Shown: positions 1 to 50,221 of the stretch, in pieces
Position numbering within the stretch: the stretch's first letter is position 1
Layout: every line of letters begins with the position of its first letter
Assembly: GCA_021163295.1 (NCBI GenBank)
Contig: JAGGXD010000213.1
Span: 1-50,221 of the forward strand
Origin: Bacteroidales bacterium
GTDB lineage: Bacteria > Bacteroidota > Bacteroidia > Bacteroidales > VadinHA17
Direction of reading: 5' to 3'
DNA length: 50,221 nucleotides
The notes under the pieces: model-generated
Told to the model about the DNA's origin: nothing
The model's database searches: none
The model's input: the letters and a program-made list of their open reading frames with translations, nothing else
Position numbers and translations under genes: made by a program

Positions 1-33
1 GCATACCGGCAGGTGGATGACTTCTAATTATTC

Positions 34-1383
34 TTACTCTTTAGATTCTGATCCCGGTACATGAAAATGTGGTTCCATATCCATTTTACCTAACTCGTAA
101 GTTTTCGGGCCCAGTCTCAGATCGGAATTCATCATTTCATCCCATGTTACCTCTTTGCCGGTATAAGCGGATATTCGTCCCATAATGGCTGTCATGGTTG
201 AGGTTGCAACATTTTCGCCTTCATTAATGGGTTTGTTGTTTCTTATAGATGTTACAAGGTCGATGTGCTCCTGTACATACGGACTAATCTTAACATTCTT
301 CATCTGCTCACCGTTTTCATCCAGCGGATATTGATATTGCCACTTTTCAGTTCCTTCGGGAGTCCAGATTGTATTGCGGCAATTGGAATAGCCCTTTGTT
401 CCACGTACATATTCTGATACATTGTTAGTACAACCGTTAATCTGGCGGCACATACTATGCATATGAACATCATTGTCATAAATAAAATCGACACTGAACA
501 TATCATACTGGTCGCCTGTTACTCTTCTGTGTCTTGCTCCGAAACCAACTGCTTTAACCGGATGTTTGCCCGAGAACCAGTTAACCACATCAAGGTTATG
601 AACATGCTGTTCGGTGATATGATCACCTGAAAGCCATATCCAGTTCACCCAGTCGCGGATCATAAATTCCATATCCGACCATTCAGGCAAACGATCACGG
701 TACCATAATTGTGATTGATTCCAGTAGACATTTGCACCAACAATATCACCAATAGCTCCATTAGCTATTTGTTCATATGTTTTAAGATAGTCGCGCTGGT
801 GCCTTCTCTGTGTTCCGGCAACAACTGAAAGACCAAGAGCTTCAGCCTTTTTAGCAGAGGTCATTATTGAACGTGCTCCAACCGGGTCAACTGCTACAGG
901 TTTTTCCATAAAAACATGTTTTTTGGCTTTTACTGCTGCTTCAAGCTGTTGGGCTCTGAAGTGTGGGGGGGTAGCAAGAATAACCATATCTACCCCACTA
1001 TCCAAAACCTTTTGGTAGGCATCGAAACCCAGGAAGCAATTTTCTTCCGGTACTTCCACCCCTTTGTTTTCTTTGAGTTTCTTTCTGGTATCATCAATTT
1101 TATCCTGAAAAAGATCAGCCAGGGCAGATATTTCCAGGTTAGGTCCTGCATCGAGAAAGTTTTGCGCGGCTCCTGTTCCTCTTCCTCCGCAACCTATAAG
1201 TCCGGCTTTAAGAACAGGTCCGTCAGGTGCCTGGTCAGGGGGTACAGGAATAACTATGTTTTTTGTAGTTTCATTACTACAGGCACTTGCAAGTCCGGCA
1301 ACACCAAGAGTGGTTATAGCTCCAATAGCTGCGGTGTTACCTAAAAATTTTCTTCTTGTGATTGATTCTTTTTTTTCTTTCAT
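34..1383 (-). CDS. Gfo/Idh/MocA family NAD-dependent oxidoreductase, Tat/lipoprotein-type signal
   Basis: TRRKFL twin-arginine signal followed by LASAC; GLIGCGGRG Rossmann motif; ATPPHF and MEKP motifs; EQHVHNLD. Confidence 0.9.
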   Translation of the reverse strand: MKEKKESITRRKFLGNTAAIGAITTLGVAGLASACSNETTKNIVIPVPPDQAPDGPVLKAGLIGCGGRGTGAAQNFLDAGPNLEISALADLFQDKIDDTRKKLKENKGVEVPEENCFLGFDAYQKVLDSGVDMVILATPPHFRAQQLEAAVKAKKHVFMEKPVAVDPVGARSIMTSAKKAEALGLSVVAGTQRRHQRDYLKTYEQIANGAIGDIVGANVYWNQSQLWYRDRLPEWSDMEFMIRDWVNWIWLSGDHITEQHVHNLDVVNWFSGKHPVKAVGFGARHRRVTGDQYDMFSVDFIYDNDVHMHSMCRQINGCTNNVSEYVRGTKGYSNCRNTIWTPEGTEKWQYQYPLDENGEQMKNVKISPYVQEHIDLVTSIRNNKPINEGENVATSTMTAIMGRISAYTGKEVTWDEMMNSDLRLGPKTYELGKMDMEPHFHVPGSESKE

Positions 1384-1415
1384 AAGTTGGTGAATTTTGA
1401 ATTATTTATTTGTAA

Positions 1416-2936
1416 TTATTTAATATTACCCTCTCCCTCACATACTACCCTGAATCCTACATGGTTACAGTCGGAATACCACCAGATGCTTTTTGGCATC
1501 TGGGGATCTGTCATTAACCATTTATCAGTTTTTGTATAATCTCTTGATGCATTTCTAACATTTTCAGCACTGCTTTTAAATGATCCCCCTCTGATAACAT
1601 GTTCGGTTCCTTTTTCAGGACCAGTGGGATTGATAAGAGTATCTTTCTTATATTGTTTATAAGCATCTGGTGCGTACCAATCGAGACAGAATTCTGCTAT
1701 ATTGCCAGCCATATTTTGCAAACCAAACGGATTGGCTTTTACTTCGCCGGATTCAATGGTTTTACCAATTTCTGATCCTATAAAGTTAATATATTGATAT
1801 ATTTCATCACTGTTTTTTGAAAATATTTTACCAAAAACCCCTTTTTTCTTGAAATCTTTTGGTTTACCCTCAAAAAAATAAGAACCTGTTGTTTCTCCCC
1901 GGCAGGCATATTCCCATTCGGCCTCAGTTGGAAGCCGGTATTTTTTCCCGGTTACTTTTGACAACCATTTGCAGTATGTTTCAGCAGCATGATAGGTCAT
2001 AGTGATGGCGGGTCGTGTTCCTGTTCCCCATCCCTGGTCGGGTGCTCCCCATGGAGGTGTTGCTCCGGTGATTGCATCGGGATCGTCACCTTGTTTTTTG
2101 CTCCGGTCGGTTGTACGTCCCTCCGAAGCAGTAGCATTGTAAAAAGATAAATACTCATTCCATGTAACCTCCGTTTTAGCAATGAAAAAGGGAGAAAGTT
2201 TTGTTATCCGGACAGGCTTTTCATTTGGCTGACCTGCCTTTTGATCAGGACTGCTACCCATTTGAAATGTTCCTTCCGGAATTGCAACCATATCAAACTT
2301 CACACTTGTTCCCGGGATATATTCAGTAAAATTTTCAAATTTCTCAACTATGGCGGGATGAGTGAAAATAATTTCATTTTCTGTAGTTACTGAACCAAAG
2401 GATACATTCTTTGCATGAATAGCATTTTTTGAATAATGACCTACCTGTAAATGGCAGTTAATGCAATGGAGTTCATCATCATGTTCGCTGTAGTAAAGGT
2501 GCGCCTCATCACCTTCTTTTGATAGTTGAAGCGGGAACAGGTTTTGATGACATTTTTTGCATGATATCTCATAGGTGTGATTTACGGCATATTCAGGTAA
2601 TGACTTTTGTTCCCAATTGAATTCTGAACTGTCCATAAATATTTTACCATAAATATCCCTGATTCCTGTTATAGCTTTTTCCTTAAGGTAACCCTGACCT
2701 TCAGGTGGGAGGTGACAATCAACGCAGTGAACATTTATGCCACTTGGGTTATCAAAATGTGTGGAAAGCTTCCATGACGAATGTGCCTGAGGATGGATAT
2801 GACAAGAGGCACAAAACCGGTCGGTTGAAGTTAAATGAATAACTTTTCTGCTACCTGAAATAAAAATTGATCCCAGAATAAATCCTGTAAATGCTACAAA
2901 CATTGTTTTATTCCAGAATCTTTTTTTACTTTTCAT
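1416..2936 (-). CDS. Membrane-anchored NapC/NirT-type tetraheme cytochrome c fused to an FGE/SUMF1 (sulfatase-modifying factor) fold domain
   Basis: N-terminal TM helix; four CxxCH motifs (CASCH, CVDCH, CKKCH, CINCH); C-terminal FQMGS, RLPTEAEWEYACR, NPFGLQNMAGNIAEFC, RGGS and GFR motifs. Confidence 0.85.
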   Translation of the reverse strand: MKSKKRFWNKTMFVAFTGFILGSIFISGSRKVIHLTSTDRFCASCHIHPQAHSSWKLSTHFDNPSGINVHCVDCHLPPEGQGYLKEKAITGIRDIYGKIFMDSSEFNWEQKSLPEYAVNHTYEISCKKCHQNLFPLQLSKEGDEAHLYYSEHDDELHCINCHLQVGHYSKNAIHAKNVSFGSVTTENEIIFTHPAIVEKFENFTEYIPGTSVKFDMVAIPEGTFQMGSSPDQKAGQPNEKPVRITKLSPFFIAKTEVTWNEYLSFYNATASEGRTTDRSKKQGDDPDAITGATPPWGAPDQGWGTGTRPAITMTYHAAETYCKWLSKVTGKKYRLPTEAEWEYACRGETTGSYFFEGKPKDFKKKGVFGKIFSKNSDEIYQYINFIGSEIGKTIESGEVKANPFGLQNMAGNIAEFCLDWYAPDAYKQYKKDTLINPTGPEKGTEHVIRGGSFKSSAENVRNASRDYTKTDKWLMTDPQMPKSIWWYSDCNHVGFRVVCEGEGNIK

Positions 2937-3087
2937 AATAACAATAAATTGGGATCGTTTATTAAATTCCTGAAAATACTATAAAAAAATAAATTTTCAC
3001 ATGGATTTTATTTTTTAATTAGTAATTTAGGGGTTTGTATTTAATCAATCAAAAACAGGTATAAATTCAATTCTAAAAAATTAAATT

Positions 3088-4578
3088 ATGAGTAAATCAA
3101 AAGAAAACAAAAAGCTTAGCAGACGTTCTTTCATTGGCCGGACTGCAGCAGCTACTGCTGGGTTTACAATTTTACCCAGTTATGTAGTCAGCGGACTTGG
3201 CCACAAAGTACCCAGTGATAAATTAAATGTTGCTGCTGTTGGTATTGGAGGGATGGGTAATTCTAATTTGAGAAACATTAAAGATCAGAACATCGTTGCT
3301 CTTTGTGACGTGGATTGGGGTTACAGTGAACGTGTTTTTAAGCATTATTCTGAAGCTAAAATGTATAAAGATTTCAGGATAATGTATGATGAGATGGGCA
3401 AAGATATTGATGCTGTGATTGTTGCAACTGCAGATCATTCCCATGCCACTGTTGCAGCTAATGCAATTGCAATGGGTAAACATGTATATGTACAAAAACC
3501 ATTGACCCATACGGTTTATGAATCACGTTTGCTTACCAAACTGGCAGAAAAGTATAAAGTGGCTACCCAAATGGGTAACCAGGGTTCTTCTGGCGAAGGT
3601 GTAAATCTTGTGAGAGAGTGGTTATGGAATGGTGAAATTGGTGATGTGAAGAAGGTTGAAGCATTTACCGATCGTCCAATATGGCCTCAGGGACTTAATC
3701 GCCCGACAGAGGAGATGGCAGTGCCTGATACATTGGATTGGAATCTTTTCCTCGGTACAGCTCCAGTGCGTCCTTACAATTCAATTTATCATCCATGGAA
3801 CTGGCGTGGCTGGTGGGATTTTGGTACAGGTGCTCTTGGTGATATGGCTTGCCATATTCTGCATCCCGTGTTTGTTGGATTAAAGCTTGGGTATCCTGTA
3901 AAAGCTCAGGGTAGTTCAACCTTACTTCTTACAGATTGCGCTCCTAATGCTCAGATGGTTAATCTTACTTTCCCTGCACGTCCAAAACATGAAGGTGTTA
4001 ATATTAATCTTAATGAGATTGAAGTTACATGGTATGACGGTGGGTTACAACCACAAAAACCTGAAGGATGGCCTGCCGGCAGAAGCATGAACGATGCCGG
4101 AGGAGGAGTCCTTTTCCATGGTACAAAAGACACATTGGTATGTGGTTGCTATGGTAAAGATCCATGGCTGTTGTCAGGTCGTGTACCTGATGTTCCGAAA
4201 ACAGTACGCAGAGTAGAAACCAGTCATGAAATGGATTGGGTACGCGCTTGTAAAGAGAGTCCTGAGAATCGTGTTGATACTGCTTCTTCATTCAAAGAGG
4301 CAGGTCCTTTCAATGAGATGGTTGTTATGGGTGTTCTTGCTGTTCGCCTGCAGGGATTGAATAAAGAACTTGAATGGGATGGTAAAAACATGAAATTCAC
4401 TAATATCGGTGATGACGAGAATATTCGTACATGTGTTGCTGACAATTTCACGATTAAGGATGGACATCCAACCTTTAATAAAGATTGGACTAAGCCGTTT
4501 AGTGCCAGGCAATTTGCGGAAAAACTTATTAAGCACGATTATCGTGAAGGCTGGTCATTACCGGATATGCCAAGTTAA
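3088..4578 (+). CDS. Gfo/Idh/MocA family oxidoreductase, Tat-exported
   Basis: SRRSFI Tat motif; GIGGMG; ATADHSH, VQKPL, GDMACH motifs. Confidence 0.9.
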   Translation: MSKSKENKKLSRRSFIGRTAAATAGFTILPSYVVSGLGHKVPSDKLNVAAVGIGGMGNSNLRNIKDQNIVALCDVDWGYSERVFKHYSEAKMYKDFRIMYDEMGKDIDAVIVATADHSHATVAANAIAMGKHVYVQKPLTHTVYESRLLTKLAEKYKVATQMGNQGSSGEGVNLVREWLWNGEIGDVKKVEAFTDRPIWPQGLNRPTEEMAVPDTLDWNLFLGTAPVRPYNSIYHPWNWRGWWDFGTGALGDMACHILHPVFVGLKLGYPVKAQGSSTLLLTDCAPNAQMVNLTFPARPKHEGVNINLNEIEVTWYDGGLQPQKPEGWPAGRSMNDAGGGVLFHGTKDTLVCGCYGKDPWLLSGRVPDVPKTVRRVETSHEMDWVRACKESPENRVDTASSFKEAGPFNEMVVMGVLAVRLQGLNKELEWDGKNMKFTNIGDDENIRTCVADNFTIKDGHPTFNKDWTKPFSARQFAEKLIKHDYREGWSLPDMPS

Positions 4579-4620
4579 TCCGGTTAATATATTGTTAAAC
4601 CAAATAATAAAAATATTAGT

Positions 4621-5433
4621 ATGAAAATTAATAAATTATTTTCTCTAACAGCAATTCTGGTTATTGCTTTTATGGTTTCATGTAAACCTGGTGTTAAATC
4701 ATCAGATGAAGAGACCGGGACTGAGGCTGTTGCTGAAGCAGTTGCTGAAGTAGTGGCTGAGCCCAATACACTTACTGATAAAGAGGTGGAAGAGGGATGG
4801 ATTTTAATGTTTGACGGGGAGTCACCTGGAAAATGGCGCGGATACGGAAAAGATCATTTCCCAGAGGCCTGGGAAATTGCAGACGGAACAATGCATATGC
4901 TTGGTTCCGGAAGAGGTGAAGCCGGTGCTGCCGATGGTGGTGATATTATTTATGACCAGAAGTTCTCAAACTTCGACCTGAAACTGGAATGGAAAATTTC
5001 AGAAGGTGGTAATAGTGGAATTCTTTATTTAGGCCAGGAAAATACCGAATTGGGTCCTATCTGGAAAACCGCTCCCGAGATGCAGGTTCTGGATAACGAA
5101 AGGCATCCGGATGCAAATGCCGGTAAAGATGGTAACCGGCAAGCAGGTTCATTGTACGATCTTATACCTGCAGTTCCTCAAAATGCTAAGCCGGCAGGTG
5201 AATGGAATAGTGTAGAGGTTAAGGTTTATAAAGGATCGGTATGGCATTATATGAATGGTGAGGTTGTACTTGAATACCATCTGTGGACACCGGAATGGAA
5301 TGAATTGGTTGCCGGAAGTAAATTCCCGGAGTTGAATCCTGATTGGGCTAATGTTGCTTCCGAGGGTTTTATCGGTCTTCAGGATCATGGCGATGATGTG
5401 TGGTACAGGAGTATTAAGATTAAAGAATTATAA
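4621..5433 (+). CDS. DUF1080 (3-keto-disaccharide hydrolase/hydratase-like) lipoprotein
   Basis: Lipobox-like MVSC; GWxLMFDG, GGNSG, EMQVLDN, GSLYD, GEWN, GLQDHG and WYRSIKIKEL motifs. Confidence 0.9.
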   Translation: MKINKLFSLTAILVIAFMVSCKPGVKSSDEETGTEAVAEAVAEVVAEPNTLTDKEVEEGWILMFDGESPGKWRGYGKDHFPEAWEIADGTMHMLGSGRGEAGAADGGDIIYDQKFSNFDLKLEWKISEGGNSGILYLGQENTELGPIWKTAPEMQVLDNERHPDANAGKDGNRQAGSLYDLIPAVPQNAKPAGEWNSVEVKVYKGSVWHYMNGEVVLEYHLWTPEWNELVAGSKFPELNPDWANVASEGFIGLQDHGDDVWYRSIKIKEL

Positions 5434-5454
5434 TTATTATTATGAATCTATAAG

Positions 5455-5487
5455 AAATGGAAAGGCTGATTGGTCTTTCCATTTTTT
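5455..5487 (+). terminator. Intrinsic terminator or attenuator between the DUF1080 and TIM-barrel genes
   Basis: AAATGGAAAGGC-TGATTG-GTCTTTCCATTT hairpin followed by a T run. Confidence 0.6.
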
Positions 5488-5503
5488 ATCTAAAATTTAA
5501 AAT

Positions 5504-6409
5504 ATGGATCGTAAAAGAAGAGAATTTTTAAAAAAAGCAGGTATTGGTGGAGCCGGATTAATGATTGCTCCTTCATTCCTCAGAGCTGGTCTGATTAATT
5601 CTGATATGTACTTTAAGATATCAATAGCTGAATGGTCATTGCACAAAATGCTTTTTGCCAAGAAGCTTTCAAATCTTGAATTTCCCGAATTTTCACAGAA
5701 GAACTTTGATATTCATGCTTTGGAGTATGTAAATCAATTCTTCAAAAATGCCGGAAAGGAATATCTGACTGAACTCAAAAGCCGGACAAGTGATCTGGGA
5801 ATGAAGAATGTTCTTATTATGATTGATGCTGAAGGTAATCTTGGAGAAACAGATGATGCTAAGCGTCAAAAGGCTGTAGAGAATCATTACAAGTGGGTTG
5901 AAGCTGCCAAATTCCTGGGATGTCATTCTATTCGTGTTAATGCCCGTGGTAAGGGAACAATGGAAGAAGTGGCTGAAGCTGCAGTGGATGGTTTGAGCAA
6001 ACTGACCGAATATGCATCAAAAGAAAATATTGGTGTGATAGTTGAAAATCATGGAGGATACTCATCTAACGGAAAATGGATGTCTGATGTTATCCGTAAG
6101 GTTAATAATCCTAATTGTGGTACCCTTCCTGATTTTGGCAATTTCCGTATTAGTGCCGATGAAGAATATGACCGCTATCTAGGAGTGAAAGAGCTGATGC
6201 CTTTTGCCAAAGGAGTAAGCGCAAAGTCTCATGAGTTTGATGAAGAGGGCAATGAAACAGAAACAGATTTCTACAAAATGCTGAAGATTGTTAAAGAAGC
6301 CGGTTATACCGGATATATCGGTATTGAGTATGAAGGCAGGGTTCTAAGTGAGGTTGAGGGAGTTATGGCTACTAAAAAGCTTCTTGAGAAAGTTGGGGGG
6401 AGTATGTAA
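5504..6409 (+). CDS. Sugar phosphate isomerase/epimerase (xylose-isomerase-like TIM barrel, AP endonuclease 2 family), Tat-exported
   Basis: RREFLKK Tat motif; metal ligand motifs VENHGG, PDFGNF, SAKS and IEYEG. Confidence 0.88.
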
Positions 6410-6411
6410 TC

Positions 6412-7422
6412 TTACTTTGTTGACAATAGTCCGCATGCCGCTGCTATATCCTGACCGCGTGATTTGCGGATTGTTGTAAAAATACCTTGTGATTTAAGCT
6501 CATTCTGAAACTCTTCCATTTTTTCATATGTTTCCCCTTTGAGTTTTGAATCGGGAATAGAATGGAACCGGATAAGGTTTACCCTGCATTTGATACCTTT
6601 CAGTAAACGTGATAATTCTCTTGCATGTTTGGGTGAATTGTTTATTCCTTTGAAAACAATATATTCGATAGAAAATTTTCTCTGACCGCTCCAGTCAATT
6701 TCTTTTATTTGGTCAAGAACTTTGATAAAAGGATATTTGTTTTCAACAGGCATAAGTTTTTGTCTTTCTTCTTTGAAAGGGGAGTGGAGGCTTAATGCCA
6801 GGTGACATTCACTTTTATTAAGAAACTCTTTCAGGGCAGGAAGTATCCCGACAGTTGAAAGTGTAATCCGCCGGGGACTCATAGCGAAACCCCGGTCAGA
6901 TGTTAACAGGTCAAGGGCTTTCATTACTTCTTGCAGGTTATCAAGTGGTTCCCCCATGCCCATCAAAACAATGTTGCTGATAACATCTTTTTCAGGCAGG
7001 CTTTTGAGTTGGTTTATTATTTGTCCCGATGTAAGATTGCCCTGGAATCCCTGCTTACCGGTCATACAGAATACACATCCGTATTTACAACCTATCTGGG
7101 TTGAAATACAAATAGTATTTCTGGTTTCTTCAGGGATATAAGCAGTTTCGATAAATTTATTCTCACCTGCAGGAAACAGATATTTTTTTGTTCCGTCCGC
7201 TGATGTTTGTTCATTAACCGGATCTTCTAATCCAATTTGATAATTCTCTTTAAGTACACTTCGATTCTTTTTCGACAGGTTAGTCATCTCATCAACATCA
7301 CGAATATCTTTGTTATACAACCAGTCGGCTATTTGTTTTGCAGCATATTCCTTCATTCCTGATTTTACAGCTACTTCTTTAAGTTCATCAATATTTTTAC
7401 CAAACAGAGATTCTTTTTCCAT
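6412..7422 (-). CDS. rlmN: 23S rRNA (adenine-2503-C2)-methyltransferase RlmN
   Basis: Radical SAM CKYGCVFC; MGMGEP; SLH; C-terminal RGQDIAAACGLL. Start placed at ATG 7422 (MEKESLFG) because the longer ORF runs into the upstream pseudogene. Confidence 0.95.
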   Translation of the reverse strand: MEKESLFGKNIDELKEVAVKSGMKEYAAKQIADWLYNKDIRDVDEMTNLSKKNRSVLKENYQIGLEDPVNEQTSADGTKKYLFPAGENKFIETAYIPEETRNTICISTQIGCKYGCVFCMTGKQGFQGNLTSGQIINQLKSLPEKDVISNIVLMGMGEPLDNLQEVMKALDLLTSDRGFAMSPRRITLSTVGILPALKEFLNKSECHLALSLHSPFKEERQKLMPVENKYPFIKVLDQIKEIDWSGQRKFSIEYIVFKGINNSPKHARELSRLLKGIKCRVNLIRFHSIPDSKLKGETYEKMEEFQNELKSQGIFTTIRKSRGQDIAAACGLLSTK

Positions 7423-7492
7423 AATTGTGTTTTGCATTAGTAAATAAATAGTAAAAATCACAAAAAACAAGCACCAATTTTTAATTTTTAAT

Positions 7493-7746
7493 TTAGATGA
7501 TACCCGATCGTCCGGTATGTTCTTGATAAAGATCAGCGATAGGATCGCTTTGAAATATCTCTTTAGTATCAATATTCATCATGGATAGTTTACCCTGCCA
7601 TCCTGCACCAGTATCCATTAACCATACTTCACATGCATGAACAGGCATATCAGCTGATCTGTTTCATGATCAAATTCCGCTTTCTGAAAACATTGTTTCA
7701 GAGCTTTATACGCTCCGTGGATATCTCCTAACACAAAAGTTCTCAT
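7493..7746 (-). pseudogene. Internally deleted metallophosphoesterase (Ser/Thr phosphatase-like)
   Basis: Manual translation gives the N-terminus MRTFVLGDIHGAYKALKQCFQKAEFDHETDQLICL, joined out of frame to the C-terminus MPVHACEVWLMDTGAGWQGKLSMMNIDTKEIFQSDPIADLYQEHTGRSGII*. The GDxxD and GNH motifs are missing. Confidence 0.8.
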
Positions 7747-7753
7747 ATAATGT

Positions 7754-7870
7754 GAAAGTTTATTTGTTGATTTGTTGATGAGTTTATTTGTAAGATTTCC
7801 AGGTCTATCTAGAATAGATATATTCTCAACTTCTTAACTCCTAAGCTTCTAAACTTATACACTTATAAAC
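7754..7870. repeat. Degenerate 8-mer tandem repeats in two opposite-polarity blocks
   Basis: ATTTGTTG ATTTGTTG ATGAGTTT... and TTCTCAAC TTCTTAAC TCCTAAGC TTCTAAAC TTATACAC TTATAAAC. Confidence 0.6.
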
Positions 7871-8456
7871 TCTTCATTTCCACATCACCTTTCAAACCAA
7901 TATCTTCAGCAACTTCACGCATTCCCATAATTGTATCGGTTATTAATTCTGATAGTTCGATATTTAATAATTCAGCTCCTTTTTCAATTACTTCCCGGTT
8001 TACTCCTGCTGCAAACCTTTTATCTTTCCATTTCTTTTTTACTGATTTTGCCTTCATGTCAAGAACGCTGCGTGATGGTCTTACCAGAGCAGATGTTACA
8101 ACTAGTCCTGTAAGCTCATCAATAGCATATAAGGTTTTTTCCATCAGGCTTTTGGGCTCAACATCGGTTACAATTTGCCATCCGTGGCTTAATACTGCAC
8201 GTATCAATTCCTCCGGCCACCTGTTTTCTTTTAGTATCTCTTCAGTTTTTTGGCAATGCTGATCAGGGAACTTTTCATAATCAAGATCATGCACCAATCC
8301 TACTAATCCCCATTTTTCTTCATCTTCTCCAAACTTCTTTGCCATATATCGCATTACACCTTCTACTGCCAGTGCGTGTTTTGTGAGACTCTCAGATTCA
8401 TTATACTTTTTAAAAAGCATCCAGGCTTCATCTCTTGTAGGTATTTTTTCTTCCAT
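7863..8456 (-). CDS. HD-domain (HDIG) hydrolase
   Basis: KHALAVE, LVHDLDYE, SHG and AIDELTG motifs; start at ATG 8456, just downstream of the C25 stop codon. Confidence 0.88.
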   Translation of the reverse strand: MEEKIPTRDEAWMLFKKYNESESLTKHALAVEGVMRYMAKKFGEDEEKWGLVGLVHDLDYEKFPDQHCQKTEEILKENRWPEELIRAVLSHGWQIVTDVEPKSLMEKTLYAIDELTGLVVTSALVRPSRSVLDMKAKSVKKKWKDKRFAAGVNREVIEKGAELLNIELSELITDTIMGMREVAEDIGLKGDVEMKSL

Positions 8457-8469
8457 ATCTGTAAAGTAT

Positions 8470-11400
8470 TTATTGTTTAAGGATCCGGTAAACCACAACA
8501 TTTTCATCAACATAGATAGTAAAAAGGTAAGGACCCGGAATTAAAGTATTTATCGGTATTTCTATTGTTTGAAATCCTTCCGGAACATAATATTTTTTTT
8601 CTAATATAACTTGCCCGGTAAGGTTCATTATTCGAACCAAAAACTCTCCCTCATCAGTTGTTTTAACCGAAAGATTAAGGAAATCTCTCGCCGGATTTGG
8701 AAATAAACTTATTTCTGTAAGCCAGTCTAATGGAACCTGCTTAAGACTGGTATGGTGGTCAATTAAAATAAAGACTGAGTCGTTATGGTAAGTAGTGTCT
8801 TCATCCAATTGCGTATAGCTTGAAATTGTATATGACTGGAAGTCAGAAAGATCAGCGGTTGATGAAAATATAAAAAGGATGCTATCACCTGCAGAAATTA
8901 GTGTATCAACAAAATCGCTTGTCAGGATTGAATCATTAATTGAATAAAATACCGGGAATTCTGATACGGAAATTGTTCCAAAATTACCAATCCATATGCT
9001 AACCGGTTCATCATTCGTATAATAGGTTTTTTGAGCAGGTAATGCAAAAGATAATACACCAACATCAATAGTCGGTATATTTTCAACTATTATTGTTAGA
9101 GTATCATTTCCACGGAAGTTATCCCTGGAAAGAATCGTGAAGATTTCAAACCTGTATTCTTTAAACAGTGAAAGATCGGCAGGAATTGAAAATGTATGTA
9201 GTAGAGAGCCGTAAGGATCCAAAACAGATCGTATTGTGTCAACAACTATATTTACACCATCAACCTTATATCCTGCATATAAAGAGTCAACAGGTTCTGA
9301 GCCAAAGTTTTTTATTTCTACAATAATATCTTCACTATTGGTAAGGTTCAGCCCTGACATGGGGGTTATCAACTGGCCTGGACCAATATTGAATTTTGTA
9401 AATGTATAATCGGGGAAAACAATAAAGTCAATCCATGCCTTGTCTTCTCCGCGGCTTACTGATCCATCCTTCATATATATCCACTGGAGTGTATGGTCGC
9501 CGGTGAAAAGTGGATATTCCTGCAGTGCCCAATTACTCACGCCCGACCATGCTTCAACCTGAACAGAATCAATATAAAATCTCAGAAAATCGTAATTATT
9601 TTCAGATGAGATTTTCCGGTAAAACGAGATAGTATCATCAGTAAATATTTCAAGTGACATGGATAGTTCCGATTTCCGGCTATGACTGATGGAGCCTGAT
9701 TGTGCTGTAAAACTTCCTTCATAGGGACTGGAAGAGACAATGGTCCAGGGATACAAACTGTCGTTTTTCCAGTTATACTGATAGAAGTCACCGCTTTCGA
9801 AACTTTCATATATTAGTCCTATGGGAAGATTGAATGAGTCTTTGGCTAAATAATTCTCTGAACCGGAACTAAGGTTAAATGTTGCAATTGTCCCCTGCGG
9901 AGCTGAAGAATCGATCTCTACGGTGAATAAAGCATATTTCGTTTCCGATTCCTTAAGTTCAGTAAAAATAAATGTTTCATTTTGAATAGCAACATAACTG
10001 TTTGATGTAATAAGTGAACTTGTAAGATCATATGTACTGCTATGTCCTATATTAGATATCTCAACCTGGATATCAGCTTTTTCTCCGGGGTCAAGCTTAT
10101 TATTCCCGTTTCCTTCTGCGATATCTAATATCTTTGTTTTACCAATTTCCAAAACAGGGGCATTTAACTTTATCCTGAAATATGAATCCCAATTATTTCC
10201 TGCGAAATCAGTAATTTCCAGATGCATGGTTGCCATATGCTGATCCGGAATACTATCCATTATTTTTATCTGAAAGGCATATTGGATAGTCGAATTAGTG
10301 TGTGCATTCACAGTTCCATATGATTCTATACTGTCCAGAAGTTGAATGAATAAATCCTTTGTAGATAGTTTTGTAATAACACCACCGGTATTTTCAGGAC
10401 CGGTATTTTCCAGAGTAAGAGTAATTCCTATTTTTTCTCCCCAATCAGCTAAATGATCGTAATTTCCGGCAGTGTCTTCCAAAATGTGATCCTTATAAGT
10501 AACGTAAGGACCATTATCCGCGACAATATTCAATGTGTCAATAAATGGTTTCCGGTTTTGTTTAGTAATTACCAGTTCAGCAAGTTTTACTGAGTCAACA
10601 GGCAGAAACTCGAGTATAGCAACACCTGATGCATCGGTGTAGGTTGCATCCAGTAATTTGCCGTCGATAGAAAGAGCAGCATAAGCATTTTGTTCGCATT
10701 GAAAATGAAGATTATAAATACCTACAGGCAATGTGTCCGGGACATTTACAACCATTGGATCAGGAACAGAAAAATATACCATTAACGAAGGGTCGCCTAA
10801 CATCGTATATATTTCCCAGTAATATTTACTACGTGTTGAATTACTTTCTGTAACAGCAAGATTCCCTGCATACATCATTTGCCCCTGGGTTGTGTACCAG
10901 TCTGTTTCCGGTTCCCCGTTATCATGAAAAACACGGTCGTACATTCCCAATCCGGTTTCTGCATATGTCGGGTTGGCTTTTATGGGCCCAATACCAACAG
11001 CCCAGTAATAGTCTTCATCCCAGTATGAGTCGTTTGTGCAACCCATGTATCCCAGGGCTCCTTTTTCTTTCGCCCTGACAAGTGCTTCACCTAAACAATT
11101 ACCCAATTGGAAAGTTGCAGTAGAGCAACCATTACCTATCATCAAAGGATATTTACTCAAATTTTTGAGGCTGTCAATATCACTGATGTTAAACTCCGGA
11201 TTTAACCATCGGTTAGATACTCCATGCCCTGTATAATTCACAAACCCGACACCATCGCTGATATTTTTTATTATACTATCGGAACTGCTTCCTGATTCCG
11301 GGTGAAGGTATGTGTGAGAGTTAATGCCATGAGCAGGGTTGAAATAATAGTTGGTTCCGTAGTTGATCTGGCCATTTCCCCAGACCGAGGCATAGGAGCC

Positions 11401-12582
11401 GTCTACACCTGCAATCATTACTGCCTCATCAAGAAATGAAGGGTCAGGAAACAGATATTGTTCATATTCCATGATCTTATTAATTTGCGGGATAAGTTCA
11501 GATGTGTCTCTGGCTGAAAGACGACCATAGAAAACATCAGGCAGATAGTCTCCATTACCATCATATTCCGCATAGTAAAGATCAGTTACCTGTCCTGATG
11601 ACTGAGATGCTGGTATTTGTTCAACATCACCGACAATCAATAAAAATGTTGGAGCAGGATTTTCAGGAGTCGCCGATACATAAATTCCTTTTAAGGTATC
11701 CTTCAATTCCTCACGGGTGGTGCCTGCACCGTTTTCTCCGGTGTATAACTCAATAACATTAAATCCTTTCCGTGTTTTCCATTTGATAAAAGGTTGAAGA
11801 ATATCGTGAAATATCGTATCTGAGAGGATGACATATTTAACGGGGCTTTCAGCTTCTGCACTTTTTGTCTCTTCTGTTTTGTAGCTGAGTATCTTGCTGA
11901 GAGTATTTTCAAATGCCCGGCTTTTATATTTATTTTTTAACATTTTATCCTGTTCTATATCGGGATTCTCAAAAACAATCTCAATATCAGCTTTATAAAT
12001 GACTTTCAATATATTGGAAACAGGATTATACCTAAATGGAGAGATCTGTAATCCGGCAATTCTTTGTCCCCGTATTTTTCCTTTTTCTTCTACTTTAATA
12101 AATTTATCCTTATTGAACCTGTTAAGAGAATAAAACGGTTTGTTAAATAAGAATTTAAGACTATCTGAACTTATTTGTTTTTGTCCGGATGGCTGTGATG
12201 GGAATATTTTGTTCTGTATGCCGTATTGTGCAAGTGGAATTTCTTTCTCTTTTATCGATTTTAGTACTATTCTTATTTCTGCTCCTGCCGGGATCTTTAT
12301 TAATTTGTTCAATTCCGGTAATTCCGGAAGCCCTTCATTATAGTTAGTCTGAAAACCTCCAACAACCAGTCTGATAAAGTCTCCTTCACCGGTGTTCACC
12401 GGAAGGAGATTATACGAGGATAATTTAAATTGTATTTTAAGAGAATTTATATTATTTGATATAATATCCAAGCCGGTTGCTTCAGGAACAAGGTTCACCC
12501 TGGTTGAAGTTTGGGCATAACTGTTCCAGACAAACAAACAGAAAAAAAGTATAAGAAACCCCCCGATCTTTACGACCCTCAT
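8470..12582 (-). CDS. Gingipain-like C25 cysteine peptidase with propeptide, Ig/CARDB-like modules and T9SS C-terminal domain
   Basis: Signal peptide; WKTRKGF, IVGD, TDLYY, GRLSA; catalytic His in NYTGHG and Cys in GNGCST; LGDPSL; C-terminal LFPNPA...NLTGQ...GPYL...RILKQ. Confidence 0.92.
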   Translation of the reverse strand: MRVVKIGGFLILFFCLFVWNSYAQTSTRVNLVPEATGLDIISNNINSLKIQFKLSSYNLLPVNTGEGDFIRLVVGGFQTNYNEGLPELPELNKLIKIPAGAEIRIVLKSIKEKEIPLAQYGIQNKIFPSQPSGQKQISSDSLKFLFNKPFYSLNRFNKDKFIKVEEKGKIRGQRIAGLQISPFRYNPVSNILKVIYKADIEIVFENPDIEQDKMLKNKYKSRAFENTLSKILSYKTEETKSAEAESPVKYVILSDTIFHDILQPFIKWKTRKGFNVIELYTGENGAGTTREELKDTLKGIYVSATPENPAPTFLLIVGDVEQIPASQSSGQVTDLYYAEYDGNGDYLPDVFYGRLSARDTSELIPQINKIMEYEQYLFPDPSFLDEAVMIAGVDGSYASVWGNGQINYGTNYYFNPAHGINSHTYLHPESGSSSDSIIKNISDGVGFVNYTGHGVSNRWLNPEFNISDIDSLKNLSKYPLMIGNGCSTATFQLGNCLGEALVRAKEKGALGYMGCTNDSYWDEDYYWAVGIGPIKANPTYAETGLGMYDRVFHDNGEPETDWYTTQGQMMYAGNLAVTESNSTRSKYYWEIYTMLGDPSLMVYFSVPDPMVVNVPDTLPVGIYNLHFQCEQNAYAALSIDGKLLDATYTDASGVAILEFLPVDSVKLAELVITKQNRKPFIDTLNIVADNGPYVTYKDHILEDTAGNYDHLADWGEKIGITLTLENTGPENTGGVITKLSTKDLFIQLLDSIESYGTVNAHTNSTIQYAFQIKIMDSIPDQHMATMHLEITDFAGNNWDSYFRIKLNAPVLEIGKTKILDIAEGNGNNKLDPGEKADIQVEISNIGHSSTYDLTSSLITSNSYVAIQNETFIFTELKESETKYALFTVEIDSSAPQGTIATFNLSSGSENYLAKDSFNLPIGLIYESFESGDFYQYNWKNDSLYPWTIVSSSPYEGSFTAQSGSISHSRKSELSMSLEIFTDDTISFYRKISSENNYDFLRFYIDSVQVEAWSGVSNWALQEYPLFTGDHTLQWIYMKDGSVSRGEDKAWIDFIVFPDYTFTKFNIGPGQLITPMSGLNLTNSEDIIVEIKNFGSEPVDSLYAGYKVDGVNIVVDTIRSVLDPYGSLLHTFSIPADLSLFKEYRFEIFTILSRDNFRGNDTLTIIVENIPTIDVGVLSFALPAQKTYYTNDEPVSIWIGNFGTISVSEFPVFYSINDSILTSDFVDTLISAGDSILFIFSSTADLSDFQSYTISSYTQLDEDTTYHNDSVFILIDHHTSLKQVPLDWLTEISLFPNPARDFLNLSVKTTDEGEFLVRIMNLTGQVILEKKYYVPEGFQTIEIPINTLIPGPYLFTIYVDENVVVYRILKQ

Positions 12583-12716
12583 TATTAACCCATTACCATT
12601 AACAAAGAAGTTGATTATATTTATGTTAGTAAATTATAAATATAATATATTTTTCCTTATTTTTATTAAGCTAAATTTGTAATGATAATTAATTAATATT
12701 ATTTCAACGCCACATC

Positions 12717-15700
12717 ATGAAAAGATTTTTAATAATTGCCGGAGTCTTTATTTTTTCTACACTATTTTCTTATACACAGGATGCTGTTGAAGTATACAGG
12801 AAAGGGCTCCCTTTTATAAAAAATTATTCTCCGGATGAAATAGGTGCAGGTGCTCAGAACTGGGCTGTTATAATGGATAATCGCGGTGTGATGTATTTCG
12901 GTAATGGAGATAATGGGGTTCTTGAATTTGATGGAGTGAACTGGAGAAACATTCCAATCTCAAATAATTCTATGGTTTTATCCTTAGGGATTGATGATTA
13001 TGGGACAGTGTATGTTGGAGCTATAGGTGAAATCGGATACCTGCAACCGGGAAATACAGGCGATCTTTATTATGAAAGTCTTATTAACAAAATTGATACC
13101 GCTTCCCGCAGTTTTACTACTGTACTGAAAACATTTTTTTTTGAAGATCATATATATTTTTGTAGTCTGCATTTGATTTTCAAATATTCTCCCGACACAG
13201 ATTCATTGACAGTTATTGATATTCCGGGCTTTGGTTTTAAGTATGGCTTTAAAAGCTTCCCTGTAAATAATCAGATATATCATGGAGATCATGAAGCGGG
13301 TTTACTTATACTTGATGCTGATTCATTCAGGGTTGCTAAAGGAGGTGACTACTTCAATGTGCATGCTATTATGGGGATGATACCCAGTGAAGATAATAAA
13401 ATCTGGATTGGATCTTATAAGAAAGGAATTGTATCATATGACCCGGAAACAGGGAATATTGAAGAAAATATTATATCTGCTGATGCAAATAATTATATTA
13501 AAGAAAGAGGGTTATCCCAGGTTATTCCACTGGGAAATGGCAGAGTGGGATTAGCCACTATAGATGGCGGATTTTTGATTGTTAATAACGAAGGTGAGAT
13601 TATCCAACAATTTGATAAAAGTAACGGGTTGCAGGATGAAATGGTATTTTCTTCATATGTTAACCATTCACAACCTTCTCAATCTCCTCTTTGGCTCGCT
13701 TTAGATATTGGTATTGCCAAGCTTGAAATTAACTCACCTTTAACAAAATTTACTGAATCATCCGGGTTTAAAAATAGTATTAATGATATTATTCAATATA
13801 AAGGAAAAATATTTATTTGTACCAGCTCAGGGGTATATTTTATGGAAGGTGATAGAACTGTCACCTTTCGAAAAGTTGACAATATTAATGGTCAAGCATG
13901 GTCGTTTCTGAAATTTGATGCCGGAGGAACGATTCCTGAGCGGCTTTTGGTTGGGAGTGGTGAGGGATTATTTGATATATCCGGGATAGAAGATGGGATC
14001 CTGATTGATAAGAATGTTGTAGGCAATATACCTCAAGAGCGAAAGTACTTTGTCTTTGAGTTAGCCGGGTCATCTATAAATGGAAACAAAATTTTTCTTG
14101 GCTTAAACACTTCATTTGTGATCCTTGAATACAAGAATGGAATTTGGTATCAAACATATGAAAAGAAATTCCACCAGGAAATCAGGTCGGTTACTGAGGA
14201 TGAAAAAAGTCGATTGTGGCTATGTTCCTCATTTGATGGAGTGAAAATGATGGATTTTTCAGATGGGGATACTGTTATCACTACTTTTACAACTGAAGAT
14301 GGATTACCAAGGAATGATAGAAATTTTATTTCAAAACTTGACAATAAAATCTATTTCATTACACAAGAAGGTCTGTATAGCTTTAATGAAACAAAGGAAA
14401 AATTTGAACCGGATTCGACTTTTGGCAGCAGGTATTCCAGTGGAGAGATAGAAATATTCCGTATGATCAAAGCTGCAAATGGTGATTTATGGTTCAGCCT
14501 GCAGGATGAAAACAGTAAGTGGGTTGAAGTTATGAAGAAGAATCCTGACGGAACCAATAAGCAGGATCTCTCTTTAAAAAGAATTCCTAATAAAGCAATT
14601 GATGCTATTTATAGTGATGATAAAGGAATTATTTGGATGGGAGTATCAAATGAACTTTATAAATATGACAGAGATTTTGAGAAGGATTTCTCAATACCTT
14701 ATAATACTTTAATTCGTCAGGTAAATATCGGCACAGACTCTGTTCTCTTTTACGGAACCAACTATTCTATTGCAGAAAATGGACAATTTCGTGTTGATTT
14801 ATCACAACCAGAGGAATTAGTTCAGGAGATAAAATACAAGTATAATAATTTTACTTTCCAATGGGCAGCACCATTTTTTGAACAGGAAGAGGCAACGTTA
14901 TACCGTTACTGGCTTGAAGGATATTCTGATGAATGGTCAAGATGGAATGAAAAAACAGATTTTACTTTTACAAACCTGCGGCAGGGCAATTATATATTCT
15001 ATGTTCAGGCTCTGAATACTTTCGGAATTGAAAGCAATCCTGCTTTGTACGAATTTTCAATATCGCCACCTTGGTACCAAACAGGTCTTGCTTATTTTAT
15101 CTATATAATAGTTGCTATAATAATTATTATAGTTATTGTTAATTTGTACACTCGCAGGCTTAGGAATGAGAATATCCGACTTGAAGGTATTATCTCTGAA
15201 CGGACTGCTGAAATACGAAAACAAAAAGAAGAGCTGGAAGATAGTATATTGTATGCCAGAAGGATACAAAGAGCCATGTTGCCATCGAAAGATATCCTGG
15301 AAGAGAATTTCCCAAACAATTTTATCTTATTTAAACCAAGGGATGTGGTTAGTGGCGACTATTACTGGATGGCAAAACGTGAAGGTAAAATGTTTATCGT
15401 TGCAGCAGATTGCACGGGACATGGTGTTCCGGGAGCTTTTATGAGTCTTTTGGGAATTTCGTTTTTGAATGAAATAATTGCAAAACCTGAGATTGAAAAA
15501 TCAGGTGAGATGCTTGATGCACTGCGGGAATACGTAATGACATCTCTTAAACAAACAGGGGAAGTGGAAGATGAAACTAAAGATGGAATGGATCTCGCAT
15601 TGATTATCCTGGATAAGCATAATAAAACTATTCAGTACTCAGGTGCTTACAATCCCCTGTATATGGTTCGGGAGCTTAATTCAGATGAGAAAACGAAATT

Positions 15701-16067
15701 GAAAAATGGTGATGAACTGGATTTATCAAAAGGCTCACTTAATAATGATGATTACCTTCTTGAACAAGTTAGTGCAGATAAGATGCCAATTGGTATCTCA
15801 TCAAAAAAATATGACCATTTTAGTCATACCGACCTTGAATTAAAACCCGGACTATCACTATATATGCTTTCTGATGGTTATGTTGATCAGTTTGGCGGAC
15901 CGCTTGGAAAGAAATACATGTCTAAAAAATTCAAGAAACTTATCCTTGATATTCAAGATAAGTCTATGGAGGAACAGGGAAAGATACTGGATGAAACTCT
16001 TATCGAGTGGATTGGGGAGCTGGACCAGATTGATGATGTTCTGGTGGTTGGGTTGAAAATGGATTAA
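12717..16067 (+). CDS. Periplasmic beta-propeller/Y_Y_Y sensor with TM helix and cytoplasmic SpoIIE/PP2C phosphatase
   Basis: Propeller repeats; YRYWLEG...FTNLRQGNYIFYV (Y_Y_Y); PPWY plus TM; RIQ, VSGDYY, DCTGHGVPGA, DGMD, SDGYVDQFGG and DD motifs. Confidence 0.9.
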   Translation: MKRFLIIAGVFIFSTLFSYTQDAVEVYRKGLPFIKNYSPDEIGAGAQNWAVIMDNRGVMYFGNGDNGVLEFDGVNWRNIPISNNSMVLSLGIDDYGTVYVGAIGEIGYLQPGNTGDLYYESLINKIDTASRSFTTVLKTFFFEDHIYFCSLHLIFKYSPDTDSLTVIDIPGFGFKYGFKSFPVNNQIYHGDHEAGLLILDADSFRVAKGGDYFNVHAIMGMIPSEDNKIWIGSYKKGIVSYDPETGNIEENIISADANNYIKERGLSQVIPLGNGRVGLATIDGGFLIVNNEGEIIQQFDKSNGLQDEMVFSSYVNHSQPSQSPLWLALDIGIAKLEINSPLTKFTESSGFKNSINDIIQYKGKIFICTSSGVYFMEGDRTVTFRKVDNINGQAWSFLKFDAGGTIPERLLVGSGEGLFDISGIEDGILIDKNVVGNIPQERKYFVFELAGSSINGNKIFLGLNTSFVILEYKNGIWYQTYEKKFHQEIRSVTEDEKSRLWLCSSFDGVKMMDFSDGDTVITTFTTEDGLPRNDRNFISKLDNKIYFITQEGLYSFNETKEKFEPDSTFGSRYSSGEIEIFRMIKAANGDLWFSLQDENSKWVEVMKKNPDGTNKQDLSLKRIPNKAIDAIYSDDKGIIWMGVSNELYKYDRDFEKDFSIPYNTLIRQVNIGTDSVLFYGTNYSIAENGQFRVDLSQPEELVQEIKYKYNNFTFQWAAPFFEQEEATLYRYWLEGYSDEWSRWNEKTDFTFTNLRQGNYIFYVQALNTFGIESNPALYEFSISPPWYQTGLAYFIYIIVAIIIIIVIVNLYTRRLRNENIRLEGIISERTAEIRKQKEELEDSILYARRIQRAMLPSKDILEENFPNNFILFKPRDVVSGDYYWMAKREGKMFIVAADCTGHGVPGAFMSLLGISFLNEIIAKPEIEKSGEMLDALREYVMTSLKQTGEVEDETKDGMDLALIILDKHNKTIQYSGAYNPLYMVRELNSDEKTKLKNGDELDLSKGSLNNDDYLLEQVSADKMPIGISSKKYDHFSHTDLELKPGLSLYMLSDGYVDQFGGPLGKKYMSKKFKKLILDIQDKSMEEQGKILDETLIEWIGELDQIDDVLVVGLKMD

Positions 16068-16075
16068 TTAAGGAT

Positions 16076-16107
16076 ATGAGGTGATGAGGAAATGGGGTGA
16101 TGCGGTG
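16076..16107. repeat. 8-mer tandem repeat (4 units)
   Basis: ATGAGGTG ATGAGGAA ATGGGGTG ATGCGGTG. Confidence 0.6.
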
Positions 16108-16134
16108 ATTATTTCGTAATATGTAACTCATAAT

Positions 16135-17175
16135 ATGACTGCTGAACAATGGGACCGGTTAATAAATATTATCAATGGCACCGGGAACAAGAATCCGGTT
16201 ACCGGTTTTATTGTAGATAGTCCCTGGATTCCCGGATGGTATGGAATTTCTGCTCTCGATTATTACTCGTCTGATGATCTCTGGTTTAAGTCAAACTTAA
16301 AAATCCACAAAACCTTTCCTGATATAATTTTTTTACCAGGTTTTTGGTCTGAATTTGGAATGATTGCTGAGTCTTCTGCCTTTGGTGCCCCTGTCGTATG
16401 GGAAAAGAGATCATTACCTTTCGTGAAAAAAATCATAAATTCTATTGAAGATATCAATTTGCTTAAGAAACCTGATTCCACCAAAGACGGACTCCTTCCG
16501 CTTATTACTAACAGGCTGAAACTTAACGAGGAGAAAATAAAAAGCTTTGGTCACTCTATTAAATTTGCTGTTACCCGCGGACCTCTGAACATTGCTTCAT
16601 ACCTTATGGGTGCCACCGAATTGATGTTGGCAATATCAATGCACCCGAAAAAAATTCACGAACTTATTGAACTAATTACCGATTTCCTTGAAGACTGGTT
16701 AAAATATCAGAAGGAATTGTTTCCTGGTATTGATGGTATATTTATTCTGGATGATATAGTTGGCTTTCTTGGAGAACACCATATAAAAGAGTTTTTTGTT
16801 CCTTACTTTAAAAATATTTTTAATGTTTTTGATGCAAGAATAAAGCTTTTTCATAATGATGCTCATGGTCTTGTTTGTGCACCTTATCTGGAAGAAACAG
16901 GTATTAATATGTTTAATTTTAGTTATAAACATTCCATACCGGATATGCAAGAGAGAGTGGGTAAGGAAATTGTGCTGGTTGGAAATATACCTCCCCGTGA
17001 TGTGCTGGCTGCAGGGTCTGTTCATGATGTAAAAAGTGCAGTTGAGAAAACATGGAAAACAGTGAATCGAAAGGAAAAAATAATCTGGTCGTGTGGCGGA
17101 GGAATGCCACAGGATATTTCAACTGAGAATATTTTGGCCTTTACGGAAACAATTAAAAAGCTTAATAATGAATAG
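16135..17175 (+). CDS. Uroporphyrinogen decarboxylase family protein (MtaA/CmuA-like branch)
   Basis: ESSAFGA, RGPLNIA, ILDD, FHND, GNIPP and SCGGG; lacks the HemE N-terminal RQAGR motif. Confidence 0.8.
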   Translation: MTAEQWDRLINIINGTGNKNPVTGFIVDSPWIPGWYGISALDYYSSDDLWFKSNLKIHKTFPDIIFLPGFWSEFGMIAESSAFGAPVVWEKRSLPFVKKIINSIEDINLLKKPDSTKDGLLPLITNRLKLNEEKIKSFGHSIKFAVTRGPLNIASYLMGATELMLAISMHPKKIHELIELITDFLEDWLKYQKELFPGIDGIFILDDIVGFLGEHHIKEFFVPYFKNIFNVFDARIKLFHNDAHGLVCAPYLEETGINMFNFSYKHSIPDMQERVGKEIVLVGNIPPRDVLAAGSVHDVKSAVEKTWKTVNRKEKIIWSCGGGMPQDISTENILAFTETIKKLNNE

Positions 17176-17205
17176 AACCCTTGATTAACATAAATTCAAT
17201 TTACA

Positions 17206-18030
17206 ATGAAACACAGGATTACTTTAATTTTATTAATAGTTTTGGCCCTGATGCAGGCGTGTTCCGGTCAGGCGAACACTGAAGAACCAAGGGTTTTGGT
17301 TTATACAAAAAATGGAGAAGGGTATGTTCATGATAATATACCTGCCAGTATAAAAGCAATACAACAACTTGGCAGGGAGAATGGTTTTCTTGTTGATGTT
17401 TCTGAAGATCCTGCTGATTTTACAAGGGAAAAACTTTCTGATTATCAGTGTCTGATCTTTTCTAATACCAATAACCAGGTTTTCGATACAGATGAACAAA
17501 GACTTGCACTGGTTCATTATATTGAAGCGGGAGGTGGTTTTGTGGGAATTCATTCTGCATGTGGATCTGAAAGAAACTGGCCCTGGTTCTGGGCTATGCT
17601 GGGTGGTAAATTCTATCGTCATCCTCCATTCCAGGAGTTTGATATCCGGGTTATTGATCATGATAATTCTGCTACAGGATTTCTGGACGATATATGGAAG
17701 TGGGAAGATGAATGTTATTACCTGGATAATATTAACCCTGATATCCATGTACTGCTTGCAGCAGACCTTACAACTATTGAAGACACTGAGAAAGATAAAT
17801 ACCCCGGAAAGATCTTTGGAGAATTATTTCCGCTTGCCTGGTATCATGAATATGATGGGGGAAGACAATTCTATTCAGCCCTGGGACACAAACCTGAACA
17901 TTATTCAGATCAGGTATATATAAAACATATTCTGGGTGGGATCACGTGGGTTCTCAAAGGAATTCCTGAACTGGATTATTCCAGGATACATACTGATTCT
18001 TTGACCTTTGACCAGATCGATAAAAATTAA
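17206..18030 (+). CDS. ThuA-like (class I glutamine amidotransferase fold) lipoprotein
   Basis: MQAC lipobox; GYVHDNI, GGGFVGIHSA, DECY and GRQFYSALGH motifs. Confidence 0.88.
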   Translation: MKHRITLILLIVLALMQACSGQANTEEPRVLVYTKNGEGYVHDNIPASIKAIQQLGRENGFLVDVSEDPADFTREKLSDYQCLIFSNTNNQVFDTDEQRLALVHYIEAGGGFVGIHSACGSERNWPWFWAMLGGKFYRHPPFQEFDIRVIDHDNSATGFLDDIWKWEDECYYLDNINPDIHVLLAADLTTIEDTEKDKYPGKIFGELFPLAWYHEYDGGRQFYSALGHKPEHYSDQVYIKHILGGITWVLKGIPELDYSRIHTDSLTFDQIDKN

Positions 18031-18045
18031 TAAAAAGTAAAAAAA

Positions 18046-19452
18046 ATGAAAAAGAAAACGGGTAAACATACACGACGAGAATTTGTTAAAACTTCTTTAG
18101 CAGGAATGGCTGGTGTTTTTATTCTGCCAACCATTATCCCATCATCTGTTTTTGGGAAAACTGCCCCATCTAATAAAATTAATATTGCCCAAATAGGTTT
18201 TGGACGTATTGTATCAACTCATGACCTTCCATTAACTATTAAACATGATATCGTACGTGTAATAGCAATAGCAGATGTTGACCGTAACCGTCTTGCACTA
18301 GGGAAGGAGTGGGTGCTGAACTATTATGAAGAAAAAAAGGGGAAGAAGAATTTTGTGGATGTTGCCTTATACCAGGATTACCGGGAAATGCTCCTTGACA
18401 AGAATATTGATGCAGTAATTATTTCAACACCTGATCACTGGCACGCTCAGCCGGCTATTGAAGCTGCTCTTGCCGGTAAGGATATATATCTGCAGAAGCC
18501 TGCATCATTAACAATAGAAGAGGGCAGGCAGATGAGTAATATTGTCGCTCGTACAGGACGTATTTTTCAACAGGGAAGTCAGCAAAGATCTGTTGACCCA
18601 TGGCCTCAGTTTAAAAAAGCATGCGAACTGGTTAGAAATGGCAGGATAGGAGATATCCATACTATATACATAGGTTTGCCCGGTGATCCCTCAGGACCGG
18701 AAGAACCGGAAATGCCTGTACCTGGAAACCTTGATTATAATATGTGGCTTGGCTCAACGCCATCTGTTTATTATACAGAGAAACGGGTTCATTCGCAAAC
18801 TGATATTACCAGCCGCCCGGGCTGGCTTAGATGTGAACAGTTTGGAGCAGGGATGATAACAGGATGGGGTGCTCATCATGTTGATACTGCACACTGGGGA
18901 ATGGGAACGGAGTATACCGGACCTGTTGAGATAGAAGGTAGTGCCGAGTTCCCGAAAAAAGGTTTGTGGAATGTACATGGAAATTTTAAAAACAGAGCTA
19001 AATATGCCAATGGTGTAATAATGCATCTTAGCGGTGATTATCCCAATGGGGTTAAGTTTATGGGTTCAGAGGGCTGGATCTTTGTGTCCAGGGGAGCTGT
19101 TCAGGTAACTTCATCCGATCCAACTGTTGGTAACACTAAACTTCAGGCACTGGACGCATCCAACAGGAAAATACTGGATTCGGTAATTGGACCAAACGAG
19201 ATACATCTCTATGATAGTCCTGAACAGCATAAAAACTGGATTGATTCGATAATCAGCAGGGAAGAAACAGTAGCGCCGGCAGAGATAGGACACCGCTCCT
19301 GTTCTGCCTGCCTTGTGAATCATATAGCGATGAAACTTCCGGGAAAACTTTACTGGGACCCTGAAAAAGAGTCTTTTATAGATAACGATGAAGCGAATTC
19401 GATGTTATCCCGTCCTCAGCGTTATCCTTTTGGAACTGGATTTGCTATTTAA
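18046..19452 (+). CDS. Gfo/Idh/MocA family oxidoreductase, Tat-exported
   Basis: TRREFV; STPDHWH, LQKP, GSQQRS, WGAHHVD. Confidence 0.9.
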   Translation: MKKKTGKHTRREFVKTSLAGMAGVFILPTIIPSSVFGKTAPSNKINIAQIGFGRIVSTHDLPLTIKHDIVRVIAIADVDRNRLALGKEWVLNYYEEKKGKKNFVDVALYQDYREMLLDKNIDAVIISTPDHWHAQPAIEAALAGKDIYLQKPASLTIEEGRQMSNIVARTGRIFQQGSQQRSVDPWPQFKKACELVRNGRIGDIHTIYIGLPGDPSGPEEPEMPVPGNLDYNMWLGSTPSVYYTEKRVHSQTDITSRPGWLRCEQFGAGMITGWGAHHVDTAHWGMGTEYTGPVEIEGSAEFPKKGLWNVHGNFKNRAKYANGVIMHLSGDYPNGVKFMGSEGWIFVSRGAVQVTSSDPTVGNTKLQALDASNRKILDSVIGPNEIHLYDSPEQHKNWIDSIISREETVAPAEIGHRSCSACLVNHIAMKLPGKLYWDPEKESFIDNDEANSMLSRPQRYPFGTGFAI

Positions 19453-19471
19453 TAATGATAGAAAGCATACA

Positions 19472-20878
19472 ATGAAAAACGTATTTATGATTTATATGGT
19501 GGCTATTTTTTCGCTTACAATTTCTTGTAATAGAGAATCAAAAGAAAGAAATGAAATGAAAAATAGTGTAAATCAATTTAAGGGAGATAATGGAGAGGTG
19601 GTTTTAATGATCCTGGATCCCGGTCATTTTCATGCGAGCCTTGTTCAAAAGGTAATGTATCCCCAAATTGATCCGACTGTATATGTTTTTGGACCCGAAG
19701 GTCCTGATGTTCAGGATTACTTGAATAGAATAGAGAGATATAATAACAGGGATAATGAACCAACCGAATGGTATGAAAAAGTTTTTATAGGTCCTGACTA
19801 TTTTAATCAAATGATTCTTCAGAAACCGGGAAATGTGGTTATACTCTCGGGCAATAATAGTATTAAAACAGATTATATTCTGAATTCGGTTAAAGCCGGT
19901 CTTAATGTGCTGGCAGATAAGCCCATGATTATTTTTCCGGAAGACTTTTTGAAACTGGAGCAAGCATTTGAAGTTGCTGAAGAAAAAGGAGTTTTATTGT
20001 ATGATATTATGACTGAGCGCCATGAGATTACTTCAATTTTACAGCGGAAACTCTCAGGAATTCCTGAAATATTTGGACAGATAAACCATGGATCTCCTGA
20101 AAACCCGGCAATTACAAAGGAGAGCGTTCACCACTTTTTTAAATATGTATCAGGAAAACCATTAAAACGACCACCCTGGTTCTTTGATACCGGTCAGCAA
20201 GGGGATGGACTTGTTGATGTAACTACTCACCTTGTTGATTTGATTCAGTGGGAATGTTATCCTGAAGAGATCATTAAAAAAGACGATATAGAAATAAACA
20301 AATCAACTCATTGGTCTACTTCACTGACCGCTGGAGAATTTCAGGAAGTTACAGGTATTGGTGAATTTCCCGGATACCTGGAAAAAGATATCGATGAAGG
20401 AAATCTGCTGGTGGATGCCAATGGCGAGATAATATACAGGATCAGGGATATCTGGGCAAAAGTGAAGGTTGAATGGAATTTTAAGGCACCTGAAGGAGGA
20501 GGAGATACTCATTATTCCATTATGAAAGGAACATTGGCAAATCTAATCATTCAGCAGGGAGAAAAAGAAAATTATCGTCCGGAATTGTATATTGAACTTA
20601 TCGGGGATGTTGACTCAGGAGAGTTTGAAAAGAAATTAAAAGAAGCTGTGAAACATGATATTGCAAAAGAAGGATTACAGGTAGTGAAGGAAGATGATAA
20701 GAGATGGAGAATTGAGATTCCGGATAAATACCGTGTCGGACACGAAGCGCATTTTGGACAAGTTACCGGTAAATTTCTTGAATATCTTGTTGATGGAAAA
20801 CTCCCTGCCTGGGAAGTCCCAAATATGATAACAAAGTATTATACTACTACGGAGGCACTGAAGATGGCAAAGAAGTAG
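19472..20878 (+). CDS. Putative oxidoreductase lipoprotein (Gfo-like with Oxidoreduct_C-type C-terminus)
   Basis: TISC lipobox; LDPGHFHA, ADKPM, DIMTER, DVTTHLVDL and GHEAHF motifs; start moved to ATG 19472. Confidence 0.75.
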   Translation: MKNVFMIYMVAIFSLTISCNRESKERNEMKNSVNQFKGDNGEVVLMILDPGHFHASLVQKVMYPQIDPTVYVFGPEGPDVQDYLNRIERYNNRDNEPTEWYEKVFIGPDYFNQMILQKPGNVVILSGNNSIKTDYILNSVKAGLNVLADKPMIIFPEDFLKLEQAFEVAEEKGVLLYDIMTERHEITSILQRKLSGIPEIFGQINHGSPENPAITKESVHHFFKYVSGKPLKRPPWFFDTGQQGDGLVDVTTHLVDLIQWECYPEEIIKKDDIEINKSTHWSTSLTAGEFQEVTGIGEFPGYLEKDIDEGNLLVDANGEIIYRIRDIWAKVKVEWNFKAPEGGGDTHYSIMKGTLANLIIQQGEKENYRPELYIELIGDVDSGEFEKKLKEAVKHDIAKEGLQVVKEDDKRWRIEIPDKYRVGHEAHFGQVTGKFLEYLVDGKLPAWEVPNMITKYYTTTEALKMAKK

Positions 20879-20879
20879 G

Positions 20880-23093
20880 TTACTCTACGATATCGGGTAT
20901 TTCAAGATTGGTCATTTCTTTGGTAACATTGAAGTCATATTCAGGATACTCATACAGCGACATTCTTTCTTCTGTTTCGCCGATAGAGTATCCGTAAAGG
21001 TCTTGATATTCTGAGATATCTTCACCCATTTCTTTCAGTTGTTCCAAATATACTCTTATTGCTTTGGATTCGATAATTATTACTTTCCCCATTTTATGGA
21101 TAATAGGGCTATGATTTCTGGTTGGATCATGATTGAATTCTAAAATTCTCCGTCCATACCGGGTAATGCCAATTGTTCTGAACGTAAGGCTCTTACCAAC
21201 GCCCGGAAGATTAAGCACATTTCTGTCTGTTGCCAGGAACGGTATGTTACATTCTTCTTTGATTTTTGCAATTTGATTTATTATTTCTTTTGGATTAGAT
21301 GGGAGTTTTGCTATTGTTTCGCAATATTGGTGAGGTATTTTCCCGGCAACTTTTTCTTCTATTTGTTCCTGCAGAGCTCTTGAATTAGTAGCAAAACTAT
21401 GATAATTTTCCATATAGCCCTTTACGGAAAATGTATAATATGAAAGAACTCCAAGCTCGTTAAGTACTTTTCTGAGTTTATTTGTATGTCCTCTTCTTGA
21501 AGATGCTGTAATGAATACAGTTTGGTTGGTTACTATCCACCCGGCTTCAATCAATGTATTGATCGCCTTTTTTGCCATGAGTGTTATCTCCATGGCAGAT
21601 TCAAAATGGGTTTGAATAACAAATTGTTTAATGCCGATTTTGGAAGCCTTCTCTTTAAAATCAGCCAGTACTTTTTTTAATTTTTTGTCTATTCGCATTG
21701 GCAGATATACAGGAAGTCGGGTTCCTAGTCTGACCTTGATTATTTCAGCATACTTTTTACCTTCAGGACGTTTTTTATTAGCTTCCTTTTTTCTGACAGC
21801 CATATTGTAAACGCCATCAAGTAGATCTTTTAGCGACTGATCTGAAGCCATTAAGGCATCACCACCTGTAATAAGAATATCTCGAAGCTGGGAATCGTTT
21901 TCAAAGTATTGTAATAATTCTTCCTGCTTATCTTTCCATTTTTTCCTGGGTTTTAATTTATCAAGATCAAAATTCAGATACCCGGTTTGAAAATCGAACA
22001 TTCTCTGACATGAAGAACATAGTCCGCCACATGCCCGTCCCATTGTATCCGGGATAAGGATAGCGACTTCTGGATATCTGCGGTGTATGTTATATTCGTT
22101 AGGTAATAACCAACCGGCAGCATTAGGTTTACCGGGTTTAACAACATCTTCTTTTTCCCATGCAATAATATGACCAAATTCCTTAACAAGATACTTGCTA
22201 TAAATTACATAGTCGCGCAAAGCAAGATCAGAACCTATTGCTGAGGTTGGAACCCTGATATTTAGAAGTGAGATATAATATGGGTTGACGAAAAAGGGAA
22301 TACCCTGATCTCGTGCATCATATAGAATCTTCATGGTATCAGGATCAATAGAGAATTCCAGCATTTCGTTTAGCATGTCGGGATCTCTGACTGCAAACCT
22401 GAGATGAAACATTTTATCATTCCACCATTCCAGACATTGATAATATTTCTGTTCCCGTGACAGTCCTTCTATAAAATGGTATTTCCTGCTATTTATCTTT
22501 CCTTCATCAATCTTATTTATAATTATCCAGATTATCCGGTCACGGTTTTCTTCCCTGAGACGAATAATTTCAGGATCAAGTCCGGAAGGATGTCTATCCA
22601 TCCACTCTCGTATTTTCTCTTGTGTTGGTAATTCTCTTGTCTCTTTTCCAGAAAATTGCCTGAAAAGATGGATCATGTCATGAAAGAAATATGACTTTGC
22701 TCCTCCTTTTCCGTAATGAAATGCCAGCCAGGTAAGTTTAAACGGATCACTTACCGAAATATCTTCATGCAGGTTTAAATCTTTATATTCTTTTCCGGCA
22801 TTATCAATATAATCAAGTATTCTGATCGCGGCAAAGTCTTGCCAGGTTAGCTTTTCAAAATCTTTTCTTCCATTCCCATTTACCCCATTCCGGTAATACT
22901 TCATGGCTACCGGATGAGATTTTAATATATCGATTGCCCATTTTTTTATTGGTCTGGTAACATCATTTATTGTTTCTGAGTTCAGGATGATTTTTTTAAG
23001 CTCCGGGTTCTCATCCATGAGTTGTAGTAATAACCGATGAGATTCAGCATTGATTTTTATTTTTTCAAGTTTTTCTATTTCAGTCATTAACAA
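20880..23093 (-). CDS. Long-form KamA family radical SAM protein
   Basis: IHRRYP, CGGLCSSCQR (CxxxCxxC), DILITGGDALM, RLGTRLPV, QTHFE, NQ and NLPGVGK. Confidence 0.85.
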   Translation of the reverse strand: MLMTEIEKLEKIKINAESHRLLLQLMDENPELKKIILNSETINDVTRPIKKWAIDILKSHPVAMKYYRNGVNGNGRKDFEKLTWQDFAAIRILDYIDNAGKEYKDLNLHEDISVSDPFKLTWLAFHYGKGGAKSYFFHDMIHLFRQFSGKETRELPTQEKIREWMDRHPSGLDPEIIRLREENRDRIIWIIINKIDEGKINSRKYHFIEGLSREQKYYQCLEWWNDKMFHLRFAVRDPDMLNEMLEFSIDPDTMKILYDARDQGIPFFVNPYYISLLNIRVPTSAIGSDLALRDYVIYSKYLVKEFGHIIAWEKEDVVKPGKPNAAGWLLPNEYNIHRRYPEVAILIPDTMGRACGGLCSSCQRMFDFQTGYLNFDLDKLKPRKKWKDKQEELLQYFENDSQLRDILITGGDALMASDQSLKDLLDGVYNMAVRKKEANKKRPEGKKYAEIIKVRLGTRLPVYLPMRIDKKLKKVLADFKEKASKIGIKQFVIQTHFESAMEITLMAKKAINTLIEAGWIVTNQTVFITASSRRGHTNKLRKVLNELGVLSYYTFSVKGYMENYHSFATNSRALQEQIEEKVAGKIPHQYCETIAKLPSNPKEIINQIAKIKEECNIPFLATDRNVLNLPGVGKSLTFRTIGITRYGRRILEFNHDPTRNHSPIIHKMGKVIIIESKAIRVYLEQLKEMGEDISEYQDLYGYSIGETEERMSLYEYPEYDFNVTKEMTNLEIPDIVE

Positions 23094-23170
23094 TCCTTTT
23101 TGGTCTCTTTTCTGTTGTAAATATCACCCAATAGAAGGGGTCTAAAGATATACTCAAATTTTTAGCAAAG

Positions 23171-23202
23171 CAAAGATACAAAAAAAAATAATTCAGTCCA
23201 AA
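23171..23202 (-). promoter_or_regulatory. Bacteroidota primary-sigma promoter for the KamA-like gene
   Basis: Minus strand reads TTTG-N20-TATCTTTG, matching the -33/-7 consensus. Confidence 0.65.
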
Positions 23203-23329
23203 AAAGCTGATAATAAGATTGTTACGGATTGGTATTTTTGTAATTATTAAGGGAAAAACAGGCTTTTGTTTCGTTATTCTCAAGGAGTTAGCAACAGATT
23301 GTGTTGCTTTTGGCAGTTCCGTTACGTTA

Positions 23330-23396
23330 TTCGCCGATTGTTTTCTGTATTTCACCGATTTTCCGTTTTTAGTTAAAAACATTTAATATATTTTTG
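23330..23396 (+). promoter_or_regulatory. Candidate LytTR direct-repeat operator plus -7 element
   Basis: TTCGCCGATT (23330) and TTCACCGATT (23351) have a 21-bp period; TATTTTTG lies at 23389-23396. Confidence 0.55.
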
Positions 23397-23444
23397 AAAT
23401 GAAATTTTAAGAAATCATTTTTTTATTGACAAAAACTAATTATT

Positions 23445-24137
23445 ATGACACATGAAAAAAGTAACAAACGTGCAATATTAGGAGTAATTCTTGTTCTGAT
23501 AGGTGCATTCCTGGTAATTGACAATTTTGACTTCTTCCCATACACAATCCGGAATATTTTCTTCTCATGGGAGATGATACTGATCGTTCTTGGTGTAATC
23601 CTTCTTGCGTCAAGAGAGAATAAAACTACAGGTATTGTACTTCTTCTTATTGGAGGATTTTTCCTTGTCCCTGATGTATTACATATACCATATGAGTTCA
23701 GGAGGATATTCTGGCCAATGATATTTATTTTTATTGGGTTGGCTATCCTTTTCCGTAGAGGCGGACATCGAAATTTGCAAACGTCAGGTAGTCAGGATTA
23801 TATTGATGAATTATCGATTTTTGGAGGCAGCGAAAGGTTAATTACTTCAAAAGATTTTAAAGGAGGAAAGGTAACTTATATTTTTGGAGGTTCTACATTA
23901 AATCTTACTCAGTCTGAATTGGCTATGGGAAAAAATATTATTGATGTGTTTACAATATTTGGAGGCGGAAAGTTTATTGTTCCAAGAGATTGGGATGTAA
24001 CAGTAGAAGTGACTTCTGTTTTCGGAGGATTCTCTGATAAACGACTCACCGACCCGCGTATTGTTTATGACCCCGGTAAGCAGCTTGTAATAAAAGGTCT
24101 TGTTATTTTTGGGGGTGGGGAAATTCAAAGTTTTTAA
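23445..24137 (+). CDS. LiaF-like membrane protein (4 TM helices plus DUF2154-type domain)
   Basis: Four hydrophobic helices followed by repeated IFGG/VFGG motifs. Confidence 0.8.
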   Translation: MTHEKSNKRAILGVILVLIGAFLVIDNFDFFPYTIRNIFFSWEMILIVLGVILLASRENKTTGIVLLLIGGFFLVPDVLHIPYEFRRIFWPMIFIFIGLAILFRRGGHRNLQTSGSQDYIDELSIFGGSERLITSKDFKGGKVTYIFGGSTLNLTQSELAMGKNIIDVFTIFGGGKFIVPRDWDVTVEVTSVFGGFSDKRLTDPRIVYDPGKQLVIKGLVIFGGGEIQSF

Positions 24138-24140
24138 ACA

Positions 24141-25196
24141 ATGATGCATCCAATAACAGGAAAAAGAATCACACTACTTGTTTATATTGCAGCATGGGTA
24201 CTTATATTTGGTGTCCATGCTGTTTTTATTTATCGCATAAAGGAGTTCTCATTTGATGTGGTATTATTTGATAGTTTGGTTTATAACGGCTTATTTTTAC
24301 TGATTGGACTTGGGATATGGTATCCTGTCAGATTTCTTAATACACTTGGATCTACACGGTTTTCTTTTGTACTTAATCACCTTGCTATAGTAGTTGTATG
24401 CCTGCTTTCCTGGACATTTCTCAGTGAATATATATTAAGCTCATTCTGGAATGATAAAAAATCTTATCTGATATTTCTGGATGAAGCACGCTATTATCGA
24501 CTTGTTGCCGGTGTATTCTATTATTTTATTATATTACTTATATACTATTTGATTACTTATTATTCTGATCTTGAAAAAAAATCAAAGCAGGAGGCTGAAC
24601 TTCAGGCACTTATCAAAGAATCAGAACTAACTCTTTTGAAGTCTCAACTCAATCCTCATTTCCTTTTTAACAGCTTGAATTCAATAAGTTCTCTAACTAT
24701 AACCAATCCGGAAAAGGCAAGGGATATGGTTGTGAAACTTTCAGAATTTCTTAGATATGCTATCGATAAAAACCAGAGAGATATGACTTTACTTGAGGAT
24801 GAATTGAATAATATTGAGTTATACCTGGATATCGAGAAAATTCGTTTTGGTGATAGATTAATATTTGAAAAACAGATGGATAAGAAATGCAATGGGGTTC
24901 TTGTCCCCAATATGATTTTACAACCTCTCTTTGAGAATGCAGTTAAACATGGTGTTTACGAAAGTTCAGATCCTGTATTTATCCGGCTTGAGTGTCAAAT
25001 GAAAAAGGATTTTTATACTTTAACAGTTATCAATAACTTTGATCCGGAAATACCTGCAAGAAAAGGCAGAGGAGTTGGTTTGAAAAATGTAAGTAAAAGG
25101 CTGCAACTAAACTATAGCAGGAACGATTTACTTTATACAAGCAAAACTGAAAACGAATTTATTGTACGAATTAGCATTCCTGTAGAATCAAAATAA
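24141..25196 (+). CDS. LytS/YehU-type sensor histidine kinase
   Basis: TM helices; LKSQLNPHFLFNSLNSI; LQPLFENAVKHG; GVGLKNV. Confidence 0.93.
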   Translation: MMHPITGKRITLLVYIAAWVLIFGVHAVFIYRIKEFSFDVVLFDSLVYNGLFLLIGLGIWYPVRFLNTLGSTRFSFVLNHLAIVVVCLLSWTFLSEYILSSFWNDKKSYLIFLDEARYYRLVAGVFYYFIILLIYYLITYYSDLEKKSKQEAELQALIKESELTLLKSQLNPHFLFNSLNSISSLTITNPEKARDMVVKLSEFLRYAIDKNQRDMTLLEDELNNIELYLDIEKIRFGDRLIFEKQMDKKCNGVLVPNMILQPLFENAVKHGVYESSDPVFIRLECQMKKDFYTLTVINNFDPEIPARKGRGVGLKNVSKRLQLNYSRNDLLYTSKTENEFIVRISIPVESK

Positions 25197-25213
25197 CCTG
25201 TTAATAAATTGCC

Positions 25214-25963
25214 ATGATAATCAATGCAGTAATTGTTGAAGATGAAAAGCCTGCCCGTGATCTGGTTAGAAGTTATCTGAAGCCTTTTAGAAATATTGAG
25301 ATAAAAGCAGAATATGCAGATGGCTTTACCGGGACTAAAGGAATTAATAAGATAAAGCCACATCTGGTTTTTCTGGATGTCCAAATGCCAAAAATCTCTG
25401 GTTTTGAGTTGCTTGAGTTACTTGATTTTCAACCTGAAATTATTTTCACAACGGCTTATGATCAATATGCACTGAAAGCTTTTGAAATGAATGCGATTGA
25501 TTACCTCCTTAAGCCTTTTTCAAAAAGCAGGTTTGAAGAGGCAGTAAAGCGGGCAATAAACAGAATTATTACCAGTGAAAAACAGGACGATATTGATAAG
25601 AAAAGTGTTTTATTTAAAAAGGGAACAGGGGAGACAATTGACCGGATTGTGGTGAAATCAGGAAGCACCATAAATGTTATCCCTGTTGATGATATAATTT
25701 ATTTAGAAGCCCAGGATGATTATGTAATGGTTTATACTCAGGGAGACAGGTTTCTTAAGCAGCAAACAATGAAATTTTTTGAAGAGAGCCTCCCTGGTAA
25801 CCAATTTATCAGGGTGCACCGGTCGTTTATTGTCAGAATAGATAAAATAAACAAGCTAGAACAGTATGGTAAAGAATCATATAAGGTAATTATAAATAAT
25901 AACCAGTCAATACCTGTCAGCCGGAGCGGATACTCCAAATTAAAAGAAAAACTGGGACTGTAG
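25214..25963 (+). CDS. LytTR-family response regulator
   Basis: VEDE, FLDVQMP, TTAYDQYA and DYLLKP in the receiver domain; FIRVHRSFIV and IPVSR in the LytTR domain. Confidence 0.95.
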   Translation: MIINAVIVEDEKPARDLVRSYLKPFRNIEIKAEYADGFTGTKGINKIKPHLVFLDVQMPKISGFELLELLDFQPEIIFTTAYDQYALKAFEMNAIDYLLKPFSKSRFEEAVKRAINRIITSEKQDDIDKKSVLFKKGTGETIDRIVVKSGSTINVIPVDDIIYLEAQDDYVMVYTQGDRFLKQQTMKFFEESLPGNQFIRVHRSFIVRIDKINKLEQYGKESYKVIINNNQSIPVSRSGYSKLKEKLGL

Positions 25964-25975
25964 GAGCTATGTCCT

Positions 25976-27601
25976 TTATTGAATTGGTTCCCAGTCTGCG
26001 AAATATTCGACTACTACATTTGTTTTTGGATCAGTTACGATAAACTCGTTTGAGTTATAGGTCCAGCCCATTGTTTCCGAATCGCCTCCGCTTTGGGTTG
26101 TTATTAGAAATCTGTTAGCCAGTCCTCCGATATATAGTGCCTGATCTCTTGGTTGACTTTTGTCTCCTCCACTTGGATCGACAGGGATCCATCCGTAGTT
26201 CGGGAGATAAATTTCTACCCATCTGTGGAAAACATCATCCATACTTGCATTATCGCCACGAATTACAACCGAACCTACATAGCGTGCAGGAATACCGGCA
26301 ACCCGGCACATGGATATAAAAACAAATGAATATTCAGAACAAGAGCCATTTCCACGGGCTAAAACAGCAGGAGCAGTATTCCATCCACCTTCCATTTTGT
26401 AATACATATTATCGATAATATAGTTAAAAATATTCCTGATTATCCAATACGGGTTTTCTTCATTTTCTACAGCCTTTTTCACAGCATTTTGAATAGTTGG
26501 GTGGTTAAGCTGGTACTTTTCATTATTTTGCAGATATAGGGTTGATATTTCTTTAGGAATTTCTTCCAGAGTGCCAACCTGATCGGGAAAAATGAAATAT
26601 CTTACTTCCCATAATTTTGTGGTTGTAACCATATGTATAGTTTTCGATTCGCCGGCTTTTAAATTCTTTAGTTCATAATGAGCTGTTGATTGATTCCATT
26701 TATCAATAACAACATTTGTATAACCCGGATTATACTTAATTTCACCGGTAATTTCCTGTGTTAACCGGTTAGATGGTATAGCCAAATGGATATCTGCTTT
26801 CTTGACTTCTCCTGGTCCATAATTGGTTATTTGATATGTGTAATCAATTTTTTCTTTGCGCATATTAGTTCTAACATATTTCTCTCCGTCATTCACTTTG
26901 AGCTTATAAAACATATCCTCCTGCGAATCTGTTGCCCATAAATTATTTCCGATCCATGCAAGTCCACGGGCAAATTGTCCCGGAGCATCAGCAATTATAA
27001 TTACCGAACCATCCGAAGGATCTACCATATAAATTTCATCCCGTCTTCTGTCAGAAACCCATAGATACTTTCCGTCATAAGTCAAACCTCTCGAATCTGT
27101 TGAGGGAGCATTGATAGAGCGAATGGTTGTACCATCGTCGGGATCGAATTGTATAATTTTCCCCCCGCTTTCATCAATACACCAAAGATATTCCCCATCC
27201 CATGTTAATCCTCTGGGTCTGTTGGTTGGTGCAATTACTGAATGTAGAATTGTCCCATTTTCCGGATCTATCTTGTAAATCTTCCCATTGTAATTTTCTG
27301 CAAGAGGAATTCCACCTTTAATATCAGCATTCCAGAGATATTTACCATCCCAGGCTAATCCTGTTGGCCAATAACCCGGAGATGGTATTGAACGGATGAT
27401 CTTTCCGTTTTGTGGATCTATTTGAAACAACAAATCTGCCTGCCTGTCAGCCATCCATAAATATTTCCCATCAAAAGTGAGGCCGGTAGCATGATTACCG
27501 GGATTCTTAAACGAGTCAATCACTTCTCCGGTATAGGCAAAAGCATTAGCTCCAAATAAGACAATAAGCAAAACCATTAAATTTCTTTTTCTTTTAATCA
27601 T
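25976..27601 (-). CDS. Secreted beta-propeller plus transglutaminase-like domain protein
   Basis: Signal peptide; five GLxW/F/YDGxYLW-type blades; catalytic triad GSCSEY, FHRW, PVDP. Confidence 0.85.
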   Translation of the reverse strand: MIKRKRNLMVLLIVLFGANAFAYTGEVIDSFKNPGNHATGLTFDGKYLWMADRQADLLFQIDPQNGKIIRSIPSPGYWPTGLAWDGKYLWNADIKGGIPLAENYNGKIYKIDPENGTILHSVIAPTNRPRGLTWDGEYLWCIDESGGKIIQFDPDDGTTIRSINAPSTDSRGLTYDGKYLWVSDRRRDEIYMVDPSDGSVIIIADAPGQFARGLAWIGNNLWATDSQEDMFYKLKVNDGEKYVRTNMRKEKIDYTYQITNYGPGEVKKADIHLAIPSNRLTQEITGEIKYNPGYTNVVIDKWNQSTAHYELKNLKAGESKTIHMVTTTKLWEVRYFIFPDQVGTLEEIPKEISTLYLQNNEKYQLNHPTIQNAVKKAVENEENPYWIIRNIFNYIIDNMYYKMEGGWNTAPAVLARGNGSCSEYSFVFISMCRVAGIPARYVGSVVIRGDNASMDDVFHRWVEIYLPNYGWIPVDPSGGDKSQPRDQALYIGGLANRFLITTQSGGDSETMGWTYNSNEFIVTDPKTNVVVEYFADWEPIQ

Positions 27602-27709
27602 AATTCTTAGATGTTTGATTAAAACCAATATTTTAAAAATATAAAATTATGAAAATAATTGATTGATAAAAAATTGTATAATTAATATGACCCGTAACAC
27701 GTAGTAATT

Positions 27710-27741
27710 ATTCAATCATTTATGCATTTACTCATTTAATC
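27710..27741. repeat. 8-mer tandem repeat (4 units)
   Basis: ATTCAATC ATTTATGC ATTTACTC ATTTAATC. Confidence 0.5.
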
Positions 27742-27781
27742 ATTATTTTTGTAACTTTATAGTGAATAAAATTTAATCGTT

Positions 27782-28030
27782 ATGCTTAAATGGTTTAGAA
27801 AAAACGGTTCCCGTAGACCGGGTAGTAAACTAAGAATGGCTGATTTGGACGGTAACGTTCTTAACGAAGGGGATATGGTAGAATCACTGAGATATAACCT
27901 TGGGAAATGTAAGTTATTAAAGACAGATAATGGTTACGAGTATGAGTCTGTCAGCAGCGGCGAAAAAGTGAGTTGGGCAAAAATGGTGGATGCCGCGACT
28001 GAAAATCAAAAAGTGCGGAAAATTGAATAG
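27782..28030 (+). CDS. Small hypothetical protein
   Basis: 82-aa ORF co-oriented with the downstream genes; DLDGNVLNEGDMV motif. Confidence 0.65.
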   Translation: MLKWFRKNGSRRPGSKLRMADLDGNVLNEGDMVESLRYNLGKCKLLKTDNGYEYESVSSGEKVSWAKMVDAATENQKVRKIE

Positions 28031-28037
28031 TTAATTA

Positions 28038-28805
28038 ATGATAAAAACTGATGCTATGCAACCAAAATTATTTGCTAATTTATTTGTTACTCTGTTGTTT
28101 ATGTTAATAGTTTTTCCATTTTCCTGCGATGCTCAAACAGAGTTTGAGAAAGATATATTCGAAACCTCCGCTGGTGATCTGGAAATCACATTTATTGGTC
28201 ATGCAACGCTAATGTTTCGCATCAATGATAAAGTGATCCATATTGATCCTGTTATGCGTGAAGCGAATTATGCATTAATGCCTGACGCTGATCTTATCTG
28301 TGTAACTCATGAACATGGTGATCATCTTGATAAAAAAGCTATTAGTGAGATTTGGAAAGAAAACACTGAATTAATTCTTAATCAGAATTCTTTTAACAAG
28401 ATCGGTAAAGGGAAAGTTCTTGCGAATGGTGATACATGGGAATGGGAGGGGTTTCCGATAAAAGCTGTTCCTGCTTATAATGTGGAAAACAGGCGTCCCA
28501 GCGGTGAACCATTTCATCCGGAAGGGGTTGGTAATGGATATGTATTCACGTTCGGTGATATTAAAGTTTATGTTGCCGGTGATACCGAGAATATTCCGGA
28601 AATGAAAAGCCTGGAAAATATTGATATCGCATTTCTTCCAATGAATCTTCCTTATACAATGACACCCGAGATGGTAGCTAAGGCAGCCGGGTTATTCAAA
28701 CCCAAAATACTATATCCTTATCACTATGGTAAAACAGACCCTGAAAAACTTATCCCTCTGTTGAAAAATGAAAATATTGAGGTAAGGATAAGGGCCATGC
28801 AGTAA
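28038..28805 (+). CDS. MBL-fold metallo-hydrolase (UlaG/Lactamase_B_3-like), secreted
   Basis: GHA, IDP, THEHGDH, AGDT and PYHY motifs. Confidence 0.9.
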   Translation: MIKTDAMQPKLFANLFVTLLFMLIVFPFSCDAQTEFEKDIFETSAGDLEITFIGHATLMFRINDKVIHIDPVMREANYALMPDADLICVTHEHGDHLDKKAISEIWKENTELILNQNSFNKIGKGKVLANGDTWEWEGFPIKAVPAYNVENRRPSGEPFHPEGVGNGYVFTFGDIKVYVAGDTENIPEMKSLENIDIAFLPMNLPYTMTPEMVAKAAGLFKPKILYPYHYGKTDPEKLIPLLKNENIEVRIRAMQ

Positions 28806-28824
28806 AAGCAATAATATGAACCGA

Positions 28825-28843
28825 ACCCCGATAAAATCGGGGT
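28825..28843. repeat. Short GC-rich palindrome (REP-like)
   Basis: ACCCCGAT-AAA-ATCGGGGT between co-oriented genes, with no T tail. Confidence 0.5.
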
Positions 28844-28881
28844 GAGCTACATGTGACCGTTGAAAATTAAATTGTAAACAC

Positions 28882-29763
28882 ATGAAACACAAATTGATTA
28901 GATCAGAAATAAGTTTATTAATAACTGGAATATTGGTTTGTTTACCGGGGTTAAGAACAGTTGCCCGGGAAACAGAGCCGATTACGTTTCCTGAATTAGA
29001 TGGTTGGGAGATAATGCAGGAATACCCTGTATATAATCCTGGTACTTTATGGGACTATATTGATGGTGCTGCAGATTCCTATCTGAGTTACAGTTTTGAA
29101 GAATTATATATAGCTGAATATGTAAAAGGAGATATTTCCTTTAAGGTTGAGATATTTAAGCATGCTACTCCCCTTGATGCTTTTGGAATATACAGTACGG
29201 AGCGGTCGCCCGGCTTCAGTTTTATTGACCTTGGAATCCAGGGATATCGCGAAGAATCATTGATCCATCTTCTGGCTGACAAATATTATATAAAAGTCAG
29301 AACTCATGAAAAATCCGAAGAGGTTGAGGATGCTATGATGTCCATTGCTAATTCTGTGGTTGTAAGTATAGCAGGGATTGACCATTTTCCGGAAACACTA
29401 GCTATGTTTCCCGAAAAGGGCAAGAAACCTGAGACTGAAATATACATTGCTGAGAATTTCCTTGGTCACAGTTTCTTAGGAAGCGCTTTTGCTGCAGATT
29501 ATTCAAGAGAAAACAAGAATTTTAAATTGTTTATTATTGTTAGGGAAAACAAAGAAGAATGCTTGAAATTGCTGAACAAATATTTTGAATTTGCTGGGAA
29601 AACGGGAAAGGCACCTGAAGAAGGAGACATTCATATCAACGATAAATATAATGGTGAGATACTTATTTACTGGCACAATGACATGATTTTTGGAACAATA
29701 GATCTGGAAGACAAGCAATTACAGATACGGGTAATTAGTGAAATAAAAGAATTGCTGGAATAG
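28882..29763 (+). CDS. Secreted hypothetical protein, DUF6599-like
   Basis: Signal peptide; LWDYIDGAADSYLSYSF and AFGIYSTER motifs. Confidence 0.7.
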   Translation: MKHKLIRSEISLLITGILVCLPGLRTVARETEPITFPELDGWEIMQEYPVYNPGTLWDYIDGAADSYLSYSFEELYIAEYVKGDISFKVEIFKHATPLDAFGIYSTERSPGFSFIDLGIQGYREESLIHLLADKYYIKVRTHEKSEEVEDAMMSIANSVVVSIAGIDHFPETLAMFPEKGKKPETEIYIAENFLGHSFLGSAFAADYSRENKNFKLFIIVRENKEECLKLLNKYFEFAGKTGKAPEEGDIHINDKYNGEILIYWHNDMIFGTIDLEDKQLQIRVISEIKELLE

Positions 29764-29856
29764 TTATGGTGGTATAATATTTGCATAAATTAATATGATT
29801 GGTTTTCCGTCAGGAAATTTGCAGATAAATATTATCTAAATAACTATTATCAGGAT

Positions 29857-32800
29857 ATGATTTTTCAGATAAAATCAAAAAGCCTAAATAAAAGAAAGTG
29901 TTTTATATTTAAAGCATGGATCTTTATCCTTATCTTTCTTATTCCATCGATAAATATCAAGGCACAATATTTTGGTCATAATAAACCATCATATAAAAAT
30001 TTTGATTTTAAGGTTTATACAACTCCCAATTTTGAAATATATCACTATCTGGATAATGACTCACTGCTCGATCAATTTGCAAGATCATGTGAAGAATGGT
30101 ATAAACTACATGAGCGTATATTCCACGATTCCATAAAAGATCCCAATCCTATTATTCTCTATGCGAATCATGCTGACTTTCAACAGACAACAGCTATCAT
30201 GGGGGAAGTTGGTGTAGGTACAGGAGGAGTTACAGAAGCTCTGAAGAACAGGGTTATTATGCCTGTAGCTCCGACAAGTTCACAGACCGATCATGTTTTG
30301 GGGCACGAACTTGTTCATGCTTTTCAGTACAATTCGATTATACGGGGAGATTCAACAAATATGAACTCACTTCGGAATATTCCTCTCTGGATGGTTGAAG
30401 GTATGGCAGAATATTTATCTATTGGCAGTGTTGATGAACATACAGCTATGTGGATGAGGGATGCTATCCTGAATGATGATTTCCCCACACTAAAAGAGAT
30501 GACCAGGAATCAGAAATATTTTCCATATCGATACGGACAGGCATTCTGGGCGTTTGTGGCAAAAACATGGGGGGATACCATTATTGTACCACTGTTCGTG
30601 GAAACAGCAAAATCGGGCTATAAAGAAGCAATTAAACGCAAGATCGGATTAACGGCTGAAACTTTTTCGGGTATATGGAAATCAGTCATGGAGAAATACT
30701 ACACCGGAATAATGACAGATACTATTGATAATCCCACAGGGAAAAAAATTCTTTTCTCCGGTAATGCCGGAAATATGAATCTTTCCCCATCTATCAGTCC
30801 TGACGGACAGTATATCGTTTTCTTATCTGAAAGAGATGTGCTCTCTCTAGATCTGTTTCTTGCAAAAGCAGAAGATGGTAAAATCACTAAGAAATTATCA
30901 AGTACAATTCATCGAAATGAGATTGATGCCTTAAACTACCTTGAGTCAGCAGGCACCTGGTCGCCGGATAGTAAGAGGTTCGCATTTAGTGCATTTGATA
31001 AAGGGAAAAACAAACTTTTAATTATGGATATTAAAAATGGCAGGCTTTTGGAGGAATACAGCATTCCGGGCATACTTTCCTTTAACAACCCGGCATGGTC
31101 GCCAGATGGGGAAAGTATTGTAATTGCAGGTCTGGCTAACGGGATCAATAATCTTTACAGGTTTTATATGACTGAAAACAGGGTGGAACAAATTACGGAC
31201 GATCGTTTTTCATATATCCAACCCTCTTTCTCGCCTGATGGGAAATATCTTGTTTTTGCCACAGACAGAGAACCGGATGAGGCAGATGTTACAAATACTG
31301 CTTTTAATATTGGAATTATTGATCTGGAGGAAAAAGGCAATGTTCGTGTGCTTCCTGTTTTTTATGGTGCAGATAATCTTAACCCGGTTTTTTCTTCTGA
31401 TGGTGAATCAGTCTATTTTCTTTCAAACCGTGACGGGTTTCGTAACCTTTATCGGTTTCATCCGAAAACAGGAAAAACTTACCAGATGACAAAGTATATG
31501 ACCGGGATTAGCGGAATAACCCATTTTTCTCCTGCAATTAGTGTTGCACGTAATATGGATAGAATCTCTTATTCGTATTATTATGGAGGGAAATATTCAA
31601 TTTACAGAGCCGAAGCAGTTGATTTCGAGGAGTATGAGGTGTCTCCTGATTCCCTGAACTTCCGGGCTGCTATACTACCTCCTGCCGAGCTAATAAACCC
31701 GAATCTGGTTGATGAGAAACTTAGTCACCGGCAGAGTTACATAGAAATTGAGAAAGAGAAATATATAACTGAACCTTATCAACCAAAATTCAAATTAGAT
31801 TATATATCTAATATTACTGCAGGAGTGAGTACTAATAGATTTAGCACCGGGATGGCAGGTAGTGTTTTTGCAATATTTAGTGATATAGTTGGGAAAAACC
31901 AATTGTTTACAACTTTGGCAATTAACGGTGAGATATATGACTTTGGTGGTCAGTTTGCATATATGAATCAGTCAAAAAGATTAAACTGGGGCGCTTCAAT
32001 TTCCCATATTCCATACCAGTATGCAACAGCGTTTCTAACGGTTGATACTCTCGGCAACGAGGAAGAACCTATTATTGTTAATGACCTGGTAATGGACCAG
32101 ATGAGGATATTTGAAGACCGGATATCTGCATTCGCGTATTTTCCTTTTTCTACTACCCGGAGGGTTGAGTTTGGTGTTTCACAATCGTGGTACTATTACC
32201 GGATTGACAGGTGGCATAGTTATTATGATCTATATGGAAGGTTAATTGGTCAGAGCAGGGAGAAGCAGGATGCTCCGGACGGATTTAATATCCGGAAGCT
32301 GGATGCTGCATTTGTTACCGATAACTCTATTTTTGGCTACGCTTCACCATTGCAGGGCAGCAGGTCACGGTTCCAGGTTGAAAAGTATTTCGGAGAGATC
32401 GATTTTTTTACGGCTCTTGTAGATTACCGTAAATATTTCAGGATGAGACCTTTTACACTGGCTGCAAGAGTTTATCATTATGGTCGTTATGGAAGCAATA
32501 CTAATAACAGGATACTGTCACCATTATACCTGGGCTATCCATGGTATGTCAGGGGGTATGACAATAACAAGATATATGAAATGATGGATTATAATGAAGT
32601 TCAGGAGGCGATAAATCAAATGTATGGAGATAAGATAGCGGTTGCCAATTTAGAGCTCCGGTTCCCGTTTACCGGTCCGGAACGCCTTTCATTGATCAAA
32701 TCGAAACTACTGTTTACCGAGTTATGCTTATTCCTTGATGCCGGTTTGGCATGGTATGATTTTGAAAACATCTCTTTTGTTTACAGGGCAAATGATAAGA

Positions 32801-32949
32801 ATCTCAGGATGCCGGTATACAGTGCAGGTGCTTCCTTTAGGGTAAATATATTCGGGGCAATAATCCTTGAGCCGTACTATGCATTTCCTTTCCGGGATAA
32901 CGGAATTCAAAAAGGAGTACTGGGCCTTAATTTTATTCCCGGGTGGTAG
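29857..32949 (+). CDS. Omp85/BamA-like barrel fused to a zincin peptidase domain and PD40/TolB propeller
   Basis: HELVH and WMVEGMAEY; repeated P-x-W/F-SPDG; C-terminal VRGY, ANLELRFP and FLDAG. Confidence 0.85.
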   Translation: MIFQIKSKSLNKRKCFIFKAWIFILIFLIPSINIKAQYFGHNKPSYKNFDFKVYTTPNFEIYHYLDNDSLLDQFARSCEEWYKLHERIFHDSIKDPNPIILYANHADFQQTTAIMGEVGVGTGGVTEALKNRVIMPVAPTSSQTDHVLGHELVHAFQYNSIIRGDSTNMNSLRNIPLWMVEGMAEYLSIGSVDEHTAMWMRDAILNDDFPTLKEMTRNQKYFPYRYGQAFWAFVAKTWGDTIIVPLFVETAKSGYKEAIKRKIGLTAETFSGIWKSVMEKYYTGIMTDTIDNPTGKKILFSGNAGNMNLSPSISPDGQYIVFLSERDVLSLDLFLAKAEDGKITKKLSSTIHRNEIDALNYLESAGTWSPDSKRFAFSAFDKGKNKLLIMDIKNGRLLEEYSIPGILSFNNPAWSPDGESIVIAGLANGINNLYRFYMTENRVEQITDDRFSYIQPSFSPDGKYLVFATDREPDEADVTNTAFNIGIIDLEEKGNVRVLPVFYGADNLNPVFSSDGESVYFLSNRDGFRNLYRFHPKTGKTYQMTKYMTGISGITHFSPAISVARNMDRISYSYYYGGKYSIYRAEAVDFEEYEVSPDSLNFRAAILPPAELINPNLVDEKLSHRQSYIEIEKEKYITEPYQPKFKLDYISNITAGVSTNRFSTGMAGSVFAIFSDIVGKNQLFTTLAINGEIYDFGGQFAYMNQSKRLNWGASISHIPYQYATAFLTVDTLGNEEEPIIVNDLVMDQMRIFEDRISAFAYFPFSTTRRVEFGVSQSWYYYRIDRWHSYYDLYGRLIGQSREKQDAPDGFNIRKLDAAFVTDNSIFGYASPLQGSRSRFQVEKYFGEIDFFTALVDYRKYFRMRPFTLAARVYHYGRYGSNTNNRILSPLYLGYPWYVRGYDNNKIYEMMDYNEVQEAINQMYGDKIAVANLELRFPFTGPERLSLIKSKLLFTELCLFLDAGLAWYDFENISFVYRANDKNLRMPVYSAGASFRVNIFGAIILEPYYAFPFRDNGIQKGVLGLNFIPGW

Positions 32950-33017
32950 TTGAATGTATCGGAAATTTAATGTTTATGGTTTTATAATGGCTAATTTCAT
33001 TATACCTTGTTTTATCA

Positions 33018-33201
33018 AGTCGGCAGTTAACAGTCAACAGTCGGCAATCTGAAGACTGTGCCATTTAATTTCAGTCTATTAAGTCAAACAAATTTTGAAT
33101 TAAAGCACCCCCGTACAGTCATACTTCCTTACAGGGCAGGTAAATATCAAAAAAAAATTTGGGCTTATTTTTTGTGGATTGCTGACTGTGGACTGCCGAC
33201 T
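33018..33201. repeat. Inverted heptamer-repeat arms (MITE/REP-like)
   Basis: AGTCGGC AGTTAAC AGTCAAC AGTCGGC AATC (33018-33049) matches the reverse complement of 33177-33201 (AGTCGGC AGTCCAC AGTCAGC AATC). Confidence 0.65.
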
Positions 33202-33686
33202 AATAACTAATTATTTATGAAACCCGAAAAATTTAGATTTTTTTAATCAGTTTTGCAACTATGTCCTTAATATAGGACTCTGTTTTACAGTAATTTGATT
33301 ATTAAAAAGATGAGAAAGTAGCCACTTGTAAGCACAGTTCCCAGCAAAAAGACAATTGCTGCAAAATCATAGAAGAAAGTAAATCCTCCCTCTTTTATTT
33401 GATATATAAATTTACTCATAATACAGTAGATTATTAAAAAATACCACTATCAGTCATAAATTATCTAAATAATCTATTGATAGATTTTGGTATTTCATGG
33501 TTGTTGATTTTATGCTAATTTATTTTTAATATTATCAATTGTCAAAATTTTCTGCTTTTATTGTATGAAATGCCCGATTTGTTATGTGAACTATGCATTT
33601 TATTACATGAATATAAAAAAATGATGAGTTGCATGTAAATTGGGTTTATTAAGTTGGGTTGTTTAAGAAAAAACAGTAATGATATT

Positions 33687-33716
33687 TTTGCAGAAATAAA
33701 AAATGGGTTACTTTTG
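33687..33716 (+). promoter_or_regulatory. Probable tRNA promoter
   Basis: TTTG-N18-TACTTTTG, 17 bp upstream of the tRNA. Confidence 0.55.
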
Positions 33717-33733
33717 CATGGCAATTTAAAAAC

Positions 33734-33807
33734 GGTGGCGTAGTTCAGTTGGTTAGAATGCCGGCCTGTCACGCCGGAGGTCGCGAGTTCGAGTCTCGTC
33801 GTCACCG
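33734..33807 (+). tRNA. tRNA-Asp(GTC)
   Basis: Acceptor stem GGTGGCG/CGTCACC; anticodon arm CCGGC-CTGTCAC-GCCGG; T loop TTCGAGT; CCA not encoded. Confidence 0.97.
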
Positions 33808-33810
33808 CAA

Positions 33811-33845
33811 CAAAACAAAACCCCGCAGCGCGGGGTTTTGTTTTG
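33811..33845 (+). terminator. Terminator hairpin after tRNA-Asp
   Basis: Perfect 16-bp inverted repeat CAAAACAAAACCCCGC-AGC-GCGGGGTTTTGTTTTG. Confidence 0.8.
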
Positions 33846-33888
33846 ATGTAAGGTCTCCCTCTGGAGTCCGCCGACCGAAGGGAGGCAA

Positions 33889-33905
33889 TCTCGTCGTCAC
33901 CGCAA
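33889..33905 (+). repeat. 17-bp direct repeat of the tRNA-Asp 3' end (att-like)
   Basis: TCTCGTCGTCACCGCAA is identical to 33794-33810. Confidence 0.9.
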
Positions 33906-33911
33906 AAATCC

Positions 33912-33948
33912 AAACACCGTCCATATTTATGGGCGGTGTTTTCTTTTT
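33912..33948 (+). terminator. Second terminator, after the duplicated tRNA end
   Basis: AAACACCGTCCAT-ATTT-ATGGGCGGTGTTT followed by TCTTTTT. Confidence 0.75.
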
Positions 33949-34029
33949 CAGAACACGTTGAAGGTTTACATTATTGCTTCACTACACCACAATTCTGTTA
34001 GCTCCTAATGAAGTAATTTCAGATGCACT

Positions 34030-34066
34030 CTTTAAGACCGACTTCCACCAAAACAAGGATTGAAAC
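34030..34066 (+). CRISPR. Single orphan CRISPR-like repeat (not an array)
   Basis: 37 bp CTTTAAGACCGACTTCCACCAAAACAAGGATTGAAAC ends in the ATTGAAAC handle typical of type I/III repeats; only one copy seen, abutting IS630. Confidence 0.55.
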
Positions 34067-34068
34067 TA

Positions 34069-34985
34069 GTGTCATGTCAAGATGATATTGTCGGATAAAG
34101 TCTTTTTAACTTCACCCGCGCATCATCGGTTCTAAATTGCCAGTTAATTTTTGCTTTCTTAGTATTTCTGCTTTGTTGCCAGTCTTTCTTTGTTTTGCTT
34201 GATTTTATCCTTATGTAACGTTTCCCTTTCAAAGGTTCATTAGCCATAAAGATGTTTACTACCCCTTTTCTTGAATATTCATAATCCTCTTTTGTGTCCT
34301 GTCCCGGTTTTCTGGCAATAGGAATACGTGTCTGTTTTATCAATTGCTTCGGTGATTCATCCATACGTACAACAGGATTTTTCTTATCGTAAGGGGTCTT
34401 ATATACATCCAATACAGATTCCATATGTGCTACAAAATTACTATTACTTAGCGGAGGGATTACCCAACCTTTGACCCTCCACGGTTTTATTTCGTTTTTT
34501 TTAGCACCTGACGAACAGTTTCATGTGAAATGCTATCGGCATATTTTAGTTCAACCATCTTGTCAGCCAGTAACCTCAAAGACCAACGAGCATATCCTTC
34601 CGGGGCTTCGCTGCAACTCAGGGCAACTAAATGCGCTTCAAAGTCGCCGTCGGTTTTAATCGGTCCTTTTTTTGGATATGGTTTACGATCCATACATACA
34701 TCAAATCCTTCTTCTACAAATCGCTGCTTAACACGTTCAACGGTTTTAGAATTGATTTGCAATACCCGTGCAATTTGATCATTAGATAATTTTTGTCCGT
34801 AAAGTCCTTCATCCGAATTAATCAATATACAGGCATTACGATATTGCTGGGAACTGTGCTTACCTTTGCCCAATATAGCTTTGAGTTGTTCATGTTCTTC
34901 TCTGATTAGGGTTACTTTGTAACGTACCATCGTTTTTGATGGCAATATACGAATTAATACAGACATATTCAACTTGACATGACAC
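34069..34985 (-). mobile_element. IS630-family element, internally deleted
   Basis: Terminal IRs (CTA)GTGTCATGTCAAG ... CTTGACATGACAC(TAG) with TA flanks. HTH ORF from ATG 34930; A8 slippery site (T run 34495-34502) leads into a DDE ORF with MDESPKQ, but the central catalytic segment is missing. Confidence 0.9.
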
Positions 34986-35857
34986 TAGGGCCATTTATGG
35001 CTCAACACCAAATAGTTGTAGGACGAGATGCATTTTTTGATTTGTTATCAGAGCGCAATTTGTTAGTAAGAAAAAGAAAACGCAGAAAACCTATAACAAC
35101 GTTTTCAGACCACTGGATGAGAAAATATCCAAATCTGATAGAAGGTTTTTATCCAACTGCACCCAATCAATTATGGGTAAGTGATATAACATATATTATT
35201 GTTGGTGATGGTTTTGCTTATTTAAGTTTGATAACAGATGCTTATAGCCGTAAAATAGTAGGGTTTTATTTATCAAAAGATTTATCAGCAGAAGGCTGTA
35301 TTCGGGCTTTAGAAATGGCATTAAACAACAACCCTGTATTGGGTAGGCTTATTCATCATTCTGATCGGGGTTCTCAATACTGTTGCTCTGATTATGTTAA
35401 GATATTGAAAAATAATTTCATTAAAATCAGTATGACCCAAAATGGTGATCCAAGGGAAAATGCCATAGCGGAAAGGGTAAATGGAATATTAAAAGATGAA
35501 CTTTTGGACAAGTTACATTTGAATTACAATGAAGCAGTTCGTAATGTTTCTATCGCAATAAGTATCTATAATCATCAACGACCACATGGCAGTATTGACT
35601 ATTTAACCCCAATAGAAGCTCATTTTATGTCTGGGAAATTAAAAAGGAGATGGAAAAATTATTACTCTAAAAAGAAAGATATGAAGCTAGAACCAACATT
35701 TTAATAGACTTTAAATCTCTCTTTGTTCCGTTCCGCTACGCTCCACTACACAAAGAGAGATTTAGAAACAGTAAACTGTATTTAGGATTAAAAATAAAGT
35801 GTAAATTTGAGACAGGATTAAGAAGTAAAAAGTGTAAACTAAATTCAGGACGAGACA
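34986..35857 (+). mobile_element. IS3-family element, 5'-truncated (OrfB integrase core to 35704 plus right end)
   Basis: WVSDITY, DAYSRKIVG, HHSDRGSQY, ENAIAERVNGILK and YNxxRPH; three GTAAA...AGGA subterminal repeats ending ...CAGGACGAGACA; OrfA absent. Confidence 0.9.
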
Positions 35858-35875
35858 GAATGAACCCCAACCCAC

Positions 35876-35942
35876 ATTGCAGCACATTTCCAAGCCCCCA
35901 CAAGCCAACGCCCAAACCAAAGGCTTGTAAAAGAGCTGCAAT
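35876..35942. repeat. Structured hairpin element, copy 1
   Basis: Outer stem ATTGCAGC/GCTGCAAT, inner stem CAAGCC/GGCTTG, C/A-rich loop; homologous to 45916-45984. Confidence 0.7.
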
Positions 35943-36012
35943 TTTGCCTACGCACCCGTGCTTAATTGTTACATTTGAGCTTTGAAAAAACTGAAAATAT
36001 TAAAATTATATC

Positions 36013-36423
36013 ATGAATAAAGACACTGATAATAAACTAAAATTGCGAAACATTAAACCCACTGCTATGCGTCAGTTGGTATATGATGTTCTTAGTAAGC
36101 AAAAAAAGGCTCTAAGTTTAATTGAAATAGAACAGCAATTTGAGAACGTTGACCGCTCCACAATTTTTAGAACATTAAAAACGTTTCAAGATAATTTATT
36201 AATACATAGTGTTGATGATGGTACTGGTTCGGTAAAATATGCTTTGTGTGATGAGGACTGCACATGTTCGTTAAATGATTTACATATTCATTTTCTTTGT
36301 ACCAAATGTGGTCAAACCCATTGTATGAAAAGTATGCCTATTCCAAATTTAGATTTACCCAAGGACTTTAGTTTCGAAAACGCCAATTTTGTAGTAAAAG
36401 GAACTTGTCCGAATTGCAAATAA
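36013..36423 (+). CDS. Fur-family metal-sensing regulator
   Basis: KPTAMR, DRSTIFRTL, HIHFLCTKC and C-terminal CPNC. Confidence 0.9.
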   Translation: MNKDTDNKLKLRNIKPTAMRQLVYDVLSKQKKALSLIEIEQQFENVDRSTIFRTLKTFQDNLLIHSVDDGTGSVKYALCDEDCTCSLNDLHIHFLCTKCGQTHCMKSMPIPNLDLPKDFSFENANFVVKGTCPNCK

Positions 36424-36428
36424 AACTT

Positions 36429-36463
36429 TGCAACCTGATTGCATAAACTTTGTTGTACATTTG
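36429..36463 (+). promoter_or_regulatory. Candidate metalloregulator operator plus -7 element
   Basis: TGCAA-CCTGA-TTGCA palindrome (36429-36443) upstream of TACATTTG (36456-36463). Confidence 0.55.
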
Positions 36464-36495
36464 TCGTTGTATTTATAGATTTACTAAAATTAGAC

Positions 36496-36888
36496 GTGAA
36501 CAGTACATGGAAAAATATTAGAATTATGATTTTATTATTGGCAGGGCTGATAATATTACTTCATTCTACAATTCCTCACAACCACCATATTGATTCTTTC
36601 AGTTATCACTCCGATAATTGTTTCACACAAGAAACCTCGCCTGAATCTTCCGATGAAGCCAAATTGCATTGTCACGCTTTTAACAATATTGTTACAGAAA
36701 AGATTAATTCCATAACTTTTAACTCGAAGTCAGATTTAACTTTCATTTTATTTTTCATTTCAAGTTCCGGTAATATTCAGGCTGACAACGAGTTCGAATT
36801 ATCAACTTTTTTTACATATAATATTGTTCTGCACAAACAATATTTCTCAACAGAACTCGCCCCCAGAGGACCTCCTTCCTTAGTTTAA
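36496..36888 (+). CDS. Small His/Cys-containing membrane protein ending in RGPP (DUF6769/DUF2946-like)
   Basis: TM helix, HSTIPHNHH, HCH and C-terminal PRGPP; start uncertain (GTG 36496 chosen as the first start downstream of the -7 box). Confidence 0.65.
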   Translation: MNSTWKNIRIMILLLAGLIILLHSTIPHNHHIDSFSYHSDNCFTQETSPESSDEAKLHCHAFNNIVTEKINSITFNSKSDLTFILFFISSSGNIQADNEFELSTFFTYNIVLHKQYFSTELAPRGPPSLV

Positions 36889-36958
36889 TTTCTTCCTACA
36901 TAATGTATTCTTCTGATAGAAATGTCAGGATATTGTAAATGCCTTAAGTTCAAATCTG

Positions 36959-37429
36959 ATGAAAAAAAGGAAATTAACAAAAAAAGAATTAAAGGAAAAG
37001 CAGAAAATTGAAACCAGAAAATTTAATAAAACAATGCTGATAAGTTTTAGCATATTTTTTATAGGCATAATGTCAGTTCTAATTTTCTATACTTATTGGT
37101 GCGATACCAAATTTGCTTACAGAAAATTAGCATTCTATGGTAACGAAGTCCCTAAGTCTCTAGTCTGTATGGTGCATAATAGTTTGCAACATCATGAAAG
37201 TCTTAAAGTTGTACAAAATGCTAAAACATTCTATGTAGGTAGTCATAATTGCCACGAACACCTAATTGAATATTATAAAGAGTATGCGTTTACATTAGAT
37301 GCTTTTATAGGCGATACCATTTGTAAAGCGAATGCATTAATAGGGTTAAAAATAAGGAGCAAACCTGAATTAGTCTATTTCAATAACAAATTAAATTTCA
37401 AAAAATATTATGAAGCTAGAAATAAATAG
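36959..37429 (+). CDS. Membrane-anchored TRASH/YHS-like metal-binding protein
   Basis: One TM helix; VCMVHN...FYVGSHNCH...DAFIGDTICKANA...VYF pattern. Confidence 0.6.
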   Translation: MKKRKLTKKELKEKQKIETRKFNKTMLISFSIFFIGIMSVLIFYTYWCDTKFAYRKLAFYGNEVPKSLVCMVHNSLQHHESLKVVQNAKTFYVGSHNCHEHLIEYYKEYAFTLDAFIGDTICKANALIGLKIRSKPELVYFNNKLNFKKYYEARNK

Positions 37430-37465
37430 TAAATCCAAATTTATAACAAGTAAAACAAATATAAA

Positions 37466-40400
37466 ATGATAAATAGTATAATATCCTTTTCAATAAAGAA
37501 TAAGGCTCTAATCTGGCTTATGACCATAGGCTTAGTTATTGGCGGAATCTATTCCATGACCAAAGTACCGCTCGATGCCATGCCTGATATTACAAACAAT
37601 CAGGTTTTAGTTATTACTACTGCACCCAATTTGGGTACAGAAGATATTGAACAGTTTGTAACCTATCAGGTTGAATTGGCCGTGGCAAACCTTCCAGATG
37701 TAACTGAGATACGAAGTGTATCTAGGTTCGGACTGTCAGTTGTAACAATAGTATTTGAAGAAAGTGCAGGAACCTATCTTCCAAGACAATTGGTGAGTGA
37801 AGCCTTAGTTGAAGTAAAAGAGAAAATACCCGAAGGCTTTGGAGAGCCTTTCATGGCTCCAATAAGTACTGGCTTGGGCGAAATATATCAATACACACTC
37901 GAAGTACAAGAAGGTTTCGATACCGTTTATGACGACATGGAACTTCGCACTATGCAGGAGTGGATAGTAAAGCGCCAAATGGCCATGTTACCGGGGGTCG
38001 TAGAAGTTAACTCTTTTGGCGGTAGAGCTAAACAATATGAGGTTGCTGTTAATCCTGACAAACTACGCAGTATGGGACTAACAATTACTGATATTTTTGA
38101 TGCCCTTGAGGCCAACAACCAAAATACAGGTGGAGCATATATAGAGAAAAACTATCAGGCAAATTTCATTCGAGGTGAAGGTTTAATGAGGTCGCTCGAT
38201 GATATTAAAAACACCGTAGTATCAAATAAAAATAATCAACCTGTTTTTATTCGAGATGTAGCAGAAGTTAAATATGGGAGTTTTGTGCGGTTTGGGGCTT
38301 TTACCAAAAATGGTAAAGGAGAAGCTGTTGGAGGAATAGTGATGATGTTAAAAGGGGAAAACTCCAATGATGTTATTAAGGCGGTAAAAGAACGTGTGGC
38401 CTTAATTCAAAAATCCTTACCCGAAGGAGTAGTAATAAAATCATTTCTCGACCGTAGCAAATTAATAAAAAGTACGACTTCTACAGTTGCCGAGAACCTT
38501 TCATTGGGAGCATTAATTGTAATTTTTGTATTGGTAATATTCTTGGGTAATCTAAGAGGTGGCTTAATAGTAGCATCAACTATTCCATTAGCATTGTTAT
38601 TTGCTTTTATCATGATGAATCTTTTTGGGGTATGGGCAAACCTGATGAGTCTTGGAGCACTTGATTTTGGAATTCTGGTTGATGGTGCAGTAATTATTGT
38701 GGAAAGTATGATTTTTTACTTGCATAAGAAAAACTTGATTGGAACAAAACTTGATCAACCCAAACGCAATGAAATTGCCTATAAATCGGCAAGTAAAATG
38801 ATGAACTCTGCATTTTTTGGTCAGCTAATTATATTAATTGTTTTTATTCCCGTGCTGGCTCTTCAAGGTGTTGAGGGTAAAATGTTTATCCCAATGGCTA
38901 TGACATTTGGCTTTGCAGTACTTGGAGTGGTGGTATTGTGTTTAACTTATATACCCATGATGGCTGCCCAATTTCTTCAACCACCAAAAACTGATAAAAA
39001 AACATGGGGTGATAGATTAATTGGCAAACTTGAAAAGATATACAGTCCGATTATAGATTGGGCAATTAAGAGGAGTCGTATTGTTATAGCAATTGCTTTG
39101 GTATTATTAATATCAGGTGGTTTCTTATTCACGCGAATGGGTGCTGAGTTTATTCCGAAACTAGATGAAGGGGATTTTGCATTTCAAGCATTTTTAAAAC
39201 CCGGCACTTCGTTAACTGAGGTTACAAAAGCTTCTACAAGATTGGAACAAATTGTACTGGAGAATTTTCCGGATGAAATAGAAAGTATTCAAAGTAGAAT
39301 TGGTGTGGCAGATTTACCAATGGACCCGATGCCGATAGATATTGCCGATATTTTTGTCATTCTAACTCCACAAGACCAATGGACTAGAGTAGAATCTAAA
39401 AAGGAATTAATTGATAAAGTTAGAGAAAAGGTAAGTGTTTTACCCGGTATCAACTTTGAATTTAGTCAACCCGTTGAGATGCGTTTTAATGAATTATTAA
39501 CAGGAATTCGTCAAGATTTAGCCGTTAAACTCTATGGCGATGATTTAGAAATTCTTGCGGATAAAGCAGAAGAAATTGCAGGTTTAGTTGCAGGAATTGA
39601 TGGTGTGGCTGCTGTTAAAGCTGAAGCAACCAGAGGACTGCCACAAATCACTGTAAATTACGACCGTAATAAGATGGGGCGGTATGGTTTAAATATAACT
39701 GAACTTAATACTGTTATCGAAACTGCATTTAGTGGTGGTGTTGCCGGAAGTATCTATGAGGGTGAAAAAATGTTTGACCTTGTTGTAAGGTTAGATGAAG
39801 AACACCGAACAAGTATAGATGATATTCGAAACTTATATGTCAATTTACAAGATGGAAACCAAATTCCTATAAAGGAAGTTGCTGAAATCAGTTATCAACC
39901 AGGTCCTATGCAAATAAGTCGTGATAATACCAATAGGCGAACTTATGTTGGGATAAATGTTGAAGGTCGTGATATAAAGTCGCTTGTTGAAGAAATCCAG
40001 ACAACATTGGATAAGAAATTAGAATTACCTACAGGATATTATATTCGTTATGGGGGTGCATTTGAAAACCTTGAAAGAGCTTCAAAAAGATTATCTCTTG
40101 TTGTTCCACTCGCCTTGGCTTTAATATTTATGTTGGTGTTTTTTGCAGTAAAATCATTCAAGCAAACGCTTATGATTTATGTTGCAGTACCCTTTGCTGC
40201 TGTAGGTGGAGTATTTTCATTGTTTTTAAGGGACATGCCTTTTAGTATCTCTGCCGGGGTAGGATTTATTGTTTTGTTTGGTGTAGCAGTACTAAATGGT
40301 TTAGTTTTAATAAGTGGCTTTAATGAATTAAAGCAAGAGGGTAAACTACATATCAATGATATTATTAAAAAGGGGTCGATAAGACGTATCCGACCAATTT

Positions 40401-41806
40401 TATTAACTGCGTCAACTGATATTCTAGGATTCTTGCCAATGGCAATATCGGCCTCCGCAGGTGCAGAAGTACAACGTCCTTTGGCAACAGTTGTAATTGG
40501 TGGTATGCTCACATCTACTTTACTAACGTTAATTGTTCTGCCAATTTTATACAAGTATGTTGAATCAGGTAAAAAAACTATTAAACTTCCTAAAGTAGCA
40601 ACAGCTGTTTTAACTATACTAATGATTGTAACTATTTCAGTTTTTCCAAATGAACTTAGTGCTCAAGATTCATCTCTTAACTTGCAACAAGCAATAGAAA
40701 GGGCAAAGGAGAATTATCCTTCTATAAAAGCTGCTCAGATGGAGATTGACAAGCAAAAGGCACTGAAAGCTACTGCTTATGATTTTGGGAGCACATCAAT
40801 TTATACTGGAAAGGAAGAAGTGGGGAATGGTATGCCGGGAGTTAAAAACCAGATAGGGATCGGGCAATCAGACATTGATATTTTTGGTATTACTGCGAAA
40901 AGCAAATTAGCCGATGCACGTACTCAACAAGCTGTAATGGGACTGAATTTAACTGAGCAAACACTATCGCGAGATGTGAGTATTGCCTGGTACAATGCAG
41001 TTTATTTTAAGCAACAGTGGTTGCTTTTTAAGGAACTTGACACCTTATACGCCGACTTTCAGAAAGCTGCAGAGTTGAGGTATAAAACTCAGCAAACTTC
41101 TAAAATTGGATTTCTTTCTGCATCAGCTAAGTATAAAGAATTACAGGTAGATATTAAAATAGCAGAGAGTAACTATTTGGCAAGCTTGCAAATCTTAAAT
41201 CAATACTTGTTATATCCATCCGAATTTGACGTTAGAATTCAAAATATCGGGCAGCATGTTTTTGATATCGTTTCAAAGAGCGAATCATTAATTGAAAGCC
41301 CATTATTGAATTACTATTCTACAGCCATTAATGTTGCAGAATCGGAATGGAAAACAGAAAAAGCCAATTTCCTGCCTAAATTAAACCTTGGCTATAAATT
41401 GCAATCGGTTGATGGCAATTCGGGATTTTACGGATGGAAAGCAGGTGTAACTATTCCAATGTTGTATTTCTCTCAATCAGGAAAAACAAAAGCTGCAAAT
41501 ATAAATTTGCAGATTACTAGTCAGCAGTACCAACAAAAGGAACTGGAAATAAAAGCCGGGTATAATCAACAGATTAGCAGATACCTTGCATTGCAAGACG
41601 TAATTAACTATTACAGAGCTGAAGCAATACCATTGGCGGATGAGCAAATTCAAGCATCTAATTTGGCATATAAACTTGGTAGTATAGACTATATCCAGTT
41701 TATTCAAAATATGGAAACTGCGATTAATACAAAACAGGAGTTTCTAATTCAACAGGCAGAATACTTTGAATTGTCAGCTCAATTAAAATACATAACTGGT
41801 AAATAA
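37466..41806 (+). CDS. czcA: CusA/CzcA heavy-metal RND permease fused to a C-terminal TolC-like outer membrane factor
   Basis: DAMPDITNNQV, SLGALDFGILVDGAVIIVE, RIRPILLTA and GAEVQRPLATVVIGG; an extra ~400-aa OEP-like tail. Confidence 0.93.
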   Translation: MINSIISFSIKNKALIWLMTIGLVIGGIYSMTKVPLDAMPDITNNQVLVITTAPNLGTEDIEQFVTYQVELAVANLPDVTEIRSVSRFGLSVVTIVFEESAGTYLPRQLVSEALVEVKEKIPEGFGEPFMAPISTGLGEIYQYTLEVQEGFDTVYDDMELRTMQEWIVKRQMAMLPGVVEVNSFGGRAKQYEVAVNPDKLRSMGLTITDIFDALEANNQNTGGAYIEKNYQANFIRGEGLMRSLDDIKNTVVSNKNNQPVFIRDVAEVKYGSFVRFGAFTKNGKGEAVGGIVMMLKGENSNDVIKAVKERVALIQKSLPEGVVIKSFLDRSKLIKSTTSTVAENLSLGALIVIFVLVIFLGNLRGGLIVASTIPLALLFAFIMMNLFGVWANLMSLGALDFGILVDGAVIIVESMIFYLHKKNLIGTKLDQPKRNEIAYKSASKMMNSAFFGQLIILIVFIPVLALQGVEGKMFIPMAMTFGFAVLGVVVLCLTYIPMMAAQFLQPPKTDKKTWGDRLIGKLEKIYSPIIDWAIKRSRIVIAIALVLLISGGFLFTRMGAEFIPKLDEGDFAFQAFLKPGTSLTEVTKASTRLEQIVLENFPDEIESIQSRIGVADLPMDPMPIDIADIFVILTPQDQWTRVESKKELIDKVREKVSVLPGINFEFSQPVEMRFNELLTGIRQDLAVKLYGDDLEILADKAEEIAGLVAGIDGVAAVKAEATRGLPQITVNYDRNKMGRYGLNITELNTVIETAFSGGVAGSIYEGEKMFDLVVRLDEEHRTSIDDIRNLYVNLQDGNQIPIKEVAEISYQPGPMQISRDNTNRRTYVGINVEGRDIKSLVEEIQTTLDKKLELPTGYYIRYGGAFENLERASKRLSLVVPLALALIFMLVFFAVKSFKQTLMIYVAVPFAAVGGVFSLFLRDMPFSISAGVGFIVLFGVAVLNGLVLISGFNELKQEGKLHINDIIKKGSIRRIRPILLTASTDILGFLPMAISASAGAEVQRPLATVVIGGMLTSTLLTLIVLPILYKYVESGKKTIKLPKVATAVLTILMIVTISVFPNELSAQDSSLNLQQAIERAKENYPSIKAAQMEIDKQKALKATAYDFGSTSIYTGKEEVGNGMPGVKNQIGIGQSDIDIFGITAKSKLADARTQQAVMGLNLTEQTLSRDVSIAWYNAVYFKQQWLLFKELDTLYADFQKAAELRYKTQQTSKIGFLSASAKYKELQVDIKIAESNYLASLQILNQYLLYPSEFDVRIQNIGQHVFDIVSKSESLIESPLLNYYSTAINVAESEWKTEKANFLPKLNLGYKLQSVDGNSGFYGWKAGVTIPMLYFSQSGKTKAANINLQITSQQYQQKELEIKAGYNQQISRYLALQDVINYYRAEAIPLADEQIQASNLAYKLGSIDYIQFIQNMETAINTKQEFLIQQAEYFELSAQLKYITGK

Positions 41807-41824
41807 TTATTAAAAAAGAACAAA

Positions 41825-43114
41825 ATGAAAACAAAAATATTTATAGCAATTATAACAGTTGCAACACTCATATCGTGCAGCTCAAATAAGAAAAGTAATC
41901 AAGAAGAAGATGTACACGAAGAAGATCCTGTTGAAGGTGTGGTTATTCTTAATAAAAATCAGCAGGAAGCCCTTAATCTAAAATTGGGGAATTTTATGAT
42001 GCGGAATTTAACCACAGTAGTAAAAACCAATGGTCAACTTGAGGTTCCTCCATCAAGTAGTGCCGATGTAACCGCAATAATTGGTGGGAACGTGAAAAGT
42101 ATCAAGGTGTTTCATGGGGATAAAGTATCTAGAGGGCAGCTCCTAGCGGTTCTTGAACATCCCGATTATATAATTCTTCAGGAAGAGTTTTCTGAAGTAG
42201 CAAATAAACTGGAATACTTGGAAAAAGAATACGAACGTCAGAAAGAACTCTTTGAAAATAATGTTGGTGCAGGTAAAGATTACCAGCAGGCAAAATCAGA
42301 ATACAATACGGCTAAAGCAAAGTATGCTGGACTTAAATCTCGTTTGCAAATGATTAACCTTTCACCCGATAAAATTGAAGAAGGGATTATTTCGAATACG
42401 GTAAATATCCTATCACCAATTAATGGATTTGTTAATGATATAAATATCAAAGTAGGTTCTTATGCTGATGCAAAAGATATTCTTTTCGAAGTAACCGATA
42501 ACAGTGCCATTCATGCTGACTTTATGATTTATGAGAAAGATGTTCATCTTGTAAAAGAAGGTCAGAAGGTTCATTTTACAGTTTCAAATCGTCCTGATGA
42601 AGAATTAACTGCCACCGTATTTGCCATTGGAAAAGAGTTTGAAGCTAATTCAAGGGCAGTACATATTCATGCTAATATAAACGAAAAGGTTTCCGGTCTT
42701 ATTTCGGGAATGTATATCTCAGGTCACTTACATACCGATGAAAAATTTACTCGTACATTACCAAATGATGCAATAGTAACTGAAGGAACTAAATCATACA
42801 TCTTTATTCAAGATAATGAAGCTCTGGAATCCAAAACAAATGATGAGCATGATGGACATGACCATGGTACAGAAGAAAAAGCAGATGCTCATACAGAAAA
42901 TGACGAACATAGCGGACATGATAATGACTCAGGGCATAACAACAATCGCGAAATGGCTTTTCGTATGGTTGAGGTTATCATTGGACTAAAAGATGATGGC
43001 TATACTGAAATCCATCTGATTGATTCATTACCTAAAAACACAAACGTAGTAATGAATGCTGCCTATTATTTATTGGCAGACATGAAAAAAGAAGAAACAG
43101 AACATGACCATTAA
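41825..43114 (+). CDS. czcB: RND periplasmic adaptor (CzcB-like) lipoprotein with a His-rich insert
   Basis: LISC lipobox; lipoyl/hairpin architecture (GDKVSRGQLL, SPINGFV); DEHDGHDHG...EHSGHD insert. Confidence 0.9.
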   Translation: MKTKIFIAIITVATLISCSSNKKSNQEEDVHEEDPVEGVVILNKNQQEALNLKLGNFMMRNLTTVVKTNGQLEVPPSSSADVTAIIGGNVKSIKVFHGDKVSRGQLLAVLEHPDYIILQEEFSEVANKLEYLEKEYERQKELFENNVGAGKDYQQAKSEYNTAKAKYAGLKSRLQMINLSPDKIEEGIISNTVNILSPINGFVNDINIKVGSYADAKDILFEVTDNSAIHADFMIYEKDVHLVKEGQKVHFTVSNRPDEELTATVFAIGKEFEANSRAVHIHANINEKVSGLISGMYISGHLHTDEKFTRTLPNDAIVTEGTKSYIFIQDNEALESKTNDEHDGHDHGTEEKADAHTENDEHSGHDNDSGHNNNREMAFRMVEVIIGLKDDGYTEIHLIDSLPKNTNVVMNAAYYLLADMKKEETEHDH

Positions 43115-43124
43115 ATCTATTAAT

Positions 43125-43457
43125 ATGAAAGAAATAAAAGCTTTTATCAGACCAAATAAAGTAAATGGAATTGTACAGCAACTAAAAGACAATGGATTTG
43201 AAAATATGACAATTTCATCAGCTGAAGGAACCGGAAAATTGCAAAGAGAAAACGCATCCGTATCACAGAAGTTTTCGATTACAGATAGTGAAATAGCTAA
43301 ACTTGAAATTGTTGCGGAAGACAAAAATGTTGAATCAATTTGCAGCATCATTTGTGAATATGGTTGTACAATAAACCCCGGAGATGGACTAATCTATATT
43401 TCCGATATTGAAAAGGTGTACCGTGTGAAAACGGGTTTGGAAAACGGAGAAAAATAA
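43125..43457 (+). CDS. P-II family protein
   Basis: MKEIKAFIRP, KLEIV and TINPGDGLIYISDIE. Confidence 0.85.
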   Translation: MKEIKAFIRPNKVNGIVQQLKDNGFENMTISSAEGTGKLQRENASVSQKFSITDSEIAKLEIVAEDKNVESICSIICEYGCTINPGDGLIYISDIEKVYRVKTGLENGEK

Positions 43458-43467
43458 TTCATAACTT

Positions 43468-43510
43468 TAGGGGCAGGTTGCCTTAATATATCGGACAACT
43501 TGCTCCTTTA
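43468..43510 (+). terminator. Hairpin after the P-II gene
   Basis: AGGGGCAGGTTG...CAACTTGCTCCT imperfect stem followed by TTA. Confidence 0.5.
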
Positions 43511-43533
43511 ATAATTCACATTAAAAGCAAAAG

Positions 43534-43920
43534 ATGAAATACTATTTTGAAAAAACATTGAATTGCTCTTTTGAAGAAGCAGTAGAAAGAGTAACGGAAG
43601 AACTCAAAAAAGAGGAGTTCGGAGTTTTAACTGAAATCAACATACACGAAAAACTGAAAGAAAAATTGGGAGTGGATTTCAGAAAGTACCGCATACTTGG
43701 TGCATGTAACCCTGCTTTTGCCTACAAAGCATTAGAGGAAGAAGATAAAATTGGTACGATGTTGCCTTGTAGTGTAATTGTGCAACAAATTTCAGAAACC
43801 CAAATAGAAATTGCTGCCGTTGACCCTATGGCATCAATGCAATCAGTTGAAAATGAAAAACTGTCAGGTGTTGCAAATGAGGTTCAACAAAAACTAAAAC
43901 ATGTAATTGACAATGTTTAA
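43534..43920 (+). CDS. DUF302 domain protein
   Basis: FGVLTEI, YRILGACNP, IGTMLPC and AAVDP motifs. Confidence 0.9.
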   Translation: MKYYFEKTLNCSFEEAVERVTEELKKEEFGVLTEINIHEKLKEKLGVDFRKYRILGACNPAFAYKALEEEDKIGTMLPCSVIVQQISETQIEIAAVDPMASMQSVENEKLSGVANEVQQKLKHVIDNV

Positions 43921-44707
43921 GAGTACTTTCCATATTTCAAAAATGGATTGCCCTTCTGAGGAATCTCTTATCAGAATGAAACTCGATGGGCTTTCCATTA
44001 TAAAAAGTTTGACTTTCAATATTGAGAAAAGGAAATTAACCATTCTTCATTCCAAAGAAAACCCGGAAATAGAAAAATCCTTGAGCACACTTAATTTAGG
44101 TTCAGTACATGTAGAAACTATCATTGTTAAACATGAGGAATTTAAAGAAGATACATCTGTTCAGTCAAAGCTTCTTTGGACAGTTTTGTTTATCAATTTT
44201 GCATTTTTTATTATTGAAATAACAACGGGGTTTATCTCAAAATCCATGGGATTGGTTGCCGATTCATTGGATATGCTGGCAGACTCTTTAGTTTACGGGT
44301 TAAGTCTTTGGGCAGTAGGTTCATCTGTACTACGAAAAAAGAAAGTAGCTCGTTTAAGTGGCTATTTTCAATTGTCCCTGGCACTTATAGGTTTGATTGA
44401 GGTAATCAGGCGATTTATTGGTTCTGAAGCCATGCCCGATTATCGAATAATGATTGGAGTATCAATTTTAGCATTAATTGCCAATGGAATATGCCTTTAT
44501 TTGCTACAAAAATCTAAAAGTGAAGAAGTGCATATGAAAGCTACTATGATTTTTACTTCAAACGATATAATTATCAATTCAGGTGTAATCGCAGCAGGTG
44601 TATTGGTTTTATTAACCCAATCAAAATATCCTGATTTAATTGTTGGCACTATAGTTTTTTTAATTGTTGTAAAAGGGGCTTTCAGAATATTAAAACTCGG
44701 AAAGTAA
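43913..44707 (+). CDS. HMA-like domain fused to a short cation diffusion facilitator
   Basis: MDCPSEE; ADSLDMLAD; FTSND. Confidence 0.85.
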   Translation: MFKSTFHISKMDCPSEESLIRMKLDGLSIIKSLTFNIEKRKLTILHSKENPEIEKSLSTLNLGSVHVETIIVKHEEFKEDTSVQSKLLWTVLFINFAFFIIEITTGFISKSMGLVADSLDMLADSLVYGLSLWAVGSSVLRKKKVARLSGYFQLSLALIGLIEVIRRFIGSEAMPDYRIMIGVSILALIANGICLYLLQKSKSEEVHMKATMIFTSNDIIINSGVIAAGVLVLLTQSKYPDLIVGTIVFLIVVKGAFRILKLGK

Positions 44708-44714
44708 AAAAAGC

Positions 44715-45605
44715 ATGGTACATTCACACGAACATACTACTCAGAAAAGTCATAGCAAGGCATTTGCTATCGGAATAGGATTAAACACCGCTTTTATCGG
44801 GATTGAAATTTTTTATGGTTTAATCGCCAACTCATCAGCATTATTAGCCGATGCGGGTCACAATGCCGGCGATGTTTTAAGTTTAATTTTTGCCTGGGCT
44901 GCAATTTGGCTTGCCTCAGTAAAACCAAAAGGGAAATACACTTATGGTTTGCGCAAAACAACAATTCTCGTATCTATCTTAAATGCACTATTATTATTTG
45001 GGGCAGTTATTGCTATTGCCTGGAATGCCATAGGGAAATTTAATAATCCCGAACCCGTAGCAGGCTCACAGGTAATGATTGTTGCAGGTATAGGCGTAGT
45101 TATTAATACCATTTCAGCCTTATTATTTATGAAAAGTCAAAAAGACGACCTGAATATCAAAGGCGCATTCCTTCACATGGCTGCTGATGCAGGGGTTTCA
45201 CTAGGCGTAGTCATAGCCGGGTTATTGATTAAGCTCACCGGAATTCAATGGATCGATCCCATTATGAGTTTTGTAATAATTCTAGTGATTATTTGGGGTA
45301 CATGGCGTTTGTTTACCGATTCCATTGATTTAGCATTGGATGCAGTACCCAAGCATATAAAACTGGAAGATGTGCGAAATTTTCTTTTATCTCAGGATGG
45401 TGTCAAAGATATTCATGATTTGCATATTTGGGCAATGAGCACCACACAGGTTGCATTAACGGCTCATCTGATAATGCCAAAAGGATTTAAAGATAAATTT
45501 ATTACCGTATTGCAACATCAACTTAAAAATGAATTTGACATAAAACACACAACTTTTCAAATTGAAAATGAACGAATTGAAAAAAAGTGTAAAACTGATT
45601 GTTAA
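44715..45605 (+). CDS. czcD: CzcD-type cation diffusion facilitator
   Basis: His-rich N-terminus; LLADAGHNAGD, GAFLHMAAD, HDLHIW and HTTFQIE. Confidence 0.9.
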   Translation: MVHSHEHTTQKSHSKAFAIGIGLNTAFIGIEIFYGLIANSSALLADAGHNAGDVLSLIFAWAAIWLASVKPKGKYTYGLRKTTILVSILNALLLFGAVIAIAWNAIGKFNNPEPVAGSQVMIVAGIGVVINTISALLFMKSQKDDLNIKGAFLHMAADAGVSLGVVIAGLLIKLTGIQWIDPIMSFVIILVIIWGTWRLFTDSIDLALDAVPKHIKLEDVRNFLLSQDGVKDIHDLHIWAMSTTQVALTAHLIMPKGFKDKFITVLQHQLKNEFDIKHTTFQIENERIEKKCKTDC

Positions 45606-45616
45606 AAACACAAAAT

Positions 45617-45823
45617 ATGAAAATAGAATTAAAATCTACGATAACTTGTCCAGAATGTGGATATAAAAAGGAGGAAGAAATGCCGACCGATGCTTGCCAG
45701 TTTTTTTATGAGTGTGATAGCTGCCATACAGTTTTAAAACCAAAACAGGGCGATTGCTGTGTGTATTGTTCGTATGGTTCTGAAAAATGTCCATCAATTC
45801 AAAAGAATGGAAGTTGCTGCTGA
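45617..45823 (+). CDS. GDCCVxC-domain small Cys-rich protein
   Basis: ITCPECG...MPTDACQFFYEC..C...GDCCVYCSYG..CP...CC. Confidence 0.88.
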   Translation: MKIELKSTITCPECGYKKEEEMPTDACQFFYECDSCHTVLKPKQGDCCVYCSYGSEKCPSIQKNGSCC

Positions 45824-45915
45824 TTTTTTAAAAAAATTGTTGAGTTAGCGGAGTTCTACCCAAAAGTATTTTCGTTATATTTAACATTAAAAAGTGAGTG
45901 GAATTGCCCTCCCTA

Positions 45916-45984
45916 TTTGCAAGCACATTGCCAAAGCCACACGAGCCATCGCCAAAACCAAAGCTTTGTCAAAGAGCTTGCAAA
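45916..45984. repeat. Structured hairpin element, copy 2
   Basis: Outer stem TTTGCAAGC/GCTTGCAAA, inner stem CAAAGC/GCTTTG; homologous to 35876-35942. Confidence 0.7.
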
Positions 45985-46171
45985 GCCAGCCCAATTAACC
46001 GCCTTGATGGGCGGTTTTAGAATTGCCCACTCACAAAAAACAAAATAAATTTGTGCTCCGTTAAAAGGGTCGGACCATCTGAAAAGACTACAAATAGAGA
46101 CTTAAATAATTGACAGACAGAATGAATAATGAACGCCCAGTTGCTAAAGGCTCATACGTAATGCGGGGTTC

Positions 46172-46903
46172 ATGAAATTCATAAAAGGAGAAAACCGAAC
46201 ACAAATCAATCTTTTCCCGGTTTCCCTTGAACATGCTATTAATGAAGATAATGAAGTACGTATCATCGATCTGTTTGTTGATAGTGTGTCATTGGAAGAC
46301 TATGGGTATTTGAATAAGGTTCGATCATCGAGAGACCTGGAAAAAGAATGCAAGCGCAATATTGAAGTAATGTGGTTGCTTAAAAATCTAAAGCCAGATC
46401 ATAACACCATTTCAAACTTTCGCCAGGATAATCCAAAGGCCATTAATAAGGTTTTTAGGGCAACCGTTCAGATCGCAAAGAACTTCAATCTTATAGGAGG
46501 TAAACTCATTGCCGGCGACAGCACAAAATTCAGGACACATAACAGCAAGAACATACCGTTTTAAGCGATACACTACTAAGGCTTGTATGGAATGTCCGGT
46601 AAAAGAAGAGTGTTCAAAGGCCAAGAAAGGTAAACAACGGGCAAGCGCCGATGTTGGTTTTATGTTCATCGCTTACAATCTCAGACGGATTATAAACATT
46701 GTTGGAAAAAATGCTCTAAAGAAGTACCTGGAGGTGCTTGTTTTATTAGTTTCGGGGAAATATCGTTCGATAAGGCTTAAAATAAGCCTGTTAAAAGCAA
46801 TCAAATATTTACACAAAATCTTAACCTCTTATTTTGAAGGTTGCTTAAATAGGCTTAAATTTGATCAAAACTTACTTAGTACTGTAGGTTTTTAGACGAA
46901 CTG
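46172..46903 (+). mobile_element. IS1182-family remnant with several internal deletions; left end lost, right IR kept
   Basis: RSSRDLEKEC...PDHNTISNFR...GDSTK; C..CP....C; AYNLRR; right IR AGGTTTTTAGACGAACTG at 46886-46903. Confidence 0.85.
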
Positions 46904-46905
46904 CC

Positions 46906-46921
46906 GTTAGCGTTCATGCTT
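46906..46921 (+). other. attC-like R'-type cassette start
   Basis: GTTAGCGTTCATGCTT is near-complementary to AAGCACGAAACGCTAAC at 49965-49981. Confidence 0.6.
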
Positions 46922-46965
46922 AAAAAAAGACTTGTTACAACCTGACAATAAAAATTTAATGATTC

Positions 46966-47021
46966 TTTGAACGATTAAAAAAAAAATATTATTTTTGTTG
47001 TCTATTTGGCCAAATTGACAA
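46966..47021 (+). promoter_or_regulatory. Promoter plus ArsR operator
   Basis: TTTG-N20-TATTTTTG (46966-46997) is followed directly by the 24-bp near-perfect palindrome TTGTCTATTTGGCCAAATTGACAA. Confidence 0.75.
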
Positions 47022-47026
47022 ACACT

Positions 47027-47341
47027 ATGAATCAAGAAATTATTCAGACCTATCAGATTGAATCTTCTATTTTCAAGTCTATGGCACATCCAATTCGGTT
47101 GTTCATCATACATCAACTTGAAAATAAGAAATATGGAGTCCAAGAACTTGCAGACATGGCTGAAATTGATATTTCAACTATGTCAAGACATCTTGACACC
47201 TTAAAAAGGCATAGAATAATTGCAGGTGAAAAAATAAAAAATAATGTGTTTTACACATTAAATATACCCTGCGTTCTTGAATTTATGACATGTGCCAATA
47301 AAGTTATAAACCAACAAAATAAATTAGGAGGAATAATATGA
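47027..47341 (+). CDS. ArsR/SmtB family repressor
   Basis: FKSMAHPIRL, STMSRHL, VFYTL and C-terminal PCVLEFMTC. Confidence 0.9.
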   Translation: MNQEIIQTYQIESSIFKSMAHPIRLFIIHQLENKKYGVQELADMAEIDISTMSRHLDTLKRHRIIAGEKIKNNVFYTLNIPCVLEFMTCANKVINQQNKLGGII

Positions 47342-47727
47342 ACGAAGTAGAAAATGCAATCAGCAAAATGGATTTCCAATATTTTGGAACCGGACAACAC
47401 AAGATCGATGCAGAATCATTTCTTAAAAAAGAAGATTCAGTATTTTTAGATGTCCGTGCAAAAGAAGAAACAGAAACAATAAAAATTGTTTTGAAACATC
47501 ATCTTCCCGTGATTGAAATACCGCTTCATGAACTTCCATCAAGACTAAATGAGTTGCCAAAAGACAAACATATTGGAGTATTCTGTTCCAGTGGAGTAAG
47601 ATGCTCGATTGCTTTTGCTTACCTGAAACACAAAGGTTTTGAAAACGTAAGAATTGTTGAAGGCGGTTACGTACAGCTTCTAGATGCTTTAAACCCCGGT
47701 AAAGTATATAAACATTTAAATAAATAG
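47338..47727 (+). CDS. Single-domain rhodanese (sulfurtransferase)
   Basis: FLDVR, active-site FCSSGVR and VEGGY. Confidence 0.9.
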   Translation: MNEVENAISKMDFQYFGTGQHKIDAESFLKKEDSVFLDVRAKEETETIKIVLKHHLPVIEIPLHELPSRLNELPKDKHIGVFCSSGVRCSIAFAYLKHKGFENVRIVEGGYVQLLDALNPGKVYKHLNK

Positions 47728-47739
47728 GGAGCGAAAAAT

Positions 47740-48534
47740 ATGAATATCTGGTTATTATCGCTTATTATACTGGCAATCGCAGTATTTATGGTCATGACAG
47801 GGCATGGTGGAGGAAATTTCTTTATTATAGCATTGGTTTTAGCGGGAATTGAAATGCATGTTGCTGCTGCTTCCGTTCAGTTTATTCTGTTTACAGCAGC
47901 TTTTTTTGCCATGGTTGTTTTTGGAAGAAAGAAATTCGTGGAATGGAAATTAGCTGTTATTATGGGCGTCTTAATTGGAATATCAGCTCTTTTAGGAGGC
48001 TTTCTTTCCGATTATGTAGAAGGGAAATGGCTCAAACTTATTTTATCTGTTTTGCTATTCTTCCTTGCTATTTTAATGTTAAAACCCTTTATAGCAAACC
48101 CGGTTGAAACTATAAAAACAGGTTGGAAATATTTGGACATAAAATCGTTTGATAAAACACTTACGTATTCTGTTAATCTTTTAATTATTGTTCCAGTAGT
48201 TTTAGTTTTTGGATTTGTTGCGGGAATGGTAGGAATATCGGGTGGCTCCTTCATGGTTCCGTTACTTGTATTGGTATGCAAAGTGCCAATGAAAAATGCT
48301 GTTGCTACCGCAAGTACATTGGTTGCCGTTTCAGCATTATCCGGTTTTATCGGACATGCAGCTGCAGGACATTTTGACTATCGTATTGCTGTTCCTCTTG
48401 CTATTGGCGGAGCCATTGGAGGTCTTATCGGAGGTAGTATTGCCATTAAAACAAAACCAAAATTGCTGAAAATTCTCTTTGCTATTACAACTCTTGTTGC
48501 AGCTATTATTATGGCTTATAAAATTTTTTACTAA
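47740..48534 (+). CDS. TauE/SafE family sulfite exporter
   Basis: GHGGG and GMVGISGGSFMVP repeats; about 8 TM helices. Confidence 0.9.
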   Translation: MNIWLLSLIILAIAVFMVMTGHGGGNFFIIALVLAGIEMHVAAASVQFILFTAAFFAMVVFGRKKFVEWKLAVIMGVLIGISALLGGFLSDYVEGKWLKLILSVLLFFLAILMLKPFIANPVETIKTGWKYLDIKSFDKTLTYSVNLLIIVPVVLVFGFVAGMVGISGGSFMVPLLVLVCKVPMKNAVATASTLVAVSALSGFIGHAAAGHFDYRIAVPLAIGGAIGGLIGGSIAIKTKPKLLKILFAITTLVAAIIMAYKIFY

Positions 48535-48550
48535 TAAATACCTGTCAGCT

Positions 48551-48585
48551 TAACAGAGAGGGGAATAAGAAACCCCTCTTTGTTT
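48551..48585 (+). terminator. Hairpin between the TauE and porin genes
   Basis: AACAGAGAGGG...CCCTCTTTGTT followed by TT. Confidence 0.5.
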
Positions 48586-48601
48586 TAAAACAGAAAAACT
48601 T

Positions 48602-49945
48602 GTGTTTAAAAAGGAATTATTAATTATTTGTTTCCTGGCATTAATTGCCGATATAAAGTTGTTTGCACAAAAGGATTCTTCTAAAATAGAGTTTGATGCA
48701 AGTATCCGCGAACGCTTCGAACTATGGGATGGTATGAATAAAAAAAATTATGGAGATGATAATCCCGAAGCAATCGGTTCTCTTGATGATAAAACACTTT
48801 ATCAAAGAATTATTGCAGGTTTTGTTTTTCATCCAACAACATCCATCGATATTTCTGCCCATTTGCAGGACTCGCGCACTTTTGGCTGGTCATTACGAAA
48901 TGCTGAATATCCCGATTTGTTTAAGGTAAAAGCTAAAAATACCCAAGAGCCCTACTACATTATGAATCCAAATGAAGAGTTTTTTGAAATCCATGATTTA
49001 TACATGGAATATCGTAACTTAATCAAAAATTTAACTCTTACGATTGGAAGACAAAAAATATCTTATGGCGACCATCGCGTTTTTGGTCCCGGAAAATGGG
49101 GCAATACAGGACGCTGGACATGGGATGCGATAAAAATTTCCTATAAAAACGGTTCGAATTTTATTGACATTTTGGGTGGTGGAACTAAAATCCATGATCC
49201 GGAAAAAATTTCAATACCTTTTATCAAAACAGAATTCTGGGGAGGTGGTTTATATGCACATTATGAATGGGAAAAAGTTGTAGATATTGAACCTTTTTAT
49301 GCATTAAAGAATGAAGGATCGTCAGATTATGCCAGAACACTCAATTTTACAAGACATTGGGTAGGGATTCGTTTATTTAATAACAATTTTTATCATTTTG
49401 TTTATGATATTACCGTAAATAAAGAATTTGGGAATGAGAATAACAAAACAATAGATGCCTATGGTATACTTGCTAAATTTGGATATCAGTTTAATTTTCT
49501 ACCGGCTAAACCCATATTATCTATAAGGGAAAGTTACGCATCTGGTGGAACTGTGGGGAATAAGATAAAAACATTTGACCCGGCTTATGGTTCGCGTGAC
49601 AGTTACTATGGCAGAATGAACATCGTCAAATGGTCAAATATTGACGACTATGAAATTTTGTTAGATATGTTTCCTGTTAAAAATATGAAAATTGAAATGA
49701 ACTATCACTGGTTTTATGTTCCTGTGCCGGATGATGTTACATTGCTTGGAACCATGAAATTGCAAACAGGTAAACAACATTTAGGCAATGAGTTTGATAT
49801 CTTTGCCAGTTACCAGGTATTAAAACAATTGCAGATTGTAACTGTTTTTGGTTATTTCATGCCAGGAGATATTCAACCCATAAATAATCACGATGCGAAA
49901 AATGCTACTTGGTTTGCATTTCAATTACTTTACAAATTTAAATAA
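48602..49945 (+). CDS. Alginate-export (AlgE-like) family outer membrane beta-barrel
   Basis: Signal peptide; RERFE, LQDSR, IGRQKISYGDHR, ASG, TFDP and LGNEFD; aromatic C-terminus. Confidence 0.8.
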   Translation: MFKKELLIICFLALIADIKLFAQKDSSKIEFDASIRERFELWDGMNKKNYGDDNPEAIGSLDDKTLYQRIIAGFVFHPTTSIDISAHLQDSRTFGWSLRNAEYPDLFKVKAKNTQEPYYIMNPNEEFFEIHDLYMEYRNLIKNLTLTIGRQKISYGDHRVFGPGKWGNTGRWTWDAIKISYKNGSNFIDILGGGTKIHDPEKISIPFIKTEFWGGGLYAHYEWEKVVDIEPFYALKNEGSSDYARTLNFTRHWVGIRLFNNNFYHFVYDITVNKEFGNENNKTIDAYGILAKFGYQFNFLPAKPILSIRESYASGGTVGNKIKTFDPAYGSRDSYYGRMNIVKWSNIDDYEILLDMFPVKNMKIEMNYHWFYVPVPDDVTLLGTMKLQTGKQHLGNEFDIFASYQVLKQLQIVTVFGYFMPGDIQPINNHDAKNATWFAFQLLYKFK

Positions 49946-49964
49946 CTAAACTGGGGAAACTAAA

Positions 49965-50099
49965 AAGCACGAAACGCTAACAATATATAAAAATAATAGC
50001 CGGTTTAGTAGTGAACTCAAGGGTTGTAGCCCGCTTCAACTTCATCGTAAATTGAAAGTTTTGATTACCGCAATTGGCTACTATTCTTATATTCACCGT
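49965..50099 (+). other. attC-like imperfect hairpin at the cassette end, interrupted by an IS
   Basis: ...CGCTAAC, then arm ATATAAAAATAATAGCCGGTT pairing with AATTGGCTACTATTCTTATAT, ending in CACCGT at the IS junction. Confidence 0.6.
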
Positions 50100-50221
50100 C
50101 AGACTGTCTAAAAACCTCTTGATCTTGTTCATAACTTTATGATAAAAATCCAGATTAAAAGACTGATTATTAGTATCTTTAAGTATGAAATTCATAAAAG
50201 GAGACAACCGAACACAAATCA
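50100..50221 (+). mobile_element. Left end of a second IS1182 copy (runs off the window)
   Basis: IR CAGACTGTCTAAAAACCT matches the reverse complement of 46886-46903 at 15/18; ATG 50185 MKFIKGDNRTQI is near-identical to 46172. Confidence 0.85.

Follow-up and report, generated by a model that had tools for sequence, protein, structure and literature searches.

The locus analysed here raises the question of whether a group of genes with nearly complementary ends, in a draft genome in which no classical integron integrase is found, is a mobile cassette, and if so which enzyme could have moved it. The window, meaning the whole stretch of DNA analysed, comprises 50,221 nucleotides of a Bacteroidales contig, and an original prediction made from its letters alone had read the unit near its 3' end as an integron-like cassette. 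This reading is supported overall by the unit's boundaries, by the family to which its terminal site belongs and by the arrays such sites form. Indeed, window positions 46907–50098 are probably an integron-like cassette with its own attC-like site, likely served by an XerA/IntI-like enzyme and now locked in place by insertion sequences (IS).

Boundaries of the cassette

The cassette proper covers 3192 nt of the + strand, from the TT of one G|TT point to the G of another, and the features that define it are the following:

46907–50098 (+): cassette proper, with 90% nucleotide identity to positions 115–3309 of metagenome contig L212 and different flanks on both sides
46906–46921 (+): extended R' box GTTAGCGTTCATGCTT, complementary to 49965–49981 and kept as GTTAGCGTTTATGCTT in L211/L212
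49965–50098 (+): attC-like site, delimited from family alignments, covariation and boundaries, with a second genomic copy on contig C150 of this genome (G000)
49965–49981, 49986–50002, 50075–50091 and 50098 (+): parts of that site, namely the extended R'', L'', L' (after a conserved centre) and the last G

The unit starts with G|TTAGCG and its attC-like end runs from the AAC at 49979–49981 to the G at 50098. The element AAGCACGAAACGCTAAC at 49965–49981 lies 19 nt past the porin stop codon (49943–49945), and its reverse complement, GTTAGCGTTTCGTGCTT, agrees with the unit start in 15 of 17 columns, with one mismatch and one 1-nt gap, which bears out the near-complementarity originally described. 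The probability of such an agreement by chance is about 2e-6 in a fixed register beside the GTT/AAC cores and below 6e-5 when a gap is allowed. A generic repeat scan of the window does not place the end repeat among the 25 longest of its 170 inverted pairs, and the 16-mer at the start has no second close copy anywhere in the window. The terminal features alone are statistically unremarkable, and the weight of the case rests on comparison: the limits of conservation in the site family, the covariation of the stem and the ends of homology with an IS-free copy.

The metagenome contigs L211 and L212 carry the same cassette, free of IS and placed between other attC-like sites. In both, the 3' end of another site (..CCGCGGGAAC|GTTAGCG) precedes the cassette on the left, and on the right the intact site is followed by a further cassette, with no IS. 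The homology to L212 spans window positions 46905–50099 and stops exactly at both G|TT points, and contigs of runs X3 and X5, from two further studies, likewise begin at 46905 after another site's 3' end, so that gene content does switch at G|TT as had been anticipated. The circle junction (50098 joined to 46907) is absent from the assembled contigs of four runs, in which rare forms are invisible.

Architecture and folding of the attC-like site

An imperfect palindrome of about 120 bp ending in CACCGT had been claimed at this end: the arms ATATAAAAATAATAGCCGGTT (49985–50005) and AATTGGCTACTATTCTTATAT (50072–50092) are complementary at 17 of 21 positions, and CACCGT occupies 50094–50099. Taking as an attC site an R''-L''...L'-R' set of inverted repeats with AAC and GTT triplets over about 57–141 nt, we find the repeat architecture, the change of content at G|TT and a cassette 5' end complementary to its own R''. 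The extrahelical L-stem bases read by IntI are absent, and two A.C/G.T positions are present instead. Complementarity beyond the 7-nt core, which had been listed as a peculiarity of this unit, is a trait of the whole site family.

Hairpin energies are not distinctive: the DNA fold of the + strand (−9.5 kcal/mol, z +0.33) is no better than that of shuffles, and the − strand folded with RNA parameters reaches z −2.1; in 23 of 30 site copies, the bottom strand folds more stably than the top. In the alignments, paired cells amount to 85.4% versus 60.3% in shuffles (none of 500 shuffles reaches 85.4%), and stem covariation to 0.569 versus 0.133, slid controls giving at most 0.098. The L stem has 18 pairs, which stay in register in the aligned sites without bulged bases, and at two stem positions 98 and 107 of 109 sites, respectively, have A.C in the top strand and hence G.T in the bottom one.

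These features suggest a mechanism in which the single-stranded form of the site at the cassette's 3' end, probably that of the bottom strand, would fold into a hairpin. Its R stem (R''/R', about 10–14 bp) would form only once the cassette ends are joined, and would be followed by a small internal loop, the 18-bp L stem and the conserved central part. Strand exchange would presumably take place at G|TT, in which case the unit could be excised as a circle and inserted again, either at an attI-like site (TATACAAAC|GTT) or at a further attC-like one. The most likely enzyme is an XerA/IntI-like tyrosine recombinase of the type encoded on contig C132 of this genome, described below.

Site family and arrays

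BLAST detects the site family in 51 of the 201 genomes from the host's family, and named records across Bacteroidota and allies contain at least 120 exact two-arm matches; the system is widespread in Bacteroidota. Information content falls at YAAC and at GTT(A/G) (76 sites), AAC being present in 104 and GTT in 101 of 109 aligned sites, with an AAC-to-GTT length of 120–133 nt. The sites lie 5–30 nt past the stop codons of co-oriented genes, and all 13 loci with two or more sites have them on one strand only. Their cargo includes toxin-antitoxin pairs, a glyoxalase, beta-lactamase-fold proteins, a cupin and Cass2. The 13-mer that follows G|TT has its reverse complement (at most two mismatches) downstream at 11 of 22 sites, versus 5 of 22 in the upstream control, and the downstream copy adjoins the start of the next site. 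Thus, in arrays of homologous sites the hairpins do coincide with cargo boundaries, a point on which the original prediction could have failed.

One group II intron was seen after a site. Large arrays in genomes G055 and G149 lie far from any C132-type recombinase gene.

Insertion sequences at both junctions

The original prediction was silent on the IS1182-family elements that abut both ends of the unit, the left one of which also cuts a second site:

46143–46171 (+): 5' half only of an upstream attC-like site, R''-like CAGTTGCTAA followed by L'' ATACGTAATGCGGGG, cut by the IS remnant
46172–46906 (+): decayed IS1182-family element, with Pfam DUF772 and DDE_Tnp_1_6 fragments and piecewise matches to the full copies on contigs C181 and C76 of this genome
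50099–50221 (+): left end of an IS1182-family element, with IRL TCAGACTGTCTAAAAACC, the transposase ATG at 50185 and the contig end within the element

The 15-nt L'' of the half site recurs unchanged in a site subfamily of alignment A3, the half site itself being too short for the nhmmer site profile. The left IS copy is 5'-truncated, beginning at the transposase ATG, so that its left end is missing; its transposase is broken, it has internal deletions and its right inverted repeat (46886–46906, IR pair I10) is intact. A full IS copy corresponds to NF033551 (350.7 bits). On the right, a contig of run X1 bridges 49116–50124 with zero differences. Both junctions of the window thus carry an insertion exactly at the crossover point, and the same preference is seen in other copies: CGTT(A/G) follows all four genuine right ends, and CG precedes seven of eight left ends, at least five of these being preceded by the L' arm of a site. 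The GTTA found after IS ends is accounted for by insertion of the IS at G|TT. We also considered the GTTAG of the unit start as IS-end sequence, which is ruled out by the IS-free junctions in L211/L212 and X3/X5. With IS1182-family elements in both junctions and half of the upstream site deleted, the cassette would be locked in this genome.

A candidate recombinase

The claim that no integron integrase is present holds for this 96.6%-complete draft, in which no classical IntI was found (TIGR02249 at 265 bits or more, or intI_Cterm). The best TIGR02249 match of the genome, at 121 and 83 bits in two pieces of the six-frame translation and 198.7 bits as a protein, is the product of C132, and a fragment on contig C125 taken up as a possible IntI was rejected as C132-like. 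Neither an IntI with its specific insertion nor a divergent intI with attI and Pc in between, as in a complete integron, is found, the recombinase being co-oriented with the array.

Contig C132, which is distinct from the contig of the cassette, encodes a 374-aa XerA/IntI-like tyrosine recombinase with a SAM-like core-binding domain (PF13495) and a catalytic domain (PF00589), scoring 231.9 bits against NF040815 (cut-off 220). Its RKHRHY set is intact, R227, K252, H316, R319, H342 and Y351 being invariant in alignments A2 and A4, and it qualifies as a 'simple' tyrosine recombinase of the Xer family: the IntI-specific insertions, including I2, are absent (alignment A2), and the closest solved structures are XerA (4a8e/5hxy), then IntI4 (2a3v). 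The enzyme carries an extra N-terminal domain of about 80 aa which has no Pfam family, matches solely unnamed Bacteroidota clusters in the Atlas (at most 0.90) and gives nothing in Foldseek at E ≤ 0.001. A wide VIA search returned the N-domains of T4 UvsW (Z 6.4) and XPB (Z 5.5) and the HARP domain of SMARCAL1 (Z 4.1), a likeness which, all Z values being below the trust level, may serve as a lead only.

In many Bacteroidota genomes, an attI-like TATACAAAC|GTT junction follows co-oriented homologues of this gene at the heads of arrays. Of 20 loci chosen by the gene alone, six have same-strand sites downstream, none has a site upstream or on the other strand, and in four no site is detected over more than 4 kb of downstream sequence; three further loci with recombinase and site were selected because both shared a contig. 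In a phylum-wide sample of 27 loci, GTT(A/G) occurs 44–250 nt after the gene in 11, and in these same 11 its reverse complement (at most one mismatch, ending in AAC) is found 0.3–1.3 kb further on, beside an L''-like start; profile matches fall downstream of the gene in ten of the 27 and upstream in none. At family level, seven of nine junctions pair with a downstream reverse-complement 13-mer (at most two mismatches), and in six of these the partner lies at a first site that the profile detects. Sites are present in 10 of 15 genomes with a close orthologue versus 40 of 185 others, a co-occurrence of the kind that the original prediction had suggested looking for. About half of the site-bearing genomes have no homologue of the N-domain type at E ≤ 1e-50, the 8-kb surroundings of sites hold one distant recombinase match among 35 readable loci, and the 13-mer of the C132 junction has no partner in the draft apart from paralogous junction regions. 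The C132 enzyme is linked to the cassette in the window by family only. The original prediction invoked a recombinase acting in trans; an outside source need not be assumed, since this very genome encodes a dedicated candidate.

Alternative explanations

The sites could instead be remnants of an ordinary integron (CALIN), with classical attC sites, a canonical I2-bearing IntI that was lost or acts in trans, and an Xer-like gene that merely neighbours a favoured insertion point. Such clusters are common, as an excerpt of Cury 2016 indicates, the sites do have the attC architecture, and IntI exceeds the TIGR02249 cut-off in 7 of 201 related genomes, five of these seven carrying the site family versus 45 of 193 others. 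However, the nhmmer site profile finds no family member on the IntI contigs, where those recognised by eye beside intI are short, with a bulged base; IntI over the cut-off is found neither in five genomes searched, G055 and G093 among them, nor in five complete site-bearing chromosomes. In addition, the stem lacks the bulged bases of the kind read by IntI and its pairs remain in register, and neither the conserved junction 44–250 nt after the Xer-like gene nor the pairing of its 13-mer with the first site would be explained, so that we regard this origin as unlikely. A different chemistry in the same system, in which the Xer-like enzyme exchanges both strands of double-stranded or cruciform sites as at dif or plasmid dif modules, appears quite improbable. 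The nearest solved relatives are indeed XerA proteins, and the enzyme lacks the I2 helix that, according to an excerpt of an article in eLife (2020), confers single-strand recombination; yet R'' and R', separated by about 120 nt, can pair only in a folded strand, the L stem shows covariation, and the strand-asymmetric mismatches (A.C on top, G.T on the bottom) matter only for single strands.

That the element of about 120 nt is a structured RNA or a terminator at operon 3' ends would agree with its position, always just past co-oriented genes, and with its covarying stem and conserved centre. It is nevertheless very unlikely, as an Rfam scan at E ≤ 1 gave no match for the site, for which Rfam has no family, two conserved positions would be A.C mismatches on the transcribed strand, and both the switching of content at G|TT and the R'/R'' pairing across whole cassettes would be left unexplained. 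It is scarcely credible that the terminal repeat derives from IS ends and that the unit moves as a composite transposon through its flanking IS1182 copies. These are in direct orientation, and CCGTTAG follows IS right ends both in the window and on C181, but this is what insertion at G|TT would produce; two functional copies delimiting the unit are not found, given the state of the left copy, and the unit occurs IS-free, with GTTAGCG.. following another attC-like site in L211/L212, X3 and X5. Nor is the palindrome part of the IS: there are IS copies that lack it, and at least 120 occurrences of it have no IS.

Relation to known systems

The integron-like cassette reading invites comparison with the sedentary chromosomal integron of Vibrio cholerae, whose VCR arrays have conserved repeats. 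As in integrons, the sites are imperfect palindromes of about 120 nt (R''-L''...L'-R') with AAC/GTT triplets and a crossover at G|TT, the cassette 5' end pairs with its own R'', and same-strand arrays follow short accessory genes, including toxin-antitoxin pairs, with a primary site beside the recombinase gene. Unlike in integrons, neither IntI-specific insertion is present in the recombinase, which has an additional N-terminal domain and whose gene precedes the array in the same orientation, its stop codon being followed by the attI-like site; and unlike classical attC sites, those described here are bulge-free, with two invariant G.T/A.C positions, an R stem of 10–14 bp and a central part conserved across phyla. 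The cassettes are often multi-gene, unlike usual integron cassettes, and that of the window measures 3.19 kb, the largest known integron cassette being about 2 kb according to an excerpt of Cury 2016. The half site at 46143–46171 and the site at 49965–50098, 3.8 kb apart on one strand and with no IntI nearby or in the genome, resemble a CALIN, defined by two or more same-strand attC sites no more than 4 kb apart and the lack of a neighbouring IntI, and IntegronFinder might call the sites as ordinary attC/CALIN; CALIN is, however, a descriptive class of presumed integron debris, whereas here another recombinase heads intact arrays.

Xer-dependent dif modules are also known from Acinetobacter plasmids, and integron recombination sites are the specific targets of IS1111-attC insertion sequences and group IIC-attC introns (cf. 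PMC7923331). The invaders seen here likewise target integron-type sites, although they are DDE-type IS1182-family elements (NF033551) at the G|TT point. Xer recombinases act on folded single-stranded phage DNA of the CTX-phi type, as an excerpt of eLife 2020 reports; in common with CTX-phi and dif modules, an I2-less Xer-family enzyme is involved, with hairpin substrates or gene modules moved between short sites, but those systems rely on housekeeping XerCD and dif-like 28-bp cores, with neither dedicated-gene arrays nor attC-like hairpins.

The same excerpt holds that the I2 helix of IntI reads bulged bases and so enables single-strand cassette capture, and states that no evolutionary intermediates are known; reviews describe Bacteroidota as nearly devoid of integrons. 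Our literature searches returned no description of this combination of hairpin sites and Xer-like recombinase. It is conceivable, and we advance it tentatively although the odds are slightly against it, that Bacteroidota and allies carry an undescribed, phylum-wide 'I2-less integron' with a dedicated XerA/IntI-like recombinase bearing a novel N-terminal domain, an attI-like site directly past its stop codon, and co-oriented arrays of frequently multi-gene cassettes with bulge-free terminal hairpins, the reactive strand of which would be marked by two invariant G.T wobbles and not by extrahelical bases. Such a system would be either the missing Xer–IntI intermediate or an independent invention of cassette capture. 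If so, the origin of integrons would become directly testable, a large hidden pool of mobile cassettes would exist in marine, sediment and vent Bacteroidota, and many 'orphan' attC-like clusters would be explained. IS1182-family elements and introns would then be parasites of these sites, and the position of a sulfur-handling module next to a metal-efflux island, with an IS copy on either side, would be explained.

Cargo of the cassette

The cassette in the window carries four genes and two elements read by eye:

46966–46997 (+): putative Bacteroidota-type promoter, −33 TTTG at 46966–46969 and −7 TATTTTTG at 46990–46997
47027–47341 (+): ArsR/SmtB-family regulator gene (PF01022; NF033788 58.1 bits, cut-off 55)
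47338–47727 (+): rhodanese-domain protein gene (PF00581, E 4e-11)
47740–48534 (+): TauE/SafE-family membrane exporter gene (PF01925, E 7e-42)
48558–48590 (+): G+C-rich hairpin followed by a T run, a possible internal terminator between the TauE and porin genes
48602–49945 (+): outer-membrane porin gene of the Alginate_exp family, a mosaic allele (PF13372, E 7e-29)

The promoter consensus of Bacteroidota is TTTG / TAnnTTTG; a sigma-70 promoter scan was uninformative, with 14 promoter-like sites versus 14.1 expected. The terminator scan, whose loop limit of 8 nt made it miss the hairpin at 48558–48590, called none. The porin shares 77% amino acid identity with that of L211/L212, the other three genes being 98–99% identical, and its segment 49001–49556 is replaced in runs X3 and X5. 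Of the self-regulated four-gene operon originally proposed, the regulator of its own, of the ArsR type, is retained; the hairpin with its T run and the mosaic allele of the porin point to a three-gene group and a separate fourth gene rather than to a single tight operon. The cargo would be a self-contained module of regulator, rhodanese, exporter and porin, and the family names suggest a role in the handling or export of sulfur anions.

In a search for the operon elsewhere in the family, 14 of 200 genomes gave nucleotide matches, of 64–71% only. A distantly related copy without such ends, in G125, matches at 65–68% of DNA over rhodanese-TauE and porin, its ORFs having the same sizes and order, and has no attC-like site; 70 of 72 metagenome loci with porin homologues also have no site. 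Occurrence of the operon elsewhere without these ends had been named as evidence against a cassette. Such a copy does exist, its gene content being judged from the lengths and succession of its ORFs, and it indicates that the cargo was captured. The cassette lies beside a metal-efflux island.

Cassette boundaries

The window makes up the entire contig C88 of the host draft genome, G000 (272 contigs, 96.6% complete), and up to ~33 kb it carries ordinary metabolic genes. The features that follow are:

34.5-35.7 kb: rve-type IS
36.0-45.8 kb: metal-efflux island
46143-46171: 5' half of a second attC-like site, cut by an IS remnant
46172-46906: decayed IS1182-family element, starting at the transposase ATG, with internal deletions and a retained right inverted repeat
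47027-47341: ArsR/SmtB regulator gene
47338-47727: rhodanese-domain protein gene
47740-48534: TauE/SafE exporter gene
48558-48590: hairpin 5' of the porin gene
48602-49945: Alginate_exp-type porin gene
from 50099: left end of another IS1182-family copy, within which the contig ends

The four genes share one orientation and lie between 46907 and 50098, the limits of the cassette, and the end sequences quoted in the original prediction are located where it had placed them. Direct reading finds a putative Bacteroidota-type promoter motif 5' of the ArsR gene.

The decisive case for sites marking cassette boundaries, that is, ~120-nt attC-like palindromes (R''-L''...L'-R') with a crossover at G|TT, is a copy of the cassette found at 90% nucleotide identity on two metagenome contigs, L211 and L212, with no IS next to it. 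The homology corresponds exactly to window 46905-50099. In L212 it is preceded by the 3' part of another site (..CCGCGGGAAC|GTTAGCGTTTATGCTT); at its downstream end the site is intact (..TATACAAACC|GTTATAC..), with another gene after it. Runs X3 and X5, from two other studies, likewise gave contigs that start at 46905 with the same foreign site ahead, and the IS-flanked form is borne out by contigs of run X1. Gene content therefore switches at G|TT, as had been anticipated.

The same arrangement is repeated in related genomes, with eight sites in 41 kb in G055 and six in ~20 kb in G149, on one strand throughout and located 5-30 nt past the stop codons of co-oriented genes, in agreement with the proposal that the hairpins coincide with cargo boundaries. 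Indeed, among 35 readable loci, all 13 with at least two sites have them on a single strand. The cargo of the arrays comprises HigB, HepT/MNT and PIN toxin-antitoxin pairs, glyoxalase, beta-lactamase-fold and MBL-fold proteins, cupin, SnoaL and a Cass2/GyrI AraC regulator, and resembles that typical of chromosomal integrons. When the 13-mer after G|TT was searched as its reverse complement (up to 2 mismatches, within 12 kb), it was found downstream for 11 of 22 sites versus upstream for 5, three of the latter being one repeated mini-element; the downstream copy lies immediately 5' of the start of another site, which the first profile had missed. Cassettes are bounded at G|TT and their two ends pair.

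In respect to the cargo of the window's cassette, the proteins are 98% (ArsR), 99% (rhodanese), 98.5% (TauE) and 77% (porin) identical to those of L211/L212, and in contigs of two runs the centre of the porin gene (49001-49556) is replaced by 557 other letters. The swapped centre, together with the 77% identity of the porin versus 98-99% for the other genes, marks a mosaic allele and points to recombination within the cassette. The expectation that the operon would occur only with these ends did not hold, as these genes, to judge by the sizes and succession of the ORFs, also occur in a distantly related form without sites; this indicates a chromosomal module captured as a cassette. Going only by family names, the cargo would act in the handling or export of a sulfur anion.

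Conservation and folding of the sites

The palindrome is a conserved element and not a part of the IS, a distinction on which the original prediction depended: it recurs at 88% identity in G000 contig C150 beside a different IS of the same IS1182 family, and other IS copies lack it. Of 201 genomes in the host's family, 51 have BLAST matches to it, covering 13 of 20 genera, and the exact two-arm pattern occurs in at least 120 stretches of named records. Among the matches listed, record titles include Bacteroidales, Marinilabiliales, Flavobacteriales, Cytophagales, Saprospiraceae, Balneolaceae, Ignavibacteria, Chlorobiota, Marinimicrobia and a few others. In alignments conservation runs from ..YAAC to ..CGTT(A/G). 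A set of 109 diverse sites has AAC in 104 cases and GTT in 101, with an AAC-to-GTT span of 120-133 nt. An iterated profile gives 24 matches on 15 contigs of G000, including three-site, same-strand arrays in C150 and C25.

The structure was modelled over the 109 sites as 21 pairs, namely three AAC/GTT pairs and an 18-pair L stem. Paired cells amount to 85.4% versus 60.3% in shuffles, none of 500 shuffles reaching the observed value; cells changed on both sides number 492 versus 66-129 in slid controls, and the covariation score is 0.569 versus 0.133 in shuffles and at most 0.098 in slid controls. The L stem is thus structurally constrained. At two positions of the stem the gene strand has A.C in 98/109 and 107/109 sites, which corresponds to G.T on the other strand, and the more stable fold is that of the bottom strand in 23 of 30 copies. 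Bulged bases such as IntI reads were not seen in the sites, single-sequence folding energies are unexceptional, and an Rfam search with the site returned no match.

A small, apparently ORF-poor unit at 45889-46171 has an inner inverted repeat (45916-45937/45963-45984) and recurs at ~75% identity in G000 at C14:996-1333 and C188:5915-6061. Since the C14 copy ends in an attC-like site, the unit and its copies are probably a mini-cassette.

IS1182-family insertions

At first GTTAG at the start of the unit was suspected to be IS sequence, a reading overturned by later evidence. The insertion points fall between G and TT at 50098/50099 and at 46906/46907, and with an IS at both junctions and the upstream site half lost, the window's cassette cannot recombine. 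Within G000, which has a complete IS1182-family copy in C181 (350.7 bits on NF033551), CGTT(A/G) directly follows four of four genuine right ends, and CG precedes seven of eight left ends, at least five of those seven having the L' arm before them. The same IS/site junction is found in other genomes, and the G|TT point is a general target of IS1182-family elements. To our knowledge, IS1182-family elements have not been reported to target recombination sites.

Precise insertions at G|TT were noted at window 46886-46906 and 50099-50221, in G000 contigs C76, C127, C150, C171 and C181, and in loci L114, L186 and L027:2675. The junction reads ..CCG|TCAGAC...CTGCCG|TTA.., possibly reflecting insertion with a 2-bp CG duplication.

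A candidate recombinase at the head of arrays

The best non-IntI match in the host genome is:

G000:C132:232-1353, (-) strand: candidate recombinase, 374 aa

This protein has domains PF13495 and PF00589 and scores 231.9 bits on NF040815 (cut-off 220), 198.7 on TIGR02249 (cut-off 265) and ~190 on XerC and XerD. Aligned to two IntI proteins, it is without both IntI-specific insertions and has ~95-110 additional N-terminal residues. Its nearest solved relatives are XerA (4a8e, 5hxy) and next VchIntIA (2a3v). The N-terminal domain is modelled with confidence (pLDDT 89.6) in the order beta-beta-alpha-beta-beta-alpha-beta; we found no family name for it, and structurally it has weak matches to the N-domains of UvsW and XPB and to HARP (Z 4.1-6.4).

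In G058, G192 and G052 a homologue immediately precedes site arrays in the same orientation, these loci having been picked because gene and sites share one contig. Another 20 loci were drawn solely from the table of recombinase genes; same-strand sites lie downstream of the gene in six of them, and upstream or on the opposite strand in none. Of the 14 loci without a site, nine are on contigs that stop within 1.5 kb of the gene. In G093 four sites are present, the first 700 nt past the recombinase stop codon. An attI-like GTT(A/G) junction is found ~85-230 nt past the stop codon in all 11 loci inspected, reading ..ATACAC..(A/T)A(A/T)(C/T)|GTT in G000, G058, G020 and G055, with TGTATACATATAC-type repeats before it. 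The reverse complement of the 13-mer after this junction lies 0.5-1.2 kb downstream in 7/9 loci (up to 2 mismatches), in six of which it abuts the profile-detected first site.

The search was widened to a sample of 400 other genomes across the phylum, of which 24 encode a homologue at E ≤ 1e-80. The junction/13-mer signature, with at most one mismatch, occurs in 11 of 27 phylum-wide loci, where by our own estimate chance would give ~0.007 per locus, and site profile matches lie downstream in 10/27 and upstream in 0/27. The signature is also present in records of cultured Labilibaculum filiforme 59.16B, Marinifilum breve JC075 and Lutibacter litoralis JCM 13034. These results show that the arrays have a dedicated gene and a primary junction at their head. 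The co-occurring tyrosine recombinase that had been proposed has in this gene its candidate, as sites are found in 10 of 15 genomes with a close orthologue (at least 50% identity) versus 40 of 185 (p 5e-4 by Fisher's test, the genomes not being independent of one another). In G000 the repeat after the C132 gene recurs at the ends of C14 and C110, both site-bearing contigs.

Relation to integrons and proposed mechanism

The absence of an IntI was upheld, TIGR02249 being below cut-off in G000, in four related genomes (G055, G149, G059, G093) and in five complete chromosomes carrying sites. It is above cut-off in 7 of 201 family genomes, five of which also carry the site family; a profile search of the IntI contigs found none of these sites, and the sites visible beside intI are short and bulged. 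Two cassette systems may thus coexist in the host's bacterial family. Classical IntI genes are seen in L041 (G027:C74, 423 bits) and L042 (G032:C142, 406 bits), with short canonical attC sites nearby, one of them with a bulged base.

From Bacteroidetes only In0 elements were previously reported, with one complete integron in Salinibacter (IntegronFinder 2.0, PMC9024848), and reviews and work on archaeal integrons include Bacteroidota among the phyla with integrons, cassettes usually having one ORF (PMC8618304, PMC9668308). A preprint describes systems even in clades in which no integrons had been found before, naming Bacteroidota, Bacillota and Actinomycetota (10.1101/2024.07.02.601686). In Cury et al. 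2016 (PMC4889954), the largest known cassettes are ~2 kb and 50 recombinases without intI_Cterm lie near attC sites; four of the 50 are called 'intermediate between IntI and Xer', have fewer than three attC sites apiece and were judged not to be IntI. An 'integron-like' recombinase subgroup with a not fully conserved insertion appears in Smyshlyaev et al. 2021 (PMC8138268), and Escudero et al. 2020 (PMC7790495) state that cassette capture needs the IntI-specific insertion I2 and that intermediates are lacking. Our literature search, with most subscription journals and supplements outside its scope, came upon no account of arrays with a recombinase of this type at their head.

On the model of integrons, the Xer-like enzyme would bind the bottom strand, once folded, at its R and L boxes and exchange one strand at G|TT, the product being resolved by replication; excision between two sites would yield a circle, which could re-enter at the attI-like site. 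The two G.T positions and the longer R stem may here take the place of bulged bases read by the I2 helix, and binding of the conserved centre by the N-terminal domain may perhaps contribute. Overall, the observation behind the original prediction is confirmed and its integron-like interpretation supported, the latter being extended by the candidate recombinase, the attI-like site and the IS targeting.

Other elements near sites and recombinase genes

Several minor features were noted. In G055 a ~100-nt repeat running from GTTCAGGCACATT to AATGTGCCTGAAT follows four sites (L027:4387, 9583, 13217 and L028:18697) and may be an empty cassette. A different IS1182-family element lies at L027:11345-13100 in the loop beside a site's R'' (..CATAAC AATG|IS|AATG TATAAAAAT..), where 4 bp (AATG) seem to be duplicated, and a group II intron (5' end GTGCG; RVT_1 and GIIM ORFs, one split) extends from L027:19255 to L028:2890 after a site, directly 3' of ..AACGT. 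The metal-efflux island of the window encodes at 37466-41803 a 1446-aa ORF, in which an AcrB/CzcA-type RND pump is fused to an outer-membrane efflux protein domain.

As for the recombinase genes, a 56-aa C-terminal fragment of a C132-like enzyme lies at G000:C125:1030-1197, 840 nt from the site at C125:57-188, and a divergent single-strand-binding protein gene is found upstream of the recombinase gene in G058 (L184:7819-8172), which may be a coincidence. Draft contigs very often stop 100-1500 nt past the Xer-like recombinase gene (L189, L192, L193, L195, L197, L198, L200, L203, L206 and G000:C132), which fits with assembly being interrupted by repeats, whether these are sites or junction regions.
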